Assembly (NCBI GenBank): GCA_051362555.1
Contig: CM120641.1
Location: 48,552,401 to 48,616,400, forward strand
DNA: 64,000 nucleotides
Reading direction: 5' to 3'
From: Lingula anatina
Lineage: Eukaryota > Animalia > Brachiopoda
Numbering within the stretch: position 1 is the first letter of the stretch; each line of letters starts with the position of its first letter. The notes beneath the pieces were generated by a model that saw only the letters and a list, made by a program, of their open reading frames with translations, had not been told where the DNA came from and did not search any database. Positions 1-64,000 of this stretch are shown here, in pieces. Position numbers and translations under genes: made by a program.

Positions 1-228
1 CTTTTGGTTCTTACCCTGTCCTATAATACCAATTAAGGTACTGTACTACAACACTGCACCTATTCCTGTCTTACCTAAGGAGGTGATATAATAAGGTGTA
101 CCTTACCGTCCTACCTGCAGAGGTGATGTATTATTATGGCAGGTAAGTACCCCCTGTACACCTTAATTTAAGGTATACCTACCCGCCCTACCTGAGAAGG
201 TGCTATTTTAAGGTATACCAGTACCTAC

Positions 229-424
229 CTGCTCTACCTGCAGAGGTAGTATTAAGCAGTTGATTTGAGATCTCTTCCTGGTCGTCATAGGTTAATACCA
301 TGCGGCTACGAAGAGGCGCAAAGAACTTCTTAACATCTACTGTTTTGACCAGCAGTTCCCTGTGTTCTAATAGACACTGCTGGAGTTTCTCGTATGCAGC
401 CCAATCTTCTTGCAAGTCTGCCAT
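229..424 (-). CDS. First coding exon of a CARD (death-fold) domain protein, CARD9/CARMA/BCL10-like; gene continues beyond the left edge
   Basis: Peptide LEHRELLVKTVDVKKFFAPLRSRMVLTYDDQEEISNQLLNTTSAGRAG follows the CARD pattern (R..L...I....L..YLR...VL...D.EEI......S..RAG.LLD.L). Acceptor ttcttacag before 436, ATG at 424 in good context, donor AG|GTAGGT after 229. Likely upstream non-coding exon ending at 809 (donor GTAAGT). Confidence 0.7.
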
Positions 425-1077
425 GGTTGTTTAAAACTGTAAGAAGACTACAAAGTGCTTTTTTACGCACTTATCCTGCCAAGAAAATACAATTGCACGA
501 AAATCTAATCATAATAATAATAATGATATAACACACTGTACAGGGGGTATTACCATATTAAAATACATGTATAATATTACTTATCAAAAAGTAAAATTCT
601 ACTCCTTATTTAAATTCAAACGATAGCGACAATGTTATATTATATGATATGAAATATCAAGCAATCTGTCAAGGGTTTTTGTAAAGTTAAACGATTTGCT
701 GCACTATCTCTCAACATTGCATGTATGTGTTTGTACATGTGATTATTTAAATTCACAGGTAGGGCCTACTACATGTAGTACTAACAGTAGATTGTTATAA
801 CAACTTACAAGCACCGGTAGACTCTTGAGTGTTGATTGTTGATGATTCCACTGGATACCTTAAACACAGATAGACTTCTACTTTCCGTCACTTGACTTCC
901 ACGTTGTGGTTTGTCCTTCCTGTAACCTGGGGCATTTTGATCAGGGTCTCACTATCTGAGACCGCAACCAGGAAGTTGACACAGACCAGGAAAGGTCGAA
1001 GGTCAGAGGGTAAATGGACAACATCTGCGCGTGCGTAATAGGGCCGGTTATGCAGACGGCGCGGCTTTGTGTACTCA

Positions 1078-2815
1078 CTTCCTTGGTCAAACAGAAAGGT
1101 GTAAATTACAGCGCAATTCACCCGATTTATTTTATTTATCACAAAACAACATTCAAATAACACAACTTGCAAAGTTTTCTGTTTAATAGGATCACGTTAT
1201 AATAAAACACTTCGTTTAAAGCCATTTTTTTTTTTGCTTTTTGCATTCACGACAGTGTATTCTTTGTTGATGTCAGTGTGCCTTGTAAGTGGCGGTTTAA
1301 TTTTAAGGGGGGGGGGGTAGTTTAATACCAATTAAAATTGATCTTAACGGATAAGTTTTCAATCTTATTTATTTATTTAATAAACAAGAACAACATGTTT
1401 TATCTTATATAAAACAATTTGCAAACAAGCTTAGCGCAGAGCTATTTTAATATAAAAGGCCCCCAGTTAGACGGCGATATTTTCACCAGTTGATTTTCCA
1501 TTTTCTTGGTCACTCATGTTTCCGTACAGTGTACATGTGCCATTTCTAGTCAAACACCCTCGGATGATTTCACCGATAGTAACAAGAATTAGGCCTACAA
1601 TGACATATATTTTTTGTTTAGGTACGAAAAACCCGGTAATTTTTAATCATTCAAAAGGCGGAAAGCGCGACGAACATGCAGGCTTTTAAAATAGCGGCAA
1701 TGACTACGACTTTATAAAGGTATAGGCCTACTAGGGATTATAGGCCTAATGCTCACTCATTTACTTTCCATAAATTCACTTTTCTAGTTAAATTTAGCAT
1801 TTTGCACTTTTTTTTTTTTTATATATATATTTTGTATTTTTTATACTTAAAAATATAAAATTATTATTTTAAAACTCAACAGTTGTAATGAAAATACTTG
1901 GTGTATTCCTTCGCTATACTCCGATTCTCAACCGCTTCCATGTCCGCATTAACACTGTGTTCCAAGCATGGAAATGGGCATACCGGTATATGTATGACCA
2001 ACAAAATGGAAAATCAGATGATGCTCGTTTCGAAATAAAATGTTCACCTTATTTTCGTTACATTTAGAACTTTTGTTTTCTGTAAATGTATTTGAATAAA
2101 GGCTAGGAAATGCCTGTGCATCTCATCTACATAGTTGGACGGAAGCTGGTAGACAACTAAATTTCTGTCTGAGCTGGCACTGTCGAACGGGACTGGGCAA
2201 CCATCTAATTTTCACACCTCTCTAATTTCATTTCCACGCCGAGCCATGTATGAGGTTTTAAAAACAATAACATACTTGTGTGATATAAAAATTATATCTG
2301 TATAGCACGTTTCCAATGATTATGAGTACACCGGAATTATGGGAAGTGCGCAACGTGGGTCGCCGTCCAAAATGGGTCCTGTGACGCTATAAAATTAAAG
2401 GCTCTACGCTAAGCGTGTGTGCAAACTGTTTTATTTCAGATTAAACCGTGCTGATTTTATCTAATAAATCAATCAATAAATAAATAAGATTGTAATTTAA
2501 ACGATTCTAAGAGGATCATCTATAACTGGTATAAAGCGCGTGAGCTTTTGGCTTGTGCGCCTTTTTCAGGGTCTTACCCCCTCCCCTCAGATATCCGCCA
2601 CCGATTTACAATCTATACCGACAATACACTCTCCTGAATGCAACGAAGTGGCCTTGGAAAAGAAAAAATACGGGGGTTTGAACGAAGTGGTTTTTATAAA
2701 ACGTTAGCCAAACAGCACACTTTACCCCTTGTTCTATCACGAAGTTGGTTTGTAATTAATCAATTAAATCAGATAAATTGTACTGTAATCAACAACCTTC
2801 TGTTTGATCATGGAA
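1078..2815. repeat. Diverged inverted repeat pair (~1078-1155 and ~2740-2815, weaker inner match ~1338-1380 vs ~2470-2520)
   Basis: ttccttggtcaaacagaaagg...attacagcgcaatt is the approximate reverse complement of aattgtactgtaat...ccttctgtttgatcatggaa; spurious ORFs 888..1172 and 2638..2859 share FVINxxNxxNCxVIxxxLFDxG for this reason. Confidence 0.6.
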
Positions 2816-2950
2816 TTAACGGGCCCAGGGTGTGTACAGGAATCCACTGTATACATTAAATGAACAAAATAACAAAAAGTCTGAAATGAATTACTTTTGA
2901 TAACATATGTGAGAATATATATGTAAAATTATATAAACCTTTACATAAAT

Positions 2951-3052
2951 ATCACTCTTGGTTACATGTATATCACTCTTGGTTACATGTATATCACTCT
3001 TGGTTACATGTATATCACTCTTGGTTACATGTATATCACTCTTGGTTACATG
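2951..3052. repeat. Minisatellite, 21-bp unit ATCACTCTTGGTTACATGTAT x ~5
   Basis: Perfect tandem copies starting 2951, 2972, 2993, 3014, 3035. Confidence 0.95.
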
Positions 3053-3697
3053 CAAATTACCAAAGCTAGGAAATTAATATGTTACTTCTTTGGCAATACT
3101 GACGTAATACTTGTATAATAAACTCGACAATGCAATGTGAAAGTAATTGATAGCCGAGTGCAATAACAAATAATCTTGTTAAACAGAACATAGCAATACC
3201 TATGAAAACTTTCTTTTTCTTTGTTTTATCACAAATGCATATTTTTTAAAAAATAAAAATACTAAAATTTAAGAATTCAACCAAAAAAGTACAAAAACAC
3301 GATTTTACATTATATCACAGAAAAACATTATGATTATGAAAATATCTATCTAAGTTAGACTATGATTGTCATTAGTATTTTGATGAATATAGTAGAACTT
3401 GGTAAAAATGACCTTTCCATATTAGTTCACCAAATCCAGCAAAATACGTCATAATTACCTGAAACAGTTTTCCACAGATCCTTGAAATAGAATCCTTTTA
3501 ACTTGTCTTTGTATCAGAAAAAGCTTGGTCACTTTTATATAAAAATTTACAACTAGGCCTATTACTATTTATTTATAGAATACTGAACTCAGAAGGAAAA
3601 ATTAAAATCAACATATAATCCTTGGTTTAAAAGTATAAGCCAAATAATGAAAATATTTGCAATGTCCAAATGATGACATTACTGCCAAGGCGGTACT

Positions 3698-5297
3698 TTA
3701 CACAGATCTCTCCTCAACTTTTAAAATTATTGGCTTTTCAGGTTTCATTGGATTTGACTTGGAGAGCACCAGAGGAACCTGTGTCTCCGCACACGTCTTC
3801 AACGTGAAGTTCTGCAGGACCTTCACAATGATAATCTTCATCTCGAGCAGGGCCAGACGCATACCAATACAGTTGCGGGGCCCCATACCGAAGGGCATGT
3901 ACCAGTAGGGGTTGCGTTTTGCTTTCTCCTCTGGCGTGAATCGCTCTGGGTCGAACTTCTCAGGGTCCGGGTACTTTTCAGGATCCATGTGGATGGCGTA
4001 GATTGGAATTGCCACGGCTGTCCCCTTGGGAATGAATAAGCCGTTCACGGTGGTGTCTTGGTTGGCCACACGGTCTACACGAATGCCAACGGGATAAAGC
4101 CTCATCGACTCATTCAGAACCTGCTCCAGATAGCCCAACTTTGACACAGTGTCGTAAGTGGGTTCGGCACCTTGCAGCACGTCGTCAATCTCTTGTATTA
4201 GTCGCTGCTGTATCTCAGGATGGGTGGCCAGGAGATAGGTTGTGAATCCTAGAGTGTCATTTGCAGTTCCAAAACCTGCGATGAAGAAAATCAGCCCGTT
4301 GCCTGCAATTTCTTCCGTCGTCAGGGCTTTTTTCTTCCATTTTTCCACCTCTTTCTCGTCATCACCCAGATCAGACGTAGACATGGTGTGCGCAGTCAAC
4401 ATCAACTGCAGAAAATCGTTGAAGTGTCCCTTCTGGGCTTGCTTTCTCTCATCCAGAAGAGCTTTTGTGGTTTCCCCAAAAAATTGGAATGACCCCAATA
4501 CCCCACGGAATCCAGGAACGTGCCGAAGGATGGGTGACAGCTTTTTTATCAAGCGAGGTGCAAAAAACATGAGGAAGACGACAGGATCTGCCAAACTGAT
4601 ATTATTAGCTTTTTCTGCATTTTTTACAAAGGGGTGGTTAGGGTTGTTCAGCGAGTCAACCTCGACTCCAAAAGCTGTAGTGCATATCACGTCCATTGTG
4701 AACCAACCCCAGATTTTATTGTCGAAGCTCTCTCCAGCTTTGGCTTTCTTCTTCAAGTTTTCAATCAGGGTGTTGGCGCACTTAAGAATCATTGCCTCCA
4801 TGTGTCGAAGCTTACCGGAACTGAACGTTGGAGTCAACGTACTTCGCATCTAAAACGTGAAAAAAGACCATTTCAGACCGTTTGTTTTTAGCTACAAAGG
4901 GAGTCAAAACATATTTTAAGAGAACTGGGCCTCGTAACGCGGTCGCAGTGCGCGATGCTTTCGTGTTACGGGGCCCTGGGCTGTTTTCATCTAGAATATT
5001 AACCTTTCTTAATATTTTTTTTAATTTTCACATATCTTTGTAATTGCGTTCCCTGGTATTTGTTCTTATGTAAAGTTTATTGAACATTTAAGTTCTAAAA
5101 TAATCATGTTTTCATAAGTTTAAGTACCATTTGCGGTCTTAACATATGTTAATATGTACATGTCATAACATGTTGATCAGGCATAACCCCGCCCCCTTGA
5201 GCTTGACGCAAAGTAAACACTGCAATCAAGGAGTGTGCAATAAGTGGGCCAAATTATGCAAACGGCGATTACATGTACTAAGACTTTGAAGACGTAC

Positions 5298-5366
<69 letters not shown>

Positions 5367-6003
5367 TTCTCTAAAGACTTAAAAAAGATGAGTGAAACAA
5401 GGAGCGCAGTCAGATCAGCAGACTAACATATTCGCGCAACAAATATGGCCGACCCACTGGTATGCAATTGCGTAATCCCCGCGGGGAATTTATTCAGTGT
5501 CTAATCGGGAATTAAGCGGCAAATTTTTTGGTGGGTCGCCATATTTTATGCGTGTATCTGATATTTGACCGCTGATGTGAATGCCCTCAAGGACTCGCTT
5601 TCCCTACCTGTTTCCACTGTTCACCTCTAACTGCAAAGACCGACTTGTCCACTGGCGATATTTCTATGTCAGGATCTGTATTCCTGTCAGTGAAGACGCT
5701 GGCCTGTTTTACCATCACCTCTTTTAACATTTCCGGGTCTGTGATCATAATATCCCCAAGGAAGTTAAAAAACATCCCCGAAGACAGGGCGACCGTGTTA
5801 CCATAGGTCTTAGTGACATTTAGATCGAAGTCACAAAGACCGTTTTTCATCAGGTCTACCATATGCCCCAGCAGGGGTAAAGGGGTTGGTCCTGGGAGGC
5901 CAAACTTACGCCTGTTGTCCCAGCTGTAGTGTAGGTAGATGATGGTCAGAACGGCTACAACCAACACAACAACTACCCACGAAGGCAGGAAGTAGAAATC
6001 CAT
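3698..6003 (-). CDS. Cytochrome P450, clan 3 (CYP3A-like), copy A; 2 exons, 515 aa
   Basis: Exon 1 6003-5608 (CAG|GTAGGG), exon 2 4849-3698 (ttttag|ATG), phase 0. N-terminal membrane anchor, PGPTPLP hinge, WxxxR across the junction (WKQMR), ESMR (ExxR), PERF, heme motif FGMGPRNCIG. Confidence 0.95.
5301..5362. repeat. (TA)n microsatellite in P450-A intron
   Basis: Direct reading. Confidence 0.95.
5405..5572. mobile_element. Small foldback/MITE-like insertion in P450-A intron
   Basis: Imperfect inverted repeat aaatatggccgacccac ... gtgggtcgccatattt; no counterpart in the paralogous P450-B intron. Confidence 0.4.
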
Positions 6004-6222
6004 GCTGTCTGGATCTGTTAATACACTGGAAATATGGCTGATTGTCTTAATCGTATTTCAGCGCAACCCATATATTGCACTGAAAGTCTGTTTGTGTGTT
6101 TATTTTAACACAATAGAATCTCAACAGCACAGGCGTCAAACGGTTGCGCATGGGCAGTGCGACTCGTAGATGAAGGCTGATCAAGTTTGTTTGTGTTTGA
6201 CCTACCCCCCCCCCCTACCCCG

Positions 6223-6224
<2 letters not shown>

Positions 6225-6268
<44 letters not shown>
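6225..6268. repeat. (CA)n microsatellite in the spacer between the P450 pair
   Basis: Direct reading. Confidence 0.95.
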
Positions 6269-6271
<3 letters not shown>

Positions 6272-6838
6272 CAAATAATCCTAGTTAGTGGGCCAAAATA
6301 CACCGAAAATAAGGGACGCGGTTTACCTGTTCAAACCAATGAGCCCCGGACCCTGTATAATAGAGATCTCTCTCTCTCGTACAGGACACTGGACATCGTG
6401 ACGAAAAAATAAAGTACTGAAAAATAACGTACCAGGAGTGGACGATACCAAAAGTTAATTTTTAAAAATAATATGCGTGGATGGAACGATTAAAAATAAA
6501 CATCAATTAAAACAATTATATATTCTTATTAATTTATTTTGGTCTTTCAGTTAAGACCACTTTTAAACTGTTAAAGTTCTTTAATGAGATGCCTCTGACT
6601 CTTTCTGCACCGCTGCATATTATCCTCTGATGTCACAGAGATCACTTTGCGTGAGACTACTAGCGACCCCTTGACGAGTTAATGTCACTACACATGCGCA
6701 TACCTTTGACACCAGTGCTGTTGAGATCCTAAATAAACACACAAGCTGCAGTTTTCGGTCCAATATTTGTGTTGCGCTGAAATAAGATTAAGTTTAGACA
6801 ATCGGTCATATTGCCTGTGTACAGCAGATCCAGACAGC

Positions 6839-9121
6839 ATGGATTTCTTCTTCCTGCCTTCATGGGTAGTTGTCGTGTTGGTTGTAGCCGTTCTGACCAT
6901 CATCTACCTACACTACAGCTGGGACAACAGGCGCAAGTTTGGCCTCCCAGGACCAACCCCTTTACCCCTGCTTGGACATATAGTGGACATGATAAAATAC
7001 GGTCTTTGTGACTTCGATCTACATGTCACTAGGACCTACGGTAAGACGGCCGCCTTGTCTTCGGGGATATTCCTTAACATTCTGGGGGATATTATGATCA
7101 CAGACCCGGAAATGTTAAAGGAGGTGATGGTAAAACAGGCCAGCGTCTTCACGGACAGGAATGCAGATCCGGACACGCAAATATCGCCAGTGGACAAGTC
7201 GGTCTTTGCAGTAAGAGGTGAACCGTGGAAACAGGTGAGCCCTTGTCTCACTCATTTTCTTAAAATACTTTTAAGACCGCCCATGTATATTTATATAATA
7301 TAGTATTAAAGGTTAGTCTCAGTCCCCATTCCCAGAGATTAGATCGATCCAACTAGATCGACCTAACTCCCTGGGGGTTCACACTAAATAGCTGTCAGCC
7401 GAGCGGGCACTAAAGTTAATTACCCCCTTACAGCTTGTAGTAGGTGGGACGGACATTTAAGCCGAATTATCTGACAGTAATCTAGTGAGACTCCCCACGG
7501 GGATAGATCGATCTAAAATCTATGGGAATGCGCCCCTAGTAATCGCCGTTTGCATAATTTGACCTACTTATTGCACACTCCTTGATTTCAGTGTTTACTT
7601 TGCGTCACGCTCAGGGGGGCGGGGTTATGCCTGAATAACATGTTATGACATGTAGACCTATATATGAACATATTTATGGACCGCATAGCTTGTGCCAAAA
7701 CTTATAATAATATGCTTATTTAAAGACTAAAACGTTTGAACCAATTTAAAATGTTCAGTAGGCTTTACATGAGAACAAATAGCTAGGCCTTCTAAAAACG
7801 CAATTACCAAAATATGTAAGATTAAAATAATTATTAAGAAAGATCAATATTTAAAACTCATAAAACCAATTTCAAGTTGGATGATCAGTTATAGAATTTC
7901 CTTTAAAAATGTTTTGACTCCCTTTACAAAAAAAAAATAGGTCTGAAATGTTCTATTTTGTCGTTCTAGATGCGAAGTACGTTGACTCCAACGTTCAGTT
8001 CCGGGAAGCTTCGACACATGGAGGCAATGATTCTTAAGTGCGCTAACACCCTGATTGAAAACTTGAAGAAGAAAGCCAAAGCTGGAGAGAGTTTTGAAAA
8101 CAAAATCTGGGGTTGTTATACAATGGACGTGATATGTGCTACAGCCTTTGGAGTCGAGGTTGACTCGCTGAACAACCCTAACCACCCTTTTGTAAAAAAT
8201 GCAGAAAAAGCTAATGATATCAATCTTTCAGATCCTGCCGTTCTCCTCCTCTTTTTTGCACCTCGCTTGATAAAAAAGCTGGCACCCATCCTTCGGCACG
8301 TTCCTGGATTCCGTGGGGTATTGAGCTCATTCCATTACTTTGGAGAAACGACTAAAGCTCTTCTGGATGTGAGAAAGCAAGCCCAGGAAGGACACTACAA
8401 TGATTTTCTGCAGTTGATGTTGACTGCGCACACCATGTCCACGTCTGATCTGGGTGATGACGAGAAAGAGGTGGCAAAATGGAAGAAAAAAGCCCTGACC
8501 ACGGAAGAAATTGCGGGCAACGGGATGATTTTCTTCATTGCAGGTTTTGGAACTGCAAATGACACTTTAGGATTCACAACCTATCTCCTGGCCACCCATC
8601 CTGAGATACAGCAGCGACTAATACAGGAGGTTGATGATGTGCTGCAAGGTGCCGAACCCACTTACGACACTGTGTCAAAGTTGAGCTATCTGGAGCAGGT
8701 TCTGAATGAGTCGATGAGGCTTTATCCTGTTGGCATTCGTGTAGACCGTGTGGCCAACCAAGACACCACCGTGAACGGCTTATTCATTCCCAAGGGGACA
8801 GCCGTGGTAATTCCGATCTACGCCATCCACATGGATCCTGAAAAGTACCCGGACCCTGAGAAGTTCGACCCAGAGCGATTCACGCCAGAGGAGAAAGCAA
8901 AACGCAACCCCTACTGGTACATGCCCTTCGGTATGGGGCCCCGCAACTGTATTGGTATGCGTCTGGCCCTGCTCGAGATGAAGATTATCCTCGTGAAGGT
9001 CCTGCAGAACTTCACGTTGAAGACGTGTGCGGAGACACAGGTTCCTATGGTGCTCTCCAAGTCAAATCCAATGAAACCTGAAAAGCCAATAATTTTAAAA
9101 GTTGAGGAAAGATTTGTGTAA
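6839..9121 (+). CDS. Cytochrome P450, clan 3 (CYP3A-like), copy B; 2 exons, 515 aa
   Basis: Exon 1 6839-7234 (CAG|GTGAGC), exon 2 7970-9121 (ttctag|ATG). Same motifs as copy A; ATG 6839 is homologous to copy A start. Confidence 0.95.
7321..7536. mobile_element. Palindromic MITE (GGGxCCATTCCCA-type ends, PIF/Harbinger-like) in P450-B intron
   Basis: Ends cattcccagagattagatcgatc / gatcgatctaaaatctatgggaatg; close reverse-orientation relative at 16281-16500; absent from the P450-A intron. Superfamily assignment is inference. Confidence 0.75.
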
Positions 9122-10462
9122 AATACCAACTTGGCAGTAATGTTATCATTTGAAAATTGCAAAGATTTTAATTATATGGCGTACTTAATACTTTCAGATT
9201 AAGGTTTTTATGTTAATTTTAATTATTTCGTCTGGCTCTAACATTCTATAAATTAAATAATATTAGTTGTCAACTTTTTATAGAAATGTAACAAAGCTCT
9301 TTCTGTTAAAAGTATTTAAAAAGATTCCATTTAAAGGATGTTTGGGAAAACCATTCCAGGTAGGGGGCTAATTGTGATGTATTTTACTGAATCTGGTAAA
9401 ATCATATAGAAACGTCATTTTTACCTTTTTCTCTGAAATTCATCATTAGACAATTGACAATCATAATGGGGACTGAAATTATTTTCATAGTCAAAATGTA
9501 ATTCTGATGTGATATTATGTACTGCTAAGCTCACATTTTAGTGTTTTTATTAAAAATATCCATTTGTGATAAAACGAAGAAAAAGAAACAGTTTTCATTG
9601 GTATTTCTTTGAAATGTTCTGTTAAACAAGATTATTTGTTACTGCATTCAGGTATCAATTACTTCTACATTGCATTGTACAAAAGTTATGTAATAGAAAA
9701 TTTTGGGACTGTAAAAGATATTACGTCAGAATTGCCAAAGAAGTTACATATTGATTTCTTAGCTTAGTAAATTGCATATAACCAAGAGCGATTTACAATT
9801 TAATATTGGGGTAACGGTTTATATAATTTTACACATATATTCTCACATTTGTTATTAGAAATAATTCATTTTTATCGTTTTGTTCATTTTATGTATACAG
9901 TGGACACCGAAGATCTTGTTACGTAGTTATTTGAATTATAGTCTATTGTCGTCTATCTTGAACAAATTTTGCGGGACGGAATTTTTCTTTGGTATTAGCT
10001 GAAACTTGTGATAATTGCGGACCTCGAAAGTGTCTTATTTCTGGTAAGTCTATTGTGTTTGTAATATATACAGAAAAAAAGAGTAGATCCTTTAATTTCA
10101 TTACTTTAAACTGTGATTGCAAATATTTCTACATATCAGGTTCGTGGCAAGCAGAGTTTAATTGGGGGAATAGTAGTTTAGAAAATATTGACATAGGATT
10201 TGCATTATTCTGGTATACATTGGGATTAAGAAATGGACAGGACCAGCCCCTTAACTGCGCTTAAGACTTGTGTTTGATAATGCACTCCCACCTCAATCCC
10301 CATGATGCGCATGTACAGTATTATCCACCATGTCAAATAATCTGACAGGTAAATATGGCATATTCAATCAGTATTACTCGGAGTGTTAGTATTTGTTTAG
10401 AATACACTTTAATTTCTCTGCTATGCATATTTATGTATAACCTAGAGAGGTGTCAGCATTTA

Positions 10463-10690
10463 CAGGGGCAGATCCAGGATTATTTGAAGTGGGGGGGGGG
10501 GGCGGAATGACAGGCCTTGGGTTTGGTGTGGGGTTAGGGGCCTACTCAAGGGCTCCGAAAATAGTTTGGTGTTTAATATGGAGAGCAAACAGTGCCCTCT
10601 GATTTAGCTATTCAAAAGGGGAATATTGGTGTGATATATTTTTCAAAAACCGAAGGGCGGGTCAGGACCCCCCTGACCCCCTCTAAATCA
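10463..10690. mobile_element. Non-autonomous DNA element, CAGGGGCGGATCCAGG terminus family (hAT-like)
   Basis: caggggcagatccaggattatt also at 16137 and, reverse-complemented, at 15381-15402. Confidence 0.6.
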
Positions 10691-11831
10691 TAACAAGGAT
10701 TGTAGGCCTAATGTAAGCAGTCTGTGAACCATGAGTGTCCGACATTTGGATGTAATAATTAACAATTTATTTGTTCTATTAAAAGGATATATCTTGAATA
10801 AGTTTATAATAAAGCACATCGAACAAAATGCGAGTTTTAATTTGTAGTTGATGAACGTGGTGTGGGTTTGAAGAATACACCACTGTTTATATCGGCAAAA
10901 CGCTGCACATTGGAAATGAGCCCAAGACAGGCATGAGGAAAAATGAGAACGCCATGATCAGTTGTAGGCCTACGGTTCATTTCTCCCTCGACTAGTGCCA
11001 CTAGCTTTAATATCTAGAACGTAAAACATAACTTTAAATAAAACAAAAGAAAGTAGGCCCTATTATTAATCCAGAGCAGAGGTTTAAAAAAACGCCATTT
11101 TTTTAAAAAAGAGAAAAGTAACGAAGATAAATAACACACAATCTCTTACCTCTTTTCAATGCATATTTAAGCATTAAATTTTTCTGTCACTCATCAGGGC
11201 GCGAAATATGAATGAATGTGAATAAGTCTTAGGGGGGCCTATTCATTTTCATGTTTTCAATATTTTTCATTGCATCGTAATTTTTCAATACAGAGATATA
11301 TCTATTAGATATTTCAGAGAGATTCCATTTAACTGAAACATTTTACATTTAATCTAAGAGAAATGAAGATGAAGCAAAATTGAAAATAAATGAATAAATG
11401 GGGAGAGATATAACATTAGGAAAATTGTGTAGGAATTTACCATCCGTTTGCATCGGTGGGCAGTGGTTGCAGTTTTCAGAGTCGCATACTGAACTGTTTT
11501 TTACCTAATGTGAGTGAAATCTTCCTCAAAATTCATAATTATTTATACCTGCAATCAACAGTCAAATGGTTATGATGTCATATCTTTATATGGTTTGTGA
11601 AGAATTAGATAAATGATGGTTTTGCTTTCATTTTAAATCTTAAAACTGAACTAGAAAGAGGCCTACATTGTGGGCCTGCTATGGGTAGGTAGGTCTAGGT
11701 TTAATAGGTTGCATTGGCCTAATAGGGCCAAGTAGGATAATTATTTCTATAGTGAAAACAAATGTATATAAATCTTTGAAGTACATATTTTATATGATTA
11801 CACGCTAAGGTGTCGTTTTTTAGGTGCAAAA

Positions 11832-12803
11832 ATGACAGAAACGGCTGATGAGGACAAAAATGTTGCCCAGGTAGGCTTAAATTAGTTTTGAGTGCCAACC
11901 AATAAGGCCTATGAGCCAGCAATATAAAATAACATAGGCCTACTTGATGATGGGTCTTAGTACATTAATGAACTCCTCAGGTTTTCTCCAGGTGAACATG
12001 AAAAGTAGGCCTACAGGGGCCCTTAAGTGAATGGTGTAATTCATTCCCAATATAAACTCTATGTGTGTATTAATATATTGATGTCCCCCTCTTCAGGTAT
12101 TCTGTAGTTCCACCAGGAGCTATGCCCTGCGTCTTACCCCTGGGCAGGAAATCAGGTCAGCGTTAGTGCAGTTTGTTCAGAGGAGCGGACTGAAGGCGGT
12201 CTTCGTCATGACGTGTGTGGGGAGTGTAAGGAAAGCCACACTCAGAATGGCGACAAACAAAGATGTAGGCAAGGAGGAGGTATAACAAATGTGGAGACAG
12301 CTTTGGTGATTGGCAAAGCTGCAGAAATCATTTCTTTCAAGCAAATCATAGACAAAAGTGTAATTTGTCCATGTGCAAATATATCTCTTGTACTGAATAC
12401 ATGACACATGTCATTGAGATTTGTACTTGTCTCACTGTCATTATATAATACCAGGGTATATGTCTTGTGCTTACAATTAACTTGCAGGGTATTTAGCCTT
12501 TCTGGGATAAAGATACTAGTACTATCTTTTTTGTAGATAAAAACCTTTAATGAGAATTTTGAGATAGTGTCATTGGTTGGGACCCTCAGAGGAGACAGTG
12601 AGCACCTGCACCCGCATCTCCACATCAGCCTCTCTGATGTCACTGGTCATGTGATCGGTGGTCATGTGATTGGTGACCTAATTGTTCAGACCACTGCAGA
12701 GATTGTGCTTGGAGAGTGTATGGAACTGGAGTTCAAGGATGTCATGGACCCTGAGACTGGCTATAATGAACTTGTTATTGAGAAAAGACAAAACCAAGAA
12801 TAA
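11832..12803 (+). CDS. DUF296 / PPC-domain protein; 3 coding exons, ~157 aa
   Basis: Exons 11832-11870 (MTETADEDKNVAQ), 12097-12264 (YALRLTPGQEIRSAL...VMTCVGSVRKATLRMA), 12537-12803 (FEIVSLVGTL...HLHISLSD..G.VIGGHV...TTAEIV), all phase 0 with GT-AG sites. These are the hallmark PPC/DUF296 motifs. Confidence 0.88.
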
Positions 12804-12836
12804 TATTTACAGACCCTGGTGTATGTTGATATTCTA

Positions 12837-13030
12837 AGGGACCATTCCCAGACGCTATTATACTAACTGAAGATTGACTCCTAGGGGATTCTTACAGTTA
12901 CTAAATTGCAATCAACTGAAGTGGCTTAGATATCTGACACGCCTACTGAAGCTGCAAGGGGGTAATTTTAATAGTTAAAACGATTGTTTGGTAGCTTCAG
13001 TAGGCATGCAGGACATCTAAGCCGCGTAAG
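12837..13030. mobile_element. Truncated palindromic MITE (GGGACCATTCCCAG end) just after the DUF296 stop codon
   Basis: Strong similarity to 54106-54372; internal inverted repeat ggcttagat...cctactgaagct / agcttcagtagg...atctaagcc. Confidence 0.7.
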
Positions 13031-15169
13031 ATGGTACCTGCTGTCTCCTTGCTAAGCACTCAGCATATAGTAGAGGTTGAAATCGGGGGGAAAAAAGACC
13101 AGCACTGTAGAACAACTGGGTACATACCATCATGGCATGTGGAAGATAAGCTTGTGCTTAACATAATGTGCCAGCTTGGATACACTGTAATCTATCTTCC
13201 CATCAATCATTGTTACCTGTGGAGTCACTTGAGCAGGCCCATAGCCGGAGGGGGGAGGGATGTTCGAAGGTCCGTCACGGGGTCTCTGAGTTTCAGATAT
13301 TACCAAAACATCACCCTTCATCAGCAAATTTATATTTTGATTAAGGTGATCAAAGGAGAAGGATATTATATAAATAAATCTGTATGCTTTATGTCCTGTG
13401 CAGAGTTAGATGCGACAGAGAAGCTGTAGACGCATTCTGTCACCGCAGTCTGCACCGAGTCCATGTAGTCCTGAGAGCTTTATCAAATATATGTTATGCG
13501 CGTATCAGAGTTTTTTTATGTTCCTAACATAATTTATTTGAACTATTTTAGGAATGGTGTCGCGCTGATATTTCAGTGGCAATCAGGGATGTAGGTCTAC
13601 CGGTGTGTTACGTTGTTTCCCGTATATAGGGTCTTCGTTTAAAGAGAAGTGGGGAGGGGCAGAGAGGGGGAAAGGAAGTTTAGGAGTGTAATTAGGAGTG
13701 TAATTTACTTTGGCATCCATACATTGAGTGCGCCTTTATACATGTAATAGGAAGAGCATTGTGTTGCAGCAGCTGGAATACTGCTCAACTACAACAATGA
13801 ATACGAAATAAACGTTCAAGTTCCATGACGAAAAAAAAAAAAAAAAAAAAAGATCAACATTAGAGACCGCAAAATTTTCTTGCGTGCTCTTCTCTGTGTT
13901 CATATGCAGCCAGGGTTTCCAGGTAATAACTTCCCCCGCGGACAGTCAGGGACGCATGAGCCGAGTTACACCTGGCGAGGATCACGGCGTCTCGTCTTCT
14001 TGTTTTTTTGTCCATTTTGGTTTGGTAGGGAATTTTATGCTCGTCATGACTTCTAAGTATCACTTAAAGTCTTTTAGAATTCCCAGCAGAAGGTCTGAAT
14101 CACGAGCTTGTCCTTTAAGGCTGGTATCAGAATGTCAGTCACGGCGCCAGAGGGAGGATCATACTAGCATGTTTTATCTTCAGTATTACCCGATTTGAAT
14201 ACAATCACCTCTCTTTTCTCTCTGAATATTATATAATTTTATGGTCGAACATGCTGCTACCGTCTTTGCTCGTGGTCCCTGAATTTTTTTCTTTCATTTG
14301 ACTCGCCCTCTTCTATCTGTCTGCTACACATCGATAGTTTCCACACCCGTCTAAATTTCACTCTCTTTTCTTCTAATTCGTTTTATTTTATAGACGCACG
14401 AAACACCGGAGATAAGCAGATCCCAGTGGAGAGCAGTTCCTTGAAATTTGAGATAATTTGTCTTTATGAATGATGCTTATGGTCGTTGTGCGTCTCCGCT
14501 GGGATATCTCTACGGAAGAGATATGTTATGGTGAGCGACAGTTAACCTCGGCAAACGCTACACGGAGACCACTGCGCATAGCGCTAGGCACGCGGCCAAG
14601 GCAAAACGCTCAACAAATTGGAATTGTTGATAACAATGATGTGCGTCAGCCTTGACAGTTCTTAACTGTCAATATGTCAAAAGAAATAAAAAGATGTGGC
14701 CTGAAAAAGCCCTGATATAAAGATTATATATAAATAATGGTTGAATAAAGGACTGACTTTTGTTACAGTGAACTAAGCCAAATGCTACACAACAGAAGGG
14801 GTATTAAATAACTTAATACGTTCACCCTCTCTCTCTGTCGCCATATGACAAGGAAAAGTTGATCTCTGGCGATATATATATGAAGTTTTTAGAAACCTCA
14901 GTCATATCAGTGTATTCTGAGATACAATCTATCGTAATATTATCCTTTTAAATAGCACGTATTTTGTTTTGACTGCTTGAATTACAGATATTGTGAAAAA
15001 GAAAAAAAATTCTTTAACTTATGTGCTTCTGTTCACAATTCAGAATAAATAAAATATCTATTTATCTATGGAGTTGTTAATCTGGTATCTTTTAAATACG
15101 AAGAGATGGCACCCTACTATAATCTTGGGGTGTGTCAGAAACCCTTTCAGGGGATCTATAAAGAGGAGA

Positions 15170-15402
15170 GCAGTGGCGAATTTCCTGACCCCCCTCTTCG
15201 ATTTTTGAAAAATAAAACAGAGATATTAGAATTTTAGCTAGATGAATCATAGTTCAAAACCCTACCAAATGGCACCTTTCGCCCTCTAAAAGACCCAATA
15301 TTTTGGGGCCCTTCAGCGGCCCCCGAACCCCATGCCAGGTTGGGGGGAAGGGTCGGCTTCGCATGCTCGGACCCCCCTTCCAATAATCCTGGATCCGCCC
15401 CT
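15170..15402. mobile_element. Non-autonomous DNA element, CAGGGGCGGATCCAGG family, reverse orientation
   Basis: Ends cagtggcgaatt ... aataatcctggatccgcccctg; matches 10463-10690 and 16137-16190. Confidence 0.65.
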
Positions 15403-16136
15403 GGGATGTTGAGTTTAGAGGTGGGGTTCCAGCAGTCAGGATTTACCTGTACTGAAAGTAAGCTGGACTCTGATGTCTCACGGTGACCACTCTACGATTT
15501 CTGTAGAAGAGAAATATTTATGTTAACCGGAAAAGATGTTTAAATGGAACAAAAAAATATCAATATCAACTTTGTGCAAATAAATGTAGAAAATGTAAAT
15601 TCCTCAACTATCGTAAGTGGGGGTAATGGACAGGGCAATTCGAGTATTTGTTTTCACATAAAACCTTCGACCAGAATGGGTCCCAGTTATAGCTCCAATT
15701 GTGTAAATGTCGGTTAATCATTTTGACATTTTTCCATTGTTATATACGGTACCGTCAAGATTTATAAATCAGTATTTCTATTATTAGCTAATAAGCGAGA
15801 AACACATATCCCACGGCTTGTAAAACTTTGCATATGGTTTTAAGCATCCATTACAGCTTTGAATTAAAGAAATATTTTATTTGTTTAATTTTAGCATTTT
15901 TATCAAATTTCTAGTATTGTTCCAATTTTTCAGATTTGGGGAAAGGAATATAATTATTAGTAGCGGCTGCTATAAATCAAATTATTTATCCCTAAATGAT
16001 GTGTCATTGTTATCTTAAAGTTTTTTAAAGTTATTCTTAGGTCTGACCTTCATGGACTTTTCGAAGATGAATCTTTTTTTATAATTTACAAATACATCAA
16101 CACAATTTTACACGGTAATGAGTAAGCTGTCTTAAA

Positions 16137-16190
16137 CAGGGGCGGATCCAGGATTATTTAAAGGGGGGTCCGCAGATGCGAAGCCGATAT
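16137..16190. mobile_element. Terminal fragment of CAGGGGCGGATCCAGG family element
   Basis: caggggcggatccaggattatt...gggtccgcagatgcgaagccga is the reverse complement of ~15352-15402. Confidence 0.6.
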
Positions 16191-16280
16191 TTAAAATATA
16201 TGTACGAGGATATTAGTTGGTGATTGAGAACCCTTGTTATGTATTTATTCAAACTTGTCATCTAACTTTACTAGAGACTA

Positions 16281-16500
16281 AGAGTGCATTCCCATAGATT
16301 TTAGATCGATCTATCCCCGTAGGGAGTTTCACTAGACTGTTGTCAGCCTGACCGGCTTAAATGTCTGTACCGCCTACTAAAAGCTGTAAGGGGGTAATTA
16401 ACTTTTGTGCGCTCTCGGAACCTGACAGCAATTTAGCGTGAACCCCCAAGGAGTTAGGTCGATCCGGATAGATCGATCTAAATCTATGGGAACCCAGTCT
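16281..16500. mobile_element. Palindromic MITE, same subfamily as 7321-7536
   Basis: cattcccatagattttagatcgatctatcccc ... gatagatcgatctaaatctatgggaa; collinear reverse complement of the P450-B intron copy. Confidence 0.75.
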
Positions 16501-18780
16501 AAAGCTAATTATAATGGCCGCTTACGGTTGACAAAGCGGGTGACCGACCTATAGCTGGTTGACCAGGCAAGTGTCTGAGCTAGCTGGTTGCCCTTGTCGA
16601 TCTTTCATATTACATATAGGATACAGTGAAGGCCCGCGTCCTATAATCGATTGATGGACAAAGCCCCTGTTTGACGTCTTTCCTCTCCATCGCCATGCCT
16701 TACGTGCGTGAGGCAGTGATATAGCGGCACTGCTGTCAAGTTAACGGTATTCAGATTAGCATTTGAAAGTCGCGATCGGTCTTCCACTCGAATTTCAATA
16801 TACGACATATAATGTATCCATACAGGAGAAATAAGAGTATATTTTGCACACCGTTGCTTTTATTGAAACTTTGTTAAACGCCTGTATTATGTTTCTTCTT
16901 GATGAAACAGCAAGAGCCTTACTTATGAAAGAAGGGAGTTGTGTTGCAGAATGATTATAATTCATTTTACACATCTTATATAAAGGTTTTCTGGGAATAT
17001 CCGGATGGCTACCTTTAACAAAAATAAAAATGAAATAAAAAATGAAATAAAAACTACACCGGTGAATTTAGCAAATGTTTATCGAAAGTAAAGACACAGT
17101 GACGGAAAACAAAGTTAAAAGCTACAGAAAGTACCTCTTGGTTTAGATATACTTGCACATAAATGATTATGTTGAGTTCTCAGTAGAAATAAATTCTAAA
17201 CCCTTTCTTTAGTCGCCTGGTCTAAGCTAAGTTAACGATTACATAGGCCTACGTCACTTGGCATTTTCACGGGGAAATGATTTTTTAAAAGAGCTCGTGA
17301 TAACTCAAAAGGTTGCGACATACTTCTGAGACATAAATTTCAGACAATTCTAGAAAATGTAACGATTTAACAACTCAAACCCCGAGAGACCCCTTTGATA
17401 AATCGCCATTGGCAGCGTTCCAGGGGATTCTGCGTTCAGTACATTTAATACCTCAAATTTAATGATCCGTCTGTTATCCTATTGGACATCTTACAGGTAA
17501 TATGTACCCTTTCTTCACTGCCGGAATGACATCAAAATCTTATACCAGTACTGAAGATCCCAGTTATAGATAAAGACGGCGATCTATTTCCTTGAAATAG
17601 CTCGAGTGAATTCAAAATGCGTGATTTCGATACATTTCCGGTAATGCTGCCCATCTATTTAACGCACTACAGTCAAATGTCTGCTCTTGATAAATTTTGA
17701 AAAACGACCGGAATTTCCTTCTTCTTTCATAACTTCATATTATAACTTCTTTTATAACTTCCAACCAATAACAGTTTGGCAGAAGAAAATCCTAATTTCA
17801 CCTCTAACACTCAGATTTATTTAAATGTGTGCTTTTGATTTATCATTAACTAATTAAAAAAGTATGTGACTACTTGGTGACAGACAGTTGAACCGAAGAG
17901 GTCAGTGACGGTTTTGTGGTCCGGATATTATATTTACAGTACATTTCCTTAATATCAAATACCTCAGATGTCTATCAAATAGTTCATCTAGAAAGTGTAG
18001 AAGAGTTACAAGCTGATGAAGATCTACTGTTACGATTACGTCAATGTTGAAATAATATCTAGTCTACCAGCGGACAGCGAATGCACCCATACAGCGTCTA
18101 CACTCCGAGTGTTTCTAGAAAACGAACAGCAAGCTTGCGTTTCCTGAACAGCTCGTTAAGCGTCTTCAATGAGGCGTAGCGCATTAATACCAGAATAATT
18201 CCAGAGGTAATTGACCAAAGTGTTGGCATTATTACCACTGATGTGTGTGCCCAGAACACCAAGCCGATACAATATCTTGTGCTTGTCTACTTATTGTGTG
18301 CAACGTAATTTCTCGTGCATGAAGGCGCCGATAAAGACCCTTTTACGCTTGACGTCAGCTGAGATTAACATCAGTATAGCAGCGTTCAGCCCATACTCCG
18401 GGCAGCTAAAATTTCGATGTGTACATATTTTTCCCTGCTATAAATTTCAGTTAACTTTCTGTGATCATTGGAAAAGCCGAGCTGCCTCTGCGCACACAGT
18501 AGCTGACTAAGTCAGTGGTGTGAGCGAAGGACGTGCATTCAGTAGTTGACCTCATATCCGCGCGAGGTGGTGACGGCTGATTGCCTCTCTACACTCAGGT
18601 GTAGAGACCCGTAACCTGCATTCTCACAGCGTTCTCACACCGGGTAGCAAGCCATCAGACTGAGAGCTCTGGAGGAAGACACGATTTACGACTCCTTCAC
18701 CTACGCAATGGAACCTTGTCATCACAATGAGCGTGCAGCGGAATAAAAGGGGGATCGTGTGATTAAATAAATAAAAAACA

Positions 18781-21700
18781 ATGACGGACCTCAAAGATTT
18801 CTCGAGAGAGCGAATGCTCAATGACAACAATCACACAGAAAACAACGTGGACGCGAAGCTCACTCATAACGACAAGGACGTTAAGGTTGTGCGACCGAAG
18901 CGTAGTTGGCAAAAGCATGGCTGCTATGTCAGTCGCTTACACATACTTCTACTCATCGTGGCAGGCGCTGTCGTGGTCATATCCACGGGTTTGTTGGCCG
19001 GACTGTTGGGAAGGCGGGCAGGGTGCGGATACGGGGGCAGACCTGCCTCTGCATCCAATGCGTCTCAATATCCAGACGGTGACAGCTTCTCTGGTGCCGT
19101 GACAGCCAAGAATTCTGGCCCCCCACAACCCTGGGATACCATAAGGTTACCTCGGAACATTATTCCTTACCATTACACACTCCGACTACGAGTGGACCTA
19201 GACACGTTCATTTTCAACGGGTCAGTGGAAATTAACACGAAAATAAAAAACTCGACCAACTTTATCATACTCCACAGTAATCTGCTCAATATAAGTAGCC
19301 GAGCGGTGAGAGTGACGACTAGAGACAGAAACGGAGTAAAAACTCACATCAACATCCTACAACATTTCCATGCAGATGAGAATAATTTGCTGGTGCTACA
19401 GGTGGAAAAGGCATTGTTGGCAGGGCAGGAATGTACGATTTATTTCGGGGAATTCACCGGTCCATTGAGCGATGATCTGAGAGGGTTGTACAGGAGCTTG
19501 TATAAAACAGCAGCGGGTGAAGTAAGGTATGTTTAAAATCTGACACCCACCTATTAAGTTGTTTACCTGTGTTCTTTCCCATTACCCGAGTTTAGGGTCC
19601 TCGTTGGCCTTTTTTATCTTAAATGTGCTTTTATCGGAGAGAAGATAGAAGACGTTTAATTTCTATGATGCCCTATGTTTAACGCGTGCTCGTCTCTCTC
19701 CACTACTTAAGAATTATTTCATGGCCCGTTCCCTCGCGAACTTAGTTTACCTGCACATTCCTGGCGCTGTCGTCTGTTTTTGATTATTTGTTGCATAAGA
19801 GCCGAGTTCATGAAATTACTATCGATTAAATTTAGCAGTTATTTTACTTGGGCATTGAAACGCATTGCGAAATTTGTACGCTCATGTTTGTTGGCTGTTA
19901 TAAAGGCGTTATTCAACAGAAGAAATACCATTCACAAAATAAGGTACAAGTACACCGCAATGCGAACCGTTACATTTGATGCCGTATCGCAATACACACT
20001 GCCCGGGGCAAGAGCGTCTCCTACACTGGGCTGGAACCCCAGGATACTGGTAGCGGAGTGAAGACAGGAGCACAAAAAAGCTATTCGTTCTTAACATTAG
20101 AATTTTTTATTAGGAAAACACTTTGATTTCATTTTAAGAAGTTAAGTAGTTTTACGCTGATATATTAAAAAATCTCATTCAATAAAACGACCCTGCTAGC
20201 GTTCTATAAGACCCCTCTCCCCTGTCTCCCCCCCCCCCTCACCCACCCAGCTTAAGGAATGCATCTAAAAGTACATATCAGGGTCAGATGTATGGAATAT
20301 TATTACGCGCACACAGGTGCTGTGACCCTCGAATTTCCTTGACGTTTACCCCAGTGACAAATAATAAATACCGAATGAAACTTGATTTTCTCACAAACCA
20401 ATCAGTCAAATGACGTCTACGCACTTGGCATGCATACTCGCTAAATGCCCTTACAACATCCAAATGTTCATACAAACTAAATAGAAATGTCCCTCTCTTC
20501 GTCGCTGTAATTACGCAAAAGGAATCAATAATTGTACACAAACGTCATTTCAAAAGCGTCTTTGAAATGGCTCTTTGACGGCGACAAATAAAACTCTTAA
20601 CTCCAGAAGAAACCGGGTTATCAAATAAAAACCTGTCTAGCGTTCCCGTGGCATTCTTCTCACATCTTCAACTCATTGAAAGCACATTATGTCTCTTCGG
20701 CGTTTTCGTCTGCTGACGTTTTCTTTTGTTAATTCTGAATTCGTCCGACGCGTTCATTATCATTGAAAGTGTACTGGGAGAACAGTAATCTCTTAACATG
20801 TAGCTATCGTCCTATGAATGACGTTCTTCAGAACGCTGGGCTTAATGACATTTCGCATCATAAACGTTGAGCATTTCTAACATAATCGTTTAAGAGTCTT
20901 GGTGAGTTTTTTTTTCTATTTTGGCACCCCAGTGCGTGCGTTGTTACTACGCACATAAAACTGATAATAGATGGCCGTAGGCGAACTTTTGAAACTAATT
21001 TCTCCTGTTCGAAATGCCTTATTCTTAACCCCAAGTGGGCAATTTAAATTCTTCAGATAGAACGGCAACGAAAACCATATATTTTTCGTTTGAGGCACCT
21101 CCGTTAGCAAGGAATTATAAACGTTTGATTTATCGATATCGCTATTTCTATCTTGGTTGTTCAAAGATAACTGACAAGAAGATACTGAATATGTGCAGTA
21201 ACTTTCTTCTGCTCGAGTAAGAAATATAAAACCCTTGCAGAGCAAACATTCTCTCCCCCCCCCCTTTAATTTTGAGTTTTGACGAACATCGTTCCTCAGA
21301 AAACCTGCTGACGTCACCGTCCAGTTAAGTACAAGTAGAAGTCGATTGCTGGCGAGTTTTTGGATGACTTTTACGAGAAGAAACCTGATAAGATGTCGCT
21401 ACTGGGAGCCTCTATGTATCGATTTATTGAAGTTACTGTCTTAGCCGCCCAATGACCCTGTCAGTTAAAATTGCCTCGTAAGAGTGAAAACCCACGAGGT
21501 GCCTGTCTCATTGCCACTGGTAATGTCTTATCTTCACGCCTTGTATTTCAAAAATCTCTGAAAATTGATCTGCAGGCAATAACTTTCCTTTCGTTTTATT
21601 CTCTTACAGTATAAACCAATTTATCCTCGAGAGTTAATTTTTTCTGATTAACATAATATACATTTTTAAATTTATACATTTTTAGACAGAAGCTCTGGTT

Positions 21701-24700
21701 TAAGACTGGTTTAATATAATGTTACCCGTGACACTAAAACAAGCAAATGAAAGAATAAAATGAAAATTAACCAGTCCAATCTTAATCTATTTTCTGAGCA
21801 CATTGCCAAGAAGAGTATGTGTTTCTAGGGTTGTGCAATTCTATTGAAAATCCCTGTACCGTGTGCCATCACTTCCTGGCCCTTTCACCTGTCGCTTTCA
21901 CACCTGGAGAGAGTGATTAATAGCTTCACGCGAGCTGACCAGCCAGTGCACTTTCACCCTGCACTTTCTGTCTCCGGACACCTTTCAGTAGAGATTGATA
22001 GCAGGTAGTTATGACCACTTACTTAGCGTTCACAATAACACCCAAGTGGTGAGCGCGAGGACGGAAAAGGCTGACGAGGGCACGGTGAAGTGATGACCCC
22101 TAAGTAGAGAGAACAGCCACCTGCTGGGAGCATGCATTAAGTGAATTTCCATACATCGTATTTCATATGTCATTTGGACAGCTGAGAGAAGAGTAAATAT
22201 CCCTTAGGGTCCATTCCCAATGAAACTATAGTTCTACGTAGATCGATCCCACTCCGCTGGGACTCTGGCTTGATTTAACAGATCAACACTCCCCCTTTTG
22301 TTTTCAACGTACTAGAATAATCATCAACTTTTCTGTATATACTCACCACCAGGAGTAGGTGTGTTAATCTGTTATCTGATTGCATTTAGCGAGAGCCTCT
22401 GCAGAGTTGGATCGAGCTATGTACTGTAGAACAATATTTTCATTGGGAATGAGTGCTTAGATTTATAACCTAAGCCATTCCTTTGCTATACATTCTTGGG
22501 CATATTTTGTTGTTCATGTTTGCCGATTCTGCTCCAAATATTTTTTTTTATTTCACCGTTACCGTTTCAACTATCGAATTCACTAAATAGGTTCCATTTT
22601 ACAAAAATAACTACGCCGCATCGCTGAAATTTTTGAATTGTTGAGATGTGTTTTACACGCAATCAGATTATGTGTTCAACAATTCCGTTTAAACAACACA
22701 AAAGAAAACTGTTTAGGAAATTTGATATTATACAACTAGATAATTGTAAATAGGACCAAATAGGGAAAACCTGATTTGTTCCCGCCAATAACAGTGAATT
22801 TCTTGGGTGTAATTGTCTTTACTCAACCTGTCTTAATTAAACAGATTATTTTAATAAAATGATTAAAATCATTAAAATGATTTAATGATGTACGTAGCAC
22901 ATCGCAAAACTTAACTTCGTTGCCTTAAAAAACTAAATCACGTCTTTAAATCCACTCATTTAAAATGATGCTGATTGATTTCAGATATATCGCCGTCTCC
23001 CAGTTACAAGCTGTTGATGCAAGAAAAATATTTCCCTGCTTTGACGAGCCGGACATGAAGGCGAATTTTACGGTCACGATTCAGCACACTCAAGGTGAGA
23101 TAATGGGTTATTGCACATTCTAGGGAACGCTCCCGATGTCGCGTGGACGTCCAGAATGTCGCGTCTACTCAAGTGGAGTGGTTGCTTTCTCAGCGTATTG
23201 TTTACTGCAAATTATCTTTAAAATATACAAGAACAGTTTTGTTATTGATAGATACATCTTTAAATAATTATGACCCACTCTGTGAATGCGTCACTGATAG
23301 CGCGATTTAATTTGTTTTAAACTTCGTGATTTACCGGAGCCGAGCATCATTGAAATCTAGGTAAAATATTTACAAGTTTGTCATTTTGTCTGTGGACCTT
23401 GCATTTTCATTTTATAAGTAACAGTTACACCAGCGAGACAGAGCTGACATTTTGCTATTGTTTAGAATTTCATTTGTTGCGTGCGTTGGTTTCAATTTAA
23501 AGTTCAAAGGAACAAAACATCTTCAAATAGGATAAAAATACCGGTTATAAAACAGTGTCTGTTGACATGATGCCAGTGAGAAGGAAAACCCAAAAAGCAT
23601 GTTTATTTCCACTGATAATCTAGAAACGTCATCTAAAGCCGAACTTCGATATTAGTTTTAGTAGGTGCTTGTTCAAGCAGAAAAAAGATACCTAAAAAGC
23701 AAACTGATATCAGCTGTATAAATGTCAACTATCACAAAGATTACCTGAGAAATGAAGTGTAGAACAACGCAAAAATTCAACTCGCGTAGCGAGATTTAAA
23801 AAAAGGCAATTGGTAGAATTCCAACACGCGCCAGTTTGCCTTTGTTGGAGCATCCACCGCTGATAACTTTTTATAAACTGCCCCTCCCAATACCTCAATG
23901 TTCTTACCAACCGTTTATTACTTCATGATAGCATAGATAAAAAGCTGTCTTCAAGTCATGTTGTTATGGTAATATACTGCTGTCCAATTTGTAGACCAAG
24001 ATGCCAAACCCGATTTGAACAATTGCATTTGTATGGAGAATCGGGACAGAATTCATCACCACCAACCTCTTACCAAGTTATTATTTTCATGGACCACTGT
24101 CAGACGCCATATCCCGTCTGAAGGATAAACAACCGTTTCTTCTGTGCTAGGACCGCCCCTGAACGGTTTAGTGCTCAGTCGAATCAAAGATATGAAATAT
24201 TTTTGTGAATTGCTTTCAATTTTTTTGCCAAGAAGTTGGAAGTCGGCCAGCGCCAGGGGACAGAAAAGATGAAACGTTTTACAGATTGCGTTTGTGCATT
24301 TTCTGGTAGTTTTCTTGTACTGCCTACAGTGAGTTCATTTTGTGAGGAATTACGGTTTGTGTAACCTCAACAGCCACAGGGAGGATGTAATGGGAAACGT
24401 TTGTCTTTATAGACGACGTATTGGTTTCCGAATCAATACCACAGCGGGTTATGATGTGAAAATTAAAAACAAAAATAAAATGCTCAGTATCATATAGTGT
24501 GGTATTAGGAAAGCATGACTTACACTTCCGAATCAATGAACTACAAGTCTGTTTATAGTTTGCTAAAACTAATTGTGCCGCTTCATAATTTGCTTCTTTC
24601 CGTTTTTGCCATAATTGGTGAAATCACAGACGTTTGGATTTACGTGAGAACGGAAACCCCAGGAGAAATGTAACAAAGTTTATTATGAAAGTTACTACAT

Positions 24701-27700
24701 CAAACATCACTAATATTACAGAAATTTCTCCGTATTACATGTTATCTTAACAGAATCTATTCAGCGCCATTAAGTTGGTGCGAGGTGTTTTTGTTTTTAA
24801 GACAACTTTTCATTCGGTAAATTGCCATTAGACGATAATGCAGCAAAAGGTTAGGGCCTTGGGGCTACGAACGCTTACCTCAGGTGGGATATAAAATCCA
24901 TATACTATTTCCATTCAACCTCGGAGGTCGGTTAAGGTCATATACGTTCACAAATGTTGGAATCAATCAGTACCTTCAAACAGAAACTAGCACAAGCACG
25001 CCCCCCCCCCCCCCCCCACGTGCACGCCCCCCCCTCCGGTGCATTCGCGTCATATTTAGGACTCTAAGGACTGACTATACATACGATCATATCTATCTTT
25101 GTTGAAAATGTGTGTTGAGAACGACTCTGTCTCAGTCCAGGGATACTTCAACAATATGCCACGCGTGGGAACAAAACCAAGCTCACGATAGTAAATCCTA
25201 TACTGTGTCATAGCTCGGTAATATTCATACACCTCTGAATGCGAGCAAACAGGCTACCAGCATGTCGCCTGTCATTCCCCGTCTTTAAGCCTTGGGGCCT
25301 TGGATATATTATAATGGAGTAATACATGAAAGAGAAGCTATGTGACCGTGGCGATATACGCTTTATTGGCTTTTAGGGCTTTTTTTCAGTGAAATGCGAG
25401 TAATTTCGTCTGGATATGTGTGTCAAATAATTCACTGCCACTATCTTGCGATATGTGCCAAATAACACTCGGGTGACGATGTATTATCTCATACATAAAA
25501 CCTCTTGCGTATTTTTTTCTAGACTATAAAGCAATTTCCAACATGCCCCTCCGGGTCCAGACCACCTTGCCGGACGGGTGGATAGAGGATGAATTTGAGA
25601 CCACGCCCACTATGTCCACGTATTTACTGGCGTTCGTTGTGGCGGATTTCACGTACAGAGAGACTCAGTTACCCAGCGGACTCAGGGTGAGATACGTGTT
25701 AATCCCTCTGAATGAATCCCATTTGAATTACTTCAAAAATATGCCGGCATTGGAAACGCAGAACTCAATGAACACCATGATTGTGTCTGCGAATAAAGCG
25801 TCATGTTACAATTTGAGAGAGAATATAAAAACTGTTTTTCTGTTTGGTATTCCGTCATGAACGTGAACATTTCTTCGGTATTATTTCAGATCCGTATTTG
25901 GTCACGACCAGATAAATACGAACAGACCGCCTTTGCCCTAGAGTTTGCCAAGGAAGCATACCAGTTCTTTTCTGATTACTTCGGGATACCGGAAGAAGTC
26001 CCAAAGGCAGGTGAGAGACCCTAGCGACATACTGCGGTCATTTTGTGGTTAGTCGGTGGCTTGGTTTTACTTGAAGAAAATCTGTTTATGAGTGTTCGCT
26101 TTCACGCACTTGCTCATTTTGTACTGAACTTTACTGTAGGATGTCCCAAACACATATATCATAAACTTTCCCAACTGTTTATATTTCTACCTGTGATTTT
26201 GAACCTCCCTCTCCCTTTTCTGACGAAAGAGCGTTAATACCATGAGATAAAAGTGAAAAAACTTGTGAAATTCTGAAAATATGCCCCATTATTCAAATTA
26301 GCCATTGAAATCGAGAGAATCAATCACAATTATCTATAAAGCATGAAGGGAATGGGGGCAATGCCTTTATAATATTAGATCTTATGACAAATGCTACTGC
26401 GCTGGACCATAGATGTCACTACCTGTCCCAGCACATGTACCAGTGCACTTCAGTGTACATGTCTTCCCGGGGCAGGAAAACGGTTATTTGTAGGTACACC
26501 CTGGCACTTAGAACTCATCCAGTTTCAACTGAAAAGCTCGACTCCAAACCTCACTGAGAAGTGCACTTGATCTCTTTTTCTTGAAGCACCACTTCATATG
26601 CTTCTTCTGCCAGGAAGCAAGTTAACAGTTCGTCTGATTGGACACGTGAAACGCTTTGCAATTAAATCCCATGTCTCTGTTTTTTTATTTGAATAGCTTG
26701 GCAATTTGGCAAACTAATTATGTTGAAACGTACATGTGTTGTAAACTTCTGAGCTAAAGATCGACAAAAGTAATGTTTAACGTTTTTAACAATTACAGTC
26801 GTTGGGCGGTAGGTGTGTTCATGCTTACAATTCGAAAAATGCAAATAAACAAAATAAAAATATACGTTGTTTTCGATGACTTTGGGTTACATATTTCTTA
26901 TGAATCTTCTCATAAAAGCCGGTATTGGAATATACAATGCAGTTAAGTTTCATGTTGATCTGTAGGAACATTTCAGAGACCCTTACCCATTGAATGGATT
27001 CTAACAATATCTGCTAAATTGTACAAAATCTTAATTGTTAAAATCCTTCAGCCTATACCGACCACCTGTCTTCACTTTTCACTACTGAGGTGTGACAGTG
27101 CAGATATCTTTATTAGATGGTATCAGGAACAAATCATTCTTTGTTAGTAAAAACACTTCGTCTACACATGGCAGGCCAGCATTTTACATTTTTTCGACTC
27201 ATCTATTGGTCAATTTGTCAGTGGTATAAAACCTGTGCTAACCAGTTGACGGTATATTTGACCTTATTTCCTGTCGGTGTAGAATACACTAGGGTTTTCA
27301 TATTCCTTCAGGTAGCTTATCAGTCACTATATGGTTAATTCAACGAATAATGCATTCCCTGGATAGCAAGACACCTTTTTATATCCGAAAGTTGCGTCTG
27401 GCAGGTTTGATTAGAACCAAGAACTCTGTTTGAAGAGGATTGGTATTAGGCAAAGGACGTAGCTATGTCTTCACACTGTTAACACAAAAATACAAAAGTC
27501 TACAGCATGAAGAGAGCTAGTGTCTGTAACAGTAAGAGGAAGAGCATTTCAAAGTACACACCTAACTACTTGACCAATCTTGACACATATCTGATACACG
27601 GAACGAAATCCCTTTGATCTTTGTGTAGTGGAATATAGTTTCAGTGCTGTTATCACGTACTGGGTTATACAACCTATGATAAATCAGCAGGAACAACTTA

Positions 27701-30700
27701 ACATACCCATCACGTAATGTGTAGGATATCGTAACGAGGGCTCTGTTACAGGAATGTATGTAATTCGGCAATAAATCAGACCTGAGTTAAGCACTACTAA
27801 AAAAGAAGAAGGGGGGGGGGGGGGGGGGGGAACCAACCAGGAACCGGCTTTGCAAAATGATTTTAGATTGAAAATTGGTCTAAACTTTTAGATCGAATTA
27901 TTAATCCACTTTAATCCAAAAGCCGGTAATGCAATATGACGTGCTGTGGCTGTTTTAGGGCAAGAAAACACGGGTTTTATTCAACAGTAGTAGATTTCAA
28001 TTTTGGACTTAATTGCTTAAAAACACCGGCCCCAGACTGACCCATTTCTCTTAACCAAGAAAAGCGTTTGGTAATACAAAACACGGATGAATAAATATGT
28101 CAACCATGCAGGATCTCCAGGATGTTCAAGGTTGCACTTCTTCAGTTACAGGCCCCCATCCACATTTGAAACTGTCCCAGAGTCTTGTCTTCTATCTACA
28201 TATCCCCCAAAGCCACTTATCTTTTCCAATTTAGACCTTTTACGATAAAACCCCCTTTAATAAAAGTGCATGATTATCGATATTTCCTTCCGAAATGTTC
28301 TGGAAGACATGGCAGACTAAACGGTAATGGAAACATTTAGAACTTAATTATGTGATTAAAAAGTATAAAACATCGAATCCAAGTGCAGGGACGCGTTGAG
28401 CAATTTGTTCTTGACTAGGAGAAAATTGCAATCACTTCATGGAAAAAGAGATTTTGTGGGAATACATTTGATAGAATACCTTAAACCATACAACTTTTTT
28501 ACGTATGTTAGATAAGTAGCCAGATTCTTTAAATGGCATGCGTATACAGTATATTATTATTTACTATATCAACTTCGAACAAAGACCGGATGACTTAGTA
28601 TGTAATGAATATAATGTCCCTTTCAAACGTGTGAGCTATGATAATTTGTTTGTTTAAATTTAAGTGTATTACATGTATTTTCCTTTTCGTATACTTTGTT
28701 TTTTCCATGATTTTAGACCACGTGGCAGTTCCTGACTTCAGTGCAGGAGCCATGGAGAACTGGGGATGTGTCCTTTACCGCGAGACGGCGCTCCTCTTCG
28801 ACCCGACCGACTCTTCTGTGGCCTCCAAGTACTGGATTGCTCTCGTCATGGCACATGAAGTCGCTCATACCGTAGGTATATATTGGCCCGGCTTCTCAAG
28901 CAGGGAGAGGTGTCCAAGATAAAAAAAAAAACATGAAATAAATTTTTCACGGTTTTGTTGACATTATCATGCTTATATCACGAATTATGATGAAAAATTT
29001 CATCTAATTTTATGCGTATACCAACTTGTACTCATGGTTTTATTATATTGAATTAAGGCTGCATACGTCAGGGTTCTAGTTTTCTTTATCTATCAATAGA
29101 ATTTTCCGAACATCTGGATGATGGTTGGAGGCATGGCATTCAGAAGAGGCGATGACCCAAAATGAAATAACAAGCAAAATCGCACGAACTGAACGCGCTA
29201 AGAAATAACAAATTACTGCCTTCTTTCAGTGAATAAGAAAATAACATAATGCATCCGCAGGGAGCAAATTAACTTCCCGTCGGAATACAGCAGTCAAATC
29301 TAGCGCAGGATCGCTTAAAAGAACATCCTTTTCAGACACATTTCAAAGCGCACACTGCAATTGTTCGCTTTTCAATGGCCAGGTTATTCGAACTTAATAA
29401 GAAGCCTCTAGATATTTATTTCCCAACGTTTTTATAGCTAATTCCCAAAATATCCTTTGTTTTGATATACATAAAACATGATTGGATGTGAATAGCGTTT
29501 TTTCACCATTCAGTTTGAAAGAATAGGCCCAAGGGAGAGTCTCAAAAGTTCTCAACTAAATTCCATAAAATCTGTCTTTCCAACAAACCATTTATTCTCA
29601 AAATGACAAAGCATGGGTCTTGGATTCGTTTCCCGTTATTTATAATTTTAACCCCCAGGTGTGTTAAATCTGAAGCCGTGAAAGCGTTTAAGTGATAAAA
29701 TTGGCTTTAGCAAAGAAGACCTACAAATTTCCCCCTCATCTTTCCCACATTATCAACACAATATAAACCATATCGCATTCTTTGGCTTAGCCGCGAGGTC
29801 AAACAGAGAAACAGGAGTTCTTATATATCATCTATTCTATGGGGCTTGCCTTCAGAACAAGTATCGGGAGAGATTTCATAAGATTTATAGCATAGGGAAT
29901 GTATTTTGTTTTTGCACTTGGCTTTTTTGGCGGGACTGCCGGCACATATCTTGCTTTTCAAGCGTATCATTGACTGGTGTATGTTTGGAAAGCTATCGAG
30001 TAAGGTACTAATGAGCCATTTTATTGGGCATTATATATTGTGTAAGATTTTACCAGTAGATACTTTCTGAACTAAAAGTATTCCCACAAAATTAATAATA
30101 TAAGATATACCGTCTGGGTAGTGACAATGGTAGAAGGCTTGCCTCCTAATGTGACGTGGTTGATTTAAGCCTTGGCCCGATGATACCAAATACCGTGTTA
30201 AAATATCTCATTTTGTCCTCTAGCCTGCCATCCTGCAAATAGAGGTTGAGGAAATAAAGAGGAAGCTTGAATAGTAAAGCTGCCGAGTGAAGATGAGATT
30301 TCCCAACGTCATATATGCAGCGGCTGGGTTGGCTATTAAATAAAAAACTTGAATTGGGAGCTTCTTACCTGGATTTTGTCACGGCGCTGAATCGGCCTTT
30401 AACCCGCATTATTATTATTTAGAAAGCATTGTAAAAGTACTGGCTAGCCGTTTGAAGGAAATCGCAAAATAATTCGCGGATGATTTAGATACCTGTGAAG
30501 AACAAGACTGTACATGTATGCACGTTTTTTGATAGGACTCTTTATTTCAAAGTTAAAAACCACCACTAGGTAGATAACCATGAAGGTTAAACCTAATGTC
30601 AGTTTTTTTATTATTTTTTTTGTCGATAAAATGTACACCTCACCTTTTAGATAAAATAAATACCGTTTTGCAGCATTATGACGTAAGTAGTGTAGGCTGC

Positions 30701-33700
30701 TCAGCTGATCTTTTGAATGAAAAAACTTTGACACTATATATGGCATGCTACCCTTAACTAAACCCACTGCTACTATGCAAGGATAGGATTGTGCAACATA
30801 AAATTTAGGACTAAATTTATAGAAATTGTAAAATATTTTTGTTCATATTGTGTACATGGTACGGATGGTTTAATGCCAACTAGCAGACCCCCCTTGAAAT
30901 AACGGATAGGACCACTTCTGAAACTAATTCAGTGCCAACCAGCAGATCTTCCTTGAAATAACGGATAGAGACACTTCTGAACTTGTGTATAGGCCAACCA
31001 GCAGACCCTTCTAAATACTGGATATGGTTGTCTCTGGATCTGTCGGAGTTCCTTGGGCAGCAAAGTACCCAGAATGCCTCAGATGCGGGCCCTGGAATCA
31101 GCATTCACAATAACAAGCAATAACACCTTCTGGTCAGTGATGAGCCAGCAAGACCAAAATATTTCTTTCCATTTAACACATACCGTTATTGTGATCTATT
31201 AAATAACAGAAGCTGATAATGTGCGAATGATTTGGTTTCTTTATGTGTGAATTAAGATCGTTGGCCAGACATTGCGTGGGTGTCCGTATAACGCTCAAAA
31301 ACTATTTTGTGATAATATTCTTAAAGTTTGGCAAAAGATGCCAAATATTAGAATTACAATGATAACATACAAGTAAAGACGGCGTGTTGAATAAGACCAT
31401 TTTTAAACCGTATTACCATCAATGCGTAATGTACTCTTGGCAACAAACTAATGAAGATCAATGACTCTGTTAAAAAGACGCTTTTGTTGCCTACTGAGCG
31501 TGCTGATATTTTCTGGCTTTGACATACCGGATGACGCCGAGTCACACTCTCTCTCATGTTGTAAACTTCGAGACACACCACAAATGAAAGGTTAATCAGA
31601 GAATACATTTAAGGACCCCAGGGAAGTTTGGCTGACGTTTCATCGTGCCTCGAGTGAAAACGATTGTTTCCCCTGCGAAAATTTGTCTCATTTAAGAACT
31701 AGAACATTTTGTGTATTTTTTTCGGTTCTAATGTTGTTCTGTAATAAATTTAACAGTTTGAGTACTGTTTTTGGGAAGTCCTTCAGAATGTCCTAGAACA
31801 GATTAGGAACATTTTTCATTAAAAGAGAAAAATATTATGTTCTAGGACATATTGAGAACAGTAAGTGAACGTTCAATGAGACAATTTTTTTTTTTAATAT
31901 ATAATTTAAATTTAAATTTAAATTTCGTCCCTTCCACTTCTGTTTTCTGTTTCTAGTGGTTTGGCAATATGGCGACCATGAAGTGGTGGGATGACCTTTG
32001 GCTTAACGAGGGGTTCGCCAGCACGCTCATGTACTTCGTGTTAGACCACGTGTTTCCGGATTGGAAAGTTGTAAGCACAGGATTAGTTGTTGGACAACAA
32101 AATCTAAAACGAATTATTAGATGCTTATCATCTTTGGTTTGATTTCATTGCATAATTTGTGTTTAGCATATTATCTTTGCAAATCTACACTTAAATTACA
32201 GTCGGTTGTTCGTTTTAATCTAAAGCAAACTTTTGAAGCTTGTATAGTTACATGGTACTTGAATGACGCGTCCCTTGAAAGATGTTTTAAAATACTTATC
32301 AGTATGTTGAAATTAGATATTAATGTATTGTTTTCAATTCATATTGGGGAGTATGACGACTTTCTGTCATAATTCATAGATAATTGCTCATATTTTTCAG
32401 TTTGATTTACAAGTAGTCGATGACATTTTCCCCGTCATGATCCGGGACTCAGTCCCTACGTCACATCCGGTTTCTTCCAGGATTGAGGATCCGGATGACA
32501 TACCCCAATTCTTTGACCACATCTCCTACGATAAAGTTAGTTCTGTGTTTTTCGTCGATAATTTCTATTATAATGCGTTTTATTTTGCTTTATGCTTAAA
32601 TATGTTCTTAAAAGAAAATATTGACGTGCGAACTTCGAAAACGATTCCGATTTTTCGCTTAAGCATAATAACAATACCTAAATATCAATACAACAGCGAA
32701 ATGAATAGAACAAACTAATCATATTTTTGATTGGCCAAATTTCAAAGATTGCGCCAACATTACATTGACGGTAAAATAACGTAAAATATATCTGTGAAAA
32801 CATATCAAAGTCCATGTTTCTATCCGTGTCTAGGGTATGGCCGTACTGCGTTTACTGCGAGGTCTTTTAGGATGGAAGGATTTCCAAAATGGATTGCAGG
32901 TAAGAACTCATCTTTATCTTTGTACTTTGTCGCGAGTTCATTCAGGAATAGAGAACAATACCCATAGCAATTCTCTACCAAAATTAATTGATCTGTCTGT
33001 GAATAGAAGATTGAGTACTTCGCCATGTAATGTAATGTCACTCACCTGTAATATTAAAGACTTGTTCCAATATCTGCAAAAGCTTATGAAATAAGCAATG
33101 AAAAGGTGACATAGTATGTGATAATTAGATACGATCAAACTTGTGGACAGCTTATACTTCTTATTGAGCAAAAATGTTTATCAGCTTCATAGTTGGATCA
33201 CATTATATGCTTACAACGGTGAGAAAATTTTGTTTTCAATAACCTTATTGTTATTATATGTCTGTATATGTCTAATTGTTTTGTTCAACCGATATTTCAT
33301 TATTGTTGTTGTAGTTAGTTTCCAATAAACATCCAAACGATAGGTATGACCCATAACTATGAATACTCTGCATTACGTGTCAAGAAACACGAAAAGTCAT
33401 TGAACCATAGTACAAGTTCAACTAATTACGTCTATATGATTGGGTCCCTTGGCTTTTGTAGAACAAGATCCGGACGTGATCAGTTTTTGCTGTAAAGGTT
33501 AAGATATTTAAACATGCCCGGGTCCCAGCACAGAGTCACGCTCCCTCGCAACGTATATGACAATAAGCAACGACTTGCACGTGCACGTCCACGCGCCCAC
33601 GTGCACGCAGTCATAGACTACTTGACACCCAAATTTATTTGGGATCGAGCGCGTTTATATCTTTTTTTCTAAAGAACAGTGGACATTGTAGACACCCGCT

Positions 33701-34408
33701 CTTTACCACGATAATAGTTATTGTGCACGTTTTCAAGACACGACTACATGTAAATATGCCGAAATAACGGCTTTTTTTACCACACGTCCGGAAGCATCAG
33801 TCAGGGAAGTATGTCCAATGGGCCTTACACACATTTACATCTATCTTGCTCACACTCATGTACTTCTACATAAATTAGGAAATCGGTTATCTAAAACAAA
33901 TCATCAAGAAGGAAATTTCATAAATTTTAAGTACTGGTTGATTAGATGATTTCCTCTACTTTTTACGTTACCGTCACAACTTCCTCTGCCTATTGCAGCC
34001 GTTAGGTCGTTTTCTTTGCCAAAAGTATGAGACTGATGTATATTTTCCTGCTATTGGCAAAGCTAAGAGAATTATGTCAGAAAATGTAAGCTAATGACGA
34101 CGTTATGTCGTATTAGTTCCAATAACCGTCTTGGAATTTTTTCCTTCAAAGATGCGTCATAAAATAACACGATTGTGTCAAAATGGAAGTAAATCATGAC
34201 CTCATTTATTAACATACATGTCCGTTCAATCTTCCATCTCATAGATGTGTTAGGGAATGTGACTTCATTGTATCAATAATTTGTTCCACTATATATCGTC
34301 TGCCCTTTGGTTTCAGAGATATGTCAGGAAGTACAAGTTTAGAAATGCTGAAATGTCGGAACTGTGGAGCGTGTTCACTGAGGTAATGGAGCCAACGGCC
34401 GGGATACC

Positions 34409-34476
<68 letters not shown>

Positions 34477-37400
34477 CACAGAATTGTGACACCAATCACT
34501 TGGGTTTGATGCAGTAAATGAATTGTGTTTAGTCCGAAAGATTTTTAATCGCCAACAAAACTCGCTCGGGTGTAGCGTTTTAAATGACTCTATAAAGAGA
34601 GGTGGGCGTTTGATATTAAGGAAAAGAATGAAAAATGCATTAAACAAAGTCTTTTGAACCAATATTTTGCCTAACTCTTTAATGTTGAGTTTGTTTCTGT
34701 TGATGAAGTGAACGTGTTAGTATCAAATTCCTCAAAATTTACAGTGTCTTTGAAATTTAGAACTCGCTGCTTTGAAAGCCTGGGTGAAGTAAGGTGTCCT
34801 TCATAACAAGTGCACTTCACATGGGTAGCGTACTCAATTGGACGAGGGCAACAGGATACAGAGATATGCTTGGCAACAAAATAACAAGAAATTCTTTCCG
34901 ATTAACTGGGGATTCTAATCAATACTTCTTTAACGCCGAGCTATTTCAAGTGACTTGGCCTGCACTTGCGAGTGCCCCTGGTTAAATGATTCCAACGAAT
35001 TAAGGTGCAAAAGATTTGCCAGAAGCTGCTGCAACTATTGCCAAACGCTACCCATGCTACATGAATTGTACTTGACGAAGTGCAAACTAGGAGTTAGTGA
35101 AGATTTTCGTATTAGTTCGTTGTTTTTGAAGAAAATTGTTCAAGTATTTACATCTGGTTTCTACGTCGTTAATCAGGTGCGAGCAGGAGGATTTACTTTG
35201 TAGCACCACAAAAAAATAAGAATTATTCTCTAAAAATAGTTTTACACAAAAAACTCCTTGTAACCATGTTTGCAGGTCTGTATTAGCGCTATTGGGATGT
35301 TTTATTTTACTCTTTTTACTGTTTTTCTTTAAAATTTCATCTTTCTCGTTGCCTAAGGTGGTCAGTAATAAATACGACGTCGGTGAGGCGATGGACACCT
35401 GGACGCGGCAGATGAACTTTCCTGTGGTCACTCTGTCAAAAGTGACCGGCAACACCTACCGTCTCACTCAGGAGAGATTTTTGTTGATGCCCGAAGAAAG
35501 TAACACAACCAGCACCAACCCATACAAGTAAGATATTACCAAATATTCCCTGGCAATCAACTGAAATTTGGAAGTCTTAAAGTGTCCATAGAGCGTTTGT
35601 TGAAGGGACTGTTTTGCGTCTTTTTGGTGACATTTTGAAGACGTGTTTTGTATGTAAAAATTTATGATTGTTGAAGTGTTGAAACAATGCAAAGATTGCT
35701 TCAGAACTCTCTAAGCATTATCTTAGTCGAAATGATTTTTTTCACCGATAGTGAGGCGTGTTTTGTATATTTCTCTCTCTTTCAGATATATGTGGAACAT
35801 ACCATTTACATATACAACACAGAACTATATCCAGGACTCGCACTTGTTGTGGCTCAAGGAAAAGTCAGGTATGGGACTCTATCGAAAGTGTAACCCTACC
35901 CAACCGTAATAGTTAATCCCATTTCACCCCTTGTCTATGTGTAAACTCAATCCGTTCTTCGTTACAGTGGATTTTGAAGTCCCGGATCATCACTCCGGAT
36001 TGATGGTCGGCAACGTGAACTACACGGGATTCTACATGGTGAACTACGATGACGGCATGTGGGAGCGGCTGTTGGAACAGCTAAGGCGGGACCACACGGT
36101 AAACTTAATGAGGGGGGGGGGGGGGGGGCGAATACACTCATGATTTTTTTTAGAATTTCTTTTAGTATAAAGTTTGTAGAATGCTAAGCAAAGAATTACC
36201 ATTACCATTAAGCTTAGAATGGGTGCAATACTGTTGTTTGATATGCAAAGGGTATAAGTAGTAGAGACGTATGTTTTTATTGTAGATATTTAAGTTTGTC
36301 TAATCAGTATTTGTCCAAAATAGAGCCCCCATCTTCTATTTATAAAATTTTCTCGTTTATTCATTATTTTTGTCGGGCATATGATGTTGCCAAATGTAAT
36401 TATCAAAGATAACAAGTGAGTCGGTTTTTCCAAAATTGAAAGAATATGTTTTCAAACTTTTGCAGGCTTTTTCGGCATCTAACCGGGCAGGTTTTATCCA
36501 CGACGCTCTCGTACTAGGAAGGTAGGAGACAATAAATTTGTCTTACTTATTTGGAATTTTTTTTATTTCCTCGAGCTCTCGACTTGTCTAGAATGGCCAG
36601 TGACTACAACTCCTCGTGGGATTCTTAGGAACAAAAAGGGACAAAGGTCCGATCTTCCAATAAACATTACCAAGAATTTCACCAAACATAATTTTTTAGA
36701 TTTCTTTCTTTCTTTTTTCTCTTTCTTTTTAATTCTCCTCATCTTAAACCCCTTGATTCGCAAGTCAAAGAAATCCAATATTTCATTTATTTCTTTTTGC
36801 TTGCTTATTGAGTAATCACTCGTTTGTGAAAACAATAACAAACAAAATTAGATAAAAACTATCGATATAAGAGGCTTGTGTAAGGGTGAGCCTCAGTGAA
36901 CACAAGTTACGCCTCTCTAATTCCTTCGTCTAAATGTTGGGGACATTGACTTCTTCCAGGGCAGGCTTGCTGAACTATGGAGTGGCGTTAAACATCTCGT
37001 CCTACCTGAAGAGGGAGACGGAGTACGTGCCCTGGAACGCTTTCCTGCTCACTATGGAGTATCTCAAAGTCATGCTCTCGAACTCAGACGCCTACGGGAT
37101 GCTTAAGGTAGGCCACGTCCCCGGGAGTTGGTGCGTTCTTGAAGACAAGAGGGGTCAATGAGTACACTATACTAAGGCCCAGGGGGTCTCTCTTTGATAA
37201 TTTGTACGGGTATTAAACAAAAGGGAAAATATCCTCAAAGAAATAAGGACTACGGTGAAGTTAAGATTTTAAACTAACCATGTACCCTCAATATATAAAG
37301 TTCAATAAATAAATAAAATAAAAAGAAATTACTGGGATCTTGTAACATCTGAATCGATCCGGTGCCACTCTTAGGTAGGACAGAGTTAATTTATAATTCC

Positions 37401-39025
37401 AATCGGGGTGCCTCTCACCTCTCGCTGTCAGCTTTAGTACTTGCGTGTTCAAAATTATTTTACTAAATCTAGCGAAATATTTTAATGAATGGGTGTTAGT
37501 TGATCAGATTTTGACCAAGTTAATGAAAAAAATCGGAAACATGAAATCGTTTTTCAATCATTATAAACTATGTAATTTAGAGGGGAAATCTTCAGTGTAT
37601 ATAAATAAAAAGTAACGAATAGTGAGTGCATTATTCATCAATATTTGGTTTAATTATTTACCTTAGCTCATATGGTTATTTCATAATTATTCAGAATAAT
37701 GATGTTTCTTAATTTTGTTGGTCGAGTGAACTTTATACTGACAGCCTGTTATATCTGTCGTCTCCAGACTTATCTCCGGGATCTGGTGTCAGATATATAC
37801 AAGACGCTGAACATTGGTGCTACCACGGGAGGACCCCTGCCACAAAGGTAGCTAAAGATTTAAATTACTTTTTTTAAACACCTTTATATCTTTAACATAA
37901 TTGAAATTTTTCGTTAGTGCTTAAGTCGTATAAATATCTTAGAGGTATATCTTATTGTGCTGTTCCCATTATACATGTACATTTGCGTTTTCAAAGTATC
38001 AGAATCTGAAATTTCAACAGAGGTGCATTGCTGCGGATTGTGGTAGAGGCGAAAACATTAGACGTGCTCGGTGGATTGAACTTCAATAATAGTTTTAAAA
38101 ATGTATATGCAAATAAATAAATAAAATAAATAAGTAATGAAATACAGTTGTTCTTCTCTAAGTATGTTTTAATATGATTTTAATACTCAGGTATCTTCGC
38201 CGAGCAATTCTTCACGCCGCCGTACGCCTACAGCTGCCAGAAGCGTTAGAATACACAAGAACGCTGTACGACCAGTTCAGGAAGTACCGCATCAGGTAAG
38301 AACGGGAGGCCATACCAACATTTTAGATGATCACCTCCAATGATTTTTACTTTTTAAAATAACCAAAATGAATGTTAGAACGGTCTTTGTCTCTGTTTAT
38401 GAATTTTCAGTTTCAATAAAAATGGAGTTGTTCATTTTTGCTTAATGTATGCTTTTAATCATATAATTCTATTTGATTTCTTAATTCACAGTATGCCCGC
38501 TGACTACGCCCTCATCATCTTCTCTGCCGCCATTTACGAGGGGGGCGAGAATGACTGGGATTTTCTTTGGAACGTGTCGCAGACGACAAACGTCCCCTCG
38601 CAATCCTCGGAGTTAATGCAGGCGCTGGCATATTCCCAGAAACCGTGGTTACTATGGCGGTATGGAGTAACAATTATTTAGACAAGATTTTCAGCTGTAT
38701 TCTTACTTTATCGCTTAATCATTTACATTTTATGCTTAATTCGATATGATAAAAGTAGACAATAAAAGGAAAAACCTGAAAATCTTTAAAGATCGATGGT
38801 CAAGTATGTTAAACCCATGTGAATATTAGCATTACAGTATCATCGGCAATTAGGAATTAGCGTCAAAATAGACCGGATGCATCTCTATTCCAGCGGCATA
38901 TTTTTGTGATGTTTTTACTCTTAGAATCTGTATTTGATTATTTTTTAAGTTTTGCTGTAGAAATTTAAGTTTTAGTCTTTAAGTTGACCAGAGAACTAAC
39001 ATGATCACGGTCTTAAGGGGCTCTG

Positions 39026-39077
<52 letters not shown>

Positions 39078-40045
39078 TAATTTGTCTCCCATTAGGTATT
39101 TACGCTGGACAATGGACGAAGCGAAGATCCGTCCTCAGAACGTGAAGGAAGTTTTCAGTTACTTCAAACACACGTCGCTCGGAAGGACTATTTCTTTGAA
39201 ATTTTTTATGCAGCATTGGCAACAACTAAATGAAAGGTACACAAGATTCACGTGGTGCAGATGCACGTGTTGTAGATTATTAGCCACTCAAGTTTTAGCA
39301 CATCCACAAAGTTTTAGCACATTTCAAAGCAGTAGGTCCTAACCTCTTTACACTCTTTAAATTTTGCGTATGAAATGAATGAACCTAATGAATACATAGA
39401 AGTAAGATTCCCTATTTCAATTTTGCATTTATGTGCATTCAGATGTACGGAAAAATCGCTCAATAAATTCGTTTCTTTCTTTAGATTCCAGTTGGACACG
39501 TTTTCTCTGCGAGATATCACATATGAAACCACACATACAGTCAGCAATGAGTTTGATCTACAGATGGTGGGTACACAGTTTTACACGTGTCTCAGTCTGC
39601 TGAAATAAAAGCCAATTTATTACGAAGTCCTAATTATTTATTTTAATTTTTCTAACATTCTGTTGTAAATCAACAGGCCTATAGAGGTCGCTCACAATAT
39701 CTCAAAATGATTTTTGAGGCTCGGTTTTCACGTAGGTGCGGGAGAACCAAAGAGGCCAGTTTCACCGGTCATGTTTACCTGTTGTACGAGGGACATGTAC
39801 ACGCACGTACGCACACTGCTAATTTAATATGACTTGCATTCAATACAATACTAACTTTTTATTTTCTTTTTCTTTCGTTTCAGTTAAAAGATTTATATAA
39901 GAGGTACCCTCCAGCCGGCGTGGCACAGAAGGCTGTGGAGAGCAGTATAGCTATTATTGAATCCAATATACGATGGATGAAAACAAATGAAAATGCCATT
40001 CTCACTTGGCTGACAAAGTATATAAGTTTGAGGGGCAAAACATAG
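18781..40045 (+). CDS. Membrane-bound M1 zinc aminopeptidase (aminopeptidase N-like); 20 coding exons, 1000 aa
   Basis: Exons 18781-19526, 22985-23094, 25523-25686, 25890-26010, 28717-28871, 31957-32070, 32401-32535, 32834-32899, 34317-34382, 35358-35527, 35786-35868, 35968-36098, 36466-36521, 36960-37107, 37768-37847, 38191-38295, 38492-38659, 39096-39236, 39485-39566, 39884-40045 join in frame (3003 nt), all GT-AG. Type II TM anchor, RLP..P.HY, DARxxFPCFDEP, [18 protein letters not shown]-x18-E (WLNEG), catalytic Tyr in ISYDKG. Confidence 0.95.
22206..22457. mobile_element. Diverged palindromic MITE (GGGTCCATTCCCA end) in aminopeptidase intron 1
   Basis: Terminal inverted repeat cattcccaatgaaa ... 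tttcattgggaatg. Confidence 0.65.
30108..30345 (+). mobile_element. Degenerate tRNA-derived SINE candidate
   Basis: A-box-like tagtgacaatggtaga and B-box-like ggttgatttaagcc at tRNA spacing, followed by gataccaaa...gcctgcc core and an A-rich end; single copy in window. Confidence 0.35.
30874..31018. repeat. Degenerate tandem repeat, ~60-bp unit x ~2.5
   Basis: gccaacyagcaga...ccttgaaataacggatag...cacttctgaa recurs. Confidence 0.8.
31680..31886. repeat. Degenerate foldback element
   Basis: ttgtctcatt...ctagaacat mirrored by atgttctag...aatgagacaa. Confidence 0.45.
34411..34474. repeat. Compound (CT)n(AT)n microsatellite
   Basis: Direct reading. Confidence 0.95.
39028..39076. repeat. (TTA)n microsatellite
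   Basis: Direct reading; ends ~20 nt before an aminopeptidase acceptor. Confidence 0.95.
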
Positions 40046-41924
40046 TATTATTGACTTACATACATGTGCATTATGTTCCACATGTTATTTTGGAGACACA
40101 GTCCAATTAAATGTTTTCTAGCTCCTTGAAAATCATTTGCGTTCATGTGGAAGGAACTAATGTCACGCTACATCAGCGGCTGTCAGTCAAATAGCTGTTG
40201 TATTTGGTGTATATTTAAACATTTATGTTGTGACAATGAAATGCTCATCTGATATGTAGAACAAGCTGGAACAAGCCTCAATTAAGGTCAAGTTAACTTT
40301 TCTATACGATGGTAGGCAGAGAGATGTGTACACTGTTGAAATATTTACGATGAAACTTGTAATTGGAGATGCTTTGTAATTTATTCGATGTATAAAGGCT
40401 TCGAAGCGAGAGTTCTTGTCTTTTCATTTACCTTGTATTTTAAAGTCACTGACTGTGAAGTCCAAAATAATTGATTTTGTTGAACACTTAATGCGTAGGT
40501 GATAAGATAATGTTTTTAGTGCGCATCTTAAACTATATCAAATATCATTAATCCCACAAGTTTAAAACCTATAATATTTCATTCGCCCATCCAATACCAG
40601 TCTGTCCGTCAGTATCAAACAATACACACTAACCTTAAAGGGTGATATGTTGGCCAACATGTTCGGGTGTTTTTGGGCCAATTACTTACTAGTGGGGCGT
40701 GTGCGTGCTGTCACGTGTAATCAGGAGAGAAGTGGCTACCCAGAACGCCAAACCGATGTCCTTAAAGGTGAAACCTGGGTGGTAATATACTGACATTAGA
40801 TCTAGAGATAGTGATGTACTGCTAAGAATGTGAGTGCGAACAACTTCAAAGTTTAAACAAGATCAACATTAAAGAAAAAACATAAGTTGCATCTCGACCA
40901 ATATATAAATATAAAACGCCTTGGTTATTGTTGCTTATTTAGTTAATAAGCACAGTGACGTCGCCAAACAATAACACGCTTTTCAGTAATCACATGCCTA
41001 TTAATACTACTGATCTAACTAAATCGATTTTTAAAAATGTATCGAATGTTAGCATGGGTTCTCTTATAGCAAATTTACTAACCCCGGACAACAAACATCA
41101 CTGATGTGCGGTCCGCGCGCTGTGTAAGTACATCAGATGATAGATCTGCACGCTAAAAGGTACTTTGATAAAATACATACAAGTTAATAAGGTGGAAGTA
41201 CACCATATTCATTATCAGTTCATCTCGTGACAGCTGGGGGAAATTGAACATTTAATAAAAAGCTGCAGTCGATGTATTCTTCCAGTGAGTGGTGCTGCTC
41301 TAGAAACCATATTACCACAAAAGCCGACCAGTATTGTTAATTAAAATCGTGCGGTTTCGACGATACCAAACAAACTCTTCTTTGCGAGTTGCAACGTAAA
41401 TAGGCAATTAGTTTCAGGGGCAAAATGTCAAATGAATTCCTGTGTTTTCGCTAAGAACTGTTGAAATGTATTCTGTTCTGTAAATGGTTCGATCACCGGG
41501 TAACAAATTATGGGGAAAACCCCGCAGCTGCCGAGATTTGCGACTCAAAAAGTGTATTATTGTCATACATTGTCAACAAATCATATTGAGGAACTTCTAT
41601 ATCTACACGCTATCTTCACGTTTCTCAATGCTTAGAAGTAACCAGCATTCCCCTTATGGAGGGGGGGGGGTAGTCCATTACCACCCATGTATATGTATAT
41701 ACACTACCCAGCGGTAACAATCATTAACCTAGAACATAGCTGGAGTCCGTGGATAACAATATAGTAAAATTAAACATATTTCATGATCAGTGAGATTTGC
41801 CAAATCAGCCGTCAAAGTGCATATCGACTTGATCAAAGACCGTCCCTAGTCACTGAACGCCAACCAGCGACGTTAAAACACATCTCTGTACTAATCTGCT
41901 TCTGTATGACCGACAGTGAGAAGG

Positions 41925-43046
41925 TTAGGTATCTTCTTCCATATTCCTCAACCCGGCATTTGACGAAGACTCCTGTAACAGAGCTTTGTTCCACTGTTGT
42001 CTGGGGCAGCAACGACACAGTAAAACTTTCAAGCGCTGTCGAAAATGACTGCCGAACAGCCCATAGACAAAGAAGTTCAAAGCTGAATTCAATAAAAAGA
42101 AAGCGTTTGCCGTGGGTCGAAAGTAGCGTTCGAACATGAGCACGTCGGGAGGTAAATTTGCCCGGAAAATGTTAAAAACGAGGTAAGCAACCGACGGCAG
42201 TGCCGTCATGATCATCAGAGACACGATGACGATCACAACAATGGTGATCTCAACGTTTTTCTCTTTCGCTTTATTCCGCTTCCCGTTTCCGGAGGAACGT
42301 TTTGGAAGTCTCCCCGCCCGTCTTCGAAGGAAGCAGATAAGAGAGACGTTAAAGAACACCAGAATCACGATTGGAAATACGTTGAAAGTCAACGACTGTA
42401 AGTAGAATCGGTACACCAGGTTGTACAGTTCCCAGCCTTCCTTCACATCGTAGACGAAACACACGGCATGGGTGGTGCTGGAGTTACTGCAGTTATTGTA
42501 ACCTATTGTCGTCGCATCGAAGAATCGAGGAGAGTTGTACAGAATACAGGCGATGACCAACCCAAGGACCCTCGGACGCCATTTCTGTATGGTGCAGAAC
42601 TCCTTGGATTTCACGGGTTTGCAGACGGCCACGTACCGGTCCAAGCTGACGAAGATGACCAAGTAGATCCCGAGGCTGTTGGCGATAGAACCAATCGCCC
42701 AAGTGTGTAGCGAGATTTTGGAGGACACCCAGAAATAATCCTCAGCTATTCCAGTGAATGGATGAAAAGAGGGGATAACGTACAATAAAAGGTTGTGGAG
42801 AAGAGAAATGTTGTCAGCGAACGCCACCCACAGGAGTAAGTACGACGTGGATCGTAACGGTTTCTCCGACCAGAAGACCACCATGACAAGAATGTTGCAG
42901 ACGATCCCCAAGATGCAGACAAGCGCTGAGAGACCGACGCCGATGATGAAAATCCTCCGGTTTGAACCAAGGGAATCGCAGTCGTGAATGAGAGAGACAT
43001 TGTGAGCAGCGATTCCACTGAAGCCTTCCAGCGCCGCCATATGCAT
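41925..43046 (-). CDS. Class A (rhodopsin-like) GPCR, FMRFamide-receptor-like group, single coding exon, 373 aa
   Basis: Seven hydrophobic segments; GxxxN in TM1 (GIVCN), xAxAD in TM2, SLDRYVAVCxP, YNSPRFF in TM4, P in TM5/TM6, NSALNFFVY...FR in TM7/helix 8, C-terminal Cys cluster. Confidence 0.9.
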   Translation of the reverse strand: MHMAALEGFSGIAAHNVSLIHDCDSLGSNRRIFIIGVGLSALVCILGIVCNILVMVVFWSEKPLRSTSYLLLWVAFADNISLLHNLLLYVIPSFHPFTGIAEDYFWVSSKISLHTWAIGSIANSLGIYLVIFVSLDRYVAVCKPVKSKEFCTIQKWRPRVLGLVIACILYNSPRFFDATTIGYNNCSNSSTTHAVCFVYDVKEGWELYNLVYRFYLQSLTFNVFPIVILVFFNVSLICFLRRRAGRLPKRSSGNGKRNKAKEKNVEITIVVIVIVSLMIMTALPSVAYLVFNIFRANLPPDVLMFERYFRPTANAFFLLNSALNFFVYGLFGSHFRQRLKVLLCRCCPRQQWNKALLQESSSNAGLRNMEEDT

Positions 43047-46000
43047 GTGAACTAGCGATGGTAAAGTAAAGCGTCATCAAATTTCCAAAGCTATTCCAGC
43101 GCGCGCAAAAACCAAACTCATAAACAAGTATTTCAAAGCCAGTTCCACAAAACCCTCATTAGTGACGATAACTTCCTTCCAAATGATATTATATGCTTCA
43201 ACCGTTGTGTAAAATGTATCTCGCTTGCCAGAGTCTATCAAAACCCAGCGATACGGGAGAAGGTGAACCTTTAAGGCTGCAAGGTGATTAACGCGTGGAT
43301 AATTTCCATGGAATTTGCTCCGCTGGAAGTCATTGTAGCTTTCAAATATCTTCACTCATTCTAGGAAATTAATATTAGCCTATTAATGATGACATCTGTA
43401 CTGTGCTACTGACAGGTTTGGGAAATTAATGCTGTCTTCATCACAGGGGGAGCTGTCCTTCTAACGGCTCGTTCAACTATGAATAGTTATTTAAAGCACA
43501 CATTGAGAACTGGACGGCACCCGAGTGCAGCAAAAATGTAATTTTTTTGGAAATTTTTAATACTTTCCAGTTATTCGCCAATATACACCTTATCCAGAAC
43601 GGTTCACAGAATTTGGATTCATTTAGCCGTTTTTGAGGTTTAATTACTGGATGACTTTTGTAATAGAGATAAAGAGACTTGAAGTCTTGTCGGTAAATTT
43701 CACACATTTAGAACTGGAAAACGGGATTATAATCTTATTTTTGACATCGGTTTTGAACAGCATATTCCTTGATGATAAAATGGAAACTGTCAAGTATTCC
43801 AGGAAAATGATCATAATTAAACATTGAGGAGTTTATTGAAAAAGAAAATGAGAAAGGGCGTCTCATTTTACTATCTTAACAATGAGTAAAATGACTGACG
43901 TGAGAAAATATGAGCCTTTTTTGCTTTAGATATAGTAATTTAAACAGGTAAATGTAGTCACCTGCGTGAATATTAACGGTTAGTATACTGCAGCCCTGCC
44001 TCATCTTCAAGCTAAGCATTTTCTAAACCTTAGGCCCTAATGTATTATTGAAAATGTGCAGTATGACAATTAATATTCTCCCCTATAAAACAACGATAAA
44101 AGCTCACATTACTATACCGCCAGGAGTTTCAGAATGAGAGACCTTGCGTTCTTCGGTCAGTGAGCAGAGTGTACAGAGACCTATCAATTATCATTTCTCT
44201 CAAACATATGACACCATTGAAATATATATAATCACCATAGAAACTGAGTAATAACCAAACGTATCAACCAGTGTGTAGGTAGCCCCCCCCCCCCCCCCCC
44301 CCCCTTTGATATTGGGACAATTTTAAATCAACGGGTGTCGTTTTAATTAGTTATTAGAACGGCACTGGATAGCTCAACCACCCTTCTACAGTATGACCGT
44401 TATGATTGACCTTAATAACCAGACAGACGCTTGGCGTTCAGCATTTTACTCCAGAACGGTCCAATCGAGTTCTGTAGACCAGCTGTGTGTTAATTTGACT
44501 TCATTAATTTTTTTCCTTTCCCTCGCAACAGCAGATGAGATAATCTTTTTTAACATCATCTAATCAGAATTTGCGCATCAAAAAGCTTTTCATATCACAT
44601 TATGAGTTACAGTCCGTTAAGTGAAAAATGGAAATGCCAATGAAGTAAACTGGTTTACAGGCTTCTCGGCCAGAATATATCAATACGGGGAAGATTTGGA
44701 TTTGTCAAGGTTTTTTTACAATTGAAATTGGATAAATTGCTTTTCTAAACCTGAAAATTATTTACGCGCGAACGTTTTCTTGCAAAATAGAGGTGATATT
44801 TTAAATTCAAAGAGTCCGTCAGCTACGAGTCTAAAGAAGACGCTGGGCGACCACGTGCCCATGAAGATGGCTCCAAACAATAAACACAAGTGAACCTTTT
44901 GAAAGTAAATCTGCAAAATATGTCTATTTATTGGTATCTAACTCTCAAAGCAGCACAAAATGTTACACCGTGCCTATTACCATGACAACTAGCATTTTAG
45001 AAGAAAGTGTGTTGGTATCTAAAAGATTTGGGAGCAATGGATTTACAAACAGCGGTTGATGTCACAACTCTCTCTCTCTCTTATAATACCTCACACTGCG
45101 CGATCTACAAAATGTTTGTCAGGGAGCCATTTTCTGGGGGTTAAGTTTTAAAAAAGTGAGGAGAGTTACACTTTGTCCAACTTACATTCGATTTCTGTAC
45201 GTGGAGTTGGGGACGGGAACTCCACGGGAGAGGGGTGGTAGAGCTTCCTTTCCTTAAGCTTCCATAAAGAATTTTCCTGTTTCTAGGCGAAGATAAATTC
45301 AAGCTGAACCTTCCAGCGAACAGCTACCTGCAACAGAAATGTGTTAGGTGAGCCCCATTGCTTCCAGCTACAATAGGCCTACCTCTTACTTGTGCGGTGT
45401 GATAAGTTGAAAAAGTCGTCTGCTCGCATTCCTCGTTATCACGTGCTGTCGTGTATCCTGCCAAAATAATTACGTCTCAGATATGTATTCTACTAATAAC
45501 TAGCAAATTTAATTTAATTTCTTTTAAAATTATTTTCAAAAGACACAAAAATATCAAAATGTTTTAAGTATAGCACACAAATGTGAGAGAAATTTAAATG
45601 TCAACTTAAAAGGTGCAGTCGTGACTGGAAAGGTAGTCCTACGGATGGAAGTTCGGGGTCCCACATGATTAGTACAGGGGACTCACTATCATGGGGGACT
45701 CGTTGTCACGTTACACCGGGGCTAGTTGAGCCAGTTAGACACTTAGCTTTGTAGAGACATCTGAGAATAAGTTAGCACAACAAAACTGGGTTTAGAACGA
45801 GCGACAAGGATAAAGCTACAGATGCTACGTCATTGTTTTAAAAGAGTTATGTTACATGGCTCACAATTCGAAAGAACCACCCTTTTTACTGGGAAAAGGT
45901 CCACTCTGGGTAAAATTTGACCTATGTAATTGAGGATTTTTTGGTAAAAGGTCCACTTTTTCAGAAAACGAACCCCCCTTTGAAATTGCTGGCTACGGGC

Positions 46001-46334
46001 CTGTACATATTATTTAAATAGATAAGTTTTGAAATGAAAATTTACATAACAAACTGGAAATATGTTGCGTTTTCTAGATTCTTGTTAATCACAAGACGTA
46101 GGTCTACATGTAGCTATCTTGGCACGTCACATCCAACCCCTCACCTCCTAATAGAAGTCCACTGAATATTTAGGTCTAAAGAGATTACAAGCGATCAATA
46201 GGCCTAATACAATACACTGTACAGCACGGGAAGTGCGGAGCTAATGTTACGCGGACTTACTACTAGAGGACGCGTTTTTCTGACGCTTATTTTTAGCCAC
46301 CCATAGCGCCATTATAGCGTTTGTTTATTCGCGT

Positions 46335-48774
46335 ATGAACGCACTGACTGATGACATGGAGGTCTTCTTCCTTCCGTCCTGGGTTATAATACTGCTGGCA
46401 GTGGCAGTCCTGACCCTAGTTTACCTGCTATATCTTCATTATGCATGGGACAACAGACGCAGGTTTGGGCTCCCAGGACCCGCGCCTTTGCCTTTATTCG
46501 GCCACATTGTAGAAATCATGAAGGAAGGAATCTGCGGCTTTGACCTGAACGCCGTGAGGGCTTACGGTAACGTGCTGGCGCTGTCCCCGGGACTCATGGG
46601 GAACGCACTGGGGGACGTGATGATCAGTGATCCTGATATGATCAAAGAGATCTTGGTGAAACAAGCCAATGTATTTGTGGATAGGAATATCAATGGCGAG
46701 GCGCAAATATCGCCTCTAGAGAAGGCATTGTTTGCAGTGAAAGGGGACTACTGGAAGCAGGTAAGACTAGTAACCGTCGCAGTGTTTGACCTTCTCTCTG
46801 CATCCAGTGTTTTTACTATAAACATGGATAAAATACCTGCGCATGCGCAAGAACCCATACCATTCTGGAGGTGGTGGGGGGGGGGGGGGGGGGGGGGGCA
46901 CAAAAAGTAGGCGGCCGAAAAAAAAAAAAAAACTTGCGCGTTTGTATTTAGACTGCTATTGATGGGAAAAGAATATGTTGAAAAAAACATCGAATCTCTG
47001 TTTCGAAGATTGCCCATTGCCACTGTCATAAATGCTTTTGTATTACGATGCTGGAATAGGAATAGGCCTAATTGTTTCGGAGCGCAACAAGCTTAGTGTT
47101 CTCTCACAAAAAGGCTTTATACCCTACATGTATGTTCTCAGAAATTGTGGCAGTTTTTCGTAAAAAAATCTTTGATATATTGTTTTCGGCCAACCTTTGA
47201 GAATTAATAGTTTGGCGCGTGATTTTTATATCCGCTGGATATGTGGTATATTACTTCAAGCTTTCTAAAAAGATAAACCAAATGAAAATGAACTTATGAA
47301 GATTTTGATTACAATAATATCGAACTTCATGAAAGAAAAGATACATCTAACAGATCCCTCTGTAAAACAAAGATCACAATTAAAAACTGCAAAAATGGAT
47401 AGTAGGCCTAAAGTAGATGTTTTTCGTTTAATTTGGGTGGAAAAGATATCACATAGATGAATTTTTTTTTTGCTGAACTTTGCTGTAATAATGACGGTTC
47501 AAGTCGAGTAAATCAATGAACCTAGGATCCAAAATAAAGCATTTGGATCCTAGAATGAACTACAAACCTCGTTGAGTAAACCCACATTTTGTTACGTCAC
47601 TCACCCGTTTTAATCATTGCAGATGCGCAACACGCTGACCCCCACATTCACTTCCGGGAAGTTACGTCACATGCAGACGATGATCAGTAAATGTGCCCAA
47701 ACGCTGGTCGACAACTTGAAAAAGAAGGCAAATACTGGAGAGAAATTCGACAGCCAAATCTGGGGCTGCTACACGATGGACGTGATATGTGCCACAGCAT
47801 TTGGGGTCGAGGTTGACTCTTTGAATAATCCCAACCATCCTTTTGTGGTAAATGCCGATCGTTTCAACAACATTAATTTGGGTAACCCCCTTGTTTTGAT
47901 GCTGTTCCTTTGTCCTCGCTTTATGAAGATGTTCGAGCCCATACTGCCTTACGTCCCTGGGGTGAAGTCTTACGTGGGTCCGATTAAATATTTCTCAAAA
48001 ACAACAGAAAATTTACTTCAAGATAGACGACTAACAAATGACGGACAATACAAAGATTTCCTGCAGCTGATGTTGAACGCTCACAAATTATCCACTTCAG
48101 AGATGTCGGACGACGAAAAGCAAGATGAGAAATTGAAGAAGAGGGTCTTGACAACGGAGGAAATAGCAGCCAATGGGATGGGGTTTTTCGCAGCAGGTTT
48201 CTCTACAACGAAGGACACTTTGGGGTATATCGCATACCTCCTAGCAACACACCCACAGGTGCAGGAGCGCCTCGTGCAGGAGATTGACGATGTTCTCCAG
48301 GACGCCGACCCGACCCACGACAACGTCTCAAAGCTCACGTACTTGGAACAGGTGATCAACGAATCCATGAGACTGTATCCCGTAGGAATTCGTCTGGACA
48401 GACTCGCGGACCAGGACACCACAGTCAACGGCCTCTTCATTCCCAAAGGCACGGCTGTGGCTATCCCCACTTTCGCCATTCATTTACACCCAGAGTACTA
48501 CCCAGAGCCAGAGAAATTCGACCCTGATCGGTTCTCGCCAGAGGCCAAGGCGAAGAGAAATCCTTACACCTACTTGCCCTTTGGTATGGGGCCCCGAAGC
48601 TGTATCGGCATGCGCCTGGCCATGCTCGAGATGAAGATGGTCCTGGCAAAAGTGTTACAGAACCTCACTTTCAAGACGTGCGAGGAGACGCAGATTCCAA
48701 TGGTTCTGTCGAAGTCGAGGCCCATGAAACCCGAGAAGGAAATATGGTTGAAAGTGGAGGAGAGAGCTCTCTGA
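46335..48774 (+). CDS. Cytochrome P450, clan 3 (CYP3A-like), copy C; 2 exons, 525 aa (518 aa from ATG 46356)
   Basis: Exon 1 46335-46760 (CAG|GTAAGA), exon 2 47623-48774 (ttgcag|ATG); same intron position as copies A/B; ESMR, PDRF, FGMGPRSCIG. Confidence 0.95.
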
Positions 48775-49482
48775 ACAAAATTAATAAAGATATAAAATAG
48801 AATAAAAAATCACTCATGTAGAACTTACGCACCAAAAAGAATTATAGTATGATGTGATTGAATTACATTTGTGCTGGAAATGAACTCCACTGAAAAAGAC
48901 CATTATTTTAACCAGAAAATCACAATTGTAGTTTTACATGAAAACAAGTTGCCCCACGCAGCTTTATTTACTCCGTGTTATATATGATATTCGGCGGGTG
49001 TACGCTGATAATCACCGCTTAAATAACGAAAGAGTTCAAATTTTTAATGCCTCTATTTTTTTTATTTTTACCCAAGACAATCGGTATTTCAGTATTGATG
49101 TGTAATATTATTGAGCCAGCCAAAGCAATTTTTGTATTTTTCAACTTATATCATAGTATTAACATATTTACTCTCTTGGAATATTACAATGAAGGTATCA
49201 TGAACCACGTTCGCCCTGAGAACAAGAGAATGCAAATTATGTAGCCCTTATTTTTTTTCATGGTTATAAATTTGCAATGCTATTTTAGTATAGGCGCATA
49301 ATATATTTGAGACCATGCAGTATTGGGACTTTAGTTCACTGCATAATATTTTTCTTTAACGTAGCATATAAAGCAAATATTTTAATCGCCGCTCTGATGT
49401 AATTCACACAAACGAATGATAAAATCGAGAACATTTTAATAAAACGAATGTTGTGTGAAATTGCATTGGTTTAGCATCTTTC

Positions 49483-49590
49483 AGGGACCCTTCCTAGAGC
49501 CTATTGTACTTACTTTGGCTCGATCTGTCTCCAAGGGGATTCTCACTAAATTGCTACCAACTGATGCAGCTTAAATGTCTGTCACGCCTG
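49483..49590. mobile_element. Half-copy of the GGGACCATTCCCAG MITE family
   Basis: agggacccttcctagagcctattgtact...ggggattct...gcttaaatgtctgtcacgcc aligns with the left arm of 54106-54372. Confidence 0.6.
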
Positions 49591-50712
49591 AAAATGGAAA
49601 AGAACAAGCACTTGTTGTAGCATGCAGTTGCTCAGGATATTACTCCAATCCGTAGAATAATAAAGGAGTTCCGAGAGGAGGAAATTGATTTGGAATAAAA
49701 AAAATCGTGACAACGGGGCCTGTGCACCAGTACTGCAGCACGTGCCCGTGAACTCAATCGGGGTGCGGGTATCGTTGGGTACAAAATCGCATATTGAAAC
49801 ACAATATTGGATTATTAAATGGCGTTACACAACAAACATAAAGTGAGTTAATTTCAAAATATAAGGATTGCGGAGATCTATAAAAGGGATAACTTGCGTG
49901 AGAGGGACAGGGAAAGGCCAACTTCTCAAGGAAAACCATGACCCCATGTCGCTGACAGTACACGCGCAATCACAAACAATTCACAAGGAAGGGGGCGATT
50001 GGACAGGGATCGCGACTGAACGAAAATTTTCCATTGTTAACGTGGAAAGCACCTAGTTTGCTATTACCTATTTAACGATGACATCAGCATAATGTTATCA
50101 AAATCAGATTTCTTGTAGGTAACATCTACACGTATATCGACTAAGAAGTATATTATCTAGTACATACTTTATGTTCTCGTTTCAGTCGTCGCCTCTCGTC
50201 TTATTTCATGTCGGTGTTGCTCTCCTTTTGTGGGTCAATCCAGAAATGCGAAATGTTTTCATGTATTTTAGAATAACGTGGACAGGAGAACCAGGTTGAA
50301 CAGATTGCTACCTTTGATAACAAATTGCGGTACGAGCACCGCTAACACAATGTCCACTTAGCACAGCGCCGATCTACACCTGTTCACTTTTATTATATTT
50401 TGGTAATTCTAGGAACAACAATGTGCCATTTTCTTCCGGGCGATTCTTTGAAGACAAAACCCAAACATTGTCTACTACTGTTTCAATTAACAAGGATGTT
50501 AAGGAGTTAAAGGCACCTTTAGTAAGAGATGTCAGTGTGGAAACTTTGCATTTTATCTGGAGACTACTCGAAAGCAAAAAGTAACGAGTTCCTTGCGATC
50601 AGATTTTTCCAAGGACTGGTGAAAATAAAAGGTATCCATTAACCACATACCAGTCTTGTTTGAAGATCCACATCAAATCACCGTATAGATCTTAAAGAAG
50701 TAAATAAGTTAT

Positions 50713-50858
50713 AATACTGACGAATCTCTGAAGATCTATAAAGATGTAATATGTAATCCAAGCTTTCGGCCGCTAAAAAATCCTTGAAGGCATAGGGGCC
50801 GAAAGCTTGGATCATATATTACATCTTTATAGTAGATCTTCAGAGATGCATCAGTATT
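50713..50858. repeat. Long hairpin (~60-bp arms, ~25-nt loop)
   Basis: aatactga...atctctgaagatcta...aaagatgtaatat...atccaagctttcggcc mirrored by ggccgaaagcttggat...atattacatcttt...tagatcttcagagat...tcagtatt. Confidence 0.9.
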
Positions 50859-50887
50859 CTTGTTTTAAGAAACAAACAAAGCTCATT

Positions 50888-50916
50888 TTTATTTTGAAAA
50901 ATTCATGATGTTTATT
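50888..50916 (-). terminator. Candidate poly(A) signals of G3BP (two AATAAA on minus strand)
   Basis: tttatt at 50888-50893 and 50911-50916, ~1 kb after the stop codon, with T-rich sequence downstream on the minus strand. Confidence 0.45.
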
Positions 50917-51960
50917 ATTTAAAGTGTGCTGCGAGACAAATACAATTTTTTCCTTTACAAATAATATAAAGTTTATAGAGAACCAAATTATTTAGAATGC
51001 TCTCGTCGGAACTAAAACAATACAATACTACAAGTTGACTATGACTGAACTATTATTATTTATATTAAGGCTTTTGAAGTTATCAGAAAATAATGAAGAA
51101 TTGGTGGCTGAAAGCCTATATAAACTTATGTATCAATGTTTTTTTTTTACATATTTTTCACCCTTTGTCTAAATATTGATGTTTCCAACTAGAATGCAGG
51201 ATTAGAACCTTGCTGCTCTTTGCACTGGAGGCAGGACAACGATATAAATAGAATATTGCATTTTTTTGTTTTAAAAAAATTAAAGAAAAGGTGAAAAAGG
51301 ATCCTTAGCACATCCAAGCAAATTCCACAAGGTCCCTGATCACTGGTCCAGTTATTAGATGAACAAGGGCCAACAACTTGAATCTTGAAGCCTCCATCTC
51401 TCGTGTTCACTGCTTGCATAGACTTCTTCCTTCCGTCCCATGATCTGAGAGAACTCTTCCAACCATTTCATAATATCTTTTTTTAAATATTGTTTTTGAT
51501 AGTTTATAAAACAATGTTTTAATCACAGAGTACGATGTCTGGGTATATCATTATTACTAGACGCCAGCTGACTTCAGTTTTCTTTTTTTTTTTTGTTTGT
51601 TTGTTTTCTGCTGTGATCAAGTCCACTGGAAAGATTGAAGAAGCGTTGATAAGGACAAAACAACACAGACAAGTTGCAAAGTTGAATGAAAATATGCAAT
51701 TCCTAGACGAATTCTAACATGAAATCCACCCATCAGAATCTGGCAATTGTACACATGGTCTTTACTGTGCGGGATCATATCACTTGGCGATGAGTGGAAA
51801 ATGTATCTATGAGATCATTCCTTCCAAGTTGATTACAGATTTGGTCAATCCAAGTTCCGAATTCAAGGTATGTAGTCGGGGGATCCTGGTTTTTCATTGC
51901 ACCCGATCAAGACACTAGAATTGCATACTTTCAAGCAAGCACCATGAAAAGACAAACTGT

Positions 51961-54900
51961 CTAACGTCTTGGCCCGCCAAAACTCCCTCCTCGTCCTCCG
52001 CGATTGTCTGGTCTGCTTGCACTGCTCCCTCCCCCACCACGCCCTCCGCCACGCCCAGGTAGAGGGCCAGCGCCACGTCCACCCCCGCCAAGGCGATCTC
52101 CACGCCCCACACTGCTACGTGGGTTACTGCCCGGTCGGCCACTCTTCTTTTCCTCTACGTTCAAACGATGTTCTCCTTTATACATTATTGGCTGGAAAAA
52201 CAAAACCAAATCAATTTCAAAACTTGGGCATCATAGCAGTTGAAAAACACTTTCATGGCATATTAATTAACACTCGAGTCTTACAAAAGAGTCTAATTTT
52301 AATTAAATGTATTATGGCTCAGACTCCTTAACGAGTACAATAAAAGGAAGCTGCTCTCAGCAGGAATCAGAGAGGGCAAGTTCCAATCATCACTGCCATA
52401 TAACTACTGTGACACTTTTTACAGTGATATTTCAATCAGTCTTAATTTCTTGGACTGCTCACACAATATCCCACCATCAAAACCGTCAGTTACATGCACT
52501 TAACCTGCCCAACACACTCACCTTTTCACTGAGAATTTTCTGAACTGGCTCTGAACTTTCAAATACCACAAACCCAAACCCCTGCAATGAACACAGAACA
52601 AGTTAGCGCTTAATGCAGCTGGAGTGGCCAATGTTATTGTGTTATCTGTAAATTTGGTTGAAAAGTTGACAACGCACACCACAATTACAACATTACAGTT
52701 AATAATTTTTTCTGTTAATACTTCATGTTTGAGTAGAAATGTGTCACTTACAGGTGTTTTAGAAGCACCGGTGTTCTTTGTGTTGATTCTCAATTCCAAG
52801 ACTTTGCCAAATGCTGAAAATAAAATGTAAATGATTTACAATGTGATACATTCAAAAAGAAAGAAATGACAGATATCTTAGCTAAACAACTAAGATCAAA
52901 GTAGCACTGTCATACAGAAGACTTCATAATGGGAAACTTGTGCAACATCTTGAAGACGATTATTTTAGTCACAAGACTTGCTCTTATAAGCACAAAAAAA
53001 CAACTGGACAGTCTTGTGCTGTCTTACAATAAAGTGCTTCTATATTCCTTTCGGAGTGATTCACCCACTTAAATTTTTATAAGAGGGTAACTTCCAGTCA
53101 TTACTGTCAGTGTTTAGTTTTCAAAATGCATTTACATGAATGTTCACAAAAAAATTTTTTGTGACGATCATAATATGCTACATAAAAGCCCAAGACTGAC
53201 AAATCACTCACTGTCAAAATATGCTCGAAGGTCCTTCTGTTCAATGTTGTGGGGCAGGTTGCCCACAAATAGTTGCTGGTTGTCCGGATACCTTGAAGAT
53301 GGTCGGCTCCCACGTTCTGGATCTGCATCCTCAGGACGCGGCGGCCTGTCTCCACGGTCGCGCCTGTCCCTTTGGGGTCTGGAAATAATAATATGTCAAA
53401 AGTAAGCTCAACTGAAAACAATTAGGCATTGTCAATTTCTGTGTGTAAGACTGAGTATAATGGCAAAGTCTTCCTGCACAATACCACAGTGCTGTATCGA
53501 TTTAAAGGCATACTGACTTCTAAGCTACATAGGAATTAATATCATTATCAGGGTTCTTTATAAAGAAATAACATTTGTGTTTGCAAAATTACTGAAACTA
53601 AAGTGCACTCAAGGTAGAATTCCAAAACTGTATTAAGTATTATAACCAATACCTATCATGCAACCACTTCACCAGAAAGACTATCACCCTAAAACTGAGA
53701 TTTAATGGACAAAGTTTTTGGTCACCAATACTATGTCAGCATGCAAGGAGAGTGAAAGAGAATGAACTCCACTCTCATTAATTTATATATCCCACACCCA
53801 CACTGGGTTGGCTGTTAAATATTAATTGCTGTGTTAAAGTTTAACCACCACCACCATCATCAGAAAACATCTATAATGTATCACTGAGGGATAACAAGAC
53901 ATTTTGTGAATAATTACACCAAGGGCATATATGAAATGCAAACACCAAACTGGGCAAGCATACCTCATGGCAATAATTTGTACACAATGCAACTGAAAAA
54001 ACTCGCTGACAAATGCCCAATCTGCAATATCTCATGCAATGAAAATTTTAACCAGAAATAATTTACAAAGACTGAGGATGCAGTGTTAATTAATACAGCT
54101 GTTAAAGGGACCATTCCCAGACCCTATTGTACTAACTGTGGATCGATCAAACTCCATGGGGATTCTTGCTAAATTCCAATCAACTTAAGTGGCTTAGATG
54201 TCTGTCACACCTACCGAAGCTGCTAGGGGATAACTAACTTTCGTTAATTATCCCCTAGCTGTTTCAGTAGGCGTGACAGACATTAAGCTACTTAAAATGT
54301 ATTCAATTTAGTGTGAATCCCCATGGAGTTAGATCATTCCTGCTGGAATGATCTAGGTCTGGGAACGGGGTCAAAGTAAAAGAAACCAAGCAAAGTGTCC
54401 ATGCCTCATGTTGTCTGGAGCTGACCTGGGTCCTCGCTGTGGCTGCGGTGGTCCACCTGGGGGACCCTCCAACTTGGGCTCCATTTTGACAGGGGGCACC
54501 TTGGCGGGTCCCCCTCCGCTGGCAGCCACACCTGAACCACCACTGCTGGTATTCTTACTGGCGAGAGCAGCCCATGAGAACGGCTTCGTCTCCACAGGGA
54601 ACGCTGAAGATAACAAAGTTACTGATTACATCCAAGTTATAAAAACTTATTTTATGTAAGAAAACCAAATATTACAAGTTAAATCAAAATAAGTAACTCC
54701 ACCAAATCTATATATTTTTTAGACTTCTTTAACAAATATAGATTACGGGATATCCAAAATGAAGTTCATGTCAATTCATTTGTGCTTTATTGGACAAGTT
54801 GTAATTCCAAGAAAATTGTCATGGAGAAAAAATATTTTCACTGACTCAGACTCCTTAATGAGTACAATAATGAAGGAAGCTGCTCTCAGCAGGTGTCAGA

Positions 54901-57900
54901 GAGGGCAAGTTCCAATCATCACTGCCAGTATTATCAAGGTGCTAATTAGGATCATATTGTACTCGGAGTATGTTGGTTAACACCTTGTTAAAAACAGACT
55001 GAATGCGAAGAGGTTGACAATTACAATCAAGTAGCAATACTTCCCACTTACAAATCAACGCCAATCTTCTCCCATGGCTGTAATTATCAGCTATAGAGAA
55101 CCACCTGTTTCCACCTCAGAAACACAATCCTACTTAGCAGTGGGAGCATGCCAAGTAGCTTATTGCTATGTGACGTCATTTGTCTGACAATATATTGGTA
55201 ACAGGGGCATGTGCCAGCTTGAGGGATGTTTCCAATTCCAGAGATGAAATAAACTTCTCTCACCTGGCTGTTCAGTTTCCGCCTCTGCCTCAGTAGATTT
55301 GGGGCTGTTGTCCACCTCAAAGTCTTCGTCTTGTGGAGGCACCTCCTCAGGAACATCTTCCTCTACCGGTTCCTCAGTGGGTGACTCCACCTGATCCTCC
55401 ATGTGGACACTGCCATTACTGGAAGCAACACATCAATACAATGGGCTTTGGTAATAATCTATGTGATCACACTGTCCACATACTAACTTATGTACACATT
55501 ATAAACAGGAAAATTCTGTGATCTGGGCAAATATTCGATGTCATAACATTTTCCACATAATAACCCATGGATACAAACAGGAAAATTCCATGCTTTGACC
55601 CGAGAGAGATGGTTTCTTGATCATTGCTACTAGGACATTATTTGCTCTCTGTTTTTACTTAAATGCATGTAACTATCTATACAATGTACTGTTGCATGTT
55701 AATGAAAGCTTTTTTAAGTGTCAAACACCTCTAGAACCCAATATGAAAGAGGGTTAAACAAAACTCTGACACATCACAATCACCTGTAAAATGTCTAGTT
55801 GTTCACATTTATATGAAATACAGAAAAAAACTGATCACTTAGACACTGGTTTAAACTTCCTTTTGTTCTACTATGCTCAGTCATGTATTTGTCTTCAAGA
55901 CGGAGAGATGGGTCTATGACAGCAGGCAACTGTCACCATGCAACACCAATCCGGCGCAAATTACATCATCATAGCACTGTTTAAGTCTTACTCAAATATA
56001 ACATATTTTGTATTCTCAAAAGTAACATACACATATTAGTATTAATTTGGACCCCCAACCCCTTATTCCATTCTGTAATCTTTTTGTGCCCCTTAACCAA
56101 TTACCTCATCGGCTGTGGTGATGGCGCAGTGTCAAAAAACGATGTTGTCACTGTTGGATCTTGAACATTTTCTGGGAGAACAGCAGCATCATTCGTGTCC
56201 GTCTCAGATTCTGAAAAAGTACAAACAACTGAAAAAAACAAAAAGACTCTGCATGAAGCAGGTAAATACATTTAGGACTGCTTTATTTTTATACTTATCT
56301 ATACAAGGTACTACAAAAAACAAAAGTTTTAAATACGACTGTCGTCTTACCCCCATTCTCTTCCAGGTTGTCTGGGTCATTATCATCATCATGGAACACC
56401 TCGTCCTGGTAGCGAAAGATGTCATTGTGTACGTAATACTTCTTAGGAGACTGCGGTGCTAACACAAACGTTTGCATGAAGCGACGCATTGGTTCACCGT
56501 TGTTGGACAACTCTCCCGTCACCTAAAAAATTTAAACAAGAGTTGCAGTTTCGATTTAAAAATACCACCACCAATTTACAAATATATTCTTAAAACCACG
56601 ATTCTATGTAAACTGAAGTGAAGAACAGTTTTAGTTGATTTTAATATATAATGGCTCAGACTCCTTAATGAGTACAATAAAAGGAAGCTGCTCTCAGCAG
56701 GAATCAGAGAGGGCAAGTTCCAATCATCACTGCCATGCAAGTCCAGATTCCAGATAAATCTTATCTTATGTAACTGTCTTACCTGTACAACCACAGCGCT
56801 TCCTACTGTGGCCTGGCTGTCTACCTGGCGAATCTTAGCGTGACAATCTCGGAAATTGAGGGACATGATCTTCTTATGTATTTCCTAGAAGATGAAGGAG
56901 AGGAATCTTATTTCAAGGTAATAAATTATGCCAGCAGGTATTCTAGCGTCATCAATAGCATGTGATCTGAAGTGTCTCTAGTGCCTTCTTCTAGACAGCC
57001 TTATCTCTTATTTATCACTGAAGGATTCTTAGATGGCTAAAATAAATTGGATATTCTTCTTAGACTTCAGCCAAATGTAACCTTAAATATTTTGCGAAAG
57101 TGTCTTATAGTTAAGATGCCATTAAATGTTTCTTTAAAAAAATTTCCACCATTTCTGCATCAAGAACTTTTGTAAAATGGACTTCAAAAACTTTGTCAAT
57201 TCATAACGTAACAATTTTCCTAGTCATTTACAATCAAGAAGAGAATGATTATCTAAGTTAACAGCAAACTGACACCTAATGTAAATTGAAAATTTAATAG
57301 AATTCGTACCATTAGTGCTGCTGCAAGAGAAACGAGGAATTCAGACTTTGTTTTCTTTTGTCCACACAAACTTTTTAAATATGAAAATTGTGATAACTAT
57401 GGTCTACAGTTAGTGTACTTGTGATACAATAAACACCACTGGTAATCAGTTTTCACTTACACCTTGCCCCATCACTGGTGGCTGTTCTTCACCAGGCTTC
57501 TCCACCCCGCCATGAACAAAACTGGAGTTGTGGCTGTAGAATCTGCAGGATAAATATCAACATATGATAAAGGTTTTGAATTCTCAAGAAAACTAAATCA
57601 TATTTGTCTAACATACTAAATATTATGTAATATAAATATACTTTCTATAAATCTTTCAATACATATCAACTGTCATAATATATGCTGCCTTCAATATGCT
57701 CAGTCATGTATTTGTCTTCAAGACGGAGAGATGGGTCTATGACAGCAGGCAACTGTCACCATGCAACACCAATCCGGCGCAAATTACATCATCACAGCAC
57801 TGTTAAGGTCTGATTTCATGTCTGGCTCAGCAACCACACGTAATCTTTTGTGCTCATAGAGATATACTCTTTTTGCGATGTACATCATCCAACTTACATG

Positions 57901-58331
57901 GGAACAAATTCTATACATGTATACTTTCATTTTCTGTGTAACCAAAGCTCAACCAACAGTTCCGTAATAGTTTCTTTACTACTTATTCAAAGTCAGGCCA
58001 TTAGAGGCTTTATTGACCTACCCCACTGCCACACATTCCATATTGTTTAAACTATGCAACCATCTTTACACCAAAGCAGATCATGTTGTCATTTTGGTTA
58101 AACTGACTACATATTTTTCGTCATAAATTTCAACGTGGCATGCTCACACTGTAAGTCTCTATTCAGTATAAACATTATCAATGGAAAATTGCCAGCAATT
58201 CAATATTCTCAGAAGCTGTGTGGTATTTTGTCTTACCTGTGTAGGTAACTGGGTGCCTCATGAAGCAAGGTATAATACTGCCTGACAAATTCACGGCCAA
58301 CACATTGAGGACTGGGGGTTTCCATGACCAT
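51961..58331 (-). CDS. G3BP: Ras GTPase-activating protein-binding protein (stress granule assembly factor, Rasputin homolog); 11 coding exons, 469 aa
   Basis: Exons 58331-58237, 57542-57461, 56884-56783, 56522-56351, 56210-56105, 55418-55264, 54603-54426, 53378-53212, 52813-52752, 52581-52522, 52191-51961 join in frame (1410 nt). [23 protein letters not shown] start, NTF2-like domain ([31 protein letters not shown]), acidic region, FSWA motif, RRM ([24 protein letters not shown]), RGG tail. Non-coding exon 1 ends at 59112. Confidence 0.97.
52316..52397 (-). ncRNA. Box C/D snoRNA, SNORD103/SNORD85-like, copy 1 (G3BP intron 11)
   Basis: Minus strand GGCA-GTGATGA(C)-TTGGA-ACTTGCCCTCT-CTGA(D')...TTGTACTCGTTAAGGAGT-CTGA(D)-GCC, terminal stem TTATGGC/GCCATAA; guide is antisense to conserved 18S GGAGGGCAAGU. 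Confidence 0.88.
52905..53021 (-). ncRNA. Candidate box H/ACA snoRNA (G3BP intron 9)
   Basis: Hairpin CACAAGACT...AGTCTTGTG, H box AAAATA, weaker second hairpin CTTCA...TGAAG, then ACA+3 nt ~90 nt before the acceptor. No target identified. Confidence 0.35.
54106..54372. mobile_element. Full-length palindromic MITE (GGGACCATTCCCAG end) in G3BP intron 8
   Basis: Nested inverted repeats: ccattcccagacc/ggtctgggaacgg, aactccatggggattc/gaatccccatggagtt, tgtctgtcac/gtgacagaca, gctaggggataa/ttatcccctagc. Confidence 0.8.
54843..54926 (-). ncRNA. Box C/D snoRNA, SNORD103/SNORD85-like, copy 2 (G3BP intron 7)
   Basis: Same C, D', D boxes and guide as copy 1; differences fall outside boxes; terminal stem ACTGGC/GTCAGT with one G-U pair. 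Confidence 0.88.
55874..55976 (-). ncRNA. Box C/D snoRNA, SNORD16 (U16)-like, copy 1 (G3BP intron 6)
   Basis: Minus strand TGCT-ATGATGA(C)-T-GTAATTTGCGC-CGGA(D'-like)...GACAGTTGCCTGCTGTCA...CTGA(D)-GCA; guide antisense to 18S GCGCAAAUUAC; internal hairpin matches recalled vertebrate U16. Confidence 0.88.
56653..56734 (-). ncRNA. Box C/D snoRNA, SNORD103/SNORD85-like, copy 3 (G3BP intron 4)
   Basis: One visible substitution relative to copy 1; stem ATGGC/GCCAT. Confidence 0.88.
56958..57073 (-). ncRNA. Candidate box H/ACA snoRNA (G3BP intron 3)
   Basis: Hairpin CTGAAG...CTTCAG, H box AAATAA, second hairpin (TCTAG...CTAGA upper stem), ACA+3 nt ~73 nt before the acceptor. Confidence 0.4.
57697..57799 (-). 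ncRNA. Box C/D snoRNA, SNORD16 (U16)-like, copy 2 (G3BP intron 2)
   Basis: 103 nt matching 55874-55976 except the purine of the C box (GTGATGA vs ATGATGA); flanking intron is unrelated beyond a few bases. Confidence 0.88.
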
Positions 58332-59111
58332 GACTTAAGCTTTTATGAATGATCTGCAACAAATAGAAAATTGGATTAGAATTCACATTTGATAACTCAC
58401 ATGAAAACAGTGCTTTCATTTTGTTTTATACAATGGTGTCAAAGAGATCAACTAAAGATAGTCACTGACCCTGTTAAACAATTTAATCAATATTTGACTT
58501 CAATATGGAACAAATAACAAAACAATCTGTGAAGTGTTTCAGGAAATAATATTATAGAAACTGACAATCCCCTGTACCAGGAAAGGTTTGTCTCTGTCGA
58601 GTTACTAATAAAACCACCCACTGGTTGATAATAACAAGATAGCCCGGCTGATTCACAACCGCGGAGATTAATCGGTGCATCAGTGTTGCCTTATCACCAG
58701 CCTTTGTGTTCAAACACCATAAACAAAGACGTAGCTCAGTTTCAATATTGAAAGTACGTTCATCAACGAAAAGTTACAAGATTACAGGTAAAATATCCGC
58801 CTCGAGTACCTGTAGTTTCGTTTACTCTAAACCTATCTAACAACATCGATACAAACTCGGCAACCAATTATGGCGATTTCTACCCGTAATAGATCACATC
58901 CCACATGATTAAGTGGTAAAACTTTCTGTTACCAGCAAACCCTAATAAAACATTTCAGAACAAACCATTACATAGACAACTGGTGCCATGTAGAGTGTTC
59001 ATTGTCAGTCAAAAAGCTACCGTCGTCATTGTGTGAAACCCGTCGTATTCTAGTCACAGTAGTATCTAGCTAAAAAGTTATGTTAACACGTGATCGCCCA
59101 CGTTTTCTTAC

Positions 59112-59762
59112 CTTTCAGACCAACCTGGAGAGTCTAGATGCTCTGTTACACTAGATAAGCATTAGAATATAAGTTTTAGTATTTAAATATTACAAGAAAA
59201 GTCGATTTTTTCGAAGAAATGAATTTTCGCACATGCACGATGCGCAGAAGTGTTCTTGTTCTTAGAATGGCGCGCAGATCCTGTCGGCCTCCCTTCGGTA
59301 GGTTCGAGAAAACCCCATATACTGAGGGTCACAAACATGTATTTTGAAAATCATCTCCAATATTTATGGTATGAGGAAACTGTACATCGTACAGGATACG
59401 TAACTTGTTATAATTTTTGTTTAAAAAGACATTGAGATCGTTACTTAAAATCAAAATGCAATTGCTGATATATTTTAGATCATAATTTTATATATACATT
59501 TTGTAGGCCCCAAGATCTTTGATTTACGCGATGTGCGAAACAGATTTCTATAATGTTTTATCAGACGTTAACATATTAGTGTAAATAATAAAAATATGAC
59601 TTAAAACAAGGTTCTAATATATCATTATCAAATACTTTATCACAGTTATATTTTTATCATTGAAATGATATAAACACATCTTGAGCCACTACGCCATGTA
59701 AATCTCAATTTTCAAAATCGACGCACGCGCAGAGAACGGTTGCTACTGTGTTGTTGACAAAG
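59112..59762. promoter_or_regulatory. Likely bidirectional promoter region including G3BP non-coding exon 1
   Basis: G3BP exon-1 donor at 59111 (-) and divergent ATG at 59763 (+); local CpG clusters (cgcacatgcacgatgcgcag, atggcgcgcag, cgacgcacgcgcag) and AAGATGGCGG YY1-like site at the plus-strand start. Confidence 0.5.
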
Positions 59763-60464
59763 ATGGCGGGTACAGCATATCATTTGGAAGCTCTTCGTCA
59801 ACAAAGAGTTATAGATAGAAGGCATGAAGCGATGCAAAGGATGGGCGGTCAGGTAATTAACACACCGTTTGATTATGCATCCCCTTTGTATAAACACTCA
59901 GGTATACTTGTGAAGATAGTTTACATTGGTTGCGTGCGCTCTCTTGGCGACTTCATATGTCGTGACCAAGCCACAAGCACCTGCTCACCTGTGATATTAG
60001 ACATTCTCTTACTTTAGAGCGAAGCAAGCATGCAAAAGAGTGTTATTTATTTATAATTTCATAAATATAAAGAGAATGTTTGTGTGATTTGATACGAAAT
60101 GATAATGCGCATAAGACATTTTGGCACACCTAATTACTGAGTAGCTTTCTGTATCCAATACATACTAGTATACATACTAGTAGTACTTTAAGATATAATT
60201 TGCCCATGTCAGTGTGCATTTATTTGGTTTTATTTATTTATATATCTATTGTGTGTGAGTACTTAGGGCTTGAATGCTCTTGCATATATCACGTATAATC
60301 AATTCAATAATAATCATGTACTAGTACTGTACTGGTTTGTTGTGTCCCATATTTTGTATGATGTTTGTTGTATTCTCCCCCAGCATAGACTACGATATCT
60401 TTTCTAAATTAAGTGATGTGGCAACTTTACGTAATGTGTCTGCTATTCAGCAAAAAACATTATA

Positions 60465-60518
<54 letters not shown>

Positions 60519-61814
60519 TGTTTTGTTTTTTTACAACTAAGAGTCAGTAGCCTGTTTAATGAGCACAAATTTAAGTTTATAAAATGGAGGCAATTTAAGA
60601 GCATAAACAGCAGTAAGGTTTTCTATGTATTTTCATCTCACTTACCAAACCAATACCCATTTTTTTCATTCTTAACATACCTCAGTGCCAAAATGTTTGC
60701 ATTTTGTTAACTTCTAATGGTAGTGTTGAAATTCCAATTTACTGCTGTTTGTCAATGGTACAGAGTATATATCTCATTTAAATCAAATATAAATAATGTA
60801 GCTGGTTCCATTTTGGATAAGATATGAGGCTTAAACTAGTCGTGCTAAGTAGTGGATTGGCATATACTAGTAAATGTGAAATTTGGCAAACATCTGAAAT
60901 AAATAATACCATATATGATCGCACATAGGTAGCCATTTGTTGATTTGTTAGTGGTGTCTCAAACCCAATGTAAAGGTAGAGTTTATAATGATGTGTTGGT
61001 TAGATGTCCAACAGCAGAGTGCAATTGGTGCACATTTGTTTGTGGCTATGACATTTGTACATCAGTGGGTAATTTATTCTACAAGATGTCTGTTTCTTTT
61101 AGAGTAATGCTGCAATGAAACTCAGAGCATTTGAGCAAGAAAGAAACAATTTTGAACAGCGCATGCATGATCATTATGCCAGCAGAAGGTACCAGCATTT
61201 TTAAATTTTAAACTTATTTCATTACTATCTTTATGTCTAATGGTAGTTTGTATATAAGAAAACAGGTTTTTTTCACACCCACTTTATAAAGAAGGAATTA
61301 AAGAAATAATTAAATTAATTGTTTTCATACCAGATCTGCCTTTTGTGAAGTCAATTCTAGATCATTGATTTAGTTTACACCTAATTTATTCACTTCTAAG
61401 GAAAGGTTGCATATAAAATGTGTATTGATAAATCATTGAAGTCCAATCAATAGAAATCACTTTGTAGCTTCAAAATAGAAGCAATGCCAAGGGTACATGT
61501 AATCAATAAACTGATTTTGTAAGCAGTGAGTAAAGATTGTGCTGTTAAAAATGATAGATTGCCACACATTTTAAAGACAAAATTTCTATTTCAGAAACCT
61601 CGGAACTTACAATTCTGGTTATGTGTACCAACAAAACGGAGGCCCCAACCTTCACCCGGACAAGATCTACCCTGTCATGTACCCCTGGGATCAGTACAGA
61701 CGCCATCTTTCGGTGCATCTCGACCCCATTTATACCATCATGTACCCGCGTCATGAACACAGACACCAACACACAGCACTTAACATGGGCATCCCACATT
61801 ATCTGTTAGAGTGA
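59763..61814 (+). CDS. Small uncharacterised protein, 3-exon model (~131 aa)
   Basis: Exons 59763-59852 (MAGTAYHLEALRQQRVIDRRHEAMQRMGGQ, CAG|GTAATT), 61103-61188 (SNAAMKLRAFEQERNNFEQRMHDHYASRR), 61595-61814 (His/Tyr/Pro-rich, TGA) join in compatible phases. No domain recognised. Confidence 0.55.
60465..60517. repeat. (TTA)n microsatellite
   Basis: Direct reading. Confidence 0.95.
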
Positions 61815-62048
61815 ACAAAAAACAAAGAACTCCCTTCAACAAAATGTGCAATGTTGATGCTGTTCTAATGATGTAACATGTGTTTGATTGGCTTTGATCT
61901 GTGTATAGATATATAATATATATATATAATATATAATAACCAAGCATGACTGCAATATTGAACTGCTGTGACATGTGCTGTGTGCTATTACTACCATGTT
62001 ATGATTCCTGACAGTGTGACTGCTGCTTATCAACATATGTACATACAG

Positions 62049-62953
62049 GGCTAGATGTTGTGACCAAACGGAACCAGATCCCCAGTTAACCAGGTATAGT
62101 GTTAATGACATCCTGAAGTTTGAATTTGTTTAGATTTGACACCTGTTATGAAACATGGTGATAACATATTTAACACTGTGTCAAGTTGATTGGACTAACA
62201 GCATGATAATAAGGAAGGCATTTAATTTGTTTTGATGTATTTAGGAACTGCTTAAAACTATATTTTTGAAATGGAAAAAAAATCTTGGGTCCCTGACTTC
62301 AAGCTAGGGCTTATTGATAATCACAGCATCAAAACCAAATTAAGAATTAAAGTTATATTTATAATGTTGAAAAACTTATATTTTCTAGATTTTAGAACAA
62401 TTTTGATTGATTTTTTTTTTACGTTTCTAACTTTAACTGATTTTAAATAATGTCCATGCACATGTTTGGTGTGTACTGCAGTACGAGCTGACAAATGTTA
62501 AACTAAACTTGAATTGGAATGCAGTACTAATTTAGTTTGCAACATGTCACATCTGCTTTGATATGTTATAATAGAAAACAGGAGAGGAGTTTTGAAAATG
62601 CCGAAATTTCAACACAGCTATCACTAAACATTTTAAAGTTGACAAAATAATGTAACAAAGTGCAATTTGTCACTTTTTCCGGTCTGATATATCAACTGTA
62701 AATCTGTACTTGCCTGTGAGTTTCTAGGATTTCCCTATGAGTGAATTAATTTTTTTGGTTTCAGGAAAAAGAAAAGCAGAATCTATTAGATCACAAACTT
62801 ATAGTTCACAAGTCAGCTTCGCATGCACATCGCCCTCCTCAACCAACGTCTTATGAAAGGGAACTTCTTGCCGAGAAAAAGAGGCGGCGAAGACCGAGAT
62901 CACTCTCAAGCGTGGGGCCGCCAGAGACTGAGTTTTATTTCAAATATGAATAG
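62049..62953 (+). CDS. Probable additional or alternative 3' exons of the uncharacterised gene
   Basis: 62049-62092 (LDVVTKRNQIPVNQ, CAG|GTATAG) and 62765-62953 (EKEKQNLLDHK...KKRRRRPRSLS...FKYE*) have GT-AG sites and join in phase 0. Confidence 0.45.
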
Positions 62954-64000
62954 TGAACTCTTAATTCGGTAGACATAGTCTACTCACAATGGGAAAACCA
63001 ACCAAGACTTCACAGCCCTTTACTTATGAATTTTTTACTATCAGGACAAGGAAATCTCAGACCCTGAGCTGTATGGCGATGAAGTACATGTATCTTATTT
63101 CTCAAAGAAGACTGTCTGTAATATTCTGAAGTGCCAATTATGTTTCCCTGTGTACACATAGCTGTCAAGAATTGTTTCAGTCAAGTTCAGTGAAGGATGC
63201 TGATACATATGTGCTCAACTGAATCTTATTGAACATGCAATGAAAACATCAATACCTTGAACAGTCTGTGACACAATATTTTGGGGATATACTTTGTTTA
63301 TAAGAAGAATCATCATGTGAAATTTTAATCTGAAATTGCTCAATAATATTGTATTTATCATATCATTTATTGCTATTTTGAAAAGATCATCATGTTTGGA
63401 AATTTCTTTTGTTTACTTTTGTTTTAGCACATCAGCCCCTCCCCCCTCCTCCCCTATTTTAGACATTAAAACAGGGTTTTATAAAGTTGGTCACAACAAA
63501 TTAACCTAAATAGGATCTGATCAGATATAGGTTTTATGCAGTGTTATGGTCAATATATTATTATCACAAAAACAAAACCCAGGAGATTTATCTCGGTAAA
63601 TTATACTCACAGTGAAAATTTAAAGTCCTCTTTTCCTCCTGTTATTAGCCAAAAAATAAAAAGAATTTAGTTTTCCTCAGCTGCAGCAGACCATCTTGAT
63701 GTATTCACACACAAAACAAACAAACAAACAAAAAACTTATCAAAGGAAGAATCTTTTGCATAACTGTCATATTTTTCCCCTCTAACAGCCAGTAAACATG
63801 ATTCCTAGAATGATTTGAAGCATTCAAAAACAAAAAGTGAAACAATAATCAAGTTGTAAGTAAATAATTTATTGAAAATATCAATAAATTTGTTTAGCAA
63901 CCAAGGACCAGCCAATTGTGCACACTTCATTTTCAAATGATTTGACATGAAAAATGTTACTTGGTCCCCCTCAGATTGAAAATTAATAAATAAAAACAAT

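What the first reader, a model, noticed from the sequence alone, without database searches (positions are those of the whole stretch)
52316..57799. G3BP is a multi-snoRNA host: at least five C/D snoRNAs, one per intron, all aimed at the 5' domain of 18S rRNA
Seen: two repeat families confined to G3BP introns (2, 4, 6, 7, 11), all on the host strand, with identity ending at terminal stems and with C/D boxes intact. Known: intronic snoRNAs are processed from host pre-mRNA; as I recall vertebrate SNORD16 is in RPL4 and SNORD103/85 in PUM1, not G3BP. Inference: the stress-granule nucleator, which binds 40S subunits, is co-transcribed with guides that methylate the 40S rRNA, a host arrangement I do not know to be described.
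Basis: partly seen in the sequence, partly recalled or inferred. Interest (0 to 1): 0.8.

Follow-up and report, generated by a model that had tools for sequence, protein, structure and literature searches.

The report
Five snoRNA guides inside brachiopod G3BP
Five introns of this brachiopod's stress-granule gene G3BP each carry a copy of one of two known small guide RNAs that are predicted to add methyl marks to ribosomal RNA; this is an ordinary arrangement, and other animals keep one of the same guides in several other genes, so G3BP is likely just a convenient host.

Summary
Observation confirmed. The gene is G3BP of a Lingula brachiopod, and all 11 introns are spliced in RNA reads. Introns 2 and 6 hold SNORD16 (U16) homologues; introns 4, 7 and 11 hold SNORD103/85 homologues. 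All five lie on the host strand with C, D' and D boxes and terminal stems, and score just under Rfam's cut-off. They predict two 18S marks (human Am484 and Gm601 equivalents), each with a second pairing element of the kind published for U16 and U103. No sixth copy was found; mature RNAs were not shown.

The 40S-coupling idea is not supported. Of 35 partly redundant metagenome loci, SNORD16 sits in RPS23 (20), an hnRNP-D-like gene (10), G3BP (2) and RPL4 (1). G3BP1/2 already stand in a published table of snoRNA host-gene groups. In the annelid-like G3BP, two SNORD16 paralogues appear re-aimed at 28S rRNA.

Modest new points: SNORD16 shares G3BP intron 6 in a brachiopod and an annelid-like animal, and SNORD103/Gm601, tabulated only for vertebrates, appears in a protostome. 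Verdict: new members of a known kind, interest 0.3.

The parts
51961..59250 (-). G3BP host gene, 12 exons. Non-coding exon 1 ends at 59112. Coding exons: 58331-58237, 57542-57461, 56884-56783, 56522-56351, 56210-56105, 55418-55264, 54603-54405 (GC donor) or -54426 (GT donor), 53378-53212, 52813-52752, 52581-52522, 52191-51961. NTF2, acidic, RRM and RGG regions.
   Evidence: Gene model; Pfam NTF2 and RRM_1 on single exons; exon 5 is 98% identical to a Lingula anatina G3BP, and the 476-aa model matches that protein by eye; 11 of 11 introns seen as joints. The 5' end is approximate, from read ends at 59239 and 59250.
57697..57799 (-). SNORD16-like snoRNA B1, intron 2. Box C 57795-57789, guide 57787-57777, D' (CGGA) 57776-57773, extra pairing element 57751-57741, C'-like 57721-57715, box D 57703-57700. 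Predicted target: Am484 equivalent.
   Evidence: Rfam RF00138 40.7 bits, E 2.7e-5; pairing
56652..56735 (-). SNORD103/85-like snoRNA A1, intron 4. Box C 56730-56724, guide 56718-56708, D' 56707-56704, C'-like 56700-56694, extra element 56678-56667, box D 56659-56656. Predicted target: Gm601 equivalent.
   Evidence: Rfam RF00188 26.2 bits, E 0.06; 93-99% identical to A2 and A3; pairing
55874..55976 (-). SNORD16-like snoRNA B2, intron 6. Box C 55972-55966, guide 55964-55954, D' 55953-55950, extra element 55928-55918, box D 55880-55877. An annelid-like animal has SNORD16 in the same intron.
   Evidence: Rfam RF00138 43.4 bits, E 5.1e-6; intron position and phase shared with L084 and L081
54840..54929 (-). 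SNORD103/85-like snoRNA A2, intron 7. Box C 54922-54916, guide 54910-54900, D' 54899-54896, extra element 54868-54857, box D 54849-54846; 7-bp terminal stem.
   Evidence: Rfam RF00188 31.2 bits, E 0.0026
52313..52399 (-). SNORD103/85-like snoRNA A3, intron 11. Box C 52393-52387, guide 52381-52371, D' 52370-52367, extra element 52341-52330 (one A-to-G change that leaves a G-U pair), box D 52322-52319.
   Evidence: Rfam RF00188 30.8 bits, E 0.0035

Best explanation
G3BP in this brachiopod carries two SNORD16 and three SNORD103 homologues in five of its spliced introns, which are likely cut out of the introns, loaded into fibrillarin particles and predicted to guide two 18S rRNA 2'-O-methylations (human Am484 and Gm601 equivalents), with G3BP likely serving only as a broadly expressed host. 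Shown: the boxes, stems, orientation, one copy per intron, splicing of the host, family likeness and complementarity to eukaryotic 18S. Inferred from the known pathway: release from the spliced intron, exonucleolytic trimming to the C/D kink-turn, and methylation of the base paired to the fifth nucleotide upstream of box D'. A second antisense element would hold the pre-rRNA beside the target: directly 5' of it for SNORD16, about 30 nt 5' of it for SNORD103. Extra copies likely arose by duplication within the gene. The host is likely exchangeable (constrained drift), although SNORD16 has probably stayed in G3BP intron 6 since the brachiopod-annelid ancestor.
For: 5 of 5 strict C/D hits in 64 kb are these copies. 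Likeness stops near the stems, and the A copies have different but still pairing stem ends. On 14 SNORD16-type sequences the terminal stem plus inner hairpin are 92% paired, covariation score 0.347, 0 of 500 shuffles as high (relatedness inflates this control). The 18S loci were fetched with the two guide complements, so the guide match is built in; what is not built in is that 5 of 5 tested are Rfam eukaryotic SSU rRNA and that the unsearched extra elements match: SNORD16's in 49 of 51 loci, SNORD103's in 43 of 51 (12 nt) or 44 of 51 (10 nt), while shuffled snoRNAs give any 10-nt match to the segment in 36 and 29 of 3000 trials. The same pairings are labelled SSU_484 and SSU_601 in the zebrafish table. 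Extra pairing is published for U16 and U103 (PMC3116282). Hosts vary: RPS23 20, hnRNP-D/AB-like 10, G3BP 2, RPL4 1, unassigned 2 of 35 loci, which fall into only 5 clusters by shared flanks. Several C/D copies in one host is the usual pattern (PMC8178906; PMC2653536).
Against: No mature snoRNA was seen. All five score below Rfam's gathering cut-off, A1 only at E 0.06. Single-sequence folds are no more stable than shuffles (z -0.45 to -1.16). Lingula's own 18S was not available, so targets rest on other eukaryotes; in the most animal-like proxy (L010, my reading) the SNORD103 extra element pairs over 10 nt, not 12. The copies lie 121-455 nt from the 3' splice site, farther than the roughly 70-80 nt optimum I recall for mammals. 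Retention in G3BP intron 6 across two phyla is longer than free drift needs, and it rests on one other animal.
Confidence: 0.85

Rival explanations
1. Functional coupling: G3BP, a 40S-binding stress-granule protein (recalled), is selected to co-produce guides that methylate 40S rRNA.
For: Both Lingula families target 18S. SNORD16 lies in G3BP intron 6 at the same codon and phase in Lingula and an annelid-like animal.
Against: SNORD16 is in RPS23, an hnRNP-D-like gene and RPL4 in other animals, and its counterpart is in dachs in Drosophila. SNORD103 is in PUM1 or ctps1a in vertebrates and was not found in the parts of the annelid-like G3BP held (introns 5 and 7-11 and part of 6). Two G3BP-hosted paralogues there match 28S. 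An unchecked earlier AI note reports an LSU-directed H/ACA guide in G3BP introns of another genome.
Confidence: 0.08
2. Some copies are silent duplicates, kept alike by recent duplication or gene conversion rather than by selection.
For: B1/B2 and A1/A3 are 99% identical; the intron 4 and 11 copies share flank likeness beyond box D; B2 lies 455 nt from the 3' splice site.
Against: All five keep every box and guide; differences between copies fall outside them. Three variant letters seen within B1 in 3-4 of 5-6 pre-mRNA reads of one run also miss the boxes and antisense elements.
Confidence: 0.12
3. The repeats are short transposons or chance intron duplications, not snoRNAs.
For: A real palindromic MITE-like element sits in intron 8, with other copies in the window. 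No whole genome was held, so copies outside the window could not be counted.
Against: The copies are confined to G3BP introns within the window, all sense, match Rfam snoRNA families end to end, and have homologues above Rfam's cut-off in introns of other animals (11 of 12 SNORD16 hits in 7 loci tested).
Confidence: 0.01

Closest known systems
SNORD16/U16 (Rfam RF00138; yeast snR87), guide for 18S Am484
   Same: D' guide, inner hairpin carrying the 11-nt extra pairing element, C' position, about 100 nt, two intronic copies
   Different: Host is G3BP, not RPL4; D' reads CGGA; 40.7-43.4 bits, just under the cut-off. The alignment read in PMC3116282 (supplement part 24) holds only vertebrates and Ciona.
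SNORD103/SNORD85 (Rfam RF00188), guide for 18S Gm601
   Same: D' guide and box, three intronic copies in one host as in chicken PUM1, and an extra pairing element (U103 is listed among snoRNAs with one). A 10-nt stretch after D' is shared with zebrafish SNORD103 (by eye).
   Different: Host is G3BP, not PUM1 or ctps1a; found in a protostome, whereas the six-species table marks Gm601 only for human and Xenopus; low Rfam scores (26-31 bits).
Multi-snoRNA protein-coding host genes and 'constrained drift' (PMC3511168; PMC8178906; PMC2653536)
   Same: One snoRNA per intron, sense strand, families duplicated within one host, host differing between lineages. G3BP1/2 groups are listed in the host-gene table of PMC3511168.
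   Different: That table does not say which species or snoRNA, and has no lophotrochozoan column. This snoRNA-host pairing was not found in print.
Antisense-element shuffling among snoRNA paralogues (PMC6984369)
   Same: Paralogues in one host acquire new targets, as the two L084 copies appear to
   Different: In L084 the guide and the extra pairing element changed together, from an 18S to a 28S site.

Membership tests
Box C/D snoRNA | Box C (RUGAUGA) near the 5' end, box D (CUGA) near the 3' end, short terminal stem | tested here: met
   5 of 5 copies, stems 4-7 bp; covariation in the SNORD16 set
Box C/D snoRNA | 10-21 nt rRNA complement directly upstream of box D or D' | tested here: met
   11-nt guides abut D' (CGGA or CUGA) against 18S proxies; Lingula's own 18S not tested
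Box C/D snoRNA | Stable processed RNA bound by fibrillarin, and methylation of the target | not testable with these tools
   Only PolyA, oligo-dT or unspecified 150-nt paired libraries were listed
SNORD16 (RF00138) | Rfam score at or above gathering (45 bits) | tested here: not met
   43.4 and 40.7 bits, full-length, E 5e-6 and 3e-5; the L081 and L084a homologues pass at 49.3 and 52.8. Filed as homologues, not as Rfam members.
SNORD16 (RF00138) | D' guide for A484 plus hairpin-borne element pairing at 470-480 | tested here: met
   layout as in the PMC3116282 alignment
SNORD103/85 (RF00188) | Rfam score at or above gathering (45 bits) | tested here: not met
   31.2, 30.8 and 26.2 bits. Filed as likely homologues; convergence on the same site is not excluded.
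SNORD103/85 (RF00188) | D' guide for G601 | tested here: met
   Same guide and D' as zebrafish SSU_601
Intronic snoRNA host gene | snoRNA on the sense strand inside an intron that is spliced | tested here: met
MITE or SINE | Dispersed copies in either orientation with long terminal inverted repeats | tested here: not met
   No copy outside G3BP introns in the 64-kb window; the rest of the genome was not held

The most novel reading that the evidence does not exclude
G3BP is an ancient lophotrochozoan snoRNA host and nursery: SNORD16 has stayed in its intron 6 since the brachiopod-annelid ancestor; SNORD103-guided Gm601 predates the protostome-deuterostome split and was lost in flies; and in an annelid-like G3BP, SNORD16 duplicates were re-aimed at a 28S site with no methyl mark listed in six model species, by changing both antisense elements together.
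Probability: 0.45. Interest if true: 0.5.

Novelty: new member of a known kind. Interest (0 to 1): 0.3.

Why it matters
The five RNAs fall below Rfam's cut-off, so automatic annotation would likely miss them. They extend the hairpin form of SNORD16 and probably SNORD103/Gm601 to lophotrochozoans, where my searches found no snoRNA survey. They add a data point on how long a snoRNA stays in one host intron. The re-aimed paralogues in a related locus are a natural test of whether guide and extra pairing element evolve together. The finding does not support a new link between stress granules and ribosome modification.

Tried and rejected
Rfam at gathering score found nothing in the window. No whole genome is held, so there is no genome-wide copy count. 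No RNA holder was listed among indexed runs. Seven different PolyA, oligo-dT or unspecified runs plus one more (8 of 9 listed) were laid on the gene: intron depth was 0-5 with no discrete peaks, which says nothing about 85-100 nt RNAs in such libraries. The 18S pattern found nothing in viral contigs. That pattern required a CNGA D' box and an exact hairpin, so it misses many homologues. A D-box guide in family A was rejected: the element ends 7 nt before box D, and the 10-nt match unique to A3 is perfect only in non-animal-like proxies (38 of 51), has a G-U at the fifth position in L018 and is absent in L010. No 28S target next to a D or D' box of the five copies was found in the LSU proxies. 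A crude H/ACA scan gave one candidate overlapping the MITE edge, not pursued. One search used a misregistered structure and is replaced. One search had one exon in the wrong frame and is replaced. My first reading that all non-G3BP loci were hnRNP-hosted was wrong; most are RPS23. My first idea that the re-aimed copies take the SNORD95 site was wrong; the site is 41 nt downstream in the 2 of 4 LSU proxies where it could be measured. Literature searches for G3BP as a snoRNA host or for lophotrochozoan snoRNAs (listings only) showed nothing relevant. RefSeq, Ensembl and snoRNA databases could not be consulted.
Full report
Observation. The window holds G3BP on the minus strand. An exon model gives an open frame of 470-476 aa with Pfam NTF2 and RRM_1 on single exons. 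Exon 5 is 98% identical to a protein named Lingula anatina G3BP, whose sequence matches the model by eye. RNA reads show joints for 11 of 11 introns. Two repeat families lie in introns 2 and 6 (family B, 103 nt) and 4, 7 and 11 (family A, 84-90 nt). A strict C/D scan of both strands of the window gave 5 hits, and they are these copies. Cores are 92-99% identical and flanks 41-53%. Models built here found no further copy in the window.

Identity. Rfam gives nothing at gathering score, but full-length matches in E-value mode: SNORD16 at 43.4 and 40.7 bits and SNORD103 at 31.2, 30.8 and 26.2 bits, against cut-offs of 45. Family B keeps the U16 layout seen in the PMC3116282 alignment: guide after box C, a D' box, a hairpin whose loop and 3' arm pair with 18S 470-480, C' and D. 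Its stems covary across 14 homologues. Family A keeps the SNORD103 guide and D' and shares, by eye, a further 10-nt stretch with zebrafish SNORD103. Single-sequence folding is unremarkable, which is expected for C/D RNAs from general knowledge but gives no support.

Targets. Lingula's 18S was not available. By the fifth-nucleotide rule the guides mark the positions labelled SSU_484 and SSU_601 in the zebrafish table. The extra elements were not in the pattern and match in 49 of 51 (B) and 43-44 of 51 (A) loci; shuffles give any 10-nt match in about 1% of trials. Such extra pairing is published for U16 and U103 and can raise methylation up to five-fold in yeast tests. So five RNAs predict two marks. 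Am484 is conserved in all six species tabulated in PMC11014333, and Gm601 only in human and Xenopus; zebrafish also has it. A BLAST-mapped row for this site in PMC3511168 shows 10 positive genomes whose column names I did not see.

Other animals. One metagenome scan with a SNORD16 pattern gave 35 distinct loci in 5 flank-sharing clusters. Hosts were RPS23 in 20, an hnRNP-D/AB-like two-RRM gene in 10, G3BP in 2, RPL4 in 1 and unassigned in 2. The G3BP loci L084 and L081 group with Platynereis and Lamellibrachia proteins in a quick tree (SH-aLRT 94, not starred; 27 rows chosen from 120 hits). They carry four SNORD16-type copies: one in intron 5 and three in intron 6, assuming both contigs are one gene. 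Intron 6 has the same codon and phase as in Lingula. No SNORD103 was found in the parts held. Two of the intron 6 copies have guide and loop element both changed to match 28S. In print, SNORD16 is in RPL4 in chicken and zebrafish, SNORD103 in PUM1 or ctps1a, and the Drosophila Am441 guide is in dachs.

Mechanism. Shown: anatomy, host splicing, complementarity, homology. Inferred from the known pathway: release from the intron, trimming to the C/D motif, fibrillarin-guided methylation, with the extra element stabilising the duplex. Copies likely multiplied within the gene, the usual route for C/D families. Host choice fits constrained drift. The 40S-coupling rival gets some support from the shared intron 6, but is contradicted by the many other hosts and by the 28S-directed copies in G3BP. 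Expression of the mature RNAs could not be tested with the runs listed.

What is known. G3BP has 0 occurrences in the main text of PMC3511168, PMC6984369, PMC7668251, PMC2653536 and PMC8178906, in the supplement of PMC6984369 and in 12 of 17 supplement files of PMC7668251 (5 not searched); rin/rasputin has none in the Drosophila tables. But G3BP1 and G3BP2 are rows of an orthologue table in PMC3511168, which I take to be its Additional file 3, the list of snoRNA-containing gene groups; it does not say which genome or snoRNA. UBAP2L is a conserved host in vertebrates; that it is a stress-granule protein and that G3BP binds 40S are recalled. An unchecked AI note reports H/ACA guides in G3BP introns of another genome. 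What I saw of each paper: PMC3116282 passages, a supplement search and supplement part 24; PMC3511168 passages, section 16 and supplement rows; PMC6984369 passages and supplement rows; PMC11014333 supplement rows only; PMC7668251 passages and supplement rows; PMC2653536 and PMC8178906 passages; all others search listings only. bioRxiv supplements and annotation databases were not seen and may list these RNAs.

Verdict. A real, correctly described cluster of new members of two known snoRNA families in a known kind of host arrangement. The specific host pairing, the lophotrochozoan SNORD103 and the re-aimed paralogues were not found in print and would be of modest interest to snoRNA specialists. 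Interest 0.3.

Noticed in passing
L084:1322-1423 and L084:2028-2129 (intron 6 equivalent of an annelid-like G3BP): Two SNORD16 paralogues (Rfam 40.5 and 45.2 bits) have both antisense elements changed. The D' guide is a perfect 12-nt complement of an LSU rRNA site in L091 (1 of 4 LSU proxies; one mismatch in L088 and L090), and the loop element matches the 6-7 nt just upstream. The predicted A lies near human 28S 2856-2857 (inferred), where the six-species table lists no mark between Um2837 and Cm2861. The animal's own 28S was not seen.
   Followed up: partly
L069/L070/L074/L075 and the 29-locus cluster: In a group of related animals SNORD16 sits in RPS23 introns and in introns of an hnRNP-D/AB-like gene, which in these four overlapping loci lies about 4 kb downstream of RPS23 on the same strand. 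This suggests a short hop between neighbouring hosts.
   Followed up: partly
window 54105-54340, 49483-49589, 12836-13033, 7360-7389, 16355-16402: Palindromic MITE-like element in G3BP intron 8 with other copies in the window; RNA reads from other loci pile on it in both directions.
   Followed up: partly
window 50705-50866: A second long palindrome downstream of G3BP, probably another small transposon.
   Followed up: no
window 54404/54425, 56228, 53376: Alternative splicing of G3BP: intron 8 uses a GC and a GT donor 21 nt apart, both common; intron 5 has a minor acceptor 18 nt upstream. One run also shows a joint 53376-54403 with odd ends, probably the GC junction misplaced.
   Followed up: partly
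runs X7, X8 on window 51300-59300: These runs differ from the window at many fixed exon positions while carrying the same species label, suggesting a diverged population or cryptic species.
   Followed up: no
L001-L051, L087-L091: Many prokaryotic assemblies in the genome collection carry eukaryotic rRNA contigs (contamination); they served here as rRNA proxies.
   Followed up: no
window 53976-54129 (-): One crude H/ACA-like two-hairpin candidate overlapping the MITE edge in intron 8; no Rfam support.
   Followed up: no
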